Below, one piece after another: positions 1 to 64,000 of a stretch of DNA of 64,000 bases. The position numbers and the translations under genes are program-made. Source of the stretch: Nitrospirales bacterium (GTDB lineage: Bacteria; Nitrospirota; Nitrospiria; Nitrospirales; UBA8639); NCBI GenBank assembly GCA_965223295.1, contig CBDCWC010000003.1, forward strand, positions 288,001 to 352,000, given 5' to 3'. Position 1 is the stretch's first letter, and every line of letters begins with the position of its first letter. The notes beneath the pieces are model-generated. The model had not been told where the DNA came from and did no database searches. It worked only from the letters and a program-made list of their open reading frames with translations.

Positions 1-1
1 A

Positions 2-400
2 ATTCTCGTTGTCGACGATGATGAATCTGGACGAAGAGCTATACGGGCTCTCCTGGAAAATGAAGGATATACATGTCTTGAGGCAGAACACGGAGGCAAG
101 GCATTGGATCTTCTGGGCCAGGCTCAGGTGGACCTGGTCATCACCGACAATAGAATGCCTGTCTTAACTGGATTAGACTTTCTTGAACAGCTGTCAAAAT
201 CAGCACCCTCTAAGCTGCTTCCAGTGGTTGTTTTTAGTGGCAATTTAGGCCCACAGGATAAGGAGAGAGCGTTCAAAGCTGGTGCCTGCGCGGTTCTCGA
301 CAAACCTCATGGTGTGGTAAAATTAGTGCCAAAGATCAATCAAATCTTTACTCAACAGAGTACAAGTAGCAGGGAAAGAGTCATGCCTCACGTCAACTAG
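2..400 (+). CDS. Single-domain response regulator (REC), 5'-truncated by window edge
   Basis: Frame open from base 2: ILVVDDDESGRRAIRALLENEGY...DLVITDNRMP...VVVFSG...LDKP; acidic pocket, phospho-Asp and KP motif present. Confidence 0.85.
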   Translation: MLVVDDDESGRRAIRALLENEGYTCLEAEHGGKALDLLGQAQVDLVITDNRMPVLTGLDFLEQLSKSAPSKLLPVVVFSGNLGPQDKERAFKAGACAVLDKPHGVVKLVPKINQIFTQQSTSSRERVMPHVN

Positions 401-502
401 TTCTCTACGTTCCCTTGGCCTTGCAATCTGATATCTTCGCTCTTTACTATAAGTCAGATATCTCACCACTTGTACCTTGAGGGGAAGGTTTATCAAAACA
501 CT

Positions 503-1159
503 ATGAACAGAATACGTTTTTTAAATTTAGTGACGCTATGTTTTATGATGACTGCCTGCCAATCGGTCGGAAGCGGTTTAAAGACAGTTGATGTCTCTGA
601 ATTAGATTCCAATGGCTTTCCTATCCACACGTCAAATCAAAATCCTGACAACGAGAGATATATCATCAAGCCGGGTGATCAGTTAAGCGTGAAATTCTTT
701 TTCAACCCCGAATTAAATGAAGAAGATCTGATAGTTCGGCCTGATGGATTTATTTCGCTTCAATTGGCACATGAAATCCAGACAGCGGGTCTTACTCCAT
801 CGGAACTGACCAAGATCTTAGCAAAAAAGTACGCTGGACAGCTCAAAAATCCTGAAATTGCGGTGATCGTCCGATCAATCAAAGAGGCCAACAAAATTTA
901 TGTCGATGGTCAAGTTGGGGCACCGGGAGAATTTGAAATGATTGGAACCCTCACCGTGTTACAGGCCATTTCCCTCGCCAGAGGGATGACTGAAGACACC
1001 GCTGACAAGAATAACGTGGTAGTCATACGCCGTGATCAGGGCGGCAAGCCATTCGCCATAAAGGTCGATCTAAATGCAGCACTCAGTGGAAGAGATCTCA
1101 CTCAAAACATTCAGTTACTGCCTCATGACACTGTCTATGTACCAAGATCGTTTTGGTGA
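503..1159 (+). CDS. wza: Short OPX/Wza-family polysaccharide export lipoprotein (Poly_export + one SLBB domain)
   Basis: Lipobox-like MTAC; YIIKPGDQLSV..VRPDG.ISL; IYVDGQVGAPG; ends LLPHDTVYVPRSFW with no C-terminal OM helix; ATG 503 preferred over TTG 470. Confidence 0.85.
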   Translation: MNRIRFLNLVTLCFMMTACQSVGSGLKTVDVSELDSNGFPIHTSNQNPDNERYIIKPGDQLSVKFFFNPELNEEDLIVRPDGFISLQLAHEIQTAGLTPSELTKILAKKYAGQLKNPEIAVIVRSIKEANKIYVDGQVGAPGEFEMIGTLTVLQAISLARGMTEDTADKNNVVVIRRDQGGKPFAIKVDLNAALSGRDLTQNIQLLPHDTVYVPRSFW

Positions 1160-1163
1160 GGCC

Positions 1164-2357
1164 ATGATGAGAATAGGAGCTTTTCAGATGACATCGTCCC
1201 GCCCAAGACATTTCTCAATGATAGTGGGAACTTCGCACCGAACGTACCGGTGGCTCGTATTCATATCTTTTATGATTTTACCCCAGATGGACATCGCAGA
1301 ACTTCAAGCGATTGCTCAGACTTTACCTCAATCAGAAATTGAAGGCTCTTTGAGCCAGGAAAGTTTGGATGAAGCAGCGAATCAAACCTACTCCATCATG
1401 CAACAACAGCTTCAGGCGTATCAGAAACGGTTAGAAGCCTCTGAACGTCGGCTACAGGACTTCAAACAAATACATGGCATCATTTCGCTTGAAACTCAAA
1501 TCAATCTTCTTCTTCAGCAACGTAATGCGCTAGATGACTCGTTTAAAATAGAACAGAATCGCGCTCAGGGCCTTCGAGAAAAGTTGGCTTGGGTACAAGA
1601 TAGAATTAGCCAGGTGCCTAAAGAAATTCCCTTGTCGAGTGTTTTGAGCTCCGAACAAGGAATTATAGGCCAGGCCAAAAATAATTTACTTACACTTCAA
1701 CTGCAGGAACAAGAACTCCTAAATAAATATACTGAAAAAAACCCCCATGTCCAATCGCTTCGAAAAGAAATGGAATTAGTTTCTCAGTTTATCGAGGAAC
1801 AAGAGGCCAACTTGGCGGGAAGCGTGACGACAGGAAAGAACCCGTTGTATCAGGAAATGGAAATGCAGCTCTTTCATACTCAGGCTGATCTGGTTTCGGC
1901 CAAAGCTCAAAGTCAAGTCATTGCTCAACAAATTTCTGAAATTGATAAAAAACTTGAGGAGCTTCGAAGCTTAGAAGTTGAATTTGAGGAATTGAGCCGC
2001 CAGGTTAAAGCCGATGAAAGAAATTACTTGAATTATCTCACCAAAGTTGGAACGACCCCTCCGCAAGATTACCAGATTCAGGTTGGGGATCATCTTGACA
2101 TTAAATTCTTTTTCAACCCTGAACTAAATGAATCTGTTTTGGTGAGACCCGATGGCCGAATTGCCTTGCAATTAGTAGGTGAATTTCCTGTCGTTGGACA
2201 TACAGTTAAAGAATTACGAGAAATCCTGATGAAGAATTATTCAACCCAACTCAAGAACCCCGAAGTTGCGGTATTACTTCGGTCCTCGAATGTTCCAGGA
2301 GACAGTGTAGGAGCAATCGAGGCTGAACCCCGCTCAGAGAATCACAATGGACGATGA
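1164..2357 (+). CDS. Chimeric protein: GumC/Wzc-like coiled-coil region fused to C-terminal Wza-type Poly_export domain
   Basis: Middle resembles the next gene (LQAYQKRLEASERRLQDFK, YTEKNPHV, VTTGKNPLYQ); C-terminus resembles wza (YQIQVGDHLDIKFFFNPELNE.V.VRPDG); start uncertain (1164/1167). Confidence 0.75.
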   Translation: MMRIGAFQMTSSRPRHFSMIVGTSHRTYRWLVFISFMILPQMDIAELQAIAQTLPQSEIEGSLSQESLDEAANQTYSIMQQQLQAYQKRLEASERRLQDFKQIHGIISLETQINLLLQQRNALDDSFKIEQNRAQGLREKLAWVQDRISQVPKEIPLSSVLSSEQGIIGQAKNNLLTLQLQEQELLNKYTEKNPHVQSLRKEMELVSQFIEEQEANLAGSVTTGKNPLYQEMEMQLFHTQADLVSAKAQSQVIAQQISEIDKKLEELRSLEVEFEELSRQVKADERNYLNYLTKVGTTPPQDYQIQVGDHLDIKFFFNPELNESVLVRPDGRIALQLVGEFPVVGHTVKELREILMKNYSTQLKNPEVAVLLRSSNVPGDSVGAIEAEPRSENHNGR

Positions 2358-3831
2358 AACCATAATTGAAAATGCCGTGGCACCCTATCCTTTAGGAAGT
2401 TTGCGAGACATTCTCACAACCATTTTTAAGCACAGAGGTAAAATCCTCCTAGGTTTCCTTCTAGCATTCCTACCTGTCATCGGATGGGTCTTTTTATCCA
2501 CGCCCCACTTTATGGCTGATGCCAGTATCGTACTAAAATTTGGAAGAGAACATATCGTACGACCAGAAGTAGGCACTGCAAAAGAATATGTAGACTTTGA
2601 CCAAGGGGCGGCGATTCAAACAGAGCTCAATATAATTTTTAGTAGAGATCTAGCTAGAAAAATCGTACAGAGCATCGGAATTCATAACCTCTACCCTCAG
2701 TTAGCTGACTCTCCACTCGAGGAAAGTCAACTCATCGCTTCCGCTACATCCAAATTTTTAAAAAATTTGACGGCTGATTCTGTGAACTATTCTAATGTGA
2801 TTGAACTGACATTCTCACATCATGATCCACAAATAGCAGCAACAGCCCTCAACACTCTTATTGATTTGTTGAAGGGGAAACACCTTCAAGTGTTTAGTGA
2901 TCCCAAGGCCTCATTTTTAACGAATCAACTACAGAGCTATGAAAAAAAGCTCAAAGATTCAGAGGAAGGACTGCAAAATTTTAAACGCAAACACAACCTT
3001 TCTTCTCCTCTAAAGCAACATCAACAACGCCTTCTTGATCAGAGGGCAGAATTGGATACGGAATATAAAAAAATCAGGAATGAAATACAAGGCCTAAAAA
3101 GCAAAAGTATAGCACTTGAAGCACAACTGAAAACAGTTCCCCAGACTATTCCACTTACCACTACGGAAGGAGAAGGGGTTTTAAAACAAGCCCGTGAAGA
3201 TTTGTTTGAGCTCAAGCGCCAGGAACAGAGTCTGTTGGGGAAGTACACGGAAGACAGTCTTCCCATTCAAAACCTTCAAAAAGAAATTGAACTTCTAGAG
3301 ATATTTATCAGTCAACAACCCAATGACGAACGTTCAAACACCGTCACAAGTGGGAAAAACCCCATCTTTCAAAACCTGGAGATTGCAAAACTAGAAACTT
3401 CCTCTGCTCTTAAAACGAAACAGGCTAGCATGGAAGTCATTGCTGATCAAATCAAGGAGCTGGACAATAAAATTTTGAGTCTTGATCAATTAAATGAAGA
3501 ACTAACAGTGCTGGAAAGGCAAAAAACGACAGATGAACAAAATGTTCAATTGTATCTGGGAAAAGTGGAAGAAGCCAAAGTTTCAGAAGAGATGGATCGC
3601 CTCCACATGTCCAATATTAGCGTCATCCAAGCAGCAGAAGTCCCTCTACAGCCGACTGGTCGCTCAGCCACACTTAAACTGTTGCTAGGAACTCTCCTTA
3701 GCACAGTCGTCGGCTTTGGCATTGCATTCCTTTCTGAATTCTTGGGTGGCACATACACAAGGCCAGCTCAAGCCACGCAAGATTTAGGGCTTCCAGTGCT
3801 GGCTTCTTTCTATCAAAAAAGTGCGAGTTAG
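2347..3831 (+). CDS. Polysaccharide co-polymerase (GumC/Wzz/Wzc N-terminal family)
   Basis: SLRDILTTIFKHR, N-terminal TM, long coiled coil, NISVIQAAEVP..P, second TM, LGLPVLAS; no fused kinase. Confidence 0.88.
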   Translation: MDDETIIENAVAPYPLGSLRDILTTIFKHRGKILLGFLLAFLPVIGWVFLSTPHFMADASIVLKFGREHIVRPEVGTAKEYVDFDQGAAIQTELNIIFSRDLARKIVQSIGIHNLYPQLADSPLEESQLIASATSKFLKNLTADSVNYSNVIELTFSHHDPQIAATALNTLIDLLKGKHLQVFSDPKASFLTNQLQSYEKKLKDSEEGLQNFKRKHNLSSPLKQHQQRLLDQRAELDTEYKKIRNEIQGLKSKSIALEAQLKTVPQTIPLTTTEGEGVLKQAREDLFELKRQEQSLLGKYTEDSLPIQNLQKEIELLEIFISQQPNDERSNTVTSGKNPIFQNLEIAKLETSSALKTKQASMEVIADQIKELDNKILSLDQLNEELTVLERQKTTDEQNVQLYLGKVEEAKVSEEMDRLHMSNISVIQAAEVPLQPTGRSATLKLLLGTLLSTVVGFGIAFLSEFLGGTYTRPAQATQDLGLPVLASFYQKSAS

Positions 3832-3834
3832 ACA

Positions 3835-5313
3835 ATGTACCTATCTTTTTATGGGCTTCAAAAAGAACCATTTCATACCACACCCGATCCCCACTTTCTT
3901 TTTTTAAGTCCCAGCCATAAAGAAGCTCTTGGCACAATTATTTATGGTATAGAAAAAAAGAAAGGATTTGTGGCGATACTTGGGGAAGTCGGTGTCGGCA
4001 AAACAACTATTCTGCGAGCTTATCTTGAAGGTAAGCGTCAGAACAAACACAAAACGGTATATATATTCAACCCAGTACTGACGTATCAGGAACTTCTGAA
4101 GTCCATACTACGCGGGCTGGATCTAGTTCCAACTCATAGTGATCTCAGTGAAATGATCAACCAACTCCATGAAGCACTCATCATGGAATATCGCTCCAAC
4201 AGTACTGTGGTCGTCGTCATCGACGAAGCTCAAAACATCCCTATAGATACGCTGGAAAACCTTCGAATGCTCTCTAACCTTGAAACCTCAACCGATAAAC
4301 TTATTCAATTTATCTTAATTGGCCAGCCCGAACTTGAAGCACTACTCAACCAACCAAGGTTGCGTCAGCTTCAACAACGAATAGCCATTCAAGCAACAAT
4401 TACCACTCTGACGCTCAAAGAAAGTCAAGATTACATCAAACATCGCATTGCAAGAGCTTCAACTGGTGAACCACGGGTATTTTCCAAGGGGGCCATACAG
4501 CTTATTTGTAAGCATGCACAAGGAGTTCCACGACGCATTAATATGATTTGCGATAATTCACTTAGCACTGGATTTGGGTATCAGGAAAAACCTGTGACAA
4601 CTAAAGTCGTGAAAGAGATCATTGGTGATGGAAGCACACCCGGGTCCTTTCGTCCGTTTAAATGGGTAGCTGCCATCGCGGCTGGCGCCATTTTGTTCTC
4701 AGGATTTTTTATTTGGAAAAACTATCCTCTTAAGGAGAATTTTGACATCTTATCTATTTTCTCAGATAGATCATCCGCCTCAAACACTCAGGTGATGGCA
4801 CAAAAGATATCCGCAGAGACTACTGGGTCAGTCATCGAGCAGGTAAGAGATATGAACGAAAACGAAACCCTCTTAGAGGCTTCCCCACCTCAAGCTTTCA
4901 ATGATATTTCCGAAAAATCTTTATTGCAGAGTTCCTCCTTAAACAAAACGCAATCTCCAGGGAAAGAGATTCAAAAAACAATCGCTAAGGACGACAAAAA
5001 AGTTCCTGTGGCACTAGAAGAAACAGTTCCTAGTACTATCTTTCCTAAACAACAACCACCTGATAAAACTCAGACCGGACCTAACACCATGATCCTTAGC
5101 CAATCAAAGTCTTTTCCGAGGCAAGATTCGACCTCTCCTAGAGTGCGGTCAGTGAATAGCGGAGAAAGCCTCAGCCAAATCACCAAGGAAGTGTATGGCT
5201 CATTTGCTCCGGAGCATCTTTCATGGATCACACAACATAATCCAGACATAGTTGACCCAGATCTTATCCATGTTGGACAGCAATTGGTACTCCCGGATTT
5301 TTCCAAGGAGTAA
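3835..5313 (+). CDS. ExeA/GspA-family AAA ATPase with TM segment and C-terminal LysM domain
   Basis: MYLSFYGLQKEPF, Walker A GEVGVGKT, Walker B VVIDEAQ, LIGQPEL, GVPRRIN; TM ~aa 278-294; VNSGESLSQI...NPDIVDPDLIHVGQQLVLP. Confidence 0.88.
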   Translation: MYLSFYGLQKEPFHTTPDPHFLFLSPSHKEALGTIIYGIEKKKGFVAILGEVGVGKTTILRAYLEGKRQNKHKTVYIFNPVLTYQELLKSILRGLDLVPTHSDLSEMINQLHEALIMEYRSNSTVVVVIDEAQNIPIDTLENLRMLSNLETSTDKLIQFILIGQPELEALLNQPRLRQLQQRIAIQATITTLTLKESQDYIKHRIARASTGEPRVFSKGAIQLICKHAQGVPRRINMICDNSLSTGFGYQEKPVTTKVVKEIIGDGSTPGSFRPFKWVAAIAAGAILFSGFFIWKNYPLKENFDILSIFSDRSSASNTQVMAQKISAETTGSVIEQVRDMNENETLLEASPPQAFNDISEKSLLQSSSLNKTQSPGKEIQKTIAKDDKKVPVALEETVPSTIFPKQQPPDKTQTGPNTMILSQSKSFPRQDSTSPRVRSVNSGESLSQITKEVYGSFAPEHLSWITQHNPDIVDPDLIHVGQQLVLPDFSKE

Positions 5314-5322
5314 TGTGATTCA

Positions 5323-6081
5323 ATGAGTAAAATTTACGACGCTCTGCAAATTGCATACGGCGAACGACTCATTACTGAGAACGGATCAAAGGCTGCACCA
5401 GCTGTCAGCTCGTCTGCTCTTCTAAAAATAGACAGCCCATTTTCTATTTCTCGGCAGTACAAGGAGGCAGAACTTCTAGGGCTTGCCCAACATATTGCAG
5501 CCCGACTAGGGGATCCAAAGAAAAATGTCATTCAATTCATTGGCACTCAAAAAGGGGAAGGAACTTCTACGCTGGTCCGAGAGTTCGCTATGGTTTTAGC
5601 TCAACATAGCACCAAACCAATATTGCTGGTTGAAGCTGATTTAATCCAACCTTCACAGTATCAGGCCTTTGGCATTGATCCCAAACCGCCATTAGAGAAT
5701 CTTTTTGAAGAGGGAAAAGCTCTTGAAGGAGTGGTATCTCAAATTGAGGAATCAAATCTCTATGTTGCAACTCTCTCATCGAAAGTGCAGTCCGCTCTTA
5801 CGGGACAAACCAAGAGTCATGGGAAGACAATGTGGGATAGGGTTCGGGACGAATTTGGACTAATCTTAATTGACTCGTCTCCAGCTCGTGTTACCCCAGA
5901 TAGCCTGGCACTTTGCAATACCGTCGACGGAATTGTTTTCGTGTTGCAAGCTGAAAAAACTCGCTCGACTGTTGCCAATAGTGTCAAGGAACAGATTTTT
6001 ATGCGTGGCGGGAATATATTGGGGCTCGTTCTGACCAAGCTCAAGTTTCACATCCCCGAAGGTATTTACAAGTTACTTTAG
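5323..6081 (+). CDS. CpsD/CapB-family BY-kinase-like protein, probable pseudokinase
   Basis: MSKIYDAL start, GEGTST (K missing), LLVEADL, LILIDSSP, VDGIVFV, ILGLVL; no tyrosine cluster. Confidence 0.8.
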   Translation: MSKIYDALQIAYGERLITENGSKAAPAVSSSALLKIDSPFSISRQYKEAELLGLAQHIAARLGDPKKNVIQFIGTQKGEGTSTLVREFAMVLAQHSTKPILLVEADLIQPSQYQAFGIDPKPPLENLFEEGKALEGVVSQIEESNLYVATLSSKVQSALTGQTKSHGKTMWDRVRDEFGLILIDSSPARVTPDSLALCNTVDGIVFVLQAEKTRSTVANSVKEQIFMRGGNILGLVLTKLKFHIPEGIYKLL

Positions 6082-6311
6082 TAGGTTCCGCCTGCCAAAA
6101 GCTTAAGTGGCATCCATGCCGAGACTCTCATCTTCTCATTACCAGGTCCACCTCGATTAACCATACGTAGCTACCTGTTTCTACTTTGTCTGTAGGCAAG
6201 TTCGAGACGATTCACATTTAACCAGGTAAGCTGGTTTCTGAAGAGTACTATATAGCTTTGCTCATTGAAAATGAAGCCAAAGGTAACCAATAAGCGATTG
6301 AGTTTCTCTTC

Positions 6312-7673
6312 TCAAAGCGCTCCTTGAAGAGACACCATAATAGAGTTGGCATAGAAATCAAATTGGTTAACGTTGGAAAACCGTCTCTGGAAAATGTATT
6401 CTAGCCGAAACCCTAACCATTTCACAGTTCGGTAATCCAATCCTAGTCTGCTAGTTATCTGATTATCGCGTCTATCTGACCTAAGTCCACTATTTGATTG
6501 ATCGTTAAACTTATTGTTGACAAATCTCATTCCACCTCTCAATGCAGCACGTTTTCCCATCTGTTGTGTCGCTAGAAGAGAAGCTCCGGTTTGTGTGATG
6601 ACAGAACTTGAAAACACACCAGATTGACGATTTCCCCGAAAAGCACCAAGGTTCATATTGAACCTCGAAGTAGGATTCCAATTAAGGTTTCCTTGCATAA
6701 AGAATATATCGTTCCCCTGCCCACCATCACTAAAACGCGAACCCGCTGGCTGAGTGATCGGGGCATGATCAAAATTTAGAACTTGGTACCCAGCACGAAA
6801 TTCTCCTGAAAGCCGACTGGTCGCAGCTAACCGCACGCCTGTACTGATCGTATACGAGAAGCTGTCCAACTGGTTATTTTCTTCAAAATCATTGTCATTG
6901 ATTTCGAAACTTAACAACGGAGCAATCTTTGGAGAAACAGGAACAAAAAAGGTCGCATCTGCTCCCGTTGATCGTAGATCTCGAATGGGCGCCTGGTTAT
7001 TATTTTCATAGTTCCATTTCGTGAAAAAAAACCTAAATCTAAATCCTATTTGAGATCCCAGTTTCTCCACTTGCCCAACGAAGGAATCCGTATTCCATGT
7101 CGTCAGATCTCTTTGTTGAAGGTCAAATTCAGAACCTCTCTGATCAAATCCCTCAATATGACCGCCTTTTAACTTGACTTTTAACCCGACAGGAAAATCT
7201 AAATTTAATTGACCCATAACTTCTTGGCTCAAAGCATTATTTTCTGAGAAACGTTGAAAATACTGTTGACTCGCGCGATAGTCAGCCATCAGCTGATGCC
7301 GCCCACCAAAAGGAAGAATGGCTTGAAGTCCAGGAGAAATGTTATAAATAAAATCACTACGTCTTCTTTTGTCAATTCTAAAAATATTATCTGAATAGAT
7401 TACTGCCCCACCCAAAAATGGATGCAGTATTACCGGACCTGCCCTTAAGCCCGTTCCAGGAAAATTTCTGAGAAAAGAAATCTGGTGAAATGGTGCAGCA
7501 CCTCCAGTGAATGCATATGAAGCTTGGGAAACTTGCGCCCAGCACCTTTCAGAGGGTTCTATGAAAGAAAATCCTAGATAGAGACAAAAAACATATACCC
7601 AACATCTCCTTGACCGCAGCCAGGTTGATCCACCTCTGACTAATATTTCGCTGGACTGAGATTTATGCCCCAT
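6312..7673 (-). CDS. Outer-membrane beta-barrel protein of polysaccharide loci (BBP2-like)
   Basis: YSDNIFR...SDFIYNISPG motif, alternating amphipathic strands, C-terminal RFSN...DFYANSIMVSL; convergent on EPS export operon. Confidence 0.75.
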   Translation of the reverse strand: MGHKSQSSEILVRGGSTWLRSRRCWVYVFCLYLGFSFIEPSERCWAQVSQASYAFTGGAAPFHQISFLRNFPGTGLRAGPVILHPFLGGAVIYSDNIFRIDKRRRSDFIYNISPGLQAILPFGGRHQLMADYRASQQYFQRFSENNALSQEVMGQLNLDFPVGLKVKLKGGHIEGFDQRGSEFDLQQRDLTTWNTDSFVGQVEKLGSQIGFRFRFFFTKWNYENNNQAPIRDLRSTGADATFFVPVSPKIAPLLSFEINDNDFEENNQLDSFSYTISTGVRLAATSRLSGEFRAGYQVLNFDHAPITQPAGSRFSDGGQGNDIFFMQGNLNWNPTSRFNMNLGAFRGNRQSGVFSSSVITQTGASLLATQQMGKRAALRGGMRFVNNKFNDQSNSGLRSDRRDNQITSRLGLDYRTVKWLGFRLEYIFQRRFSNVNQFDFYANSIMVSLQGAL

Positions 7674-7947
7674 TCATACTCACCCACGGTAATTTTTTCT
7701 TGGGATTAGAGATTTCAACATACAGATCCCACAATAAGAACCCTATTTCTCAAATGCAAACATGATTTTCCCAACTAGGGTGGGAGTTAGGAGGAAGAAT
7801 TTGACTAGAAGCTAGAAGCCTATACGGCATACTCCCAAGTAGTTACAATCACTTTTATCACGATTGCTGATTTTGTGCGACGGATGCAGGAGGATTTCTT
7901 TTTCTTACAGTGCCTCAAGGCGATCAAAAATAAACGGTTGTTCTCTA

Positions 7948-8036
7948 TGGTGCCGGAGCCCGGACTTGAACCGGGACGGGCCGTTAAGCCCGAGGGATTT
8001 TAAGTCCCTTGCGTCTGCCTATTCCGCCACTCCGGC
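7948..8036 (-). tRNA. tRNA-Leu(TAA)
   Basis: Reverse complement GCCGGAGTGGCGGAATAGGCAGACGCAAGGGACTTAAAATCCCT...GGTTCAAGTCCGGGCTCCGGCACCA; long variable arm, encoded CCA. Confidence 0.97.
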
Positions 8037-8058
8037 ATGAAGCAGGATCCCGGAGCAG

Positions 8059-8088
8059 ACTCTACCACTCCGTGAAAACGCAGGGCAA
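8059..8088 (-). promoter_or_regulatory. Putative sigma70 promoter of tRNA-Leu
   Basis: TTGCCC-N18-TAGAGT with TG extension, ~22 nt upstream of the mature tRNA. Confidence 0.5.
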
Positions 8089-8141
8089 GATTTCTCAGGC
8101 GCATCTCAGGCTTTCCATGATTACCATGGCTTTTTTCGTAG

Positions 8142-8177
8142 AAAAAAAAGGAGGATGCGAAATCTTCGCATCCTCCT
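8142..8177 (-). terminator. Intrinsic terminator after Pal-like gene
   Basis: AGGAGGATGCGAA/TTCGCATCCTCCT hairpin with T-run on minus strand. Confidence 0.8.
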
Positions 8178-8227
8178 CTAACAAACACATCAAATCACCC
8201 CATTCATCAAGGGGGTAAATGGTGAAT

Positions 8228-9373
8228 TTACGATTGATTCATTCGTACCACCATATGACTTCGACGATTTTCTTGAAAGCAATTCTCATTGGAATCCTGA
8301 CAGGCAGGTCGTTCTTTGCCATAGGACACGATTTTAATTCGATGTCTCTGCACGCCCAAATTCACTAAATATTCTCGGGCTGCTTCTGCTCGTTTTTTCC
8401 CAAGCACAAGATTGTAATCTTGCGTTCCTCGTTGATCACAATGACCCTCAATCGTTAAGGCTTTCGTAGGATTCGCATGCAGCCATTGGGCACCTTCCTC
8501 CAGATAGCGTGCGGCCTCATTGGAAATACTCCAACTGTCAAACCCAAAGTATATATCATGCACACGACCTCCAGATCCACTGCTAGAGTTACTGGTGCCA
8601 AAAGGTTCTATCTCTGACTCCCTCATCCGCATCGAACCGGAGTCTCTATTATCATTGGCTTGGGCAATGTTCGAATCGGGATTAACATATTCTGGCGACG
8701 GTCCGCCGTTTTCCCGCAGATAAGCTTGAGCCCACGATTCTGGATTAGATTCCATGGCAGAAGCCGAGCTATCACTAAATCCATCCACAGCGCCGTAATT
8801 GGGCCCACTTCCTGGGACTCCCGAATAATCATGCCCATAGTTTGAACGGCTTCCAATTCCACTTCCGTTGGAATCGCCGTTTGATGAGGGATCTCCATAA
8901 AACTCTTGACTGCTCTCGCCTCCTCGCAGATACGCATTCGCCCAGGCTTCGGGATCTGGATTGCTTGACGCTGCTGACCCACTTCCAAAGCCGGTGACTG
9001 GACCATGGTTAGGACCGGAACCATTCACCCCACCATATTGCTGTCCATAATCGGAGCCACTCCCTGGTTCTGATGAAGCTCCCCCATTCATATCTGAGTC
9101 CCCATCTCCACTATTTGACAAATTCGGTGACAATCCCTGACCTGTTCCAGAGTACGGACGACTGCCGTTCACTCTGCCCCCCTGCATCGTTGTGCCATCA
9201 GCGTTGCGAACCATTCTATCGGCAGTCCCATTCATTTCCTCTTCGCTAGAGATCATCTCATCGCCCTCTGAATTTGCTCCATATTCTAGGGAATGCCCAC
9301 TACACCCTGAGACCATAAAAGCCCCAAACACGATAGCAAGAAAAAGCCTATTGTTGGTTTGACTCACGCCCAT
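8228..9373 (-). CDS. OmpA/Pal-family lipoprotein with long G/S/N-rich repeat linker
   Basis: Lipobox VSGC; C-terminal DIYFGFD...IEGHCDQRGTQDYNLVLGKKRA...VSYGKERP...ENRR; AGGAGG RBS. Confidence 0.88.
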   Translation of the reverse strand: MGVSQTNNRLFLAIVFGAFMVSGCSGHSLEYGANSEGDEMISSEEEMNGTADRMVRNADGTTMQGGRVNGSRPYSGTGQGLSPNLSNSGDGDSDMNGGASSEPGSGSDYGQQYGGVNGSGPNHGPVTGFGSGSAASSNPDPEAWANAYLRGGESSQEFYGDPSSNGDSNGSGIGSRSNYGHDYSGVPGSGPNYGAVDGFSDSSASAMESNPESWAQAYLRENGGPSPEYVNPDSNIAQANDNRDSGSMRMRESEIEPFGTSNSSSGSGGRVHDIYFGFDSWSISNEAARYLEEGAQWLHANPTKALTIEGHCDQRGTQDYNLVLGKKRAEAAREYLVNLGVQRHRIKIVSYGKERPACQDSNENCFQENRRSHMVVRMNQS

Positions 9374-9500
9374 GAAATCCTCCTGGTGTAATGGTTTCTA
9401 GTTTCATTGAATTCTTGCATTTTCTACTCAATCTTCTTCGTGAACGACAGATGGAACATCTCCCTTTCATGGGGATGATGAACAAGCTGACATATTACCT

Positions 9501-9528
9501 TTGTCGGCATATCCAACTTGAAACTTAA
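9501..9528 (-). promoter_or_regulatory. Sigma28/FliA-like promoter upstream of Pal-like gene
   Basis: TTAAG-N15-GCCGACAA versus consensus TAAA-N15-GCCGATAA. Confidence 0.5.
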
Positions 9529-9760
9529 GGACTCCCTATAACCGCACCAAATACCCGGGGACGTCTCTCATCTAGAGGCAACCCCCAAAGCAAGGGAGGC
9601 TGTAGGCACATCTTCAGTCAGTCTACAGTAAAGACCCACTGCCTAGGGGAAAGGGAAAGCAGGATGGCAAATCTGCCTTAAATATTGAGATAACCTATCT
9701 GGCTCAACATGAAGTTGAGGAATCAAAGCTACAGAAAAGGAGCCCGTAAGTTCTTACTGG

Positions 9761-10777
9761 CTACGAAGAGGAGAGAGACGGAAGGACCACAGTCTGGTAC
9801 CATTTCCAAAAACGGGCAACCCCCTCAGGAACAGAAGTCTGAGGATCGTACTGCAAAAGCTTTCGCGTCTTCGAAATATCTGCAAAGGTATAAGCAATAT
9901 CGGCACTCATCATGGGAGTCGAAGTTAATTTAGCATTACCTCCAGCTAACTGTTCAATGCCTTTTACAAAATCAGATAACAGGACAGGCTCTCCCCTACC
10001 TAGATTTAAGATTTCATAACCCAGAGGATGATCGACCGCTGATATAAGCCCACTGACAATGTCCTCGACATACGTCCAATCCCGATGCATATTGCCGTTG
10101 TTATAAAGAGGAACCTCGCAACCCGTAAAAATGTTATCCAACACTTTGTAGGCCATCATATCCGGACGGCCGCGCGGGCCATAGACCGTAAAAAATCGAA
10201 AGACAGTAGCATTCAGCCCATAAAGATGGTGGTACGTATAACACAACATCTCGCTGGCTCGCTTACTCGCTGCGTAAGGTGCTAACGGCAGCGCACAGGT
10301 GTCTTCGGGAACAAAGGGCACTGTTTTTGTATTTCCATAGACAGAAGAAGTCGATGCAAAAACAAATGTCGGAAAAATTTTAGAATTGGAAGACCCAATT
10401 CTTCCAACTGCCGCATCAAGTAAAGCCAGCGTTCCCATGACATTCACATCATAATATAAGCCAGGATCATCAATGGACACCCGCACACCCGCCATGGCTG
10501 CTAAGTGCACAATCGCATCAAATTCATGGTCGGAAAAAAGATCGGCAACGAGTTGCCGATCGCGAATGTCTCCCTTTAGAAACTGAAAGGTCCCAGGCCA
10601 CTTATTCTCCAGTGCCTGCTCTGTCACTTCACGAAGGTTGGATTCCTTTCGGGATGGATCATAATAATCATTCAAATTATCAAGTCCAATGACCTGATCT
10701 CCTCGTTTCACGAGTTGTTCAACCGCATGACTCCCAATGAACCCAGCTGCCCCCGTCACTAGTATTTTTTTGCTCAC
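9761..10777 (-). CDS. NAD-dependent sugar epimerase (UDP-glucuronate 4-epimerase-like)
   Basis: ILVTGAAGFIG, HLAAMAGVR, ASTSSVYG, YAASK, RFFTVYGPRGRPDM; GTG start. Confidence 0.9.
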   Translation of the reverse strand: MSKKILVTGAAGFIGSHAVEQLVKRGDQVIGLDNLNDYYDPSRKESNLREVTEQALENKWPGTFQFLKGDIRDRQLVADLFSDHEFDAIVHLAAMAGVRVSIDDPGLYYDVNVMGTLALLDAAVGRIGSSNSKIFPTFVFASTSSVYGNTKTVPFVPEDTCALPLAPYAASKRASEMLCYTYHHLYGLNATVFRFFTVYGPRGRPDMMAYKVLDNIFTGCEVPLYNNGNMHRDWTYVEDIVSGLISAVDHPLGYEILNLGRGEPVLLSDFVKGIEQLAGGNAKLTSTPMMSADIAYTFADISKTRKLLQYDPQTSVPEGVARFWKWYQTVVLPSLSSS

Positions 10778-10844
10778 ATCACATCTCCCTACAAAATTTC
10801 GACAAACCTTTTGTTTTCATGAGAATTTTAACACCAAAGGCTTC

Positions 10845-10872
10845 ATTTCGGTAACTTTCTTGAAAAGCTTAA
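10845..10872 (-). promoter_or_regulatory. Sigma28-like motif upstream of epimerase
   Basis: TTAAG-N15-ACCGAAAT, same geometry as 9501-9528. Confidence 0.35.
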
Positions 10873-10948
10873 TCCTCGACAGCATGAAGACTTGCTGTCC
10901 CTCACCTATGTTGAGGGGCAATCGTTCCATTGTTACAATATCGACATC

Positions 10949-11251
10949 ATGAAAATTTCGGCCGCCAAAACCGTTGATATACCTGATACCCAAGAGACGA
11001 CGGATTTAGGAACCGGCAAGGATTTCGAAGCCGAAGTGGTCGTGTTCAACTGTGATTGTCATACCTACCAAGAAGTCATCACCTTATTTTGTCAAATTAT
11101 TCCAGGCATGACTCCCCCAAAAGCTTTTGAATTGGCATGGCAAATTGATCATCAAGGTAGTGCAATCGTCTTCCGTGGTGATATTAAGCAAGCCAATGAT
11201 ATTGGAAAGAAACTCGCAAGCGGGGGGTTACGTATTGAAGTCCGGCATTGA
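10949..11251 (+). CDS. clpS: ClpS-family adaptor protein, atypical pocket
   Basis: VVVFNCDCHTYQEV...IPGMT..KAFELAWQIDHQGSAIV aligns by eye with ClpS VI.LNDD...IPGM...A..L...VH.EG.AIV; ATG 10949. Confidence 0.75.
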   Translation: MKISAAKTVDIPDTQETTDLGTGKDFEAEVVVFNCDCHTYQEVITLFCQIIPGMTPPKAFELAWQIDHQGSAIVFRGDIKQANDIGKKLASGGLRIEVRH

Positions 11252-11281
11252 ATTCAAAATTTGAGATCTTGGAAACCGTAT

Positions 11282-11782
11282 TTATTTCTTTTTAGCAATG
11301 CGAGGTTTTTTAACAGCAACAATTTTTTTGGTTTGAGGTCTCGGCGAAACCGATTTTTTCTTAACTGGACTGCCTTTCTTTATTGATGCCTTTTTCGTGG
11401 AAGGCGGTTTCGTCGATTTTTGGGATACGATCGATTGGGACGTCTTCGTTTTTAACTTTAATTGTGACGACCTCTGGGCAGCAGCTTTTGGTTTTTTTGC
11501 TTTCCCTTTCGTGCCATTAGAATCCCCCAGAGGTAGCTTCCCAGCCTTTTCTTTACTCTTTGAGGCTTTAGAACCCGATTTTCCTGAACCATTAGAGGGC
11601 TTGGGATCAGGGAAGGAAGGCAGTTTTTTCTTTTTTAGAGCCTCCCCAGAAAAAACCTTCACTTGGTACAGTTCAAATAACAAATCAATAGATTTTTGAT
11701 CCCCTTTTCTTGCAAGAGTCAGAAGACGACGGCGCTGATTCATTTCCTCTTCTTCCGTATGGGAAGTTACTCGCCGTTCCAT
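11282..11782 (-). CDS. Hypothetical protein with Lys/Ser/Pro-rich basic tail
   Basis: Ordered ~45-aa N-terminus followed by very basic low-complexity tail. Confidence 0.65.
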   Translation of the reverse strand: MERRVTSHTEEEEMNQRRRLLTLARKGDQKSIDLLFELYQVKVFSGEALKKKKLPSFPDPKPSNGSGKSGSKASKSKEKAGKLPLGDSNGTKGKAKKPKAAAQRSSQLKLKTKTSQSIVSQKSTKPPSTKKASIKKGSPVKKKSVSPRPQTKKIVAVKKPRIAKKK

Positions 11783-11982
11783 ATATTCAAACCCTTTCTT
11801 TGGTTAAAAGGCCACCATTGAGGCAACGAAATAGGCGGGATACTATCATACATGATTACCTTCCCTATTGGCAATATTCCCTAATGAACTTTTCTAGCAC
11901 TTCACAACTAATTAATGGTCAGAAGGAAGAGAAGGTAGGGAACCGGGAATTATGGGAGAGGTGATACGGAAAAGCGACATGC

Positions 11983-12028
11983 AAAACGTGTCAGTCCTCT
12001 TTTCGTTACTCGAAGAGGACTGGCACGT
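11983..12028 (-). terminator. Hairpin terminator after TPR gene
   Basis: ACGTGTCAGTCCTCT/AGAGGACTGGCACGT stem, short T-run on minus strand. Confidence 0.6.
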
Positions 12029-12071
12029 CTAGACAAGATTGACGGATGAAATTATTGGCAGCACAGTGGGC

Positions 12072-14366
12072 TCATAATGTTTCAAGCGTTGATTTCGCTT
12101 CGTCGGATCCTGGAAATTTTGGACTGAGTTGGAAGGCCGCCTCCAAGGTTTTTTTAGCTTTCTCCTGGTCTCCATTTTTAAATTGGGCCATACCTAAATG
12201 ATACTGAACGACCGGATTTTCAGGTAACTTTTCTGCAGCCTCCTGCAACAGCGAAACAGCCTTTAAATAGGCATTCTTTTTATAATAGATCCATCCCAGC
12301 GTGTCAGCAATATGTGGATTGTCGGCTTGCTGCGCTCGCGCATTTTCAGCAAACGACAAGGCTTCATCTAAATTCCCGTCATTCTCAGACATGAGCCATG
12401 CAAGATTGTTTGCCGCTGGAGAAAACTTTGGTTCAATCTCTAACGTCTTTTTATAATGGGCCTGAGCCTTCTGGACTTCATTTTGTTGTTCCGCAATCAT
12501 CCCCAAAATCATATGTGCGGAAGCGGCCTTCGGATTTTTTTCTAAAAGTCGTTCATATTCTTGGACCGCTTCATCCGTTCGATTGGTTCGCCGATAGAGC
12601 TCAGCAAGATTCATATACGAGACCTGCAGTTGATCGTTAAGTTCTAACGATTTTTTGAACGCTTCTTCAGCCTTGTCTGCTTCATTCGCCTGCATCCAAA
12701 GCCCACCCAATAAATTATATAAAAATGGATTATCTGGCGAGAATTCAAGCTGTCGCTGCACACGGTCTCGAGCTTGAGCTGCCTCTCCGCGACTCACTCG
12801 TATGCTCGCAATTTGAGCAACAGCTTGGGCAAATTTCGGATTATGCTGTAAGGCCTCTTCAAAGTGAGCGAGAGCCGCATCGTATTGTTTATCCTGTCGA
12901 GCAATTAAACCCAATTGATAATGTGATGTTGGATCTTGTGGAATTTGCCTGACAATCGCTTCGTACACCTTTTTGGCCTGTGAAATATCTTTTTTCTTGA
13001 GATAGGCTTGACCTAATAAATGAACAGCTTGCACATCTCGAGGATTGAGCCGAATCGCTATCTGCGCTTCTTCAATAGCCAGCTTATAAGAACCCTCCGC
13101 CATATGGACTAAAGCCATAGCCTTACGGATTCCCCGATCTTGCGGAGCAAGTTTGACCGCTTCATTTAACTCTTGAATTGCCTGAGAGATATTCTGTTTT
13201 GTCGCAAATGCCACCCCTAAATATTGATGAGCCATCGCCTGGTTAGGCTCTTCTTTAATGACTTTTTGAAAAATAGGAATAGCCTCATCCGTCTGCCCTC
13301 TCCCTAACAACAAGCGGGCTTGGAAGACCTGGGGTAACGAATCATTCTGATCGGTTTTTAATGCCGCCGCGATTAACGGCTCAGCATCTTCCCATTGCCG
13401 ATTATCCAAGTGAAAATTGATCACGGCATTGCGAGCCGTTTTAGATTCTGGGTTAAGCGCAACGGCTTGTTGAAAATGTTCCAGCGCTTTAGCCCCTGCT
13501 CCCATAAATGTATAAAATTCCCCCAATAAAATTTGAGGTGTTTCATAAGCAGGCTTTCGATTGGCAAATTTCTGGTACACCTCTTCAGCTTTTTTCCACT
13601 GTTGACTTGCCACATAATATTTGCCTAATTTTGTATAGTAACGATCATTGTCGGGGTCTAACTCTAAGGCTCCCTGAAATTGTGCTTCTGCCTCATCCTG
13701 TTTGCCTTGTAGGAGCAGCAAATCACCCTTGGCTAATATGAGCACCGTTGAGGTTTTATTTCGTTCGAGTCCTTGCTCCAAGCTCGCTTCAGCCTCTTCT
13801 GGTTTTTTCATCGCTAGATAGGCTCGCGCCAAATCAAGATAGATCTGTTCATTATCGGGATCCAACTCTAGCGATTTTTTCAATTCGGCTATACCGGCCT
13901 CAAATTCTTTCTCCACGATCAAACTACGACCACGAAGCAAATGTCCTTTAGGATCTTGAGGGGAAGACGCTAAAACAATATCGGCTCGCTCTTTGGCTTT
14001 TTTAGGTTTCTGGGACAGCAAATAAAACTCTCCCAATTTTAATTGGGCATCGTGAATGGTCGGATCAATCTCCACAGCCTTCGTCAGTTCTCCAAAGGCC
14101 GCCCGTAAGTCCGGCATCCCTCCGAGCTTCAAATGGATAAGGGCTAGTTGATGATAGGCATTGGCATCACTGGGATCTAATTGGATAATATTCTTAAATT
14201 CGATAAGAGCTTCTTGATACTTTTCCTCGGTAAAATAGGCCATGCCTCGCTCATAATGCTTGGCCTTCTTTTCCTCCGCAGACAATTGTGTGCAATTCCC
14301 CAAACTCACCAACAGCAATGGTAAGGCCAAGGAAAGAAACAATCCGGTCAACCGTATCCGTGGCAT
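12072..14366 (-). CDS. Long TPR-repeat exported (lipo)protein, PrsT/EPS-locus-like
   Basis: Signal with Cys (SLGNC), continuous TPR repeats, C-terminal ANNLAW...ADTLGWIYY..YHLGMA; ATG 14366 with GGGAG RBS. Confidence 0.85.
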   Translation of the reverse strand: MPRIRLTGLFLSLALPLLLVSLGNCTQLSAEEKKAKHYERGMAYFTEEKYQEALIEFKNIIQLDPSDANAYHQLALIHLKLGGMPDLRAAFGELTKAVEIDPTIHDAQLKLGEFYLLSQKPKKAKERADIVLASSPQDPKGHLLRGRSLIVEKEFEAGIAELKKSLELDPDNEQIYLDLARAYLAMKKPEEAEASLEQGLERNKTSTVLILAKGDLLLLQGKQDEAEAQFQGALELDPDNDRYYTKLGKYYVASQQWKKAEEVYQKFANRKPAYETPQILLGEFYTFMGAGAKALEHFQQAVALNPESKTARNAVINFHLDNRQWEDAEPLIAAALKTDQNDSLPQVFQARLLLGRGQTDEAIPIFQKVIKEEPNQAMAHQYLGVAFATKQNISQAIQELNEAVKLAPQDRGIRKAMALVHMAEGSYKLAIEEAQIAIRLNPRDVQAVHLLGQAYLKKKDISQAKKVYEAIVRQIPQDPTSHYQLGLIARQDKQYDAALAHFEEALQHNPKFAQAVAQIASIRVSRGEAAQARDRVQRQLEFSPDNPFLYNLLGGLWMQANEADKAEEAFKKSLELNDQLQVSYMNLAELYRRTNRTDEAVQEYERLLEKNPKAASAHMILGMIAEQQNEVQKAQAHYKKTLEIEPKFSPAANNLAWLMSENDGNLDEALSFAENARAQQADNPHIADTLGWIYYKKNAYLKAVSLLQEAAEKLPENPVVQYHLGMAQFKNGDQEKAKKTLEAAFQLSPKFPGSDEAKSTLETL

Positions 14367-14682
14367 ATATCTACTCCCTTCCCTGAATAAAACATTTTTC
14401 ACGACATGAAAAATCTGACTTCGGAAAATCCCACAAGTTTCCTTAGGTATTTTTTTATTTTGACAGACTCGTTCTCTTAAGACCAGAGTTCTTCTCTTCA
14501 TCAAGAGTGGAATTTTTCAGAAAGGCCCTCAATCGACCCTAGATATCAATAATTCTTGAAGTGGTCAATTGACAGCTCGAAGAATCCATCATTATAGTCT
14601 TTTGACATTTTTCTTGCATACCATTCAAAGCTTTGACCCTACTTCGTTTAATCGTTTAACGGCTCACCAAAAGGTACTCCTC

Positions 14683-15504
14683 ATGACACAAGACACGACC
14701 CCCTATTCACTTGATCAGATCGGCTATACACTCGTCAGATTCAATAGCACAGGAATCTTTGAAACTCACAAAGATCATATGGTCGATCCCTACGCCGCCA
14801 CGCGAATGCCAAAAGGTCCTCAGGTAGAAGGCATTCAATATGCTCCACAAGGCACCACCACACTCCTCCCAGTCTTGGTGGTCCTGCATGATCAATGGGG
14901 CTCAACCTCAACCATTCACGAATTAGCCAAAGGCTTGTCATGCCATGGATATGTGGTCATGATTCCTAACCTTTATGGACGCCAGGGTGGAATGGTCACA
15001 GCGAATACAGAGGTAGCTGAAGCTTTGATGGAACGCCTCAATGAGGAACATGCACTCCAGGACATCCATGCTTGTTTTGAATATCTCAATTCCAATTTGG
15101 CTGAAGACACGTCGCTGGACCGAACAGTACCTAATGCTCATGCGGTCATAGGATTTGGTATGGGTGGGACCTTGGCGATTCAAACAGCAACTCACCGACG
15201 CCGGCTCCAAGCCGCGGTGGCAATTGGAGGTTCACTTCCCGGCGATCCGGAAAAAGTGGCACAGGGTCTATACTGTCCCTTGATGATGCACCAACCTGGA
15301 CAAGATTCACAAGCATCTTCTGATGAACTTGATCAATTTTGTCAATGGGCCAAAAACGCCGAAAAAACCGTTGAAGTTCAGACGTACAATGAAGCCTCTC
15401 CTGGGTTCTGGTATCCAAACTCACCAAATTACCGGGCTTCTGATCTAGAAAATGCCTTACAGAAGTCAGTGGATTTTATCAGCCGTTTTCTCAAAAAATC
15501 CTGA
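14683..15504 (+). CDS. Dienelactone hydrolase-family protein lacking catalytic residues
   Basis: VVLHDQWG, GYVVMIPNLY, IGFGMGG (canonical GFCxGG), PGF (canonical HGF). Confidence 0.75.
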   Translation: MTQDTTPYSLDQIGYTLVRFNSTGIFETHKDHMVDPYAATRMPKGPQVEGIQYAPQGTTTLLPVLVVLHDQWGSTSTIHELAKGLSCHGYVVMIPNLYGRQGGMVTANTEVAEALMERLNEEHALQDIHACFEYLNSNLAEDTSLDRTVPNAHAVIGFGMGGTLAIQTATHRRRLQAAVAIGGSLPGDPEKVAQGLYCPLMMHQPGQDSQASSDELDQFCQWAKNAEKTVEVQTYNEASPGFWYPNSPNYRASDLENALQKSVDFISRFLKKS

Positions 15505-16738
15505 ACCACGTTTTTGGATAAGACCACCACCAATCATCACGCATAGGCTTTCCCCATTGAAAAAACTTCATACGGAAAGTGGCATTTCCCTTAACAAACT
15601 CTGGAAGTGGTCAGCTGTCATATTTTTGCTCCTCAGCCTTTTCAATTTATGGCCAGTCGCAATAGTCGAAGCCCATAACAACAGCTTTGAACACCCAAGA
15701 CAGCTTCTTCAGGTACACCGGCAGAACATTCTGCATCTATCTTCTGATGAGGAAGCCTTGAAATTCCATAAACAATTCATGCCCCCTCAACTAAAACTTC
15801 AGCAATCTGTTCCTACGCACCAATCATCCAGAGACAAGCTACTTCCACATCATATCCCACAAGGCATTCAAACAGCTATCACAACATTTTGGGCCGCACT
15901 TGCCGGGATAGGTTATACCCAGGAATTTCGGACAACACTACTATCTTTTTCATACACAGAACTTCCTGTCATGCCAGATGAATCCCAACTGCAGTGGTTC
16001 ATTTCAAAGCCTGGACTAGAAAAATTTCAAGATCTGATGAATTTTCAAAAGACCTTGTCGAGTTGGGCTAACCGAAAGCCATTAACTATTCCTCTAGGAG
16101 ACAATAATTTTTTAAAATTTTCTAGCTTCCTTGATCGAGCTACTTCAACTGATCATAACCAAACTTGGATAACCCTCTTCAAGAACGAAGGGTTCAAAGG
16201 GATTCAAAATCGACTACAAGAATATTGGAAAGACATTGATCCTCAATCTGAGCCACAGCTTGTTTCGGAGGCTTTTCAAGAATCCTATTTTCAGCATTAT
16301 ATAGAAACCAGGTTGCTTGCCATGTTTCACGCACACGTTCTGGCTCAGACAATAGCAGTCGAAACTCATACCTACGACGTCGCCTGGAAATCATGGGAGC
16401 ACATCCAACAATGGCAGCAACAAGAACAGTCTAAGCAAACTCTAGGGCGATTGTGCGGCACATGGAAATGGATTATTCACAATCATCAAAACCATGGGGA
16501 CTATAAGACTACCATGACATTCACTTCACCAGAGGAATCTTCTCCGCCACAGGTTCAACCTTCCGTTGTTCACATTCATGGAGATACGGTCTACCTCAAA
16601 TGGACCTTTCCACAAGGCTTTCAAGAGGATAGTCTACTATTCAGCAACCGAGACGCACGACTAGAAGGAACATTTACCAGTTCCCAAGGACCGTACGGTA
16701 GCATCTCTGCTCAACGACTTTCGTCTTGTAATCAATAA
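15452..16738 (+). CDS. Hypothetical exported protein
   Basis: Long ORF, signal-like segment ending VEA, C-terminal domain LCGTWKWIIHNHQNHGD; true start probably downstream of 15504. Confidence 0.6.
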   Translation: MPYRSQWILSAVFSKNPEPRFWIRPPPIITHRLSPLKKLHTESGISLNKLWKWSAVIFLLLSLFNLWPVAIVEAHNNSFEHPRQLLQVHRQNILHLSSDEEALKFHKQFMPPQLKLQQSVPTHQSSRDKLLPHHIPQGIQTAITTFWAALAGIGYTQEFRTTLLSFSYTELPVMPDESQLQWFISKPGLEKFQDLMNFQKTLSSWANRKPLTIPLGDNNFLKFSSFLDRATSTDHNQTWITLFKNEGFKGIQNRLQEYWKDIDPQSEPQLVSEAFQESYFQHYIETRLLAMFHAHVLAQTIAVETHTYDVAWKSWEHIQQWQQQEQSKQTLGRLCGTWKWIIHNHQNHGDYKTTMTFTSPEESSPPQVQPSVVHIHGDTVYLKWTFPQGFQEDSLLFSNRDARLEGTFTSSQGPYGSISAQRLSSCNQ

Positions 16739-16803
16739 CTCCAAGGAAGAACCCTGAGAGAGGCCACCAGGAATGAAAAGAGTTCTGGCGAAAGGATCAG
16801 GAG

Positions 16804-16984
16804 GGGAGTGTTGAATCATGAAGATAGCAAAGGCCATGTTTCGCCAGGAAGCCCTTGGCGATCAACATGTTCAAAAAAGTCCGTCCACCAAGGCACAGCC
16901 CTTTTTTACGCGCGGAGCGTCCTGGCACTACGTGAGCATGGGAAAATGGCGAGAACGCCGCTGGAGGCTTTTTCCAACAGACCC
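16804..16984 (+). mobile_element. MITE family A copy 1 (181 bp)
   Basis: Ends GGGAGTGTTGAA / TCCAACAGACCC; AGGAG direct repeat on both flanks. Confidence 0.85.
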
Positions 16985-17036
16985 AGGAGAGAAATTCTGA
17001 AGAAAGGATGAATCAATAGAGAAAAGAGTAAATAAA

Positions 17037-17218
17037 GGGCACCCCTAAAAACCAGGATTTTTGTGTGAGGGCAAGGAAGTCACGCCCGGAAAACCGCAGT
17101 GTATGGGCAAATACATGAAGGCGCACGGTGCGAAGAGTACCACGTTTGTGCGCGCCGAAGGCTGTGAGCACGTGGCTGACGCCGCTATCGGGAAAAAGGA
17201 CGGTTTTTAGAGGTGTCC
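17037..17218 (+). mobile_element. MITE family B copy 1 (182 bp, with ~41-bp internal insert)
   Basis: TIR GGGCACCCCTAAAAAC / GTTTTTAGAGGTGTCC; homologous to 47868-48008; flanks TAAA/TAGA. Confidence 0.8.
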
Positions 17219-17227
17219 TAGAAGGAT

Positions 17228-18070
17228 TCAAGGAAAATCATGATCTGACGATAACACCACATCGCTAGACACTGTTACTTTCTCTAATTCTTCTGTGACT
17301 TCAATCATCCGTTCATCTTGGCTATTCAAAGAAGGAATAGTCTGACGTTCAATATACTTGATAAGACCGACGCCACGTGCAAACCAGACGGTCATCGTAT
17401 CGCTTCCCTGAATCGTTTTTCCACTTTCGGATAAATGCACCTGCATGGTCATTTTGGCTTCTAAACGAAGCGCCTCTGGGTATGTTTCAACAGGAACGCG
17501 TAAGGTCTCCTGTCCTAGCACAGAAGAAACCGCCACGATATCCACTGTTTCAGATTCACCGTCTCGATCAATATCCATACCAAGTTCTAGCCCCCGACGG
17601 TTAAACTGTTCAAACGAACTAGGAACTTCCAAGGGAAATCTGACGATTTGATAAGGGACCAACTGTCGCTCTAAAGTTGTGCCAGGCTTAGATCCATAAT
17701 AGCGGATACCCGCCGCATCACGACGATAGTAACTATCTGATGGTCCTTGATTGCCAGGATTCGTATCATTGAAGACGGTGACTTTAAGACCATCAATGGT
17801 CTTTTCCCCAATCACTTTTGAGACATTCGTAAACTGCGTATTTTTCTCGGCAATCTGGACCATACCACCCTCAATTATGGTGCCACGATACACCCATTCA
17901 TTTCCCACTTGATCAGGAAAATATTCGTGAACGTCGTCAACCTGAAAAGGAGATGAACCAGCAGCATGCGCCTGAACAGACAAGGTCAAGCACAAGAATC
18001 CCAGAAGATACATTCGATACATATGTTGTTGAAAACGCAGAGATAGGAAGGAACACATCATAAGCAACAA
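17228..18070 (-). CDS. Hypothetical secreted beta-rich protein
   Basis: Signal peptide ending AHA; EYFP...GNEWVY and WFARGVGLIK motifs; start uncertain. Confidence 0.65.
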   Translation of the reverse strand: MLLMMCSFLSLRFQQHMYRMYLLGFLCLTLSVQAHAAGSSPFQVDDVHEYFPDQVGNEWVYRGTIIEGGMVQIAEKNTQFTNVSKVIGEKTIDGLKVTVFNDTNPGNQGPSDSYYRRDAAGIRYYGSKPGTTLERQLVPYQIVRFPLEVPSSFEQFNRRGLELGMDIDRDGESETVDIVAVSSVLGQETLRVPVETYPEALRLEAKMTMQVHLSESGKTIQGSDTMTVWFARGVGLIKYIERQTIPSLNSQDERMIEVTEELEKVTVSSDVVLSSDHDFP

Positions 18071-18179
18071 TGTATTATAAACTTATCACAGCATATTCAT
18101 TTCCAGCAAGAAAATATATGACCGAAAACTTACCTTAAGCCTTGTTGCAACAATTCACCATGACAGAAAATCGTCAACG

Positions 18180-18935
18180 ATGAACAACTTATCTGAGGCG
18201 AAGACCAAAAGCTCTGTACCCTTATCAATAACCGTGTTTGGAGGGTCTGGAGTTATCGGTCGTGCAATTGCAACAGAATTTGGACGACGGAACTGGTCGG
18301 TAGGAGTGCACTATCATTACAACCAGGCCACGGCATGGAAAACGGCTGTTGACATTCAAAATTCTAAAGGACATGCCCGTCTTTACCAAGCTGATGTGAA
18401 TGATCCACTGCAAATCCGAACATTCTTTCAATCCTTTTTACATGATTGTGGGGGGCTCAAAATTCTAGTATGGGCTGTTGGAGTTGCACCCTCAAAACTC
18501 CTTCTCAAAACTAGTCCTGAAGATTGGGCGCTATGTCTACACACCAATCTTACTGGAGCCTTTCATGTCCTAAGAGAGGCGGGGCCGATTTTTAAACAAC
18601 AACAAGAAGGTGCAGTGATTTTAGTCGGATCTCTTTCCGGAGAACAAGGCATGGCAGGGCAGGCTGCCTACGCCGCATCAAAAGCCGGATTAATCGGATT
18701 AATGCGTACAACTGCAAAAGAATGGGCTCCCTGGAATATTCGGGTAAATGCCATTTTCCCAGGTTGGCATTCATCACGCTTATCAGCATCAGGAAAAGAC
18801 GTATCCTTTACCCAGCAGACGCATATTCTTCAACGAAGATCTTCACTGAATTCCGTCGCAGAAAGTGTTTATCATTTAGCATTGGCCCAAGGCGTTTCTG
18901 GCCAGATATGGAATCTCGATAGTCGCATCTGGTAG
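18180..18935 (+). CDS. SDR oxidoreductase, FabG-like
   Basis: GGSGVIG, YAASKAG, NIRVNAIFPG; directly upstream of bioD. Confidence 0.85.
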   Translation: MNNLSEAKTKSSVPLSITVFGGSGVIGRAIATEFGRRNWSVGVHYHYNQATAWKTAVDIQNSKGHARLYQADVNDPLQIRTFFQSFLHDCGGLKILVWAVGVAPSKLLLKTSPEDWALCLHTNLTGAFHVLREAGPIFKQQQEGAVILVGSLSGEQGMAGQAAYAASKAGLIGLMRTTAKEWAPWNIRVNAIFPGWHSSRLSASGKDVSFTQQTHILQRRSSLNSVAESVYHLALAQGVSGQIWNLDSRIW

Positions 18936-18978
18936 TTCTTTATATTCGGTGTACATTGCCAGATTGTACCTTCTGAAA

Positions 18979-19734
18979 ATGATTCATCAATCAATATTTA
19001 TCACTGGAACCGATACCCATGTCGGCAAAACAACGATTACGGCCGCATTGCTACTCACAATGCAACGACGAAACCAATCAGTGGGTATACTCAAACCTTT
19101 TGAGACTGGTGTTGATATTGATGAATGCCAACATTCCGACACAGAACGTTTGCGGCGCCTGGTTGACCCAATTCCTTCTTTCGAATCAGTTTGTTTGTAC
19201 CCTTTTCCTCAACCACTGGCTCCGCTATCCGCTGCATATGAAACAGGAACAACCATCGATTTCTCGCGGATTCATTTGCATATTCAAGAACTGGCCACAC
19301 GGCATTCTTTTCTGCTGATAGAAGGTGCAGGAGGCATCTTCACACCTATTACACCCAAACAAACGATACGAGACTTGATCACATTCCTGAATGTTTCTTG
19401 TTTGATTGTAGGACGAACGGACCTTGGTGGGTTCAATCACTGCCGCCTCACGGTGGAAGCTCTGCAACAAGCCAATATTCCTCTGTGCGGCATTGCGCTG
19501 AATACGACCAATTCCTCAAACACGGCGATAACGATTCGCCAGCAACAGTCCACAATCGAGTTGATAAAAGAATGGGCCCCTGTCCCGGTATTTGGGCCAA
19601 TAGACTTTGTTCAGAAGGTTCACACTCACTGGAAGGAAGGCGTCAATCAGTTGGCCGAACACACAGAAATTCAACGGCTAGCCATACACCTTAAGAGACT
19701 GTTGAACAATGATGATATCAACAGCCACATCTAG
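18979..19734 (+). CDS. bioD: Dethiobiotin synthase
   Basis: FITGTDTHVGKT, KPFETG, PLAP, IEGAGG, LGGFNH; last ~12 codons derive from MITE. Confidence 0.92.
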   Translation: MIHQSIFITGTDTHVGKTTITAALLLTMQRRNQSVGILKPFETGVDIDECQHSDTERLRRLVDPIPSFESVCLYPFPQPLAPLSAAYETGTTIDFSRIHLHIQELATRHSFLLIEGAGGIFTPITPKQTIRDLITFLNVSCLIVGRTDLGGFNHCRLTVEALQQANIPLCGIALNTTNSSNTAITIRQQQSTIELIKEWAPVPVFGPIDFVQKVHTHWKEGVNQLAEHTEIQRLAIHLKRLLNNDDINSHI

Positions 19735-19885
19735 TCTTTGAGACTGAACATGTCAGAGGCCTCGGGTCTGTTCAAAAAAGTCCGTTCAGCAAGACCACAG
19801 CCATTTTTGCGCGCGGAGCGTACTGGTACTACGTGAGCACGGGAAAATGGCGAGAACGCCGCTGACGGCTTTTTTCAACAGATCC
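19695..19885 (+). mobile_element. MITE family A copy 2 (191 bp)
   Basis: Ends GAGACTGTTGAA / TTCAACAGATCC; CTTAA duplicated at 19690-19694 and 19886-19890. Confidence 0.88.
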
Positions 19886-19886
19886 C

Positions 19887-20540
19887 TTAATGAAAAGGAG
19901 CCATGAATTGAGCAAACGCGGTTCGACGATCCTTGGCATCTAAAATGCCGGAAGCCACGGCAATCCCATTTGCTCCAGCCTGACACAATTCCGGAACAGA
20001 GTCCGTCGTAATGCCACCAATAGCAAAAACTGGAAGCGGCGTGAGTCGACGGATATATTGCATTCCCTCAATTCCCACGACCGGATCATGATTCGCTTTC
20101 GTCCCAGTAGAAAAAATAGGACCGAAACCCAAATAATCAGCCCCATCCTGAGTAGCCTGTTGCACCTGCTGCGAATCATGGGTGGAGACTCCAATAAACG
20201 TCTCTTTCCTCAGCAAATTTCTTGCTAGACCAATAGGCAGGTCAGTTTGGCCAAGATGCACACCATCTGCTTGCACCGCCATAGCCAAATCGCATCGGTC
20301 ATTCACCACAAAGGCCATGTTCCATTCTTTCGCCATGAGGCGAAGAGTCTTTGCTTGATCATATGCATGCTTCATAGACGTTGTTTTATTCCGATATTGC
20401 ACGATTCGCACACCTGCCCGACCAGCTTCCTGCAACACTTCTGGCAGCGAACAGCGGGGGGACCACTGCTCGTCCAGAATAAGATAAAGGCCATTAAGGT
20501 GGGAGAGAAGATTGTTGCCGGATGTGCCATGGGACGTCAT
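19887..20540 (-). CDS. thiE: Thiamine-phosphate synthase
   Basis: LYLILD, VQYRNK, VVNDRCD, ADGVHLGQTD, IGVSTH, DYLGFGPIF.T.TK, AIGGI. Confidence 0.95.
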   Translation of the reverse strand: MTSHGTSGNNLLSHLNGLYLILDEQWSPRCSLPEVLQEAGRAGVRIVQYRNKTTSMKHAYDQAKTLRLMAKEWNMAFVVNDRCDLAMAVQADGVHLGQTDLPIGLARNLLRKETFIGVSTHDSQQVQQATQDGADYLGFGPIFSTGTKANHDPVVGIEGMQYIRRLTPLPVFAIGGITTDSVPELCQAGANGIAVASGILDAKDRRTAFAQFMAPFH

Positions 20541-21886
20541 ACAGACTGTAGCGTTAAGAACCGGTCGAGAAAGCGAGTGGAGACAGGTCCCTTTTGAAAG
20601 TCCGGATGCTCAAGAATTTTTTGGTGAAGCGCAATATTACTCTGTATCCCTTCAATCACAAACTCATCGAGCGCTCGCCCCATTCTAGCCAACGCCTCAG
20701 CCCGATCCCGGCCATATCCAATCAGCTTCGCAATCATCGAATCATAAAAAGGGGACACGACACCTGTGGTATCCATGGCCGTATCCACGCGAATCCCCGG
20801 CCCTCCTGGCACACAAAACTTTTTCACGACTCCCGGACATGGCGTTAAATGAACAGGATCTTCAGCATTAATACGACATTCAATGGCGTGCCCATGTAAC
20901 TGAATATCTTTTTGTCGATACGACAATGCCTCCCCGGCAGCAACACGAATCTGCTCTTTGATCAGATCCACTCCGGTTACCATCTCCGTCACGCCATGTT
21001 CAACCTGAATACGCGTATTCACTTCCATGAAATAAAATTTACCGGCGGCATCCATGAGGAACTCAACGGTTCCCGCATTACGATATTTGACAGACTTCAT
21101 AACTGTGACCGCCACCTGACCCATTTTTTTTCTCGTCGTCTCATCTAAGGCAGGAGACGGTGATTCTTCTATCACCTTTTGATATCGCCGCTGCACCGAA
21201 CAGTCACGCTCATGAAAATGCACGACTTGACCTTGGTGGTCTGCCATCACCTGCAGTTCAATATGCCGGGGTTCCTCAAAAAATTTCTCGAGGTAGACCC
21301 CTCCATAGCCAAAGGCCGTATGAGCTTCCAATTGTGCCGATTCAACCGCCTGGATTAAGTCCTTTTCATGCCATACCACCCGCATACCACGGCCGCCACC
21401 GCCAGCAGAGGCTTTAACAATAACGGGAAAGCCAAGCTTCTTGGCCACAGACAAACAGACTTTCGGATCTTCAATTTCTCCCTCACTTCCCGGCAAAACA
21501 GGAATCCCATGCTTTTTCATGTGTGCCCGCGCTTGTGATTTATCACTTAACAAGGCTATATGTTCGGACGATGGGCCAATAAATGTCACCCCGATCGATT
21601 CGCAAACTTCAGCAAAATGAGCATTTTCTGCCAAAAACCCATAGCCTGGATGAATAGCATCGACGCCTGCTATTTCTGCTGCGCTCAAGACATTGGGAAT
21701 ATTTCGATAACTGAGACCACCCTCCGCTGGCCCGACACAAACATGCTCATCGGCATGCCGCACATGCAGGGACTGCCCATCGACTTCAGAATGAATGGCG
21801 ACTGTGCGGATTCCTAACTCTCGACAGGCACGAATGATTCGTAGAGCAATCTCTCCTCGATTCGCAATCAGAATTTTCTTAAACAC
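20537..21886 (-). CDS. accC: Biotin carboxylase
   Basis: KKILIANRGEIA, HPGYGFLAEN, KASAGGGGRGM, EVNTRIQVEH, YDSMIAKL. Confidence 0.96.
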   Translation of the reverse strand: MFKKILIANRGEIALRIIRACRELGIRTVAIHSEVDGQSLHVRHADEHVCVGPAEGGLSYRNIPNVLSAAEIAGVDAIHPGYGFLAENAHFAEVCESIGVTFIGPSSEHIALLSDKSQARAHMKKHGIPVLPGSEGEIEDPKVCLSVAKKLGFPVIVKASAGGGGRGMRVVWHEKDLIQAVESAQLEAHTAFGYGGVYLEKFFEEPRHIELQVMADHQGQVVHFHERDCSVQRRYQKVIEESPSPALDETTRKKMGQVAVTVMKSVKYRNAGTVEFLMDAAGKFYFMEVNTRIQVEHGVTEMVTGVDLIKEQIRVAAGEALSYRQKDIQLHGHAIECRINAEDPVHLTPCPGVVKKFCVPGGPGIRVDTAMDTTGVVSPFYDSMIAKLIGYGRDRAEALARMGRALDEFVIEGIQSNIALHQKILEHPDFQKGPVSTRFLDRFLTLQSV

Positions 21887-21995
21887 GGATCACCCTAAGC
21901 CTTATCCCTCTTGAAAAACATTTTGAACGACATCCTGAATTGAGGAAACCTCACTCCCGCATTCATTCCTGGGAGCATGGTCTTTCTTCTCACTA

Positions 21996-22454
21996 TTACT
22001 GTGGATCAATAAGGAAGAGAGGTTGGCCGAATTCAACAGGTGTTGTGCTTTCGACTAACACTTTCACAACCTTCCCATCAACTTCTGCCTCAATCTCATT
22101 CATGAGCTTCATGGCTTCAACAATACAAAGCACCTGTCCTTTTCGAACCAGTGCTCCTTCCTCAACATACGGATCGGCTTCTGGCGAAGGGGCACGATAA
22201 AAGGTCCCGACAATGGGAGAGGTCACCGTGAAAAATTCCGATGATTCAGCGGGTTGTGAGAGAGCAGGGATAATCGATGGAACCGAGGCCTCTTGAGCCT
22301 GAGGCGCTTCCACTGGGAGACCAGACACGACAGGGGCCGCATCTCTCCGCACACGGATTCGCACACCTTTCTTTTCCAATTCTAACTCGGTGAGATGATA
22401 CCGATTGAGCAACTCAACCAGATCTTCAATTTCTCGTCTCGATGAATCAGGCAT
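21996..22454 (-). CDS. accB: Biotin carboxyl carrier protein
   Basis: SPIVGTFY, EAMKLMNEI biotinylation motif. Confidence 0.96.
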   Translation of the reverse strand: MPDSSRREIEDLVELLNRYHLTELELEKKGVRIRVRRDAAPVVSGLPVEAPQAQEASVPSIIPALSQPAESSEFFTVTSPIVGTFYRAPSPEADPYVEEGALVRKGQVLCIVEAMKLMNEIEAEVDGKVVKVLVESTTPVEFGQPLFLIDPQ

Positions 22455-22498
22455 AGCTTTTCAATTCGTTTATGAATGAAACACTCGATTAAGAGAAC

Positions 22499-23059
22499 TT
22501 AGCGAACCCGTTCGACATAGGCACGGGTCCGAGTATCAATTTTGATTATTTCTCCAGATTCAAGATAGAGAGGAACTTTGACGACGGCACCCGTTTCAAG
22601 CGTAGCCGGTTTCGTTCCTCCAGAGGCGGTATCCCCTCGAACACCCGGATCAGTTTCAACAACTTTGAGTTCCATAAAAATTGGCAATTCCACGGAAATC
22701 GGCTCCCCCTGATACAGCAGGACTTGTACCACGGTATTTTCTTTCAACAGATCAACATTGTCACCCAACTGATCTTTGGAGTACGTCACCTGCTCATAGC
22801 TTGTGGTATCCATAAACGAATACTCATCCCCTCCACTATATAGAAATTGCATTTCGCATTCGTCTAAGTTGGGTTCTTCAAATTTCTCTCCTGATCGAAA
22901 CGTACGATCAATGACGCTACCGGTCTTATATCCCTTGAGTTTGGTCCGGACGAAAGCCGGACCTTTTCCCGGTTTGACATGCTGGAATTCCACAATATAA
23001 AAGGGCTGCCCCTCTAGCTCAAGCCGGGCCCCGTTACGAAAGTCTGCAGTTGAAATCAC
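22499..23059 (-). CDS. efp: Elongation factor P
   Basis: HVKPGKGPAFVRTK, PGVRGDTA, KPATLETG. Confidence 0.97.
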   Translation of the reverse strand: MISTADFRNGARLELEGQPFYIVEFQHVKPGKGPAFVRTKLKGYKTGSVIDRTFRSGEKFEEPNLDECEMQFLYSGGDEYSFMDTTSYEQVTYSKDQLGDNVDLLKENTVVQVLLYQGEPISVELPIFMELKVVETDPGVRGDTASGGTKPATLETGAVVKVPLYLESGEIIKIDTRTRAYVERVR

Positions 23060-23097
23060 ACCAAATACTCCTTACATAAAATGAATGAAGATCAGGC

Positions 23098-23541
23098 TTA
23101 AGCTTTTTCCTGAAGCGTTTGAACCAATGCCCTAAGGCCTAACGAATAACTCAGCGGCCCAAAACCTGAAATTTGCCCCAGCGAGACAGAGGCAAGATAT
23201 GACCGTCGCCGGAAAGATTCACGCTGATGAATATTAGACAAATGGACTTCCACCATCGGGAGCCCAACTCCAAGTACCGCATCCCGAAGCGCAATACTCG
23301 TATGGGTATAGGCCGCCGGATTAAACAATAACCCTTGAAATCTCGCGGCCGCCTCTTGAATCCAAGTCACCAATTCTCCTTCGATATTGGATTGTCGTGC
23401 TTCGACCACAGCACCCAATTCTTGCCCTAATGTTATCAACATGGCATCGATTTCCTCTAAAGTCGTGCTCCCGTACAACTTAGGCTCTCGAAGTCCCAAC
23501 AAATTCAAATTCGGTCCATGTAACACGAGAATACGAAGCAT
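23098..23541 (-). CDS. aroQ: Type II 3-dehydroquinate dehydratase
   Basis: [36 protein letters not shown]. Confidence 0.96.
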
Positions 23542-23692
23542 ACCCAAACCAATCCCAGCGAATCAGAGAAACAAGAAAGAGAAAATTTGTTACATCAACC
23601 TAGGGATTCTATGGAGGTCACGACACGAAAGGATGTAAGGGATTCTACCAGTGCTGTACAAATGGGTCAACGCAATTTCACGTCCGACTCTA

Positions 23693-25228
23693 TTACAAGA
23701 GTGGCTCCATCACACGTTTCATGAGAATACGACGGAGTTCGACCATAGCCCAGGTATCCCGGCGACAATATTCTTCCAAATCCTGGGCAATAGTTGCACG
23801 TTCAATCAGATCCGTTTCTGCAAAGACCATCTTTTGATACATCACCGCAGCAACGGCACCGTTTTGAATTCCAAGATCATCATAGGCCAAATGTGGGACT
23901 AAGGCCGGCAAGACATTTTTGATCGAAAACGATCCTTCGAATGCGGGATGATAGTAATGTTGTTGAATGACAGAAAGCAGATCCCACAAACGCCGCACAG
24001 CTTTTGAAAAGGCTGACTTCAAAGGAGGCAAAAAGTCTCCGAGCCCGAATAGTAAGAATCGCTCGTATTCCGAATAGACACAAATACTCCCAGCTTCTCC
24101 CAGACTCTCTAACAACTTGTAGGCCAATTCCTCTCTTGGGTCCCGCCCATCTACGCACAAATAGTGTTGATGAACGACCGTCCCATCTTCATATTCAATA
24201 TGATTCGACCATTGAAAAGGAATGGGACGATAGGGCCGCGTATGAGGAAACTTGGGGATCGCAGGCATAAACGTCTCAAAGTCTAAGTGATGCACCGGAT
24301 ACCGTACTGACTGCAATCGCGCACGCAAAAGAGGCGAGATCCACTCGACATTGGCTTTCACACGACGTTGAATATCAGACAAGGGAATATGATCAGGAAT
24401 ATCATCGATCGTTTCCACCCCTTCCTGTTTCAACCCTTTTTGCAGCTTCGAGCTGCCTGGTAAATAGAACACCCAGCGCGGGGACTTCTCTTTCGTACAA
24501 TAATCCCAAAAGGGACATTCATAGGGCTGATAACAATGCGCATCAGGGTCAATCATCGGGGGAGCGGGCTTTTCTAAGACCGCCCGCATTTCATCCAACT
24601 GCGGTTGTACAAGAAGTCGGCGAGCCAGAACTTCTTCCGTCATATTATCTAAGGTAAACATCTCGCTCAGATTTAACTCTCCACCTAAAAATACATATTG
24701 TGTATTGAGATGCATCAAGTAGCAGCCATCGATGAGAAGACCGGCGCCTTCCAATACCGCTAACTGAATGGTCAAGTCATCCAAGTGCGTGGCTTTGACT
24801 TTTGAGGTCGCCTTGACTTCAATTAACCGCCACCGTGTGTCATCCAGCCGTTCAAGAACATCAACGCGTACGAGAATGCCCTGCCACACGAACGCTCCTT
24901 CGAAAATGGCCATCACCGAAGGATCGGCGACTAACTCAGCCGTTCGAGCCAGAGCCGCAGGAATTTGACGATGCGTTTCGGCCACTAACACCCCACCAGA
25001 AAAAAAGTCTCTGGCCAAGACACCCACATCCGTTCCCATATCCATAATGGCCCGGCGATCCGGCGTTGGCGGAGTCGCGAGTTCGGGGGAATGAATTTCC
25101 AGATATAACCGTTTATGGCATTGGAGGCCTGACAAAAACCGACTTTTGGAAAGGCGGTGCGTCGAAGTCATCGACTCAGGTGAGACCTGAGTGGAAGAAA
25201 GGTCGGTGGTAGGAATAAGAGAATCCAC
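23693..25228 (-). CDS. DUF2779-domain protein (Cas4-like PD-(D/E)XK N-terminus + RNase H-like C-terminus)
   Basis: LSKSRF..GLQC.KRLYL, RVDVL...IEVK, C...YECPF..YC, LDFET, PFQWS.H, SFSIK.VLP, YC..D. Confidence 0.8.
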   Translation of the reverse strand: MDSLIPTTDLSSTQVSPESMTSTHRLSKSRFLSGLQCHKRLYLEIHSPELATPPTPDRRAIMDMGTDVGVLARDFFSGGVLVAETHRQIPAALARTAELVADPSVMAIFEGAFVWQGILVRVDVLERLDDTRWRLIEVKATSKVKATHLDDLTIQLAVLEGAGLLIDGCYLMHLNTQYVFLGGELNLSEMFTLDNMTEEVLARRLLVQPQLDEMRAVLEKPAPPMIDPDAHCYQPYECPFWDYCTKEKSPRWVFYLPGSSKLQKGLKQEGVETIDDIPDHIPLSDIQRRVKANVEWISPLLRARLQSVRYPVHHLDFETFMPAIPKFPHTRPYRPIPFQWSNHIEYEDGTVVHQHYLCVDGRDPREELAYKLLESLGEAGSICVYSEYERFLLFGLGDFLPPLKSAFSKAVRRLWDLLSVIQQHYYHPAFEGSFSIKNVLPALVPHLAYDDLGIQNGAVAAVMYQKMVFAETDLIERATIAQDLEEYCRRDTWAMVELRRILMKRVMEPLL

Positions 25229-25361
25229 TATACTCTTGTCGTTTGAAAAAGAAAAGAATATACAATCAACATAAAGCTGTGGCTATCGAGTTCTCTGTTT
25301 CCGAAATGAGATCAGCCAATGAGGTTACTATATGCTCGACAATACTGGTAAAATATAAATC

Positions 25362-25898
25362 ATGTCGAATGGGCTTCATTCTAAAAAGCAGGGATCGGCA
25401 AACCCATCTTCCTCGACCGGTATCAATAAGAAAAACATCAGCCAAATTGCTCAAGCATTAGGCCAATTGCTTGATTCTTCGCTGACTATTCCCGGAACCA
25501 AAATCAAAGTGGGCCTGGATCCGCTTATTGGGCTTATTCCAGGCATAGGTGACCTTATCAGTAATGGCATCGGATCGTCTCTGCTTTTTTTAGCGACAAA
25601 AGCCGGAGTGCCTCGTATTGTCATCTTACGTATGTCAATGAATATTGTGATTAATATGGTTGTCGGAGCGATCCCTATCGTGGGAGATCTCTTTTCTATA
25701 TGGTTTAAAAGTAACCTCCAAAATGCCCAAATCCTGCATAAACATTCCCAAACAACCGCCCCTGTGACCACCGTGATTGATTGGCTCTACGTCAGTGCGA
25801 TCATTCTTGTGATGATTCTCATCCTTAGTCTGGTGTTGAGCTTTATTTTCTGGTTAGGCTCATCTCTTCTCGCCATCCTCAACTCCCCAAATGCATAA
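25362..25898 (+). CDS. DUF4112-domain membrane protein
   Basis: LLDS...IPGT..KVGLDPLIGLIPGIGD...GAIPIVGDLF...FKSN. Confidence 0.88.
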   Translation: MSNGLHSKKQGSANPSSSTGINKKNISQIAQALGQLLDSSLTIPGTKIKVGLDPLIGLIPGIGDLISNGIGSSLLFLATKAGVPRIVILRMSMNIVINMVVGAIPIVGDLFSIWFKSNLQNAQILHKHSQTTAPVTTVIDWLYVSAIILVMILILSLVLSFIFWLGSSLLAILNSPNA

Positions 25899-25899
25899 A

Positions 25900-26090
25900 G
25901 AGAGTGTTAAGCAATGAAGATATCAAAAACCATTTTTTGCCAGGAAGTCCTTAGCAATCGTTAAGGTTGGGTCGGTTCAAAACAGTCCGTCCAGCAAGGC
26001 CGCAGCCATTGTTGCGCGCAGAGCGTCCTGGCATGACGTGAGCACGGAACAATGGCGAGAACGCCGCTGGCGGCTTTTTTCAACAGACCC
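25900..26090 (+). mobile_element. MITE family A copy 3 (191 bp)
   Basis: Ends GAGAGTGTTAAG / TTCAACAGACCC; ATAAA duplicated at 25895-25899 and 26091-26095. Confidence 0.88.
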
Positions 26091-26125
26091 ATAAACATTT
26101 GACAACATCGACGGGAGAATTGGCT

Positions 26126-27352
26126 TCACAGTAATTGTTGACCTACCATATCCGCAAACTGACGCCCTTTGTCCGTCAAAGCCAATCGCGAATCTATTTG
26201 AATGAGATATTCCTCATCTAACAACGATGCCAACGATGTTTTCCATGCAGAGTCGTGCTGATCTATTTCGACTGTATTGGTTGGCACACCCTCGAGCAAT
26301 CGCAAGCCAAAGACCAGACGCTCTTTTTCTTGCTGAACAATCGATAACTCCTCCCGTTCCGTAATTGGCCATTCACTGCACTCAAGCTGCCGGCAATACT
26401 GCCCAAGATCTTCCACATTTCCAAAACGACAGCCATCCAAATACGATTGTGCACTGGGACCTAACCCAATATAGTCCTGTCCTTGCCAATAACGAAGATT
26501 ATGGCAACAGGCATATCCAGGTTTCGACCAATTGGAAATTTCATAATGGTCATATCCTGCAGAAGCCAAAGCCTTGGCGGCCTGAGTCTGAAACTGTTGT
26601 TCCACTTCAGTCTCCACCAAATCTAACTCTCCCCGATGAAAGGCCGCATCAAGCCGTGTGCCTTCCTCTAGCGAAAGGGCATAGCAGGAAACATGGGAAG
26701 GTTCACATTCACATGCTTCTTGAATCGTTCGACTCCAAGATGAGAACGTTTGTCCAGGGATTCCATATATGAGATCCACATTGAAATTGGCAAAGCCGAT
26801 CTGCTTCACCAACCCCAACCCCACAAGTGCCTCTTCACAGGTACTTGAAAGACCTAGGCAACGTCGCTCCTGTTCATCAAAGGTTTGAATACCCAAGCTC
26901 AACCTGGTGACCCCTAATTGCTGAAACATATCTAGATAGTCTGTCGTCAAAGACTCTGGAGTCGTTTCCACTGTCACTTCGCAATCATCCGTCAACAAAA
27001 ATTTTGCCTTCACAGTCTTGAGCACTTCAGCGAGTTGTCGCGGCGATAGCGCAGTCGGAGTTCCACCCCCAACATAGACTGTTGAAATATGATATTCAGC
27101 TCGACCCAATTGTGCAGCGTACATCCTGATTTCTGTGTCCAGCGCCGCAAGAAATCGCTTAATACGCTTCTCTTCTTGCATCACCAAATAGAACGCACAA
27201 AAATGACACCGCTTCACACAAAAGGGAATATGAATATAGAGACCCACATCTACATGCAGAGCTCCCTTACTACCATGATGACTGAGAAGGCTTAATTCTT
27301 TGTCCATATCGACATACATGCTATCGGCGTCGTGCGATCGTTCGTAGATCAA
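26126..27352 (-). CDS. hemW: Radical SAM HemW/HemN-like protein
   Basis: LYIHIPFCVKRCHFC, YVGGGTP, DLIYGIPGQ, YEISN, HNLRYW, GLGPSA; start uncertain. Confidence 0.88.
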   Translation of the reverse strand: MIYERSHDADSMYVDMDKELSLLSHHGSKGALHVDVGLYIHIPFCVKRCHFCAFYLVMQEEKRIKRFLAALDTEIRMYAAQLGRAEYHISTVYVGGGTPTALSPRQLAEVLKTVKAKFLLTDDCEVTVETTPESLTTDYLDMFQQLGVTRLSLGIQTFDEQERRCLGLSSTCEEALVGLGLVKQIGFANFNVDLIYGIPGQTFSSWSRTIQEACECEPSHVSCYALSLEEGTRLDAAFHRGELDLVETEVEQQFQTQAAKALASAGYDHYEISNWSKPGYACCHNLRYWQGQDYIGLGPSAQSYLDGCRFGNVEDLGQYCRQLECSEWPITEREELSIVQQEKERLVFGLRLLEGVPTNTVEIDQHDSAWKTSLASLLDEEYLIQIDSRLALTDKGRQFADMVGQQLL

Positions 27353-28066
27353 CTAGATTTCAGCATGCCTTTCACGATAAACAACACACTGTCCTTTTCT
27401 CTGCAACAATTCACTGACTTCCTTTACCATCGCGGAGTTCCCGCAGACATAGACCGAAAGACGATCAACCTCTGAAAATTCTTGAAGAACATCCGTGACC
27501 CGCCCTTTCTTCCCATACCAAGAACTATTGGGTTTCGACAATGTTACAACATACGAAAAATTTTGATGTTGCATAGCCCAGGCTTCTAACTCCTGAATGT
27601 AATATTGGTCGGCCTCGCTCCTCAGTCCCCATAGAAGTGTGATACGTTGCGAAGAGGAATCTTCTAAGAGCGTGGTTATCATCGACCACAACGGAGCCAC
27701 TCCGGTTCCGGTCCCAACAAATAGCAACTCTTTTTCTGGTTCTTGTTGGAGAACAAACGACCCGTAAGGACCCGATATTTCTACCTCAGCACCAAGAGCT
27801 TGTTCTAATAAAAAGGTAGAGCCTTTTCCTCGATCCCGACTATTGAGTAACAAGACTATATGCGTGGATAGTCGTGGTGAGGAAGCTAGAGAAAAATATC
27901 GAAGAATAGGAGAGTTAGAACTTGCATGAGGCATCGACACGGCTATGGCTTGCCCAGGCTGAAAGGACAAGAACGCTGGCTCAATCATCTCCAGCGTTAG
28001 CTCTCGAATCTCTGATGTCAAATGTCTGACGCGTTGGACTTTTGCTCGAAATGGACGAGCGATCAT
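27353..28066 (-). CDS. Ferredoxin-NAD(P) reductase-like FAD/NAD-binding oxidoreductase
   Basis: FQPGQ, RYFSLAS, G.GS, GPYGSF, GTGTGVAP, YVCG..AMV. Confidence 0.85.
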   Translation of the reverse strand: MIARPFRAKVQRVRHLTSEIRELTLEMIEPAFLSFQPGQAIAVSMPHASSNSPILRYFSLASSPRLSTHIVLLLNSRDRGKGSTFLLEQALGAEVEISGPYGSFVLQQEPEKELLFVGTGTGVAPLWSMITTLLEDSSSQRITLLWGLRSEADQYYIQELEAWAMQHQNFSYVVTLSKPNSSWYGKKGRVTDVLQEFSEVDRLSVYVCGNSAMVKEVSELLQRKGQCVVYRERHAEI

Positions 28067-28240
28067 GACTAAGAATGTAGAGAATCTCCAGCCCTCTGGC
28101 AAGATATTTTTTTGTCCGCAGAACAAAAAACCCAATCGAATAGAGGAGAACAAGAGTGAAAGAATTACGAAGGGATCTGAGAAAATCATGTCCCTCTCCT
28201 TTGTAAGGAGAGGCTAGGTGAGGTAGAGACATACGTTACG

Positions 28241-28285
28241 AAAAAACAATGGCCGGCACAGCCTCCCAGGAGGCTGTGCCGGCCA
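28241..28285 (-). terminator. Intrinsic terminator after Hsp20 gene
   Basis: TGGCCGGCACAGCCTCC/GGAGGCTGTGCCGGCCA perfect stem plus T-rich tail on minus strand. Confidence 0.85.
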
Positions 28286-28312
28286 GACTTTAAAGAACGA
28301 ACGACTTGAACG

Positions 28313-28753
28313 TTACTTCACTTCTATTTGAATCGCTCGAGGCTTCGCCTTTTCTTGCTTTGGAATCGTGATCGTCAAGACTCCTTTATCATACGTAGCC
28401 TTTGCCTCGTCAGGATTCACCGTACTCGGCAGCGAAAAGCTTCTAGAGAAATTTCCATAATGAGCCTCTTGAAAATGATACCCATCTTTGGATTTTTTCG
28501 TTTCAACTTTGCGTTCACCACGAAGCTCTAAGGTCTGCTCTCTGACAGAAAGTTCAATGTCATTTAAGTCGATTCCTGGCAATTGCGCTTCAATTGCCAG
28601 ATGATCCTTATCTTCATACACATTCACCGGCGGCTGCCACGCCAGCGCCTCTGTATTTCGATCATCCCAAACGGGCCGCAACCCAAACGGCCGATCAAAC
28701 AGCCCATTCATTGTTCGTTCTAATTCTGTATAAGGATTCCATTTTACCAACAT
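28313..28753 (-). CDS. Hsp20/alpha-crystallin small heat-shock protein
   Basis: WQPPVNVYE, LPGI, GERK, YGNFSRSFSLP, ATYDKGVLTITIPK; AAGGAGG RBS. Confidence 0.95.
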   Translation of the reverse strand: MLVKWNPYTELERTMNGLFDRPFGLRPVWDDRNTEALAWQPPVNVYEDKDHLAIEAQLPGIDLNDIELSVREQTLELRGERKVETKKSKDGYHFQEAHYGNFSRSFSLPSTVNPDEAKATYDKGVLTITIPKQEKAKPRAIQIEVK

Positions 28754-29196
28754 AGTCTCTCCCCTCCTTTTTGATAATGATCATAACTACTACAATATTT
28801 TTTGTGTGACACCCAGCCGGGAAGGTAGTGTCGTTCGTCGTTGATATATAGATAAGCACAAAAACAAAAAAGTCAAGTATTTTGTATACAAAAACGACTG
28901 AAACACAGAGGAAAAGTTTAGACGACTGTCCGTGCGATTCGCTAAAGAATCGAACTATCAAATATAGCAGTAGGGCATCAATGGCTTTGTCTACTTTCGC
29001 CGAAACGAAAGTAGATCGGCTGCCAGGCCGAAACCAGACAACACCAAACAACTCACAGACTTTATCCTTAGCAAACCGAATTCGGCATGCCCGTCATGCT
29101 ACTAGATACGTACACCTCAAAAAACAGTTTACTATGAACCAAATTGGATTCCCGATAAAAAATGTCGGGCATAACGAGGTGGGGAAGTGAACACAA

Positions 29197-31278
29197 CTAG
29201 ATCTGAGACATGCCGGCAAGGTCCAGCAGAAAGGCATAAATCATCGCAGTTTCCTCATAACGCTTAAACCGCCCAGAGGCCCCACCATGCCCCGCCTCCA
29301 TGTTCGTCTTCAGAAGCAGACGGTGATTGTCCATTTTCAACGCGCGCAGCTTGGCCACCCACTTGGCAGGCTCCCAATATTGGACTTGCGAATCATGTAG
29401 ACCCGCGGTCACTAACAGATGCGGATAGGCGACAGTTTTCACATTGTCATAGGGAGAATAGGACAACATATAATCAAAATACTCGCGTTGATTCGGATCA
29501 CCCCACTCATCATATTCTCCGGTCGTGAGGGGAATACTGGAATCCAACATCGTTGTTACCACATCTACAAAAGGCACCTGCGCCACCATTCCGTGAAACA
29601 AATCTGGTCGCATATTCATCACGGCACCCATCAACAGCCCCCCGGCACTGCCGCCCATAGCATAAATTTTCTGTGAATCGGCATAGCCTTGTTGAATGAG
29701 AAACTCCGCACAGGCAATGAAATCAGTAAAGGTATTTTTCTTTTGAAGAAGCTTTCCGCCCTCATACCACTGCCGACCGAGTTCTTCCCCGCCACGAATG
29801 TGCGCCAGGGCATACACAAACCCTCGATCGAGCAAACTCAATCGTGCTGAGCTGAAGGTCGCATCCATGCTGGAACCATAGGAACCGTAGCCATACAACA
29901 GCAAGGGGTGAGATCCATTGCAGGAAAATCCCTTTCGATACACTAGCGAAATAGGAATCAGTGTCCCATCGGCTGCTGGCGCTGAAAGCCGTTCCGTTTG
30001 GTAGTGACTGATCTGAAAATCTCCAAGCACCTCCTCTTGTTTGAGAAAGACTTTCTCCCGCGTCTCCATATGATAATCATAGATTGTCATGGGCGTAGTC
30101 ATGGAGGTATACCCAAATCTTAGATAGGGCGTATCAAGTTCGTAGTTATCTCCCAATGCCGCCAGGTAGGCTGGCTCTCCAAAATCCAATTCATGTGGTT
30201 GGGCTCCAGTATGAGGAAGAATGCGTAGATGAATGAGTCCCTCTTGACGTTCTTCAACAACCAAATAGTCGCGGAACAATTCAAACCCTTCAAAAAATAT
30301 CTCGTCACGGTGAGGAATAACTTCCTGCCATTGGCGTTTCTCCGTCAGATGGTCTTGGGTCTTCATGAGTTGAAAGTTTTTGGCTTGATCATTCGTGCGA
30401 ATATAGAAATGCTTGTCAAGGTGATCGACATCATATTCGTGTCCCCGCTCTCGCGAATGAAAAACCTGAAACCTGTCTCCCGGTGTATCGGCATCCAAAT
30501 ACCAATATTCGCTGCTCACCGTTTGATGCAGCCCAATCATGAGAAACCGTTTGGACTTTGATTTCATCACATAGGCTGAAAATGTTTCATCAGATTCCTC
30601 AAATACTAATTCATCCTGAGCCGAATCGGTGCCCAAGACATGGCGGTAAATTCGGAATGACCGTAACGTTTCAGGATCTTGCCTGGCATAGAGAAGCGTA
30701 CGATTGTCATTTCCCCATTCCATATTCCCCGTGACAGCAGGAATGACATCCGGCAACATTTCTCCTGTTGAGAGATTTTTAAAACGAATAGAATAAATAC
30801 GGCGCCCTTGGGTATCGGTCGCATAGGCCAGAATATCCTGCCCGGAACTGATCATCCAATTTCCCAGAGAGAAGTACTCATGCCCTTCCGCCAATTCATT
30901 GCCATTCAGCATGATCTCTTCAGGACTTTCTTGGGAGCCTTTCTTCCGGCAATAGAGTGCATATTCTTTGCCTTCTTCATACAGGACATAATAAAGATAG
31001 TCGCCCTGCTTGAAAGGAACCGATAAATCTGTTTGCTTGATGCGTCCCTTAATTTCTTCGAACAAGGTTCTTTCCAGGTCAGCTGTATGTTGCCGCTGCA
31101 CAGCAGCATAGGTATTTTCTTGTTCCAAATACGCCACAACCTCAGGACTAGACCGATCATTGAGCCAATAATAGTCATCAACCCGGACCTGCCCATGTTG
31201 TTCTAAGCGATGCGGAACAACCTTCGCCCGAGGAGGATCAGACGGCATTGAAGCCGGACCAGACAAATCACTACTCAT
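29197..31278 (-). CDS. ptrB: Oligopeptidase B (S9A)
   Basis: DDYYWL, YGYGSYG, RGGEELG..WY, GGSAGG, EWGDP, HDSQV, EAGHGG; ATG 31278 with AAGGAG. Confidence 0.93.
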   Translation of the reverse strand: MSSDLSGPASMPSDPPRAKVVPHRLEQHGQVRVDDYYWLNDRSSPEVVAYLEQENTYAAVQRQHTADLERTLFEEIKGRIKQTDLSVPFKQGDYLYYVLYEEGKEYALYCRKKGSQESPEEIMLNGNELAEGHEYFSLGNWMISSGQDILAYATDTQGRRIYSIRFKNLSTGEMLPDVIPAVTGNMEWGNDNRTLLYARQDPETLRSFRIYRHVLGTDSAQDELVFEESDETFSAYVMKSKSKRFLMIGLHQTVSSEYWYLDADTPGDRFQVFHSRERGHEYDVDHLDKHFYIRTNDQAKNFQLMKTQDHLTEKRQWQEVIPHRDEIFFEGFELFRDYLVVEERQEGLIHLRILPHTGAQPHELDFGEPAYLAALGDNYELDTPYLRFGYTSMTTPMTIYDYHMETREKVFLKQEEVLGDFQISHYQTERLSAPAADGTLIPISLVYRKGFSCNGSHPLLLYGYGSYGSSMDATFSSARLSLLDRGFVYALAHIRGGEELGRQWYEGGKLLQKKNTFTDFIACAEFLIQQGYADSQKIYAMGGSAGGLLMGAVMNMRPDLFHGMVAQVPFVDVVTTMLDSSIPLTTGEYDEWGDPNQREYFDYMLSYSPYDNVKTVAYPHLLVTAGLHDSQVQYWEPAKWVAKLRALKMDNHRLLLKTNMEAGHGGASGRFKRYEETAMIYAFLLDLAGMSQI

Positions 31279-31319
31279 GAAAATCTCCTTCACATCGCAC
31301 TCTCGACAAGATTTGGCAA

Positions 31320-31751
31320 TTAGGCATCATCAAAATTTCTTGGAGCTTGGCGAATACGTTTTGTTTGCGTTCGCTGTTTTTTTTGTTCTAGCCGCTTTTC
31401 CCGAACCCGAGCAGGCACCCCCGTCGGAACCCGATATTTCTTTGGCCGTAAGGCTTCCTGCAGCAATGCGATAAATCGCTCAGTAAGCTCTTCTCGATTC
31501 GCCATTTGTGATCGGTGTCGTTGAGACTGCATACGCAAGATCCCGTGCTTATTTATTCGACTACCCAAACTGGCAGCAATCCGTCGCTTCTGATACGGAG
31601 TGAACACTGACGAACCGCTGAGATCAAACTCCAAAATCACACAACTATTTACTTTATTGACATTCTGCCCACCTGGTCCCGTACTTCGAGTAGCCGAAAA
31701 TTGAATTTCCGCATCAGGAATAGCAGTGGAAGAATTGATCACGATTGGCAT
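31320..31751 (-). CDS. arfB: Alternative ribosome rescue peptidyl-tRNA hydrolase
   Basis: RSTGPGGQNVNKV, RSQMANRE, basic C-terminal tail. Confidence 0.92.
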   Translation of the reverse strand: MPIVINSSTAIPDAEIQFSATRSTGPGGQNVNKVNSCVILEFDLSGSSVFTPYQKRRIAASLGSRINKHGILRMQSQRHRSQMANREELTERFIALLQEALRPKKYRVPTGVPARVREKRLEQKKQRTQTKRIRQAPRNFDDA

Positions 31752-31808
31752 GAGATACTTCACTTAGAAAAACACGTGTTAAGCAGAAGACTGGCATCAT
31801 TCATGATA

Positions 31809-31955
31809 CCTACCGTCCTATTCGGCGAGAATGTTTGCGGACAGAAGGCCAAACGGAGAATTTATTTCATAACATAGTTGAACCCTCTAATACTTGAACA
31901 AAATATCAGTAAACCGCTTCCTATGGAGAGCAACTCTTGCCGAATACGTAGTAGG
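31809..31955. repeat. Imperfect long-range inverted repeat
   Basis: CCTAC..TATTCGGCGAGA pairs with TCTTGCCGAATA..GTAGG. Confidence 0.5.
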
Positions 31956-31959
31956 CCCT

Positions 31960-32001
31960 AAAAAAACAACAGCAGGAGCAATAGCACCCCTGCTGTTGTT
32001 T
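31960..32001 (-). terminator. Intrinsic terminator after sigma factor gene
   Basis: AAACAACAGCAGG/CCTGCTGTTGTTT stem with T-run. Confidence 0.8.
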
Positions 32002-32070
32002 CAACTATCTCAAATTTTCATGAAATGAGGCTAGATGATACCTTTCCCTCGCATTCGCTAATCTGAACTG

Positions 32071-33321
32071 CTATTTGATTTCAGCCAGCATGGATTTGAC
32101 ATGGGAATCTTTTAATTTATTGAGCGCCACGACTTCAATTTGACGAATACGTTCTCGCGTCACTGACATCGAACGCCCCACTTGTTCAAGAGTCCAAGGC
32201 TCATCGACCCCAATACCGAATCTCAACCGGACGACTTGTTGTTCACGAGGATTTAACACCCGAAACACTTTTGTCAGCCATTGCGCATTCGATTTACGAA
32301 TCACTTCCTCATCCGGAGCAGAACAGTCAAGATCAGGGATGAGATCACCAATTTCGGTTTCTCCATCAGCAGATGGCGCATCCAATGAAACTGGATCTTG
32401 GAACGCTTCGATGGTTTCTTTTACCCGCTGACTGGTAATATCCAACACTTCACCAATTTCTTCGAAAGTTGGCTCTCGATCATATTGCTGAGATAACCGC
32501 TGGGCCGTTTTGGCGATTTTGGTACAAGCTTCATTGGTATGAACCGGAACTCGAATGGTCCGGCTTTGATCGGCAACCGCGCGAGTAATCCCTTGCCGCA
32601 CCCACCAGGTGGCATAAGTACTGAATTTGAATCCGCGTGTGTAATCAAACCGTTCGGCCGCCTTCATTAAGCCAATGTTGCCTTCCTGTACCAAGTCTAA
32701 AAAATTTAGACCCCTCCCTAAGTAGCGTTTGGCAACATTCACGACCAGGCGGAGATTCCGTTGAACCAATTCGTCTTTAGGTTCCTCAATCTCCACTCGG
32801 CAGGCTTGAATGGCACGCCAAAGATCAGCGGCCTGCTCACCGACCTTTTTCCCCATTTTTCCTTTCGCAGCCGCGAAAGACCCGAGTGTTAACATGGCTT
32901 GAAGGATCTCTTCAATCACCGGCGCTGAATATCCTTTCAGATTTAGAAATTCTTGGAGTTGTTCCCGTAACTCCTCGGCTTCTTGTCGTCCTTGAAGTTT
33001 CTGCGTTAAATCCACACCTTGCTGGAGCAAGGCCCGAAGCTGACTGGTTCCTTCATAAAGTCGGATTCCTAATTGCCGCTCTTCATCCGCATGCAACAGG
33101 GGACGAGACCGAAATCCTCGAAAATACATGGACTCTAAATTCACGGAACCGGACTCAGCCGTTTTCCTAGCTTGTTCAGCCTGCCCCCATGTGGCTTTCG
33201 CCGATTTTGAAGAAGAGCTAGACCGTAACGTCACACGTTTCATTACGCGCCGCTTCTTTAAATACGGTGCATGATTTTTTTGTATGGTCTGAAGAGTCGG
33301 TAGAGCTTGCAATGTTGTCAT
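32071..33321 (-). CDS. Sigma70-family (group 2/RpoD-like) alternative sigma factor
   Basis: [42 protein letters not shown]; no region 1.1; ATG 33321 with AAGGGA. Confidence 0.9.
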
Positions 33322-33460
33322 GACAGTCCCCTTTCCAGAAATGGCGTTGATGACTTCATCATTTCGATGGTACGGGTATAGATGTACCACCTCGACATGA
33401 ACGGGGAATTAAGCCAACATTAGAACTTGCTAATAAAACTGGTGCGGAAAAAGAACTACC

Positions 33461-34873
33461 TCAGGCTGGATTGGGAGAGAGTGGCAGAAAAACCGTAAAA
33501 CAAGAACCGTGTTCGAGCGCACTTTGGAGTTCAATCTTTCCTTGGTGTACCTCAACAATCCATTTGCATATTGCGAGGCCCAAACCCGTCCCTTTTGCCG
33601 CATGGGCACGCGCGTCATCGGTGCGATAAAAACGATCAAAGACTCGGGCCTGATTTTCCGGAGCAATCCCAATACCATAGTCCTGAACTGTAATATTGGC
33701 TTGCCTTCCAACTACCTGTAAAGACAGCTCCACGGTCTGCCCCTCTTGAGAATATTTCACGGCATTATCGACTAAATTTAAGATTAATTCACGCAACCGC
33801 AAATCATCGCCGTGAATCACAACCGGTTCAACAACTTTCAGGACGGGTCGGACTTGACGTTCTTTTCCCAGGATTACTGCCTGTTGATGAATTTCGCGAA
33901 TAAGATCGTCTAACTGCACAGGGGCCATCTTTAATTTAATTTCCCCAAGATCGGCACGGGACAGAAATAACAACTCATCTACGATCCGGCTCATACGATC
34001 AATTTCTTCTAAATTACTTTCCAAGACTTCTCGATAATCCTCCGCTTGCCGGGGACGGCGTAAGGCCAACTCTGTTTCACCTTTGGTAATTGTGAGGGGC
34101 GTGCGCAACTCATGTGAGGCATCTGCACTAAATTGTCGAATTTGTTTAAATGACACTTCCAAGCGGCCAATCATGTCATTAAACGTAGAAGCGAGTTGTC
34201 CAATTTCATCATTGGAAGGCGGAGATTGAATTCGTTGGCTTAAATCACCAGCTGCGATACGTCGAGCTGCCTGGGTAATGGCATGAACAGGACGTAAGGC
34301 CCGACCAGCTAAAAACCATCCTCCCATTAACGACACAATTAGGGCGAGGGGAGAAGCAATATACAGGCCCGTTAAGAGTCGGTGTAACATTCGCTCAGTT
34401 GGTTGCAATGAGGTTCCGACACGCAAAATATTGACAAGTTGATCACCCTGACGAATTGGCACAGAAAGCAACCGGAGTGACACACCTTTTTGAAATTGAA
34501 CTGATTCAAATGTGGGTTCCCCTTCAAGCGAAGCTCGAAACGCGGATTGACTTAATGGGATTTCCCGACTTTGGATATTGGAAGATTGAATGGTCACTTG
34601 ACCTGCCGGACCAAAAATTTGAAAAAATTTATCCAACAAGGCAATTTCAGGAAAATCTTGAGATAAATCTTCGAAAATAAGGAATGGCCCAAAACGATGT
34701 TCGCCCAAAGTCCGAATGGCCACAGACGAGGCCTCCTCTAAGGAGGCATCCACTTGCTCTCGAAGCGCACGAGACATCACTAAATAGAGGGCCACCGCAA
34801 AGAGGAGCAAGATGAGCGCCAACGCCGTGCCATACCACAAGGTCAGTCGAACACGAATGGAGGTATTATTCAC
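33461..34873 (-). CDS. HAMP sensor histidine kinase (CusS/QseC-like)
   Basis: Two TMs, HAMP, DASHELRTP, NLVDNAVKY, DYGIG, GTGLGL. Confidence 0.92.
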   Translation of the reverse strand: MNNTSIRVRLTLWYGTALALILLLFAVALYLVMSRALREQVDASLEEASSVAIRTLGEHRFGPFLIFEDLSQDFPEIALLDKFFQIFGPAGQVTIQSSNIQSREIPLSQSAFRASLEGEPTFESVQFQKGVSLRLLSVPIRQGDQLVNILRVGTSLQPTERMLHRLLTGLYIASPLALIVSLMGGWFLAGRALRPVHAITQAARRIAAGDLSQRIQSPPSNDEIGQLASTFNDMIGRLEVSFKQIRQFSADASHELRTPLTITKGETELALRRPRQAEDYREVLESNLEEIDRMSRIVDELLFLSRADLGEIKLKMAPVQLDDLIREIHQQAVILGKERQVRPVLKVVEPVVIHGDDLRLRELILNLVDNAVKYSQEGQTVELSLQVVGRQANITVQDYGIGIAPENQARVFDRFYRTDDARAHAAKGTGLGLAICKWIVEVHQGKIELQSALEHGSCFTVFLPLSPNPA

Positions 34874-35544
34874 TCATCCGACCTCATCATATATCCGCTC
34901 CCCCGAATCGTTTGGATTAAATTTCGTTCGCGTCCTTTATCAATTTTATTCCGCAGATAACTAATATAGACATCGATCACATTCGTAAAGGTATCAAAAT
35001 CTAAGTCCCAGACATGCTCCGCAATCATCGAGCGGGTCAACACCCGTCCAGCATTTCTCATCAAATACTCTAAGAGCGCATATTCCTTGGTCGTGAGTTC
35101 CAAGCGTTGACCATCACGAGTCACCTCTCGCGTCACAGGATTTAACACCACATCATCGACTTGCAAGACTCCCGTGGGAGCACCTCCCGCTCGTCGTAGT
35201 AAGGCTCGAGCCCTCGCCAATAGTTCTTCAATCGCAAAGGGTTTGGTGAGGTAATCATCCGCACCGGCATCCAGACCTTTGACGCGCTGATCCACTTCCG
35301 AGCGAGCGGTTAAGATGATCACTGGGGTTTTCACTCCAGCGACACGGGTACGCTTTAACACTTCAACCCCTGGCAGACCCGGCAACATTAAATCTAAAAT
35401 AATCAGATCGTAATTCACGGTTTGCGCCCAATCCGATCCACTCACCCCATCAGTACAGACATCGACAGCATAACTCTCTTCTTCTAAGGCACGCCGAATA
35501 AACGACGCCACTTTGGGTTCATCCTCTACAACTAAAATTCGCAT
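34870..35544 (-). CDS. OmpR/CusR-family response regulator
   Basis: ILVVEDE, LDLMLP, GADDYLTKPF, winged helix NVIDVYISYLR, TIRGSGY. Confidence 0.94.
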   Translation of the reverse strand: MRILVVEDEPKVASFIRRALEEESYAVDVCTDGVSGSDWAQTVNYDLIILDLMLPGLPGVEVLKRTRVAGVKTPVIILTARSEVDQRVKGLDAGADDYLTKPFAIEELLARARALLRRAGGAPTGVLQVDDVVLNPVTREVTRDGQRLELTTKEYALLEYLMRNAGRVLTRSMIAEHVWDLDFDTFTNVIDVYISYLRNKIDKGRERNLIQTIRGSGYMMRSDE

Positions 35545-35649
35545 ATGACTAAAATGGTATCATCTCAAGAAGAAGGGGAGAAGAGTAAATTCCTCAAACA
35601 AGAAATATGAGAGGTCGAGACAGAAACCAATAGGCAGCATTTCTAGCGC

Positions 35650-35686
35650 AAAAAAAGGCCTCGTCATGGATATGACGAGGCCTTTT
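35650..35686 (-). terminator. Intrinsic terminator after RpoD-like gene
   Basis: AAAAGGCCTCGTCAT/ATGACGAGGCCTTTT stem with T-run. Confidence 0.85.
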
Positions 35687-35710
35687 CGTATTGTTCAATT
35701 TTCTTGTAGA

Positions 35711-37534
35711 TCAAAGATGATCAACCAAACTCCGCAACTTATGACTGCAGCTTGGATGTCGGAGCTTTTTCAAAGCTTTGGCTTCGATCTGACGGATCCG
35801 CTCACGCGTCACGTCGAAGTCTTGACCAATCTCTTCTAACGTGTGATCCGTGCTATCTCCAATACCAAACCGCTTCCGAATAACGGTCTCCTCACGTGGA
35901 GTCAACACACCCAAGGCATTGGCTATTTGACGTTGCAGATCATATCGGTTCGCCGCATCCATGGGTGACACCGCATTTTTATCTTCAATTAAATCACCTA
36001 ATTGACTATCTTCTTTTTCCCCAATAGGTGTCTCCAGCGAAATGGTTCCCTTAGAAATGTCCAACATCATACGAACTTTTTCCGGGGTCAAGCCCATCCG
36101 CTCGGCAATTTCCTCAGGAGTCGGTTCACGTCCTAATTGCTGCACCAACTGACGAGCGGTTCGCGCAAGCTTGGTATTGGCCTCGATCATATGGACTGGA
36201 ATCCGAATCGTCCGAGCCTGATCGGCAATGGCACGGGTTACTCCCTGTCGAATCCACCAGGTGGCATAGGTACTAAATTTGTAACCCCGTTGATATTCAA
36301 ACTTATCCACTGCCCGCATTAAGCCAATATTACCTTCTTGAATGAGATCAATAAACTGTAGCCCTCGATTCGTATATTTTCGAGCAATACTCACAACTAA
36401 GCGTAGATTGGCTTCTATCAATTTAGCTTTGCCACGTTTTACCTTTTCTTCAGCGTTGCTTAAGATCGTCAGGGCTGCTTTGAATTCTTCCAAGGGCATG
36501 GCCAACACATCCTTTTGAAGGTCGGCGATCTTACCTTTGGCCGTCTGCACATCTTTTTTGAGTCGATCGATTGCTTCAGGAGTTAAATGAGTCTTCCGCC
36601 TTTGACTCGTCGTCTTTGCAGAATTCTTTGATTTCTTCCCAATAACCTGAATGCCATCTTGCCCGACAAAGCCTAATTTTTTGGTATTCCGGGTAATAAC
36701 CAACTCAGCAGAACGAATGTCTTGACCTAATTCTTTTATCCGCATCAACATCTTGTCTTTCACCCGTTGATGGAGATTTAACGATTCAACCTGATCAACA
36801 TATTGATCCGTCACAGCCGTCAACCGTTTATCAATTTGAGCTTTTTTTGTCTTTGGGGCTCCACCTTCACGATTTTGCATGTACCGGCTCAAGAGATTCC
36901 GCCCGAGCTTCCGAACCGAGGCCAAACCTTCAAGCGTACGAAGCCGCAGTTCTTCATCTTCCTGCTCACTATCCAGAGATTCCTCTTCCGCATCTTCATC
37001 ATCCAACGTCTCTTGGGACAACACAATATCCCTCACTCGAATTTCCTCTTGTTTTAATTGATCATACAGCGACTCGAGATAGTGAATGTTCAGAGGCATC
37101 CCATAGACCGCGCAGGCTAAATCCCGCTTACCTTCTTCGATATGCTTGGCCAGTTCAATTTCCCCATCACGGGTCAACAACGGTACCCGCCCCATCTCTT
37201 TTAGATACAAACGGACAGGATCATCGATTCGCGTTGGCTCTCCAGGCGTGAGATCAATGTCCAACGATGAATCAGTTTCTTCTTCAGATTCTTCACCTTC
37301 TTCCAGTCCCCCACCTTTCTTCAAGGTAGAGGCCTGCAGCACAGTCCGCTTTACAGGATCAATAACCTGGATGCTTGCTTCATTCAAGGCGCCCAAAATC
37401 ACATGCAATTGTTCAGACGTGATTTGATCGGCAGGCAGGACTTGCGTCAAATCCTTCACGGTGATGTGCCCTTTGGGCTGGCCAATCACAATTAACCGTT
37501 GAATCACCTCTGCCAATGTTGTCGTTTTTCCCAT
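35711..37534 (-). CDS. rpoD: RpoD-like sigma70 factor with region 1.1 and non-conserved region (primary or paralog)
   Basis: [65 protein letters not shown] 37534 with AAGGAG. Confidence 0.85.
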
Positions 37535-38019
37535 GCGTGGCTCCTTAAAAATTAGTACCGTCTTCAAATCCTAACACTTTTCCAAAGCTTCAGTGAGGCC
37601 GCATTTTGTATTGAGGATTTTCCTGACTCAAGAACTTGTTGTATGTCGTGATAAAAAGTTCTCAATACTTCTGAGCAAAGTAATAAACAGCTAAATTCCC
37701 AAAAAAAACACCACTTTTTTCGCGATTACAGCGAAATCAGAAAGAAGAACTATTGTTGAAGAATATTCAATAAATAGTCACAAGGCGCAACTTCATAGGA
37801 CTATACGAAAAAAAATTAGCAAAAGTAAATAGATCGAACATCATGCGTGAGAAAATCATCTTCAAAAAAACAAGAATTTATACTTAGCAATAAAACATTA
37901 TATACAAATAGATTGCACCGTCCTAGAAAATGATAACCTTTTAATTTCATTGAAGTAAAAAAGAAAAGCCTCTGCCTTTCACCAATCTTTCATCATGCTC
38001 ACCTCTCATTAAGGAATCA

Positions 38020-38046
38020 TTAAGAATGCCATCCAAAATCCGAGAA
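38020..38046 (+). promoter_or_regulatory. Sigma28-like motif upstream of REC-GGDEF-EAL gene
   Basis: TTAAG-N14-TCCGAGAA. Confidence 0.3.
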
Positions 38047-38122
38047 GATGAGTAGAACAAAAGAGTTAGCACTTATTATTCAAAGAGCAGGATAAACAGG
38101 CACATGCAGGAAAGGTCAACTC

Positions 38123-39811
38123 ATGATTAAGCTCCTTTTGGTAGAAGATGATCATAACGAAGCCTTAATGATTACAAAAATGTTGCAAGAAGGCCTACAG
38201 AATCAGTTTACGCTCGAACAACGTTTTTCGGTCAGTGAAGCCTTAGAATTAGTACGGCGAGAGTCCTTTCAAGCCATTATCCTCGATCTTCATTTACCTG
38301 AAGGACAAAGCTTCGATTCCATTCCTCAATTTATCCAATACTGTCCTGGAGCACCCATTTTGATTTTGAGCGGTGTGGAAGATGAAGAACAAGCCATCAA
38401 TGCCGTAAAAAGCGGGGCACAAGACTATCTGATTAAAGGACAAACTAGCAGCTCGACACTCTGCCGAGCCATCCGTTACGCCATGGAACGCCATCGGGCC
38501 ACTCAGCGTATTACGCAATTGGCCCATTACGACCATCTCACCGGATTAGCCAATCGTGGTCTTTTTTATGAGCGCCTAAATTGTGCTGTGGCTCGATGCA
38601 ATCGTAACGATATGGCTATGGCACTCATGTTTTTAGATCTGGATCACTTCAAAGAAATTAATGACACCTTCGGACACGAATGTGGCGACTCGTTACTCAA
38701 AACCGTAGCCACCCGATTAAAAAAATGCATTCGAGAAATTGACACCGGTGTACGCTTAGGCGGAGATGAATTTGCCGTCTTACTCGAACAAATCATCTCC
38801 GTTGAAGACGTAGCATTGGTTGCCGAACGCATTCTTCAACTTTTAGCCCAGCCAATTATCGTCAACCATCATCAACTCCAAATTACCGGAAGCCTTGGTA
38901 TCACTATTTACCCCTGGGATAGTGCCAATCCACAAGAACTCCTATCCCATGCCGACGCCGCCATGTATAGAGCAAAAGCCCAGGGAGGGCATAATTATCA
39001 ATTTTATACGGCCGGGATGAAAACCGCCGGGTTGGATGGCTCAACACTCGAAGTTGAACTCAGTCGAGCCTTAGCCAAAAAAGAGTTCCTGCTCCATTAT
39101 CAACCACAAATGAATTTACGGACAAAAGAAGTCATCGGAATGGAAGCCCTCTTACGCTGGCATCATCCGTACCAAGGACTGATCGGCCCAAATCACTTCA
39201 TTCCTCAAGCCGAGGAAAACGGCATGATTATTCCCATTGGAGAATGGGTATTGCGAGCCGCAAGTAAACAAGCCAAGTATTGGGAAAAACAAGGCTTCCC
39301 CACTCCACACGTGGCGGTAAATTTATCAGCCAGGCAAATTCACCAAGGGGATTTACCGACCCTCATTCAAGATATCCTTCATGGCTCTCATTTAGAACCG
39401 GAACATCTCAAGTTAGAGCTCACAGAAACCTTCTTAATTCACGAAACAGAAGAAACACTCCATACGCTTCGCGAGCTGAGGGCCATGGGTGTCCATCTCT
39501 ATATCGATGATTTTGGGGCAGGCTATGCTTCGCTTCGCTATCTCAAATCGTTCCCTGTCGATGGGATCAAACTTGATCAAAGCCTCATTCAGCAGCTCCC
39601 CCATAACACCAATGATGCCGCCATTGTCGAAGCCCTTATTTCTTTAGGAAAAGCGTTAGGCCTCGAAGTCATTGCCGAAGGCGTGGAAACACAAGAACAG
39701 GTTGATTTTCTGGAAGAACATGGCTGCGATGCCATGCAGGGCTATTGGCTTGCTCCTCCCCTTCCCGCCCATGAAAGTGCACAGCATATGGTCCAGACCC
39801 TCGTTTCGTAA
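38123..39811 (+). CDS. REC-GGDEF-EAL c-di-GMP turnover protein
   Basis: REC domain; RxxD I-site (REID) before GGDEF; EALLRW, DDFGAGY, AEGVET, QGY. Confidence 0.94.
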   Translation: MIKLLLVEDDHNEALMITKMLQEGLQNQFTLEQRFSVSEALELVRRESFQAIILDLHLPEGQSFDSIPQFIQYCPGAPILILSGVEDEEQAINAVKSGAQDYLIKGQTSSSTLCRAIRYAMERHRATQRITQLAHYDHLTGLANRGLFYERLNCAVARCNRNDMAMALMFLDLDHFKEINDTFGHECGDSLLKTVATRLKKCIREIDTGVRLGGDEFAVLLEQIISVEDVALVAERILQLLAQPIIVNHHQLQITGSLGITIYPWDSANPQELLSHADAAMYRAKAQGGHNYQFYTAGMKTAGLDGSTLEVELSRALAKKEFLLHYQPQMNLRTKEVIGMEALLRWHHPYQGLIGPNHFIPQAEENGMIIPIGEWVLRAASKQAKYWEKQGFPTPHVAVNLSARQIHQGDLPTLIQDILHGSHLEPEHLKLELTETFLIHETEETLHTLRELRAMGVHLYIDDFGAGYASLRYLKSFPVDGIKLDQSLIQQLPHNTNDAAIVEALISLGKALGLEVIAEGVETQEQVDFLEEHGCDAMQGYWLAPPLPAHESAQHMVQTLVS

Positions 39812-40203
39812 AGAGACAAAACGTCTGCAAAGCCATTACTTGTCGACGGAATCTAGGGCTTAGGCTTCTTCCTTTTTCATTCTTCATTCCTACATTTTGC
39901 ATTTTTCTCCCTATCCCTTGTCTACTCAGTCATTGCTCTCTTCTACATTGGCCTTCTTCCTCAAAACAATGGTCCTCACTCCATGTAAATGATAAAACAC
40001 TCCATTGCAACAGATCTTTGCCCAGAGTATGATACCCTCCATTCAACACTTCCTCACATTCAAAAACATAACGTTCGTACAGACATGACCGCACAAGAAA
40101 AGAAAACCATACCAGAAGAATTTGCTCCTCAATAACGGCAACCCAACATAATGTGTACCGGGCCTCATCTCTTTGACGCCTCTTTCACTAGCTGGGTCTG
40201 AAC

Positions 40204-42141
40204 ATGCACCTTCACAGCTCACAATCTCCACTCGTCAATGTCCAGATTTTCATTGTTGATAGTGATCCCAATACCCGCTCCAGATATGCGCAGTGGATAC
40301 AACAGGCAGCTCCCAATCACATAGAGATTCAAGAAATACGGACAGGCGCCCAGGCCCTGGAAGCTTGCACCAACATTTCACCCCACTGCATTCTTCTCGA
40401 TTACCAACTGTCCGATATGACGGGATTAGATTGTTTCTCAAAGCTGAAGGATTTACACACACATGCTGATATCCCAATTATTTTCTTCAAAGGAGAAGCC
40501 GACGAACAGATTGCCATACAAGCCATTAAGCTTGGCGCCCAAGATTACTTCATCAAGAATACGCTCACGGAAGAATTCTTATGGCGGCATATACAACAAG
40601 CCCTCGATCAACTGACCACATTGCGTCGCATTCACACTCTCGAGCACCAATTCAGCACAATCCTAGAATCCTCCGGAGATGGCTTGATGGTCATCGACAC
40701 TCACGGACTCATCCGCTTTACTAACTCGGCGGCAACTCAAATCTTTCAACAACCAGAAGCAGACCTTTTGGGCTCACCATTTGAGTTTCCAGTGGTACCA
40801 GGAGAGGCTCAAGAAATTACGATCCGACATCAAGGCACACAGACGACCCCTGTTGAAATGAAAGTTGTACCAATTGAGTGGGAAAATGAACCAGCTTACC
40901 TAGCCTCCCTTCGCGATCTCACCGAACGTCGGAAAGCAGAAGAAGAACGACAACGCCATGAAACAGAACGGCAATATGCTCAAAAGCTGGAAAGCTTGGG
41001 AGTATTGGCAGGAGGCATTGCTCATGACTTCAACAATCTCCTCATGGCCATTGTGGCTCGGGCTGGTCTCGCCTTACGATTCCTTGCAGCCGACTCTCCA
41101 GTTCGTGAGCATATACACATCATAGAAAAATCCGGTCTCCGTGGTGGAGAGCTCGCCAACCAAATGCTCACATTTGCGGGAAAAGCGCAATTAGATATTC
41201 AGCCGATCAACTTGCAACAATTTCTGAAAGACAGCCAAGCATTTCTACGTTCAACAGTATCGAAGCGAATCACCATGAGGTTCAATGGCGACAGCAATCT
41301 CCCAACCATTCGAGGTGATCGTTCTCAACTCCGTCAATTACTGATGAACATCGTCATGAACGCCGCTGAAGCGATCGGAGAACAAGACGGGCACATTTAT
41401 CTCAGTACGAGTCGCATAGATACGTCGACACAAGATTTCCGGCCGTATCATGTTATGGGGGATTTACCCTGGGGACCCTGTGTCTCATTGAAAATACAGG
41501 ATACAGGAAGTGGAATCCCATCAAACGTCCTTCCTAAAATTTTCGATCCTTTTTTTTCCACCAAATTCCCTGGACGAGGACTTGGGTTAGCGGCACTGCT
41601 GGGAATTGCCCGTGGACACGGAGCGGCCATTGCCGTTCATAGTCAAGTTGGTCAGGGCACAGAATTTATCTTCCTCTTTCCTATCACAACGAAACCATCC
41701 GTGCAGGATACTCCTTCTTTCAGGTTGCCAAAGGAACCATCGGATGCCTCCACAGGCACGAAAGTGCTCGTGGTTGATGACGAAGAAGAGATCCGAACAG
41801 CCTGTTCGCTGATCCTCAAAGAAATTGGGTACGATGCCCTGGTTGCTCAGGATGGGAAAGCCGGCCTGCACATTTTTGAACAATATCAGGACCAGATTGC
41901 GCTCGTATTTCTTGACCTCACCATGCCTCATATCGATGGTGGCCAATTAGCAAAAACCATTCGTCAACGAGACCCAGATATCCCTATTCTCGTTTCTAGC
42001 GGATTTGCCGAGGAAGAAGCCATGAAGCATTTCATTCAATCTGGGATCTGTGCATTTATTCAAAAACCTTTTCAAGTCGAAGTCCTCATCAAGAAGATCC
42101 ATGCACTCATAGGAGTAGGAGTCGCTAATAGGCCGCAATAA
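40204..42141 (+). CDS. Hybrid histidine kinase REC-PAS-HisKA-HATPase-REC
   Basis: LLDYQL, PAS, GGIAHDFNNLL, DTGSG, IFDPFFSTK, GRGLGL, terminal REC. Confidence 0.92.
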   Translation: MHLHSSQSPLVNVQIFIVDSDPNTRSRYAQWIQQAAPNHIEIQEIRTGAQALEACTNISPHCILLDYQLSDMTGLDCFSKLKDLHTHADIPIIFFKGEADEQIAIQAIKLGAQDYFIKNTLTEEFLWRHIQQALDQLTTLRRIHTLEHQFSTILESSGDGLMVIDTHGLIRFTNSAATQIFQQPEADLLGSPFEFPVVPGEAQEITIRHQGTQTTPVEMKVVPIEWENEPAYLASLRDLTERRKAEEERQRHETERQYAQKLESLGVLAGGIAHDFNNLLMAIVARAGLALRFLAADSPVREHIHIIEKSGLRGGELANQMLTFAGKAQLDIQPINLQQFLKDSQAFLRSTVSKRITMRFNGDSNLPTIRGDRSQLRQLLMNIVMNAAEAIGEQDGHIYLSTSRIDTSTQDFRPYHVMGDLPWGPCVSLKIQDTGSGIPSNVLPKIFDPFFSTKFPGRGLGLAALLGIARGHGAAIAVHSQVGQGTEFIFLFPITTKPSVQDTPSFRLPKEPSDASTGTKVLVVDDEEEIRTACSLILKEIGYDALVAQDGKAGLHIFEQYQDQIALVFLDLTMPHIDGGQLAKTIRQRDPDIPILVSSGFAEEEAMKHFIQSGICAFIQKPFQVEVLIKKIHALIGVGVANRPQ

Positions 42142-42211
42142 CTGAGGGGCATTCGTTGATGCGACCGCTCAACTGCTTATAATTTCTTCTTCTCGGTTCG
42201 CTTCACTCCTT

Positions 42212-42655
42212 CTATTGATACCGATACCCACCACTCAAATGCCGCTCAAGTGTTGACGACAAACCTAGGTGATTGCGATAAAGCGTAGACTGGACAATTG
42301 CTTGGTTCTCAGGGTCCAACTCACCAGCCCGTTTGAAATGCTGTGCAGCTTCTTTGTGACGTTCTAATTGATGCAACGTCAGTGCCGTATTAAAATGAGC
42401 CTCCACCAAGATAGGATTGAGGCTCAATGCTGCTTGAAAAAATTGTAAGGCAGACTCCCATTTTTCGATATGATATTCATCAATGCCTTTCATATTGAGT
42501 GCCGAAGCCTCAGGCTCGATGACAGGCAGACTTGCCAGAGGAACGGTCTGCGGAAAACATCCTCCCAGTATCACCATCCCCACTATCATGACTACACCTG
42601 ACAACACATTCGGTATTTTTGATAGACTCCATCTAGTCATATGGCATCCTTCCAT
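42212..42655 (-). CDS. Small TPR lipoprotein
   Basis: Lipobox LGGC; TPR EAHFNTAL; real start likely downstream because the divergent gene starts 11 bp away. Confidence 0.75.
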   Translation of the reverse strand: MEGCHMTRWSLSKIPNVLSGVVMIVGMVILGGCFPQTVPLASLPVIEPEASALNMKGIDEYHIEKWESALQFFQAALSLNPILVEAHFNTALTLHQLERHKEAAQHFKRAGELDPENQAIVQSTLYRNHLGLSSTLERHLSGGYRYQ

Positions 42656-42666
42656 GACTTTTTACG

Positions 42667-44085
42667 ATGACTCAATTATCCAAATCCCCCAATCAACCAT
42701 ATAACCACGATATCGTCATCATCGGAGGCGGTTCAGCCGGATATGCGGCTGCACGCACGGCCGAAGCTGAGGGAGCCAACGTTGGGATTGTCGACCACGG
42801 CCCGCTTGGAGGGCTCTGTATCTTACGCGGCTGTATGCCAACAAAAGCCATGCTCCGCTCCTCGGATATTGCTGCACTCATGAGTCGAGCCGCAGAATTT
42901 GGCCTTAATATCACCCAAACTCAAGCCAACCTCAGCGCCATTATCGATCGAAAAAATCGGTTAATCAAGGAATTTGCGGATTATCGCATTCAAGCCCTTC
43001 AGGACTCACGGTTTACGCTTTATCAAGAACCGGCTCACTTTCTTTCCCCATCCCTCATACAAGCTGGCTCTCACCAACTCACCGCAAAAGCCTTCATTAT
43101 CGCGACAGGCTCCGTCGTGACACATATTCCCATCCCAGGACTAGAAGAGGCTGGCTTCATCACAAGCGACGAAGCCTTAGAACTGCGAAAACTTCCAGAT
43201 TCCATGATTGTCCTAGGAGGAGGAGCCGTAGCCCTGGAATTGGCTCAATTCTATTCTCGAATTGGAGTCCAGGTTACCCTCATTCAACGCAGCGCGCATG
43301 TGATGTCACAAGCAGACGAAGACTTAGCGATACCTGTTCAAGACAAACTCCAAGAAGAAGGGATGGCCATTTTTACGAACACATCGATCAAAGAAGTAAC
43401 ACAGTCTCCTAGTGGTCAGAAAACCGTTCATTTCCTGCATGACGACCAACCACACCAAGTCACCGCCTCCACCATCCTTCAAGCACTTGGACGCCACCCT
43501 AATATCGGTCGATTGCAGATAGATGCCGCTCAGGTGGCGATCGACAACAATACGATTGTCGTCAACAAACACATGCAAACATCTCAGCCACATATCTTTG
43601 CAGTCGGCGATGTGAATGGACTACATGAAATCGTTCATATTGCCATAGAGCAGGGAGAAATTGCCGGATGGAATGCAGTTCACCCGGATCAGCCACTGAA
43701 GCACTATGATGACCGCCTCAAAACGCAGGTCGTCTTTACTGACCCTCAGATGGCCAGCGTGGGGCTATCAGAACGAGAATGCATTCAGGACCATGTTCCA
43801 TTTCTTGTCGCCTCGTACCCCTTCAACGATCACGGTAAATCACTCTGCCTGGGCGAACTCCATGGACATGTCAAAATTCTATGCCACCCGCAATCCGGGG
43901 AAATTCTGGGTGGACATATCGTCGGACCAGAGGCTTCTGAACTGATCCATGAACTCACTGCCATTATGCATTTCCATGGAACCGTGCATGACCTCATAAA
44001 AATACCTCATTACCATCCCACCTTGGCCGAAATCTTGACCTACCCTGCCGAAGAACTTGCCGAAGAACTTCCCTCAGCCTCTTAG
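42667..44085 (+). CDS. Class I pyridine nucleotide-disulfide oxidoreductase (Lpd/MerA-like)
   Basis: GGGSAG, GGLCILRGCMPTK, GGGAVALE, AVGD, YHPTLAE; no C-terminal CC. Confidence 0.88.
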   Translation: MTQLSKSPNQPYNHDIVIIGGGSAGYAAARTAEAEGANVGIVDHGPLGGLCILRGCMPTKAMLRSSDIAALMSRAAEFGLNITQTQANLSAIIDRKNRLIKEFADYRIQALQDSRFTLYQEPAHFLSPSLIQAGSHQLTAKAFIIATGSVVTHIPIPGLEEAGFITSDEALELRKLPDSMIVLGGGAVALELAQFYSRIGVQVTLIQRSAHVMSQADEDLAIPVQDKLQEEGMAIFTNTSIKEVTQSPSGQKTVHFLHDDQPHQVTASTILQALGRHPNIGRLQIDAAQVAIDNNTIVVNKHMQTSQPHIFAVGDVNGLHEIVHIAIEQGEIAGWNAVHPDQPLKHYDDRLKTQVVFTDPQMASVGLSERECIQDHVPFLVASYPFNDHGKSLCLGELHGHVKILCHPQSGEILGGHIVGPEASELIHELTAIMHFHGTVHDLIKIPHYHPTLAEILTYPAEELAEELPSAS

Positions 44086-44312
44086 ATCACTTCTCCGTGA
44101 TCATCATTGCACAAATACCCTACTCGAAAAATTCATCAATATGTTGGGCCCATGGTGAATCTTTTACCTTAGGCTTCGAGCAAGGAACAAAGGTTTCCGC
44201 TGATGTTTTTGTCCGTAACAATTTTCAGTAAAGGTGGACTACATCTCAGCAAATGGGGAAAAGCCTCGAGAAAAATAATCCGCATATTGAGGCCATCACC
44301 TGGAGAATTCTC

Positions 44313-45068
44313 ATGAAAAACGACATAATGGAATCCAACATGGCCACGACCGCCACTTCACCCCAATCCTCATCATCATCCTCAGGAAAAATCCTTATCG
44401 GAATCGTCTTTCTTTTCGGGTTAGGAGCCTTCATGTATTTTGATCTCGGACAATATCTTTCCCTTGATTCCATCAAATCCAATCGCGATCTCTTACGAGG
44501 TTATACCGAATCGAATTATACGGTGGCGGTCATGCTTTTCATTCTTCTCTATGTACTCCAAACCGCATTTTCTTTGCCAGGTGGCGCCATTCTCACACTC
44601 ACAAGCGGCTTCTTATTTGGCAGTGTCATGGGAACAATTTTTGTCAACATCGGCGCAACGCTGGGGGCCACACTCGCGTTTTTGGCTGCGCGCTATCTCC
44701 TAAGAGATTGGGTAGAACGCAAAGTGGGGGATCGACTAGAAGCCATTCAGTCAGGATTTGCTCAAAATGCATTCAGCTATCTCCTGACTCTGCGTCTCAT
44801 TCCTGCCTTTCCCTTTTTCTTAGTCAATCTGGTATCCGGACTGACGCGCATCAACCTTGGAACCTACATTCTGGCAACCTCTCTTGGGATTATTCCTGGA
44901 AGTTTTGTCTTTGCTTTTGCGGGGCAGCAACTTGGCTCCATTAATTCACTGAGTGAAATAGCCAGCCCACCGGTCCTTCTGGCTTTTACACTATTAGGGC
45001 TCCTTGCCCTAATGCCAGTGGCCTATAAAAAATGGACGACCAGAAATACGTCCTCTTTGAACCCATGA
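44313..45068 (+). CDS. TVP38/TMEM64 (DedA/SNARE_assoc) membrane protein
   Basis: SLPGGAILTL..GFLFG, GATLAFLAARY, LRLIPAFPFFLVN; start uncertain. Confidence 0.9.
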   Translation: MKNDIMESNMATTATSPQSSSSSSGKILIGIVFLFGLGAFMYFDLGQYLSLDSIKSNRDLLRGYTESNYTVAVMLFILLYVLQTAFSLPGGAILTLTSGFLFGSVMGTIFVNIGATLGATLAFLAARYLLRDWVERKVGDRLEAIQSGFAQNAFSYLLTLRLIPAFPFFLVNLVSGLTRINLGTYILATSLGIIPGSFVFAFAGQQLGSINSLSEIASPPVLLAFTLLGLLALMPVAYKKWTTRNTSSLNP

Positions 45069-45106
45069 CCACGCATTTGTCAACTGTGTAACTTTTGAGA
45101 TAGCTC

Positions 45107-46657
45107 ATGGAACGTCCACAAGCTACAGATAGGCCAGCGTTGATCCTTCCTGATGATCAGTACAATCAGGAACTGGTCAATAATGTGCATCCTCCTCACT
45201 GGAAAAATCCCAGTCCGACAGGGCGGTATAATTTAGTGGTGGTTGGCGCTGGAACGGCTGGGTTGGTTACGGCGGCAATCGGAGCGGCACTTGGAGCAAA
45301 AGTCGCGCTTGTTGAACGACATCTCATGGGCGGAGATTGTTTGAACGTCGGCTGTGTTCCCTCAAAAGGTCTGATACGGGCAGCCAAAGCCTGGACCTCA
45401 GTCAGGGAAGCTGAAGAATTCGGTTTGCACATATCAGGAGGCATCCAACAAGATTTCGGCGCGGCGATGACTCGTATGCGCCAACTACGGGCACGCATGA
45501 GTCAAGTTGATTCGGCTAAACGTTTCACTGAACTCGGAGTCGATGTCTTCATCGGAAACGGACGTTTCAGTAGCTCAGACACTGTCGATGTAGAAGGCAC
45601 CTCTCTGCAATTTGCCAAGGCCGTTATTTGTACTGGCGCACGAGCTGCAGCTCCTCCCATCCCCGGACTCGATCGAATCAAGTACCTGACTAATGAAACG
45701 GTGTTTTCTTTAACCGAGTTACCTAGACGACTGGGAGTCATTGGGGCAGGATCAATCGGTTGCGAAATGGCCCAAACATTTGCACGCTTTGGCAGTCGAG
45801 TGTTTCTGGTTGAAGCGATGCACGGCATTCTCCCCAATGAAGATCGAGACGCGGCAGAAATCGTCGAACGCTCCATAATCCGCGATGGCGTACAATTACT
45901 CTGCTGCGGGAAAGACTTAAACCTGAAAATGGTGAACGACACAAAACAGATGTCTGTCGACTCTCATGGCCAACATTACGATCTTTCAGTTGATGAGATT
46001 TTAGTTGGCGTCGGTAGAGCCCCGAACACAGAAAACTTGGGACTTGAAACCGTCGGCGTGGAATTTGATGGAAAGGGTGTGCAGGTCAACAACCGATTAC
46101 AAACCACCAACCCCAAAATCTTTGCGGCTGGCGACGTCTGCTCTCCCTTCAAGTTTACGCACACGGCAGATGCACAAGCCCAGATTGTCATCCAAAACGC
46201 CTTATTTCCACATCCTTTAGGTCTGGGGTACAGCAGCACAAACGATCTGACCATTCCATGGGCCACGTATACTCAACCAGAAATTGCCCACGTCGGGCTA
46301 TACGAAAAAGACGCTAAAACTAACGGCATAGCAATTGACACCTTCACGTTCCCACTCAGTGAAGTGGACCGGGCCATTCTTGACGGAGAGGAAGAAGGCT
46401 TTGCCCGTGTTCATGTGAAAAAAGGGACAGATGAGATTATTGGGGCAACCATTGTGGCCACTCACGCGGGAGATTTGATTAGTGAATATACGTTGGCCAT
46501 GAAAGGGAAACTCGGACTCAATACTATCGCTGGCACCATTCACCCTTACCCCACACAAGCAGAAGTCATCAAAAAAACAGCCAATGCTTGGAGAAAAGCC
46601 ACACTCACCGAAACCAAAAAACAGCTCTTAGGAAAACTTTTTTCGTGGACTCGTTGA
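45107..46657 (+). CDS. Mercuric-reductase-like flavoprotein disulfide reductase
   Basis: GAGTAG, GGDCLNVGCVPSK, GAGSIGCE, KFTHTA, IHPYPTQAE; no NmerA domain or terminal CC. Confidence 0.88.
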   Translation: MERPQATDRPALILPDDQYNQELVNNVHPPHWKNPSPTGRYNLVVVGAGTAGLVTAAIGAALGAKVALVERHLMGGDCLNVGCVPSKGLIRAAKAWTSVREAEEFGLHISGGIQQDFGAAMTRMRQLRARMSQVDSAKRFTELGVDVFIGNGRFSSSDTVDVEGTSLQFAKAVICTGARAAAPPIPGLDRIKYLTNETVFSLTELPRRLGVIGAGSIGCEMAQTFARFGSRVFLVEAMHGILPNEDRDAAEIVERSIIRDGVQLLCCGKDLNLKMVNDTKQMSVDSHGQHYDLSVDEILVGVGRAPNTENLGLETVGVEFDGKGVQVNNRLQTTNPKIFAAGDVCSPFKFTHTADAQAQIVIQNALFPHPLGLGYSSTNDLTIPWATYTQPEIAHVGLYEKDAKTNGIAIDTFTFPLSEVDRAILDGEEEGFARVHVKKGTDEIIGATIVATHAGDLISEYTLAMKGKLGLNTIAGTIHPYPTQAEVIKKTANAWRKATLTETKKQLLGKLFSWTR

Positions 46658-46658
46658 T

Positions 46659-47456
46659 ATGAGAAAGAAAGCCATGCTCACACCAACACACCTACTTGGC
46701 AAAATTTTGGCGTTATCATTCGCACTCGGGCTCATTTTTTTCTTCGCTTGTTCTCCAATCGTTTTGGCCAAAGCAGATGAAGAATTCCCGATTGGCCTAT
46801 TTTCACAGGCTCAACCCGGTGGCAGCTTTCCAGACGGCTGGAAACCGCTGACCTTTGAGAAAATTCCAACCCATACACAATACGAACTGGTGAAGGATGG
46901 AGAACAGACTGTTGTCAAAGCCACCAGCCGTCAGTCCTCCTCTGGTCTCACACGGGAAATCATGATTGATCCGAAGGAATATCCCATTATTCAATGGCGC
47001 TGGAAAGTGAGCAATACATTCAACAATGGAGATATGACAAAAAAATCAGGTGATGATTATCCAGCCCGCATCTACATTACGTTTCAATACGATAGGGACA
47101 AGGTAGGGTTTTTTGAAGAAGCCAAATATGAAGCAGCCAAACTTCTCTATGGAGAATATCCTCCAATTGGAGCCATTAATTATATTTGGGAAAGCAAAAG
47201 CCCCATTGGCACCATTGCCCCAAATCCTTACACAGACCGCGTTCAAATGTTTGTCATTGAAAGCGGGGAGACGCGCTTAGATGAATGGGTCATGGAAGAA
47301 CGCAATATATACGAGGATTACAAAAGAGCCTTTGGAGAAGACCCGCCAAAAATCTCAGGCGTGGCCATCATGACAGATACCGATAATACACAAGAAGAGG
47401 CGGTGTCTTTTTTCGGAGATATCGTATTTAAAAAATCACTGATGAGTCATAAGTGA
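46659..47456 (+). CDS. DUF3047-domain exported protein
   Basis: WRWKV, GDDYPARIY, INYIW, ERNIYEDY..AFG, VAIMTDTDNT. Confidence 0.88.
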   Translation: MRKKAMLTPTHLLGKILALSFALGLIFFFACSPIVLAKADEEFPIGLFSQAQPGGSFPDGWKPLTFEKIPTHTQYELVKDGEQTVVKATSRQSSSGLTREIMIDPKEYPIIQWRWKVSNTFNNGDMTKKSGDDYPARIYITFQYDRDKVGFFEEAKYEAAKLLYGEYPPIGAINYIWESKSPIGTIAPNPYTDRVQMFVIESGETRLDEWVMEERNIYEDYKRAFGEDPPKISGVAIMTDTDNTQEEAVSFFGDIVFKKSLMSHK

Positions 47457-47611
47457 AAGATCTAGAGCAACAATCCTGACACAAAATTGAGCCATGCTCA
47501 CTTATACTCTAGGCATTTACTTCTATAGTATTTTAACTTTCAACTGGTGTCTCTTAAAATTCCTTCTCCCTCAAGGGCTTGGTTCCGAAGAGGAAACAAG
47601 GATCTCCTACT

Positions 47612-47802
47612 GGGTCTGTTGAAAAAACCCGCCAGCGGCGTTCTCGCCATTTTTCCGCGCTCACATAATGCCAGTATGCTCCGCCCGCAAAAAATGGCTG
47701 TGGCCTTGCTGGACGGACTTTTTTGACAGACCCGAGGCCTCTGACATGTGACACCACAGAGGCTAAATGTGGCCATTGATATCATCATTATTCAACAGTC
47801 TC
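47612..47802 (-). mobile_element. MITE family A copy 4 (191 bp, inverted)
   Basis: Ends GGGTCTGTTGAA / TTCAACAGTCTC; CTACT duplicated at 47607-47611 and 47803-47807. Confidence 0.88.
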
Positions 47803-47867
47803 CTACTAGTTAAATCGCGATATTTGCGAAATCTCGGCACGAGGGCGAAGCTTCCACATTCACTTTA

Positions 47868-48008
47868 GGGCACCTCTAAAAACTGATGATTTTTTCTGAG
47901 GGCAAGGAAGCGGCGCGCGGAAAACTGGAGTGTATGGGCCAATACATGAGGATTTGAGCACGACGCTGACGCCACCATCGGGGAAAAGGACAGTTTTTAG
48001 AGGTGCCC
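47868..48008 (+). mobile_element. MITE family B copy 2 (141 bp)
   Basis: Perfect TIR GGGCACCTCTAAAAACTG / CAGTTTTTAGAGGTGCCC; TTTA on both flanks. Confidence 0.85.
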
Positions 48009-48247
48009 TTTAGTGAGAACATGGCATCATTGCGAAAAACAGCTAGGCGTGCAATGTTATTGGACCCATTGAAATGAATGGAGAGAAGCTGAAAGCTCTT
48101 TCACCGTCAGCCTGAATGGTTAGCTCAAAGCTGCAATCGGCAGAAGGTCATGCCCATTGTTCATCACCTCATATGCTGTCATCTTCAGAAACCCAGATGA
48201 CATTCCTTATTACTTGAGGTTCCAGATCCAGTTCGGCTGGGAGAGAA

Positions 48248-48526
48248 TTACTCCTTCTGTCCGGTTTTTTTTATGATGTGATATCCAAATTGCGTTTTGA
48301 TGGGCTGGCTCACACTGCCATGTCCCATGCGCTTCACGGCGTCTTCAAATGCCTTGACCATTTTTCCTGGACCGAACCACCCCAGATCCCCACTTTTGGA
48401 TTTGCTGGGACAAGTGGAAAATTCTTTCGCCAACTCCGCAAATTTCCCACCCGTTTTCAAGCGTTTTCTCAGTTCAACGGCTAATCCTTTTTCTTTCACT
48501 AAGATATGACTCGCTCTCCACTCCAT
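48248..48526 (-). CDS. ppiC: Parvulin peptidyl-prolyl isomerase
   Basis: ASHILVK, FAELAKEFSTCPS, GDLGWF, MVKAFE, TQFGYHII. Confidence 0.93.
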   Translation of the reverse strand: MEWRASHILVKEKGLAVELRKRLKTGGKFAELAKEFSTCPSKSKSGDLGWFGPGKMVKAFEDAVKRMGHGSVSQPIKTQFGYHIIKKTGQKE

Positions 48527-48697
48527 ATGCTCTCCTTTCCCTTTATCATTCCCTAATCACTCTAGTTCTTTCGCAAAACTAACCGCTATAAATTTTGGCA
48601 CAACGAGATCACCCATGAAGCTCAGCCCATTTTTGACATTCACTGGTTTGCTCATTGCTATGAGGACAAGCCTATCAATCGCAGTTCTTTTTACATC

Positions 48698-49156
48698 TTA
48701 AAACCCTCCCGTCGGGCCGGTGCTTCCACCACTAAACCCTGGAATGACAGGAGACGCAGTGGGTTCGACTGGCGCATCAGGAACATTGCCATAGCGCCGA
48801 AGCGGAGGAGAATTCCAAATGACTTTATGACCAGGTGCAAGATTAGCGGCTTCAATAAAATGAGGCTTTGCCCCTACTGAGTCTCCCAAATGTTCCATGG
48901 TCACGGCTAAGTTGTAATGCGCTTCTGCCAGATCCGGTTGCGCTTGAACCGCCGATTGAAACTGCTGCCGGGCTCCCTCCCATCGCCCCTCCCGAAACAA
49001 ACGGTTCCCTTCTGTAAAGAAGTTCTGCACTTGCGCCATCGAATTGGCAGGAGGATCAAGCACCGTCAAAGGTGCAGGTTTATCGGAGGCACAGCCCAGG
49101 CTGATTAAAATATAAAGACAACACAGAAAAAAAACGATCAATTGCAACCCCTTCAT
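48698..49156 (-). CDS. Small TPR lipoprotein
   Basis: Lipobox LGC; EAHYNLA; resembles 42212-42655; AAGGAGG RBS. Confidence 0.8.
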   Translation of the reverse strand: MKGLQLIVFFLCCLYILISLGCASDKPAPLTVLDPPANSMAQVQNFFTEGNRLFREGRWEGARQQFQSAVQAQPDLAEAHYNLAVTMEHLGDSVGAKPHFIEAANLAPGHKVIWNSPPLRRYGNVPDAPVEPTASPVIPGFSGGSTGPTGGF

Positions 49157-49257
49157 GGATCCCTCCTTCTGAAAACAATTTCGTATTCAACAGTGTTTTA
49201 ACGACTCCATAAGCCTTTACTCTCACTCCAACCCTTTCCCTAATAGAAAGAGAGAGT

Positions 49258-52200
49258 TTAAAACTTTCTATGACTTACGTTACTACTGCTATCAGTCGAG
49301 CCACGCTTCACAGTCACGACTTCTCCGATTCTCAAAAAAAACAACTTACATCCTTCGACATGGGGACCAAGTGACTGAAAAGCGGCATTTGCATAGATGT
49401 GCGCCTGTGATCTATATCTCTCCGCATACTCCACCACGTTAGAGGTAGTTACTCTATCAGTTTTGTAATCCCCAACCCAGACCTCCCCAGATTTTTCATA
49501 CACCACATCCATGATCCCTTCCATTATTCGGGGTTCTTTCTTTTCGTTAAGTGTTTCATGATCTGTCCAGGGTATGACGAAAGGCACTTCTCGTCCAAGA
49601 ATTGTCGCATTGTGTAACTCATCGTAAGAGGAAGAATGCAGAAAGGCTTCCATCAATTCTTCAATGTCCGCAACCACAAGATCAGTTTCTTGATCAGAAC
49701 GATCATGAAACATGTTATTGCGTAATATTGCTTGTAAAGGCTCTCGAAACGTTTGGAGGTCCAATTGAAAATTCCATTGTTCCAATATTCGATGCACCAA
49801 GGTTCCAATCTGTTGACTGCCTAATTTCGAATGTATTTGCCGAACGTAGGAAGGGTCAGAAGATGGGGACGTATGCAGCAAAGACGGACTCAGGAAAGCA
49901 CGATCTTGAACGATCTGTTCCCAAGCCATCTCCCGTTCACGATCTTTTTCTGGTGAAAGAAATACTGCTCTTTTTGGCTCAGGCACCCCAGATTTTGAAC
50001 CATTCTGAATGTTCTTTGACAGCAAGAGGTCTCGAGAAGTCACAACCGTTTGCCGAATCACTGATTCACCGATATGTAGGTTATCATGTTCAGGGTTGCC
50101 GATGTCTTCTTGGGCTACATCCTGGAGAAATCCCAAAAAACTCTCGCCGATCGGTTTGATCAATTTTCCTCCAGACAGGACTAACCGATCTCGAGCACGA
50201 GTCATGCCTACATACATCACTCGTCGTTGTTCCGCTTTCTGACAAATCTGTTCTTTTTCCCATAAGAACACCTGCCCTACATTCCAGGTCGGCGGAAACG
50301 TACACCCATAGACTCCACTCATCCAGTCAGCGGAGAGGTGAGCATGGCGATCTATCCCGGATGACTTTTGGTGCAAGCCTGGTAACACCACGACAGGAAA
50401 CTCCAATCCCTTGGCTTTATGAATCGACAACACCCGCACGGCATCTAACGACTCTTCCTCTAACACAGCTTCAGGTTCTGGAGGGTGGGTCATAATCGAT
50501 TCAACCAATTGAGCCACCCAACCGGAGAATGAAAGATGAGGAATTGCCGCCTGGGCCGTCATCAGGTCGCGAAGCTTCCAGATATTCCTCACAGCCTGCT
50601 CACCATGACTCGACGCTGCGGCTAACTCCAAAACCGGAAGCTGAGAAAAGATCTGGTCAATGCATTCAAAAACAGGAATACGTTTAGCCTGAACATGCAA
50701 CACGTTCAATTGTTCAAAAAGAAGAGTCACCACTGCCTTTCGTGGGCTGTTCCACGATTCCAGCATAGCAGTTCGTCGAATATCTAAAGGCCCAATCCGA
50801 ACGAGACTCATAATATCCTGATCAGGCACCCCACCGAGAGAGGAGCGCAAGATCCCAACCAACGCAATCGCATCGGTAGGATCATCCAACACTCTTAGCA
50901 CATTGACGAGATCGATGACTTCTTGCCGGCGATAGAAATGCCGTTCGCCATCAGTTAGATATGGCACGCCTCGACGATGCATGGCTTCCAAATAGACATG
51001 CGCATTGGTAAACTTTCGAAATAATACGGCCACATGGCCTGGACGCAATGGGCTCTGAATTCCCCCCTCTGACACCCATTGTGTATCTGAAGTCAACTGC
51101 TCCTGAAGCCATGCAGCCAACCATTCCGCTTCAACACGCGTGGCCCGATCGGCATCCCACTCTTCTTCTTCCGCCTTTGCCATCACACACAACTTCACTC
51201 CGGCCTCAGGCAAAACTTCTTCTCCTCCTCGCCCTGCCATCAAGGGAACATTGGGCGGTTGAACGTGCTCCTCCTGGACAAACAATCGATCAAAGATTCC
51301 GTTCACCACGTCAAGCACAGCGCGACCGCTGCGAAAATTTGTCGCCAAGGTACAGACAACTCCACCATCGTCCGTCAACCTACGAACCACATGATCAAAG
51401 GCTTGGATATCCGCTCGACGAAACCCATAAATGGATTGTTTAGGATCACCCACAATAAAGAGTTTTCCTGGCATCAATCGAATCGCGTCCCATTGCTGAC
51501 AGTGTTCACCTAATCGTTCACCCAAATACAAAAGAATTTCATATTGCAAGGGATCGGTATCCTGAAACTCATCAACCATGATTGCCTGAAAGTCAGCCTT
51601 GAGTTGCTCGCGTACGTGTGGAAAATCACGCAGAACATCTCGCACACGGACAATAAGCCCATCAAACCGAATCCACCCCTTGTCGGCATAAAGCTGACGC
51701 ACATGTTTCACAAATGGTTCGAGAAGAGATACCATTTTTTTCAAGAATTCCTCATCCACTTTCACAAGACGTTGTGCACTTTGAATCATTCGTCGCGCTT
51801 CCTGAAAATCGCTAGGATCCCATGCCTTCGGCGCTTGGCCAAGAGCGGATGCCAAGAGCGCGAGTTCATCAGCATCAAGAAGTTCATCCCCGACACAACT
51901 CCCTCCCAGCATGTGGTGAAATACGCGCTCGGCTAGGATCAACACTTTTTCTATCTTTCGTGGTTTCGCTGGACCATATTCTCGCAATAGAGATGCAATT
52001 CTTTGCCGATTCTTCTCTAACCACGACATCACAGCCGGCGAGGGAATAGCCGCATCTAATTGCCGATGGATCTCTGAAATTGAAACGTGATCATCACACA
52101 AGGCCAACGCACATTCTCGAATCCCTTTGAGATCCATGACATCCAGGATCTCTCGCCATTGCGCATGATGGGTTCCATCCTCACCAAGCGCTTCATCAAG

Positions 52201-52719
52201 CCAACGGTCCCATACCTCAGAAAACACCTGCACAAAGTGGGTCCCATCATCTTCTTGGAAATGGGGATCGACGCCACTTTCCAAGGGATAGAGTCTCAAG
52301 ACATGCGCGGCAAAACTATGGAGCGTCGTAATATGGGCTTGTTCAAGATCATTCAGAGCTTGCGTGATGGTATTTTCAATATGCTTCGCTGAAATTTGGT
52401 AACGTATTTGAAATGACTGGAGGAGAGGATACTCAGATGTTCCATTCTGTGTTACTGACTGACAGGCTGCTGAAAACTCATGTAATCTCTCGCGTAGCCG
52501 CGCTTTCATTTCATTCGCCGCTTTGTTTGTGAAGGTGAGCGCCAAAATTTCAGTTAATCGGAATGGACGTGGTTCTCGCAACAACGCATGCAGAAGTCGA
52601 TTCACGAGCAATGTGGTCTTCCCCGTTCCTGCGCCAGCCAAAACCACAACGTTGCGATCAAATGTTGTTTCTCCGAGATGCCGCGCTTCAGCATCCACCA
52701 GTGGAGAACGATTAGACAT
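49258..52719 (-). CDS. addA: AddA-like UvrD helicase/nuclease
   Basis: AGAGTGKT, LTFTNKAA, VDEFQDT, VGDPKQSIY.FR, SIHKAKGLEF, YVGMTRA, GIMD..DYKT; ATG 52719 overlaps addB stop. Confidence 0.9.
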   Translation of the reverse strand: MSNRSPLVDAEARHLGETTFDRNVVVLAGAGTGKTTLLVNRLLHALLREPRPFRLTEILALTFTNKAANEMKARLRERLHEFSAACQSVTQNGTSEYPLLQSFQIRYQISAKHIENTITQALNDLEQAHITTLHSFAAHVLRLYPLESGVDPHFQEDDGTHFVQVFSEVWDRWLDEALGEDGTHHAQWREILDVMDLKGIRECALALCDDHVSISEIHRQLDAAIPSPAVMSWLEKNRQRIASLLREYGPAKPRKIEKVLILAERVFHHMLGGSCVGDELLDADELALLASALGQAPKAWDPSDFQEARRMIQSAQRLVKVDEEFLKKMVSLLEPFVKHVRQLYADKGWIRFDGLIVRVRDVLRDFPHVREQLKADFQAIMVDEFQDTDPLQYEILLYLGERLGEHCQQWDAIRLMPGKLFIVGDPKQSIYGFRRADIQAFDHVVRRLTDDGGVVCTLATNFRSGRAVLDVVNGIFDRLFVQEEHVQPPNVPLMAGRGGEEVLPEAGVKLCVMAKAEEEEWDADRATRVEAEWLAAWLQEQLTSDTQWVSEGGIQSPLRPGHVAVLFRKFTNAHVYLEAMHRRGVPYLTDGERHFYRRQEVIDLVNVLRVLDDPTDAIALVGILRSSLGGVPDQDIMSLVRIGPLDIRRTAMLESWNSPRKAVVTLLFEQLNVLHVQAKRIPVFECIDQIFSQLPVLELAAASSHGEQAVRNIWKLRDLMTAQAAIPHLSFSGWVAQLVESIMTHPPEPEAVLEEESLDAVRVLSIHKAKGLEFPVVVLPGLHQKSSGIDRHAHLSADWMSGVYGCTFPPTWNVGQVFLWEKEQICQKAEQRRVMYVGMTRARDRLVLSGGKLIKPIGESFLGFLQDVAQEDIGNPEHDNLHIGESVIRQTVVTSRDLLLSKNIQNGSKSGVPEPKRAVFLSPEKDREREMAWEQIVQDRAFLSPSLLHTSPSSDPSYVRQIHSKLGSQQIGTLVHRILEQWNFQLDLQTFREPLQAILRNNMFHDRSDQETDLVVADIEELMEAFLHSSSYDELHNATILGREVPFVIPWTDHETLNEKKEPRIMEGIMDVVYEKSGEVWVGDYKTDRVTTSNVVEYAERYRSQAHIYANAAFQSLGPHVEGCKLFFLRIGEVVTVKRGSTDSSSNVSHRKF

Positions 52720-55700
52720 GCGAAGCCTTTTGCCTACGGAAAGCGCGGTAGGCTCGTGCCAGAGGTAGCCCATAGGCACGAGACCAGGAAGGATGATGCT
52801 GAAATCGACAAGCCGAGGCATACTGACAGTTTTGACAATGGACACCAGACATCATGAAAAACTGCCCGGTACGAATCCCCTGCACCCATGCCCGAAGTGT
52901 GTTACTCAGTTGCACCCCTGTCGCCGTATTCCACACGTCCCCTGAAAAGGAGGCCGAACGCACGGACTCCTCTTGCATAGGCCGCAAGTAGCGGAACTCC
53001 ACCGAGTGCATGGGAACGCAGCCTGACTCATCATGTGCTGAATTCTCTTCCTTTGGCAGTGGTCGCATGAGGGAATACAAAGGGGGCTGCAACCGCCGGC
53101 CTTGAAGAGCTTTCGTCACCAGATCCAATTCATCATCCTGAAACATCCGGCGCATGGAAACCTTATAATCCACAATACGAATCCCTGAATGACCCTGTGC
53201 CGTATCAACTCGATCAAATCGGCCACGAATTTTGAGCAACTCATGCGGTGCCTCTACATCATCACTCAACTCTCCGGCCGCTTCCACCTCAAAGCTATGC
53301 GACACTAAACCATGTTCGATATGCTCGCGTTGGTCATACTCAATCATCGCCAACATCATGCCAGTCAAACGCACATTCATCCAATCCCAAATAAGGCGAT
53401 ACCCTCTCCCAAATTTTCGTGCATGGACCTCACACACTTGAGACATCTGTTTCACGAGAAGAACCTCTATCTTCTCGGAGCTGATAAGCTGTTGCGGCCA
53501 CCCCTCTTGCAACAGAGCTTGATACACATTACAAAGCACCTGATGCACAAGTTCCCCCCAGACACGGCTGGGAAGCTCTGTTGACAAGCAATCCTGAAGT
53601 TCTCCAACCTGTAGCACCTGTTTCATCCAATAACGCATGGGACATTGGGCATAGGTGCCCAATGCCGTTGGTGAAAGACCACGCGCAACCAGATCCAGCC
53701 AATATTCCTGTGAGTCATCGATGATGCCATCATAGGGTCCAGCTTTTCCTCGACTCCTCTCTAGATGCGGAATCACTCTCATTCCCTCATGAAAGATACT
53801 CCACCATGGAGACCCTTCAGGTGCCTTAGGCTGAAAAGTATGTCCTTCGAGGACACCGCGCACACGTGACTCTAGCGCAGTTTCACTCTGCGACGGCCAC
53901 AATCCAACTCGCGCTCGTTCACTCAAGCTGCTAGGCAAACTTTGTTCTGTATCAAATCGCGGCAGATCCATGCCATGGAGAGAACCCCGCAGGAGAGAGG
54001 AGGGAATCAATGAGCGTCCATCCTGATCAGCCCGCTGACACACAAGATAGAGATACTCTTGAGCCGACTGTTGAAGCAGACTAAACAACAACTGCTCTTC
54101 ATCAAAGCCCTTAAGTTTTTCATCAATTTTATAGCCTAAACTTTCGGCTAACACCTTTCGATCCCAGTCACGTAAAAAGGCATCTTCCCGTACAATCCGT
54201 GGAAACACATGATCGTTCATTCCCACAATAAATAAGGCTTTGAAAGGACGCCCGCGAGCCGCCATCACATCTAACACTTGCACTCCCATTTCCGCTTGTC
54301 CTGACAGAGAGAGTACAGCTTTTTCTAATGCCGCTCGAAACACATTCGCCCATTGTTCCCAGGTCACCTGACGACCTAACTGGTCAAGTTGCCGGACTGA
54401 CGCTAGTACTTGTTCAAACCCATATTGCAAACGCACATTTCGCTCGTCGAGTATGCCAGCATCTGTTGAAGACGACGGATTTTCTGAAAACCAGGCATAT
54501 TTTTTGACGAAGATTTCATAGGCTTCAGTTAACTCTCCCACGGAGCCGGATACAGGAAGAGCACGACAATCAAACAAAAGTTCCGCAACAGCTTCCGCAA
54601 ACACTTGCAATGAATCGGAAACTTCCTCTACTGATAGATCACAATGTTCCTGCCATTCTTGAACTGCCGCAGGATCTCCAGCCACAGAGGCAAGCCGCTC
54701 CCAATCTTCATCACCTCTGACGAGACGAAAATAATGGACCGCCTGCACCCACACATGTGAACATCCCTGAAAAGACCGCCCGGCCTTGGACCTTCCAGGA
54801 AACCATGGTGAAGTCAGCACGTCCAACATCTGCCGCCAATGAAACCGATCTTCACGAAGTCCAGCCAATATCCACCAGACTTTCGCCAGCGGTTCTTCTA
54901 ACAAGGGCCGGGTTGCCGTCGTCCAATAAGGAATGTGATGAGCATTGAAGATTCTCGTAAGATCTGCGGAGTAAGGTTCAAGGCTTCGAGCTACGACTCC
55001 AATTTCGTGCCACGCATAACCAACCTGTTCACGATGCTGAACAATCGCTTTGCAGATGTACGTCAATTCACCTTCCGCGCCAACGGCATTAACGATTTGC
55101 ACTTGGGGAGTCCAACGTTCAACATGGCTTTCTGATTCAATTTCTTTATCTGCGGCAACCGATTGGTGCACGACACCAGCCTTCAGAAGATGCCGATCAA
55201 AAAATCGTTGTGCAAATTGAAACGACTCGCCCTCACCAAGAGGAAAAAAAACGGAAACCGTTGAGTGACGAGCCACTTCTTCTAGCAGCGTCAACTGCAC
55301 TTGGTTAATATCGTAGAATCCGTAATACAAAATTTCGGAAAGGCGAGCAAGGTAAAGGGAATACGGAATCCACGGAATGACCGCATGAGCCAGATCATCA
55401 GGCAACCCCACTGCAAGTTGACGGCTCCATGCCTGAAGCCTTTCATGCAGACGAAACACACCTTCCAGTCGTTCAGAAGCGGCTTCGTCAAACAGACCTT
55501 CTTGTAGACCCCGAAGTGCGACATGAGGCTCTACCTGCGCTTCCTGCAAATCCCGAATGGTTCGCCATAAAGCCTGGCACATTCCCAACGATCCCGCCCG
55601 CGATGCAAAGGGATTCGACCCGACGGGGTCTTCCTGCAAGAGATGAGATACGGCATAGTCAAAAAATATGTCGTCAACAAGCTCAACAGGGGAACCCACC

Positions 55701-55954
55701 ATGTACCCTTGACCGGTCACGCTCCGCTCAGCATCTAGACGCAATGCGAATTGATGAAAGGTTAAATAATGCACATCAAACAGGGCACACTTATGCTCGA
55801 CACTCAATAACCATTGAAGACGTCGTCGTAATGACTCAGAAGGAACAACGATAGCAAGAGGAGTTCGAGCGTCAGCAGATTTAATTCGCCGAACAACTTC
55901 AACCAAGCGAGATTCTAAATAGGGATGGAAAGGGCCACTGTGAAGAGTAAACAT
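52712..55954 (-). CDS. addB: AddB-like nuclease subunit with Fe-S staple
   Basis: LSPTAL..YAQCP, RGRFDRVD, IVDYK, LQPPLY, CQNCQYASAC; no N-terminal Walker A. Confidence 0.85.
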   Translation of the reverse strand: MFTLHSGPFHPYLESRLVEVVRRIKSADARTPLAIVVPSESLRRRLQWLLSVEHKCALFDVHYLTFHQFALRLDAERSVTGQGYMVGSPVELVDDIFFDYAVSHLLQEDPVGSNPFASRAGSLGMCQALWRTIRDLQEAQVEPHVALRGLQEGLFDEAASERLEGVFRLHERLQAWSRQLAVGLPDDLAHAVIPWIPYSLYLARLSEILYYGFYDINQVQLTLLEEVARHSTVSVFFPLGEGESFQFAQRFFDRHLLKAGVVHQSVAADKEIESESHVERWTPQVQIVNAVGAEGELTYICKAIVQHREQVGYAWHEIGVVARSLEPYSADLTRIFNAHHIPYWTTATRPLLEEPLAKVWWILAGLREDRFHWRQMLDVLTSPWFPGRSKAGRSFQGCSHVWVQAVHYFRLVRGDEDWERLASVAGDPAAVQEWQEHCDLSVEEVSDSLQVFAEAVAELLFDCRALPVSGSVGELTEAYEIFVKKYAWFSENPSSSTDAGILDERNVRLQYGFEQVLASVRQLDQLGRQVTWEQWANVFRAALEKAVLSLSGQAEMGVQVLDVMAARGRPFKALFIVGMNDHVFPRIVREDAFLRDWDRKVLAESLGYKIDEKLKGFDEEQLLFSLLQQSAQEYLYLVCQRADQDGRSLIPSSLLRGSLHGMDLPRFDTEQSLPSSLSERARVGLWPSQSETALESRVRGVLEGHTFQPKAPEGSPWWSIFHEGMRVIPHLERSRGKAGPYDGIIDDSQEYWLDLVARGLSPTALGTYAQCPMRYWMKQVLQVGELQDCLSTELPSRVWGELVHQVLCNVYQALLQEGWPQQLISSEKIEVLLVKQMSQVCEVHARKFGRGYRLIWDWMNVRLTGMMLAMIEYDQREHIEHGLVSHSFEVEAAGELSDDVEAPHELLKIRGRFDRVDTAQGHSGIRIVDYKVSMRRMFQDDELDLVTKALQGRRLQPPLYSLMRPLPKEENSAHDESGCVPMHSVEFRYLRPMQEESVRSASFSGDVWNTATGVQLSNTLRAWVQGIRTGQFFMMSGVHCQNCQYASACRFQHHPSWSRAYGLPLARAYRAFRRQKASHV

Positions 55955-56016
55955 TTAGACTGCGACCATATCAAATTGGTCACAAAAAGAGGAAAGGATC
56001 CAACTGACAGGAGAGT

Positions 56017-56187
56017 TCAACCAGTTTCAGGACCGATCAATTCGCCATTACAATCAGGGCATCCCCAATCACCGTCAATGCGCGACATGGGGTCGCCACA
56101 AAATGGACATTCCGGTGGAGGTCCGGAATCAACGACAGGGAAAATAGGGAGTTCAATATCTAATTCAGGTTCGTCATCATCATACAT
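56017..56187 (-). CDS. 56-aa acidic zinc-ribbon microprotein (absent from ORF track)
   Basis: Hand translation MYDDDEPELDIELPIFPVVDSGPPPECPFCGDPMSRIDGDWGCPDCNGELIGPETG; CxxC-x12-CxxC; 9 bp after upstream stop. Confidence 0.75.
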   Translation of the reverse strand: MYDDDEPELDIELPIFPVVDSGPPPECPFCGDPMSRIDGDWGCPDCNGELIGPETG

Positions 56188-56196
56188 AGCGCAAGT

Positions 56197-56475
56197 CTAC
56201 TCTTCCTCAGCCTTCTTTTTGGGTTTTGCCTTTGCCTTAATCGCTTTCTCAGCGCTTTCCCGCGGCGGCACCCCAATGAAGGTTAAACGCCCATTTATAA
56301 TCGTCGCCGGCACTGCCCGAATCGAATGCCGTTCCGCTAATTCTTGCCCCGGCTCGGAAGAAATATCAATTTCTCGATAGGTAAAACTATATTTCACTTT
56401 CATCCCCTTCCACATCGTTTTCGCGGAAGGACAGGCCGAACAGGACTTCGAGACCAACAGCGTCACATTTGCCAT
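56197..56475 (-). CDS. Thioredoxin/glutaredoxin-like protein
   Basis: CSAC active site, cis-Pro AVP, INGRLTFIGVP; ATG 56475 with AAGGGAG. Confidence 0.85.
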   Translation of the reverse strand: MANVTLLVSKSCSACPSAKTMWKGMKVKYSFTYREIDISSEPGQELAERHSIRAVPATIINGRLTFIGVPPRESAEKAIKAKAKPKKKAEEE

Positions 56476-56664
56476 ACCCCAACACTCCCTTTCACTTAAC
56501 AAAATAAAAGATTATGTTAGCATCGAAGAAAAGAGGCGAGCAAGGATAACGGAAATATCCTTATTCAAACAAAGAATCGGATTCGAAGAAGAAAACCGAC
56601 GAGAGAAGCATAGAACATCACTCTATGACTTGGAACAGTGTGTCTCCTCATGCTACGTTTGTGG

Positions 56665-59235
56665 TTAATTCCACAATCGTTGCCAGTTGGCCCATTCATG
56701 TTTCCAAATTCTGACATTGAGAGGAACAGGAATAAACTCATGTTGCTTTGCAGTGATGATATGCATTTGGGGTGAATCAAGAGAAGCTTCAATGACAATC
56801 GCACCATCACGATCTGTCCGGTAGATGGGGAAACCTTGCTCTACATAGGCGTCAATGACCTCAGCAGCTGGATGCCCATAGCGATTGTGAGATCCAACCG
56901 ACATCACCATAGCTTGAGACTTAATCTGATTGATCCAACCATGATGCAAGGAACTCTTGGCTCCATGATGCGGAATTTTCACAATGGTCGCCGAATGCCC
57001 CTGCGTTTCGTGCTGTAGCTGTTCTAGGGCTTGCTGTTCAGCATCTGCCGTGAATAAGACCGAATGCCTTCCACATTCCAGCCGAATGACCAGTGAACGA
57101 TTGTTCAACTCTGCTCCACTCATCTCATGTGTTGAAACAAGCATGACTGGGTTATTCCTCGCCAATGGACTCAACACCGCCAGCGAACAGGGCCCAGATC
57201 CAATGATGTCGGATCCTGCTCCAATCACGCGGTCGTCAAGATCAGAGGCGTCGACGGCCATCTGAAGCCGTTGGAAAAATTCTCTGGATCGTACAACGCC
57301 GTTACTCCAATATTTTCCTACATGAAAATTTTCTAAGACCCACGGGAGTCCCCCCACATGATCCCATTGCGGATGCGTGGCTACAATATGATCAATGCGA
57401 TGGATACCCTGATTCCAGAGATACGGGCCAATAACTGCCCGTCCCATATCTAAGCGACGATATCTAGGCCCGCCATCAATTAAGACGGTTTGACCATCTG
57501 GCAACTCCAGAACCGTCGCATCTCCCTGCCCCACATCTAAAAAAGTTACGCGTAGGACGCCTGGCTCCCAATTCGTTCGAGGAGACCACGCCCACCATAT
57601 CAAAATTGCGACTAATCCGGTTACGCAACTCCATCGTATGGTTGGCCGATGTGGTAATAACATGATCCCCGCCAACATGCCCCAAAACAGAAGCATTAAA
57701 CTTATAGAAGGGGATGCCACATGCCATTCCGCATATGGTACAGAGGACAGCCACACAACTGTGTGAGCAAAAAGGTCAAAGATCCATTGATTGACCTGTT
57801 CCAGAGGAAGGTTTTCCGCTCCACTCACTAACACACCAAGACCTGTCAGAAAACCAATTGGAATAACCAAGATTCCGACCATAGGCACAATCACCATGTT
57901 AGTCACCAGACCTAACCATGGAATTTGATGAAAGTAGAACGCCACCAACGGCAAAGTCGTCAGGCTCACCGCTAATGTCATGAACCAGGCAAGCTTGCCT
58001 TTTTCTTGTAAACTGACGAACCATTTTGAGAGTCTAGAATGGTCAGCCCCTTTCCGTTTGTCTGCGTTCAGTTCCTCAGTTTTTCTGCCCAACCACACCA
58101 TCCCAATGGCGGCCACCGAAAGATAGGACAACTGGAAAGAAATATCATGTATGGCTTCCGGATGAGGCAACAGCATCAACAATGCTGCAACCGCTAAGGC
58201 CGTGATCAGATTGCGTTCCCGCCCTAACCATATCCCGAAACACGCCACCACAATCATGATCCAGGATCTCACGGTCGCCATTTCTGCCCCGGCCAGAAGC
58301 ATATAGAAGGAAACTACCGGCAATGTGATCAAAACTGCACATTGCGTCGCTGTGAGATGAATGGAGACACGTTCCAACCAAGACGCTGGCAGTCGGTGAA
58401 TGCCCCATCGTGTTCCGGCGAAAACAACCAGCGCTAAAAGCCCAAGATGGGATCCGGAAATGGAAAGAATATGTACCGTCCCACTGGCCATAAACGCGTC
58501 GCGGATACCTTGATCGATATAGCTTTGCTCTCCAAGAATCATCCCTAAAAATAAACCCAATGCAGGATTGGAGAGGCTTTTCGTAGCCGCGTGATGAATA
58601 GATTGGCGTCCTTCATCTATCATTCTCAGCAGAGTGACTCCTAACGAATGTGACCGTGAGGCTGACACATTGATAGCTCCTGGTCCATAGACTGTCGCAA
58701 CAGCGTGAATACCTTTTTGCTTCAGATATTCACCATACTGAAAACCTCCCGGATTACGCGTCCCATACGGCTCTCGCAACCGCGCCCTCACATTCACATG
58801 ATCCCCATACACCAAGGAGACATTGGGTTCTCGCCAGGAAAGACGGACCCGACCCTCCGTGGGATCCGCCTGTCCATTGGACATGATAGACTCCACCTCT
58901 ACAAGCAGAATGACGCCATCCGGCGTTCGACGAACAGGGGCATCAATGACACCCTGAAACGTGACCGGCTGGTCGGTGGAAAATTCCAAGAGAGAAGAGT
59001 CTACCCGGCTCAAAACCGCCCAATGGGCTTGGCCTATCCCAGCGATGAACACGGCAAAGAACAAGACTCCTCCCCATCGGGAAAGAATTCTTCGTTGTTC
59101 AAGCCAGGTTAAAAGTAGACCGCAACTAAGAAGTGCCCCAAGAAAAGAAAGGGGAAATTGGGAGAGAAACGGGCCGAACCACAGCCCGACCAGATAGGCA
59201 CCCACTCCAAGCTGAATCACATAATTCAAAGCCAA
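56665..59235 (-). CDS. comEC: DNA internalization competence protein ComEC/Rec2
   Basis: NPGGFQY, SGTVHILSISGSH, SFQLSY, FLDVGQGD, THPQWDH, PHHG, NRYGHP, RTD..GAI. Confidence 0.93.
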   Translation of the reverse strand: MALNYVIQLGVGAYLVGLWFGPFLSQFPLSFLGALLSCGLLLTWLEQRRILSRWGGVLFFAVFIAGIGQAHWAVLSRVDSSLLEFSTDQPVTFQGVIDAPVRRTPDGVILLVEVESIMSNGQADPTEGRVRLSWREPNVSLVYGDHVNVRARLREPYGTRNPGGFQYGEYLKQKGIHAVATVYGPGAINVSASRSHSLGVTLLRMIDEGRQSIHHAATKSLSNPALGLFLGMILGEQSYIDQGIRDAFMASGTVHILSISGSHLGLLALVVFAGTRWGIHRLPASWLERVSIHLTATQCAVLITLPVVSFYMLLAGAEMATVRSWIMIVVACFGIWLGRERNLITALAVAALLMLLPHPEAIHDISFQLSYLSVAAIGMVWLGRKTEELNADKRKGADHSRLSKWFVSLQEKGKLAWFMTLAVSLTTLPLVAFYFHQIPWLGLVTNMVIVPMVGILVIPIGFLTGLGVLVSGAENLPLEQVNQWIFDLFAHTVVWLSSVPYAEWHVASPSISLMLLFWGMLAGIMLLPHRPTIRWSCVTGLVAILIWWAWSPRTNWEPGVLRVTFLDVGQGDATVLELPDGQTVLIDGGPRYRRLDMGRAVIGPYLWNQGIHRIDHIVATHPQWDHVGGLPWVLENFHVGKYWSNGVVRSREFFQRLQMAVDASDLDDRVIGAGSDIIGSGPCSLAVLSPLARNNPVMLVSTHEMSGAELNNRSLVIRLECGRHSVLFTADAEQQALEQLQHETQGHSATIVKIPHHGAKSSLHHGWINQIKSQAMVMSVGSHNRYGHPAAEVIDAYVEQGFPIYRTDRDGAIVIEASLDSPQMHIITAKQHEFIPVPLNVRIWKHEWANWQRLWN

Positions 59236-59238
59236 AAA

Positions 59239-60591
59239 TTAATGGATACATGATTTCACCACATTGGCTAAATCTTCGGCAATCTCTTGAATAACGGTAG
59301 CATCTTGCCCTTCCACCATGACCCGTAGCAGAGGTTCTGTTCCTGAATACCGCACTAGAACACGCCCCGTACCATTGAGCTGCTGTTCTTTATCCTGAAT
59401 CACTTGTTGGAGGACGGGCAAGGACTCTAAAGCTGGTTTATGGGGCACTTTGACCCCCAGCAAGACTTGTGGGCTGGCCTGCATACATTGAGCAATTTCC
59501 GATAGAGGTTTCTGTGCACGTGTCATGAGCTTCAGCATTTGTAGTCCAGTAATCAGACCATCCCCGCTGGTATGATAATCCATGAAAATCATGTGGCCGG
59601 ATTGCTCCCCACCTAAATTATACTCATCAGCCACCATACGCTCTAAGATATACCGATCCCCTACAGCCGTGCGAACCAATGTAATCCCGGCTTCCCGCAT
59701 ACACATGTCAAAGCCAAAGTTGCTCATGACCGTTCCTACGACCGTGTCTTTCTTGAGCCGCCCTAACCGCTTGAGATCCAAGGCAAACGCGGCTAAGGCA
59801 TGATCCCCATCCACCACTTGTCCTTTTTCACACACAAACATGGCTCGATCAGCATCACCATCCAATGCGATGCCAATATCGGCTTTTCGGTCCCGCACCA
59901 TTTGTTGGAGCCGTTCTGGATGCACCGCCCCACATCCATCGTTAATGTTCAGCCCATCCGGTTCGTTCCCTGTTACCCAAACCTTTGCACCGAGTTCACG
60001 GATAACTTTGGGAAACACGTGATATCCAGCGCCATTCGCACAGTCCAAGACTACTCTTAACTGTTGAAAATCCATTTCCCGTGGCAAGGAACGTTTGACA
60101 AACTCAATATACCGGCCTTCTGCATCATCAATACGAAACGCTTTGCCAATCGCATCGGCTGTCGGGCGAATATGATCAATTTCATGGGAGAGAATAAGGT
60201 CTTCGATACGCTTCTCCACGTCATCAGGCAATTTCATGCCATTATTTGAAAAAAACTTAATGCCATTATCCTGATAAGGATTGTGGGAGGCGGAAATCAT
60301 GACTCCGGCATCCGCTCGAAGACTTTTGGCTAAAAAAGCAATGGCCGGTGTCGGCAACGGACCAACAAGGAGGACATCGACTCCCATGGAACAGAGACCT
60401 GCCGTTAATGCCGATTCCAGCATGTACCCGGATATGCGAGTATCTTTGCCAATAATAATTTGATGACGGCCTTCTTCCCGCTTTCGGAAGACATGTGCAG
60501 CGGCTCGACCGACTTTCATCGCCATTTCACTGGTCATCGGATCCTGGTTTGCTACACCCCGGACCCCATCTGTCCCAAATAGTCGTCCCAT
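59239..60591 (-). CDS. glmM: Phosphoglucosamine mutase
   Basis: FGTDGVRG, ISASHNP, DGDADR, GGEQSGH, RYSGTEP. Confidence 0.96.
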   Translation of the reverse strand: MGRLFGTDGVRGVANQDPMTSEMAMKVGRAAAHVFRKREEGRHQIIIGKDTRISGYMLESALTAGLCSMGVDVLLVGPLPTPAIAFLAKSLRADAGVMISASHNPYQDNGIKFFSNNGMKLPDDVEKRIEDLILSHEIDHIRPTADAIGKAFRIDDAEGRYIEFVKRSLPREMDFQQLRVVLDCANGAGYHVFPKVIRELGAKVWVTGNEPDGLNINDGCGAVHPERLQQMVRDRKADIGIALDGDADRAMFVCEKGQVVDGDHALAAFALDLKRLGRLKKDTVVGTVMSNFGFDMCMREAGITLVRTAVGDRYILERMVADEYNLGGEQSGHMIFMDYHTSGDGLITGLQMLKLMTRAQKPLSEIAQCMQASPQVLLGVKVPHKPALESLPVLQQVIQDKEQQLNGTGRVLVRYSGTEPLLRVMVEGQDATVIQEIAEDLANVVKSCIH

Positions 60592-60633
60592 ATTGTTCTT
60601 CTTTCTATATTGGATAGAAAAAGAGCGTTACTA

Positions 60634-61494
60634 TTACTTTTCGCACGAATTTCGCAAAGCTTGAGCCACGAGAGTCACATCCTTCATCGCGGCCACATCA
60701 TGAACCCTCAAAATATGAGCACCCTGCCAAACAGCCATGGCTGTTGCGGAAGCATTGGCCATTTCCCGTTCAACCACAGGTTTTCCCGTCAATTCTCCAA
60801 GAAAGCCCTTCCGGGAAAAACCAATCATAAGTGGCTGTTCTAATTCAAGAAAATCCCCAAGATTCGCTAAAATCTTAAGATTATGAGAACAGGTTTTTCC
60901 AAACCCAATACCTGGATCGACGATAATATGATCAAGTGGAATCCCGTGTGATTGAGCCCTAGCTACCTGCTTGGCTAAAAAACTTTTGACCTCATCTACA
61001 ACGTCCTCATAATAAGGAGAATTCTGCATGGTGACACTATGACCTTGCCGATGCATAAGCACGACGGCCGCGCCAGCGTCTCGAACAACCTGCGGCATAC
61101 AAGAATCATCTTGCAACGCGCTCACATCATTCACAATGGAGGCCCCACAATCCACGGCCATCTGAGCGACAGCCGCCTTTCGTGTATCAATAGAGAGAAC
61201 AGCTTTCGTCTGTTTTCCTAACGCCTTCATGATAGGACCAATTCGCCGTAGTTCTTCTTTTTCATCGACATATAAGGACCCAGGTTTTGTGGATTCTCCT
61301 CCAATATCAATAATATCTGCGCCCTCATCGATCATTTTCTGAGCCTGATCGACTGCATCGACTGGATCAATATACCGGTTTCCATCAGAAAATGAATCTG
61401 GGGTCACATTCAGAATTCCCATCATGAGAACATGGGAGTCCAAAGGAAGAGTTCTTTCGCAGCAACGAATTTCAGGGAAAGCTAATGCTGTCAT
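60634..61494 (-). CDS. folP: Dihydropteroate synthase
   Basis: MGILNVTPDSFSDG, IDIGGEST, DPGIGFGK, SRK, RVHDV. Confidence 0.96.
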   Translation of the reverse strand: MTALAFPEIRCCERTLPLDSHVLMMGILNVTPDSFSDGNRYIDPVDAVDQAQKMIDEGADIIDIGGESTKPGSLYVDEKEELRRIGPIMKALGKQTKAVLSIDTRKAAVAQMAVDCGASIVNDVSALQDDSCMPQVVRDAGAAVVLMHRQGHSVTMQNSPYYEDVVDEVKSFLAKQVARAQSHGIPLDHIIVDPGIGFGKTCSHNLKILANLGDFLELEQPLMIGFSRKGFLGELTGKPVVEREMANASATAMAVWQGAHILRVHDVAAMKDVTLVAQALRNSCEK

Positions 61495-61505
61495 TTTCGC
61501 CCTTT

Positions 61506-61762
61506 GGAGTGTTGAACAATGAAGATATCAAAGGCCATATTTCACCACGGAGCCCTTCGTGATCAACAATCTCGGGTCTGTTCAAAAAAGTCCGTCCAGC
61601 AAGGCCACAGCCATTTTTGCGCGCGGAGCGTCCTGGCATGACGTGAGCACAGGAAAATGGCGACCCGCCTGTGCGAAGCCGCTTTCAGCCTTCGTAGTCA
61701 CTACGGCGAAGTAGGCCCGGAGAAGGCAGGGAACGCCGCTGGCGGCTTTTTTCAACAGATCC
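61506..61762 (+). mobile_element. MITE family A copy 5 (190 bp + 67-bp insert)
   Basis: Ends GGAGTGTTGAA / TTCAACAGATCC; CCTTT duplicated at 61501-61505 and 61763-61767. Confidence 0.85.
61664..61730. repeat. REP-like palindromic insertion inside MITE copy 5
   Basis: CCCGCCT...AGGCAGG inserted in TGGCGA^GAACGCC, which is uninterrupted in the other four copies. Confidence 0.75.
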
Positions 61763-61906
61763 CCTTTTGGAGTTGACCAATTCTTGCCACTATTGTTTTG
61801 AAAGCCTAAAGATTCCTAACGTTTTGGTCAACGACAGAGGTACGGAAGAAGAGCCGCCCAAGAATACACGGGAATGTTGTTGGGGGAAGAACTTGAAAAA
61901 AACTGA

Positions 61907-63724
61907 TCAGACGGCAGCAATTTGTTCCAGCGAAGAAGTCTGCTGAACAATTTGATCAATTTCTACACCGTCTAAGACTTCTTTCTCTAACAAGGCTTCG
62001 GCCAGAGCCCGGAGGGTATGGATATGTTCTGTCAGCATTCGCGTGGTTCGCTCGTATGATTCAACGACAAGCCGTTTGACTTCTTTATCGATCTCCAAGG
62101 CCACTTGATCACTAAAGTCCCGTTTGGCCCCAAAGTCACGCCCTAAAAACACTTCTTCATCCTTTTTCCCAAAGGTCAATGGACCTAACTTTTCACTCAT
62201 ACCCCATTCACAAACCATTTTTCTGGCTAGATCCGTAGCTCGTTCAATGTCATTACCAGCGCCGGTCGTGACACTTTTGAAAATTAACTCTTCAGCAACG
62301 CGACCCCCGAAAAGAATCGAGAGAGTATTGTACAGAAACTCTTTTGAATAACTATGCCGGTCATCGATAGGTAATTGCATCGTCATACCCAAGGCCCGTC
62401 CACGAGGAATAATCGTGACCTTATGGACAGGGTCCGTTCCGGGAAGCAATTTAGCCATGAGAGCATGCCCCGCCTCATGAAATGCGGTCGTACGCTTCTC
62501 TTCTTCACTCAACACCATACTCTTACGTTCAACTCCCATGAGAACTTTATCTTTGGCATTTTCAAAATCAATCTGATCCACTGATTTTTTATCAAGTCGT
62601 GCCGCCCACAATGCGGCCTCATTGACCAGATTTTCTAAGTCGGCTCCAGAAAACCCAGGAGTCCCTCTAGCAATTTTCTCCATATCTACATCTGGGGAAA
62701 TAGGCACTTTTTTGGTATGCACATTTAAAATTTCAGCACGTCCACGAACATCAGGACGATTCACTACGACCTGGCGGTCAAAACGGCCAGGTCTTAGCAA
62801 CGCAGGGTCCAGCACGTCAGGCCGATTCGTGGCGGCAATCAAAATCACCCCTTCAGTGGTATCAAAACCATCCATTTCAACCAACAACTGGTTCAGCGTT
62901 TGTTCACGTTCATCATGTCCACCACCAAGCCCAGCCCCTCGTAACCGTCCAACCGCATCAATTTCATCGATGAAAATAATACAAGGAGCATGTTTTTTCC
63001 CTTGTTCAAACAAATCACGAACACGAGACGCCCCAACCCCCACGAACATCTCGACAAAATCAGAACCACTGATACTAAAGAAGGGAACACCCGCCTCTCC
63101 GGCAATGGCTTTTGCGAGAAGCGTTTTACCCGTTCCTGGAGGGCCAACAATTAAGACACCCTTAGGAATTCGGCCACCGAGTTTTTGAAATTTTTGAGGA
63201 TCCTTAAGAAACTCAATGATTTCAACCACTTCACCCTTGGCTTCATCGACCCCTGCCACATCAGCAAATGTCACCTTTTTCTTTTCCTCGGTTAACATCC
63301 TGGCTCGGCTTTTTCCAAATGAAAGCGCTCGATTGCCTCCCACTTGCATTTGGCGCATGAGGAAAAACCACAGGCCTAAAAACAGGATAAAGGGTCCCCA
63401 AGAAACCAAAAAGGTGATATACCACGGATTATCTTCTGGCGGTTTGGCTTCGATTTGTACAGATTTTTCGCGTAAGACTTTGACAAGGTCGGGATATTCA
63501 ACGGAATAGGTGTGAATTCGAGTACCATCCCGCAATATTGCACTGATATTATTATGTTTAATAATAACTTTTTCCACATCCCCCCGCTCTAGATGGGCCA
63601 TAAATTCACTAAAGATGACTGGATCTTCAGGATGTTGATTGGGTACCGTAAACAAATTGAACAACAGGATCATAAATAGGCAAACGAATACCCAAAATAA
63701 GAGATTTTTCACCCGAGAATTCAT
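61907..63724 (-). CDS. ftsH: ATP-dependent zinc metalloprotease FtsH
   Basis: Two TMs, [25 protein letters not shown]. Confidence 0.97.
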
Positions 63725-63840
63725 ATCCAGAACAGCTCCCCTATCAATTCGTTCCTGTCAATGCGGAAGGTAAGGACAAGCCCTTACGACAACCAACTGA
63801 TTGTACCATGCATTTTTGAGAACTGACAACTATAGACATT

Positions 63841-63999
63841 CTAGGATTCCATGGGAACACCCTCAAAACCCATAGTGGCCAAGTAAGGAAGATTTCGATA
63901 TTTTTGCTTAAAGTCTAAACCGTAACCCACAACATAGGTTGACGGTACTTCAAAACCCACATATCGTGGATGAAAATGAATTTCTCGATTAGCTGGTTT
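63841..63999 (-). CDS. hpt: Hypoxanthine phosphoribosyltransferase, 3' fragment (window edge)
   Basis: Hand translation KPANRE...YVGFEVPSTYVVGYGLDFKQKYRNLPY...*; usual position upstream of ftsH. Confidence 0.88.
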   Translation of the reverse strand, partial: KPANREIHFHPRYVGFEVPSTYVVGYGLDFKQKYRNLPYLATMGFEGVPMES

Positions 64000-64000
64000 A

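Follow-up and report, generated by a model that had tools for sequence, protein, structure and literature searches.

The open reading frame at positions 1188 to 2357 on the plus strand of the window (the 64,000-nucleotide stretch of a Nitrospirales contig analysed here) can be regarded as established, or very nearly so, as a genuine, expressed-looking gene within one exopolysaccharide export operon of a marine-type Nitrospira. An RNA sequencing run (X9) yields no contigs on this stretch and bears neither way on expression. With the same near-certainty its product is composed, after a probable Sec-type signal, of the arm of a polysaccharide co-polymerase (PCP; Motif 2/3, tip included), a short Pro-rich linker, a single D1 domain of the outer-membrane polysaccharide export (OPX) type and a disordered tail. 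The original prediction of a PCP-like arm joined to a Poly_export domain, encoded between an OPX gene and a PCP gene, was right. The open frame spans 1074 to 2357 on the plus strand and offers two starts, ATG 1164 (397 aa) and ATG 1188 (389 aa). A Shine-Dalgarno-like AGGAG, read from the sequence at 1175-1179 (+), lies 8 nt upstream of ATG 1188, and the start of a homologue that is 96% identical (P0001) corresponds to this same ATG, which is therefore the likelier start, in place of the 1164 first assumed. Residue numbers in the following count from ATG 1164.

The N-terminus carries a probable Sec signal peptide (1188-1316, +) with a basic n-region, a hydrophobic core and a small-x-Ala signature (A-I-A) before residue 52. 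Among the 69 homologues with a long enough N-terminus, a regex heuristic (not SignalP) finds an [AVSTGC]-x-A site past the hydrophobic core in 68, mostly xYA followed by D or E, and a lipobox in none of the 69. Given the small-x-Ala in 68 of 69, the hydrophobic stretch reads as a cleavable signal peptide and not as TM1 of a PCP. The product is most likely exported via Sec and released into the periplasm, where it would be soluble rather than anchored in the manner of a PCP.

Residues 77-295 (1392-2048, +) constitute a helical arm that is homologous to PCP Motif 2/3. By BLASTP, the arm and residues 189-407 of the PCP encoded by the next gene (2347-3831) are identical at 88 of 221 positions (40%, E 1e-41), and both peptide parallels with that gene reported in the original prediction fall inside this alignment. 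Residues 48-294 match positions 137-377 of 498 of the NCBIfam model TIGR03007 (XrtA-type chain-length determinant) at 68.4 bits, which is below the curated cut-off of 278.85, and a profile of the fusion family matches residues 212-421 of PslE (9v75) at E 6.8e-5. Five helices are predicted by AF2 in the arm (65-104, 109-150, 158-188, 194-220 and 227-295). When the whole model is compared with Foldseek and VIA, the arm retrieves nothing but long coils of a generic kind (Smc, dynein stalk, chemoreceptors, EmrA, MacA), with no PCP structure among the matches listed, so that the kinship of the arm to PCPs rests on sequence. Two conserved loops are read as hinges: P152...P156-L157 (1617-1634, +), which includes a short strand at 154-156 in the model, and G224-K225-N226-P227 (1833-1844, +), with a strand at 223-225. 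Across 70 fusion sequences, P152, P156 and L157 of the first loop are invariant, and K, N and P of the second are conserved at 100% and G at 99%. The arm tip motif K188-Y189-T190-E191 (KYTE; 1725-1736, +) has K at 100%, Y at 99% and E at 97% in the same 70 sequences, compared with 54-89% for the equivalent K, Y and E positions in 54 PCPs. This motif aligns with T317-Y318-T319-D320 of PslE, and L186, K188, Y189 and E191 align with PslE M315, T317, Y318 and D320, residues described as touching the D1 domain of PslD in the cryo-EM complex, where a Y318A substitution in PslE is reported to weaken PslD binding (PMC13434223). At the place of GNVR and TM2 in PCPs, the fusion chain runs on into Poly_export, and Pfam gives no match to Wzz or GNVR at E <= 0.01. 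Of the features that mark a PCP, the homologous Motif 2/3 arm is present and the two TM helices, the Wzz base and the GNVR/Pro-rich segment are absent.

The Poly_export domain (OPX D1, or PES) occupies residues 299-373 (2058-2282, +), as located with Pfam, BLASTP, VIA and Foldseek. PF02563 is matched at residues 299-371 (E 4.8e-19), and 43 of 73 positions (59%; BLASTP E 2e-24) are identical to the product of the previous gene (503-1159), which substantiates the parallel drawn earlier between the C-terminal part and the Poly_export domain of that gene. In NCBIfam, residues 301-375 match positions 1-75 of 169 of the XrtA/PEP-CTERM export model TIGR03027 at 59.1 bits, below the curated cut-off of 180. 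VIA superposes the domain on the class-3 OPX WzaB (9n9a) with Z 12.5 and an rmsd of 1.4 over 74 residues, and Foldseek matches it to Wza at E ~1e-5. The helix-strand tip loop Y359...Q-L-K-N-P-E367 (2238-2264, +) is conserved at 100% for Y, K and P and at 96-99% for Q, L, N and E in the 70 fusion sequences, and QLKNPE is also present in the neighbouring OPX. As mapped from the VIA superposition, this loop would correspond approximately to the alpha1-beta5 loop of WzaB, which is described as binding the PCP (PMC12819527); the D1 of Wza is described as binding the apical loops of Wzc (PMC12819527; PMC13469938). As defined in PMC9603273, an OPX has an N-terminal Poly_export domain followed by at least one SLBB. 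The fusion has PF02563, placed C-terminally with ~24 disordered residues after it; an N-terminal Poly_export with SLBB is absent, as are the lipobox, Wza_C and the C-terminal aromatic porin motif. Neither SLBB, SLBB_2 nor Wza_C is matched in Pfam at E <= 0.01, and the lack of SLBB and TM2 proposed originally is borne out. The Gly/Ser-rich tail (2289-2354, +) is variable and predicted to be disordered, with pLDDT < 50 for residues 374-397 and a dN/dS of 0.58. The AF2 monomer is of middling quality overall (pLDDT 70.8, pTM 0.41) and leaves the placement of D1 relative to the arm unfixed because the linker residues 297-299 have pLDDT < 50.

The preceding gene (503-1159, +) encodes a class-3-type OPX lipoprotein of 218 aa with a lipobox Cys, Poly_export (48-123) and one SLBB (SLBB_2, 131-213; Pfam), without Wza_C and with the C-terminus ...PRSFW. 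In the OPX alignment the Cys and the FW end are conserved, and TIGR03027 is matched at E 7.7e-34, below cut-off. The downstream gene (2347-3831, +), the start of which overlaps the end of the fusion gene by 11 nt, encodes a PCP of 494 aa without a kinase domain (TIGR03007 E 9.9e-35, below cut-off; weak GNVR match). It is followed by an ExeA-like AAA ATPase with a C-terminal LysM-like region (3835-5313, +; TIGR03015 E 4.8e-73; AAA_22) and by a tyrosine-kinase-like protein (5323-6081, +; TIGR01007 E 1.5e-17 and TIGR03018 E 5.7e-16, both below cut-off). On the opposite strand lies the gene of an outer-membrane beta-barrel (6312-7673, -; BBP2_2 E 3.9e-30; EpsL and TIGR03016 partial), a candidate porin partner of the class-3 OPX. 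A link to exosortase was considered and set aside, the sole Exosortase_EpsH (PF09721) match of the genome being on another contig.

The gene is not confined to this assembly. Of 25 genomes examined from the genus, 13 (G000, the present genome, among them) contain full-length orthologues, defined by a match spanning both halves, and the other 12, five of which are 92-99% complete, yield no full-length match. The fusion protein is represented by at least 120 clusters at 58-96% identity, the best 120 of which are all 313-434 aa long (389 aa here from ATG 1188) and all contain PF02563, and by four full-length representatives among 1.84 billion. Members with an organism name, Nitrospira sp. Ecomares 2.1 being one, all belong to Nitrospira, Nitrospirales or Nitrospirota, and the family is, as these names indicate, taxonomically narrow. 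Databases label it only generically as 'polysaccharide biosynthesis/export family protein' and assign no named family, in agreement with the first impression that the architecture is not a described component. A PCP gene lies downstream of the fusion in 11 of 11 relatives' loci and an OPX gene upstream in all 8 that reach far enough; the OPX-fusion-PCP order recurs in L018, a divergent locus with 45% identity in the fusion. An assembly artefact is ruled out by the orthologues in 13 of 25 genomes with conserved gene order. Ten of the 11 relatives' loci keep the frame intact, and the orthologue of L006 has an in-frame TAA. Relaxed selection, raised at the outset as a possible objection, is not seen in the median dN/dS of the arm (0.088, 22 usable pairs) or of D1 (0.034, 25 pairs), both of which indicate strong purifying selection; the signal and tail give values of ~0.5. 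Relatives are 59-70% identical to the window protein for the fusion, 55-59% for the OPX and 48-54% for the PCP, such that the fusion is better conserved than its two neighbours. A genome that also possesses a fusion locus (G005) has a sister locus (L019) with the order OPX-PCP-ATPase-kinase and without the fusion gene, as does locus L017 of G012, and the OPX and PCP genes of these fusion-less loci are similar in size.

OPX and PCP proteins normally dock with one another and carry polysaccharide across the periplasm. We tentatively favour, at a little under an even chance, the reading that the fusion forms a soluble ring that lies between the tips of the PCP and the class-3 OPX, where it would act as an in-line spacer of the conduit. 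The fusion would form a ring, as both parents do, with its D1 ring seated on the tips of the inner-membrane PCP in the manner of an OPX D1 ring, and with its own PCP-like tips plugged into the ring that the short class-3 OPX lipoprotein forms with its D1; this lipoprotein would itself lie under the beta-barrel porin. With the arm extended, the periplasmic conduit would be lengthened by very roughly 130-200 A. The docking surfaces of solved PCP-OPX complexes correspond to the arm tip and D1 tip loop, and these are the best-conserved parts of the fusion, which fits such an arrangement. Both ends of the arm, as judged by homology to PslE 212-421, would be at its base and D1 follows ~8 residues later, so that D1 is expected to face away from the arm tip; a D1 hung from the membrane-proximal end of the arm would be the geometry that an in-line module needs. 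In structures published in 2026, polysaccharide exits via the PCP ring, the tips of which are plugged into the OPX D1 ring, and short class-3 OPX leave a gap that is closed by PCP stretching. The class-3 WzaB is described as projecting only ~62 A (PMC12819527), and a large periplasmic space is described for Nitrospira, marine species included (PMC3600790). Stacked D1 rings have a natural precedent in OPX proteins that carry 3-5 Poly_export domains in tandem. A wide periplasm alone does not demand the fusion, since the sister loci L019 and L017 do without it and 12 of the 25 genomes, the five nearly complete ones among them, have no full-length match, and the account in PMC9603273 gives no correlation between OPX length and periplasm thickness. 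The tip and loop motifs are common to the parents and so cannot show which partner binds which, and a complex prediction run without controls on fusion residues 66-376 with PCP 185-412 and OPX 20-218 (scores of 0.14 and 0.20, with the mark at 0.32) speaks neither way. If the in-line spacer is true, the conduit is modular with a length that can be set by added rings, which bears on polymer export in bacteria with wide periplasms. In a further version, which we hold to be distinctly improbable, the fusion would be a self-compatible stacking module: since it combines a PCP-type tip with an OPX-type D1 socket, its rings could dock with one another as well as with the PCP and the OPX, and conduit length would change stepwise (PCP, n rings, OPX). 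The conduit could then adjust to the unusually large and variable Nitrospira periplasm, and among Wzx/Wzy-type export machines this would be the first known case of a modular extension piece.

The conserved tip and D1 loop, on a probably soluble protein, would equally suit a regulator or decoy whose tip fills the OPX D1 ring or whose D1 caps the PCP tips, so as to gate or tune export or chain length without being part of the conduit; we consider this somewhat unlikely. The gene is accessory, as sister loci do without it and presumably still export, and the Snap-Flex model describes PCP-OPX contacts as dynamic with a micromolar Kd (PMC12819527). One face would suffice for a decoy, yet strong purifying selection acts on the two faces and along the entire arm of 220 residues, and the operon position between the putative partners together with the translational overlap suggests stoichiometric co-production. 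If it were a decoy, the fusion would be a new kind of periplasmic export regulator. PCP arms self-associate. The fusion arm is a paralogue of these arms and might lie side by side with them in a mixed or concentric ring, with D1 as a collar near the inner membrane, an arrangement we regard as unlikely. PslE is described as an octamer (PMC13434223) and the fusion tree mirrors that of the adjacent PCP, but a lateral partner accounts neither for how strictly the D1 tip loop and the arm tip are conserved nor for the missing base domain and TM2. Very unlikely is a minimal PCP held in the inner membrane by an uncleaved signal anchor, whose own cage would dock the OPX and serve a second polymer or a Wzy-independent step. 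The uncharged N-terminal stretches of fusion homologues (median 24 residues, range 12-34) are long enough for a membrane span; however, the hydrophobic core of the window protein has only ~11-13 residues, the small-x-Ala, which occupies a conserved position in 68 of the 69 homologues, points to cleavage, and the Wzz base domain and TM2 are absent.

The 28/30 nt identity between 692-721 and 2103-2132 to which the original prediction drew attention is real. It is no sign of recent exchange, because the aligned D1 DNA of fusion and OPX has diverged (124 of 216 nt identical, 57%), the same codon is used at only 18 of 43 identical D1 residues (42%), and the peptide of the block is largely invariant within the fusion family (K314, F315-F317, N318, P319, L321 and N322 invariant; E320 and E323 at >=90%). 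These 57% nucleotide and 42% codon identities rule out a recent gene conversion event involving the D1 copies of the two genes. Within the block, fusion and OPX share 8 of 10 codons (P ~0.02, uncorrected for the block having been picked post hoc). The 17 fusion rows group into a single clade in the arm tree (SH-aLRT 93), which lies outside every PCP group of the genus; they are again a single clade in the D1 tree (89), where it joins the OPX groups in an unresolved polytomy. Recent duplication of the adjacent genes is thus unsupported, and the family is, to judge by these trees, old; as quick trees rooted at the midpoint or on paralogues, they do not establish the order of events or the donor. 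One idea is that a single tandem duplication whose breakpoints fell within the OPX gene and the PCP gene would yield the observed gene order. A functionless remnant of such a duplication, as this order and the in-frame TAA of L006 might suggest, is hardly credible and is refuted, as far as sequence evidence reaches, by the dN/dS of 0.03-0.09, the frame intact in 10 of 11 loci, the >=120 clusters and the age of a family that is a single clade in both trees.

Among known systems, the class-3 OPX (M. xanthus WzaB 9n9a; EpsY; TIGR03027) have in common with the fusion the D1 fold, its conserved tip loop and a locus with PCP and beta-barrel. Their D1 is N-terminal, whereas that of the fusion is C-terminal, behind ~220 residues of PCP arm, and the fusion is without SLBB, lipobox and the C-terminal aromatic porin-binding end. 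With the kinase-less PCPs (the neighbour; P. aeruginosa PslE 9v75; TIGR03007) it shares the Motif 2/3 arm, the hinge loops and the YT(D/E) tip, which in PslE contacts the OPX D1, but not the Wzz base, the GNVR/Pro-rich segment, TM2 or the cytoplasmic part, and its N-terminus reads as a cleaved signal. OPX with tandem Poly_export (P0127, P0129, P0137, P0139, P0144, P0179, P0253) also bring extra D1 modules into the periplasmic conduit, although within one OPX chain, mostly with SLBB and with no PCP arm; in the fusion, the extra D1 is on a separate secreted protein with a PCP arm. Whole-gene PCP-OPX or OPX-PCP fusions (P0136, P0150, P0246) likewise have both parts in one frame, but there both proteins are complete, with TM2 and an internal lipoprotein signal with lipobox; they look like joined neighbouring genes, perhaps processed back into two proteins, whereas the present fusion retains one sub-domain of each parent only. 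In tripartite efflux pumps, the periplasmic adaptor (membrane-fusion) proteins bridge an inner-membrane machine to an outer-membrane channel through a helical hairpin that makes tip contacts, and E. coli GfcC is a soluble periplasmic protein with Wza-like domains that resembles the beta-grasp domains of Wza, not D1. The likeness of both to the fusion is conceptual, by description, with no sequence-family match: HlyD-type lipoyl/beta-barrel domains have no Pfam match in the fusion at E <= 0.01, and where EmrA and MacA match in structure, the match is to generic coiled coil. The fusion fits no place in the current OPX and PCP classifications, and its label in databases is generic; as a secreted, strongly conserved protein composed of exactly the two docking elements, it is a ready-made probe of the PCP-OPX interface.

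A single plus-strand ORF does carry both a PCP (polysaccharide co-polymerase)-like coil and a Poly_export domain (D1), as had been observed from the sequence. The frame is open over 1074-2357 in a co-directional gene run, and the predicted ORF from 1164 stands as a frame but less well as a start, as translation more likely begins at ATG 1188, with AGGAG 8 nt before it and a 96% identical homologue (P0001) beginning there. Counting residues from ATG 1164, Pfam places Poly_export at 299-371 (E 4.8e-19), and in NCBIfam residues 48-294 match positions 137-377 of a 498-position chain-length-determinant model and residues 301-375 match positions 1-75 of a 169-position export-protein model; the proposed domain scan thus recovers both partners. 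Residues 77-295 align by BLASTP with residues 189-407 of the downstream PCP (40% identity over 221 residues, E 1e-41), an alignment that includes both peptide parallels first pointed out, and the match to the upstream outer-membrane polysaccharide export (OPX) gene is 59% identity over 73 residues (E 2e-24). The SLBB domain and second PCP transmembrane helix (TM2) are missing as first noted, with no TM2 and no Pfam match to SLBB, Wzz or GNVR in the fusion. The 28/30 nt match between the two D1 copies is also real and arises because the encoded peptide is largely invariant across the fusion family; the D1 DNA is 57% identical, with the same codon at only 18 of 43 identical residues.

The fusion lies between a 218-aa OPX-type lipoprotein with Poly_export and SLBB domains (503-1159, plus strand) and a 494-aa PCP without kinase domain (2347-3831, plus strand), the ATG of which overlaps the fusion end by 11 nt. 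A co-directional ExeA-like AAA ATPase with a LysM-like end follows the PCP gene, then a tyrosine-kinase-like protein (5323-6081, plus strand) and, beyond it on the opposite strand, a BBP2_2/EpsL-like beta-barrel. All NCBIfam matches at the locus are to XrtA/PEP-CTERM-locus families and fall under the curated cut-offs, and the sole Exosortase_EpsH match of the genome sits on another contig (C2:1310995-1311753). The kinase-like protein, for which every family score is under cut-off, has a P-loop-like stretch G-E-G-T-S-T without the usual Lys and a single Tyr near its C-terminus, and may be a pseudokinase like those reported for some EPS systems. A 381-aa ORF at 8228-9373 (minus strand) has a lipoprotein-like start, an OmpA/Pal-like C-terminal end and a long Gly/Ser/Asn-rich region, within which two segments of roughly 60 residues resemble each other. 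The gene upstream (2-400, plus strand; 17449-19998 in locus L014) has a receiver domain at its end. Elsewhere in the genome, on C2, ATPase, kinase-like and PCP genes occur together once more but with no adjoining OPX or fusion (1452000-1460000, L015), and two tandem, more distant OPX genes lie beside a 618-aa PCP-like ORF (1403500-1408500, L016).

The fusion is a real, conserved gene. A 3,500-nt contig from sequencing run X1, which may be the source sample, aligns to 450-3797 without a gap and with 6 differences, and runs of a second study gave shorter contigs over all bins with no indels or joints reported. In a survey of 41 genomes, a match covering both halves was found in 13 of 25 from the genus (the window's own included) and in 0 of 16 from six other genera; the 12 genus genomes in which it was not found include five that are 92-99% complete. 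The architecture and gene order expected in other genomes are thus present, and the suspicion of an artefact of one assembly without spanning reads did not hold. The PCP lies downstream in 11/11 relatives' loci and the OPX upstream in all 8 that extend far enough (three end at contig edges), and the order is kept in a divergent branch (L018) with a 45% identical fusion. Among draft loci, the orthologue of L006 (genome G023) has an in-frame TAA giving 239 + 152 aa, the flanking OPX and PCP of L005 (G003) are in pieces with one TGA noted, and the PCP of L002 is divided over two frames; the L006 stop and L005 breaks could be sequencing errors or decay. A word-indexed search gave 258 similar proteins (E <= 0.001), the best 120 of which are all 313-434 aa, 58-96% identical and PF02563-positive, with generic or wrong product names and, wherever the source name bears an organism, Nitrospira, Nitrospirales or Nitrospirota. 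An exhaustive search of 1.84 billion representatives returned four full-length fusions (P0121, P0122, P0124, P0125) plus fragments; all other matches, whole-gene fusions aside, cover just the arm (PCPs) or just D1 (OPXs). In a protein atlas the family is one Nitrospirota cluster of 84 members, 99% with Poly_export. As far as the databases used show, it appears restricted to one Nitrospirales lineage.

Quick maximum-likelihood trees with 17 fusion proteins place their arms together in a single clade (SH-aLRT 93), outside every PCP group of the genus; their D1 domains likewise group as one clade (89), in a polytomy with OPX groups. A single clade in both trees means that the fusion arose once and is old, and neither tree points to a donor. 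It is only an idea that the order OPX, [PCP arm::OPX D1], PCP is the trace of one tandem duplication whose breakpoints fell within both genes, the base domain and SLBB being lost afterwards.

An AF2 model from a 70-sequence alignment (pLDDT 70.8, pTM 0.41) has five helices (65-104, 109-150, 158-188, 194-220, 227-295), three-residue strands at 154-156 and 223-225, and a D1 domain at 303-373, with residues 1-27, 39-65 and 374-397 disordered. The modelled D1 matches the class-3 OPX WzaB (9n9a; Z 12.5, rmsd 1.4, 74 residues) as well as Wza D1 in several structure entries. Structurally, the arm resembles only coiled coils in general; by sequence, family profile positions 74-283 match 212-421 of the solved PCP PslE (9v75, E 6.8e-5). 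In the PslD-PslE cryo-EM structure, as reported in the accessible part of PMC13434223, PslD D1 touches PslE Motif 3 at M315, T317, Y318 and D320; the Y318A substitution makes the complex weaker and reduces Psl production. HMMER aligns PslE M315-R-T317-Y318-T-D320 with fusion L186-N-K188-Y189-T-E191, in which K188, Y189 and E191 are conserved in 100%, 99% and 97% of 70 fusion sequences (83%, 89% and 54% in the same columns of 54 PCPs). Loops 152-157 and 224-227, with invariant P152, P156, L157, K225, N226 and P227, lie on either side of the short helices three and four and would form the hinge of a Motif-3-like hairpin. For WzaB of M. xanthus, which projects only about 62 A, the available text of PMC12819527 describes PCP binding via the D1 apical alpha1-beta5 loop (R106/R107) and porin binding via a C-terminal Phe-Phe. 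From structural-alignment ranges, the alpha1-beta5 loop corresponds approximately to fusion Y359..Q-L-K-N-P-E367, which is 96-100% conserved and common to the adjoining OPX. Because both ends of the arm are at its base and D1 follows about eight residues on, with two conserved prolines between, D1 should lie opposite the tip, as would suit a module that receives a PCP tip from beneath and presents a PCP-like tip on top.

These features suggest, possibly though short of probably, a putative ring-forming in-line spacer of the periplasmic conduit, in which the stack would run from PCP tips through fusion D1 ring, fusion arm, fusion tips, OPX D1 and SLBB to the beta-barrel. At 1.5 A per residue, the helix lengths would add very roughly 130-200 A; the two solved two-tier complexes, PslD-PslE included, cover about 230 A of periplasm (PMC13434223 and PMC13469938), and Nitrospira, marine species included, are described in the portion available of PMC3600790 as having a large periplasmic space. 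The adaptor or extender of the original prediction is partly supported, as it fits the conserved tip, D1 loop and orientation; against it stand sister loci of the genus with similar OPX and PCP but no fusion, one of them sharing its genome with a fusion locus, and the absence of the fusion from about half of the sampled genus genomes. Periplasm thickness also did not correlate with OPX length in a survey, according to the text available of PMC9603273. A periplasmic decoy or regulator, for which the same surfaces and the fusion-less loci would speak, is unlikely. Less likely again is a lateral partner within the PCP ring. An anchored minimal PCP would need the N-terminus as an uncleaved anchor. 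In homologues a basic stretch precedes a hydrophobic core, after which comes, at a conserved position, a small-x-Ala site (mostly xYA, then D or E), detected by a permissive regex in 68 of the 69 sequences whose N-terminus is long enough; a regex for a lipobox matched 0/69, and the window's fusion has a short core (about 11-13 residues) and A-I-A. Heuristically, this argues for a Sec signal that is cleaved off, leaving the protein soluble in the periplasm, and makes the anchored form improbable. A functionless remnant can practically be dismissed: the relaxed selection held out as a possibility is contradicted for the arm and D1, with median Nei-Gojobori dN/dS (11 orthologues, pairs with unsaturated dS only) of 0.088 (22 usable pairs) and 0.034 (25), the N-terminal 76 residues and tail giving 0.49 (27) and 0.58 (36), and the fusion is the best conserved of the three proteins (59-70% identity to the window's copy; OPX 55-59%, PCP 48-54%).

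The putative spacer differs from both parent classes. In the available text of PMC9603273, an OPX is defined by an N-terminal Poly_export with one or more SLBB domains after it; the fusion falls outside that definition, as it does outside that of a PCP (no base domain, no TM2), and has one sub-domain in common with each. The OPX beside the main fusion clade ends in ...PRSFW in the alignment (window copy, 503-1159); those of the fusion-less loci L017 and L019, of L018, and P0248 and P0265 are longer at the C-terminus by about 30 residues, the last of which form an aromatic-rich motif. A largely title-level search of the full-text literature found no description of a PCP-arm plus Poly_export protein, and a term search of PMC9603273 gave none, although its supplementary OPX-architecture tables may; its sole relevant-looking passage on fusions or tandem domains concerns another protein. 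OPX-like database proteins in which Poly_export occurs 3 to 5 times in tandem, in most cases with one SLBB after the repeats (P0127, P0129, P0137, P0139, P0144, P0179, P0253), show that stacked extra D1 rings are a natural solution; no discussion of this architecture was found in the available part of the OPX classification paper. Complete PCP and complete OPX also occur in single frame, in either order, in P0136, P0150 and P0246, which look like joined neighbour genes and could be real processed fusions or read-through gene calls; unlike the fusion, they still have TM2 as well as an internal lipoprotein signal. The fusion would thus add to the known OPX and PCP proteins a variant architecture with one sub-domain from each.
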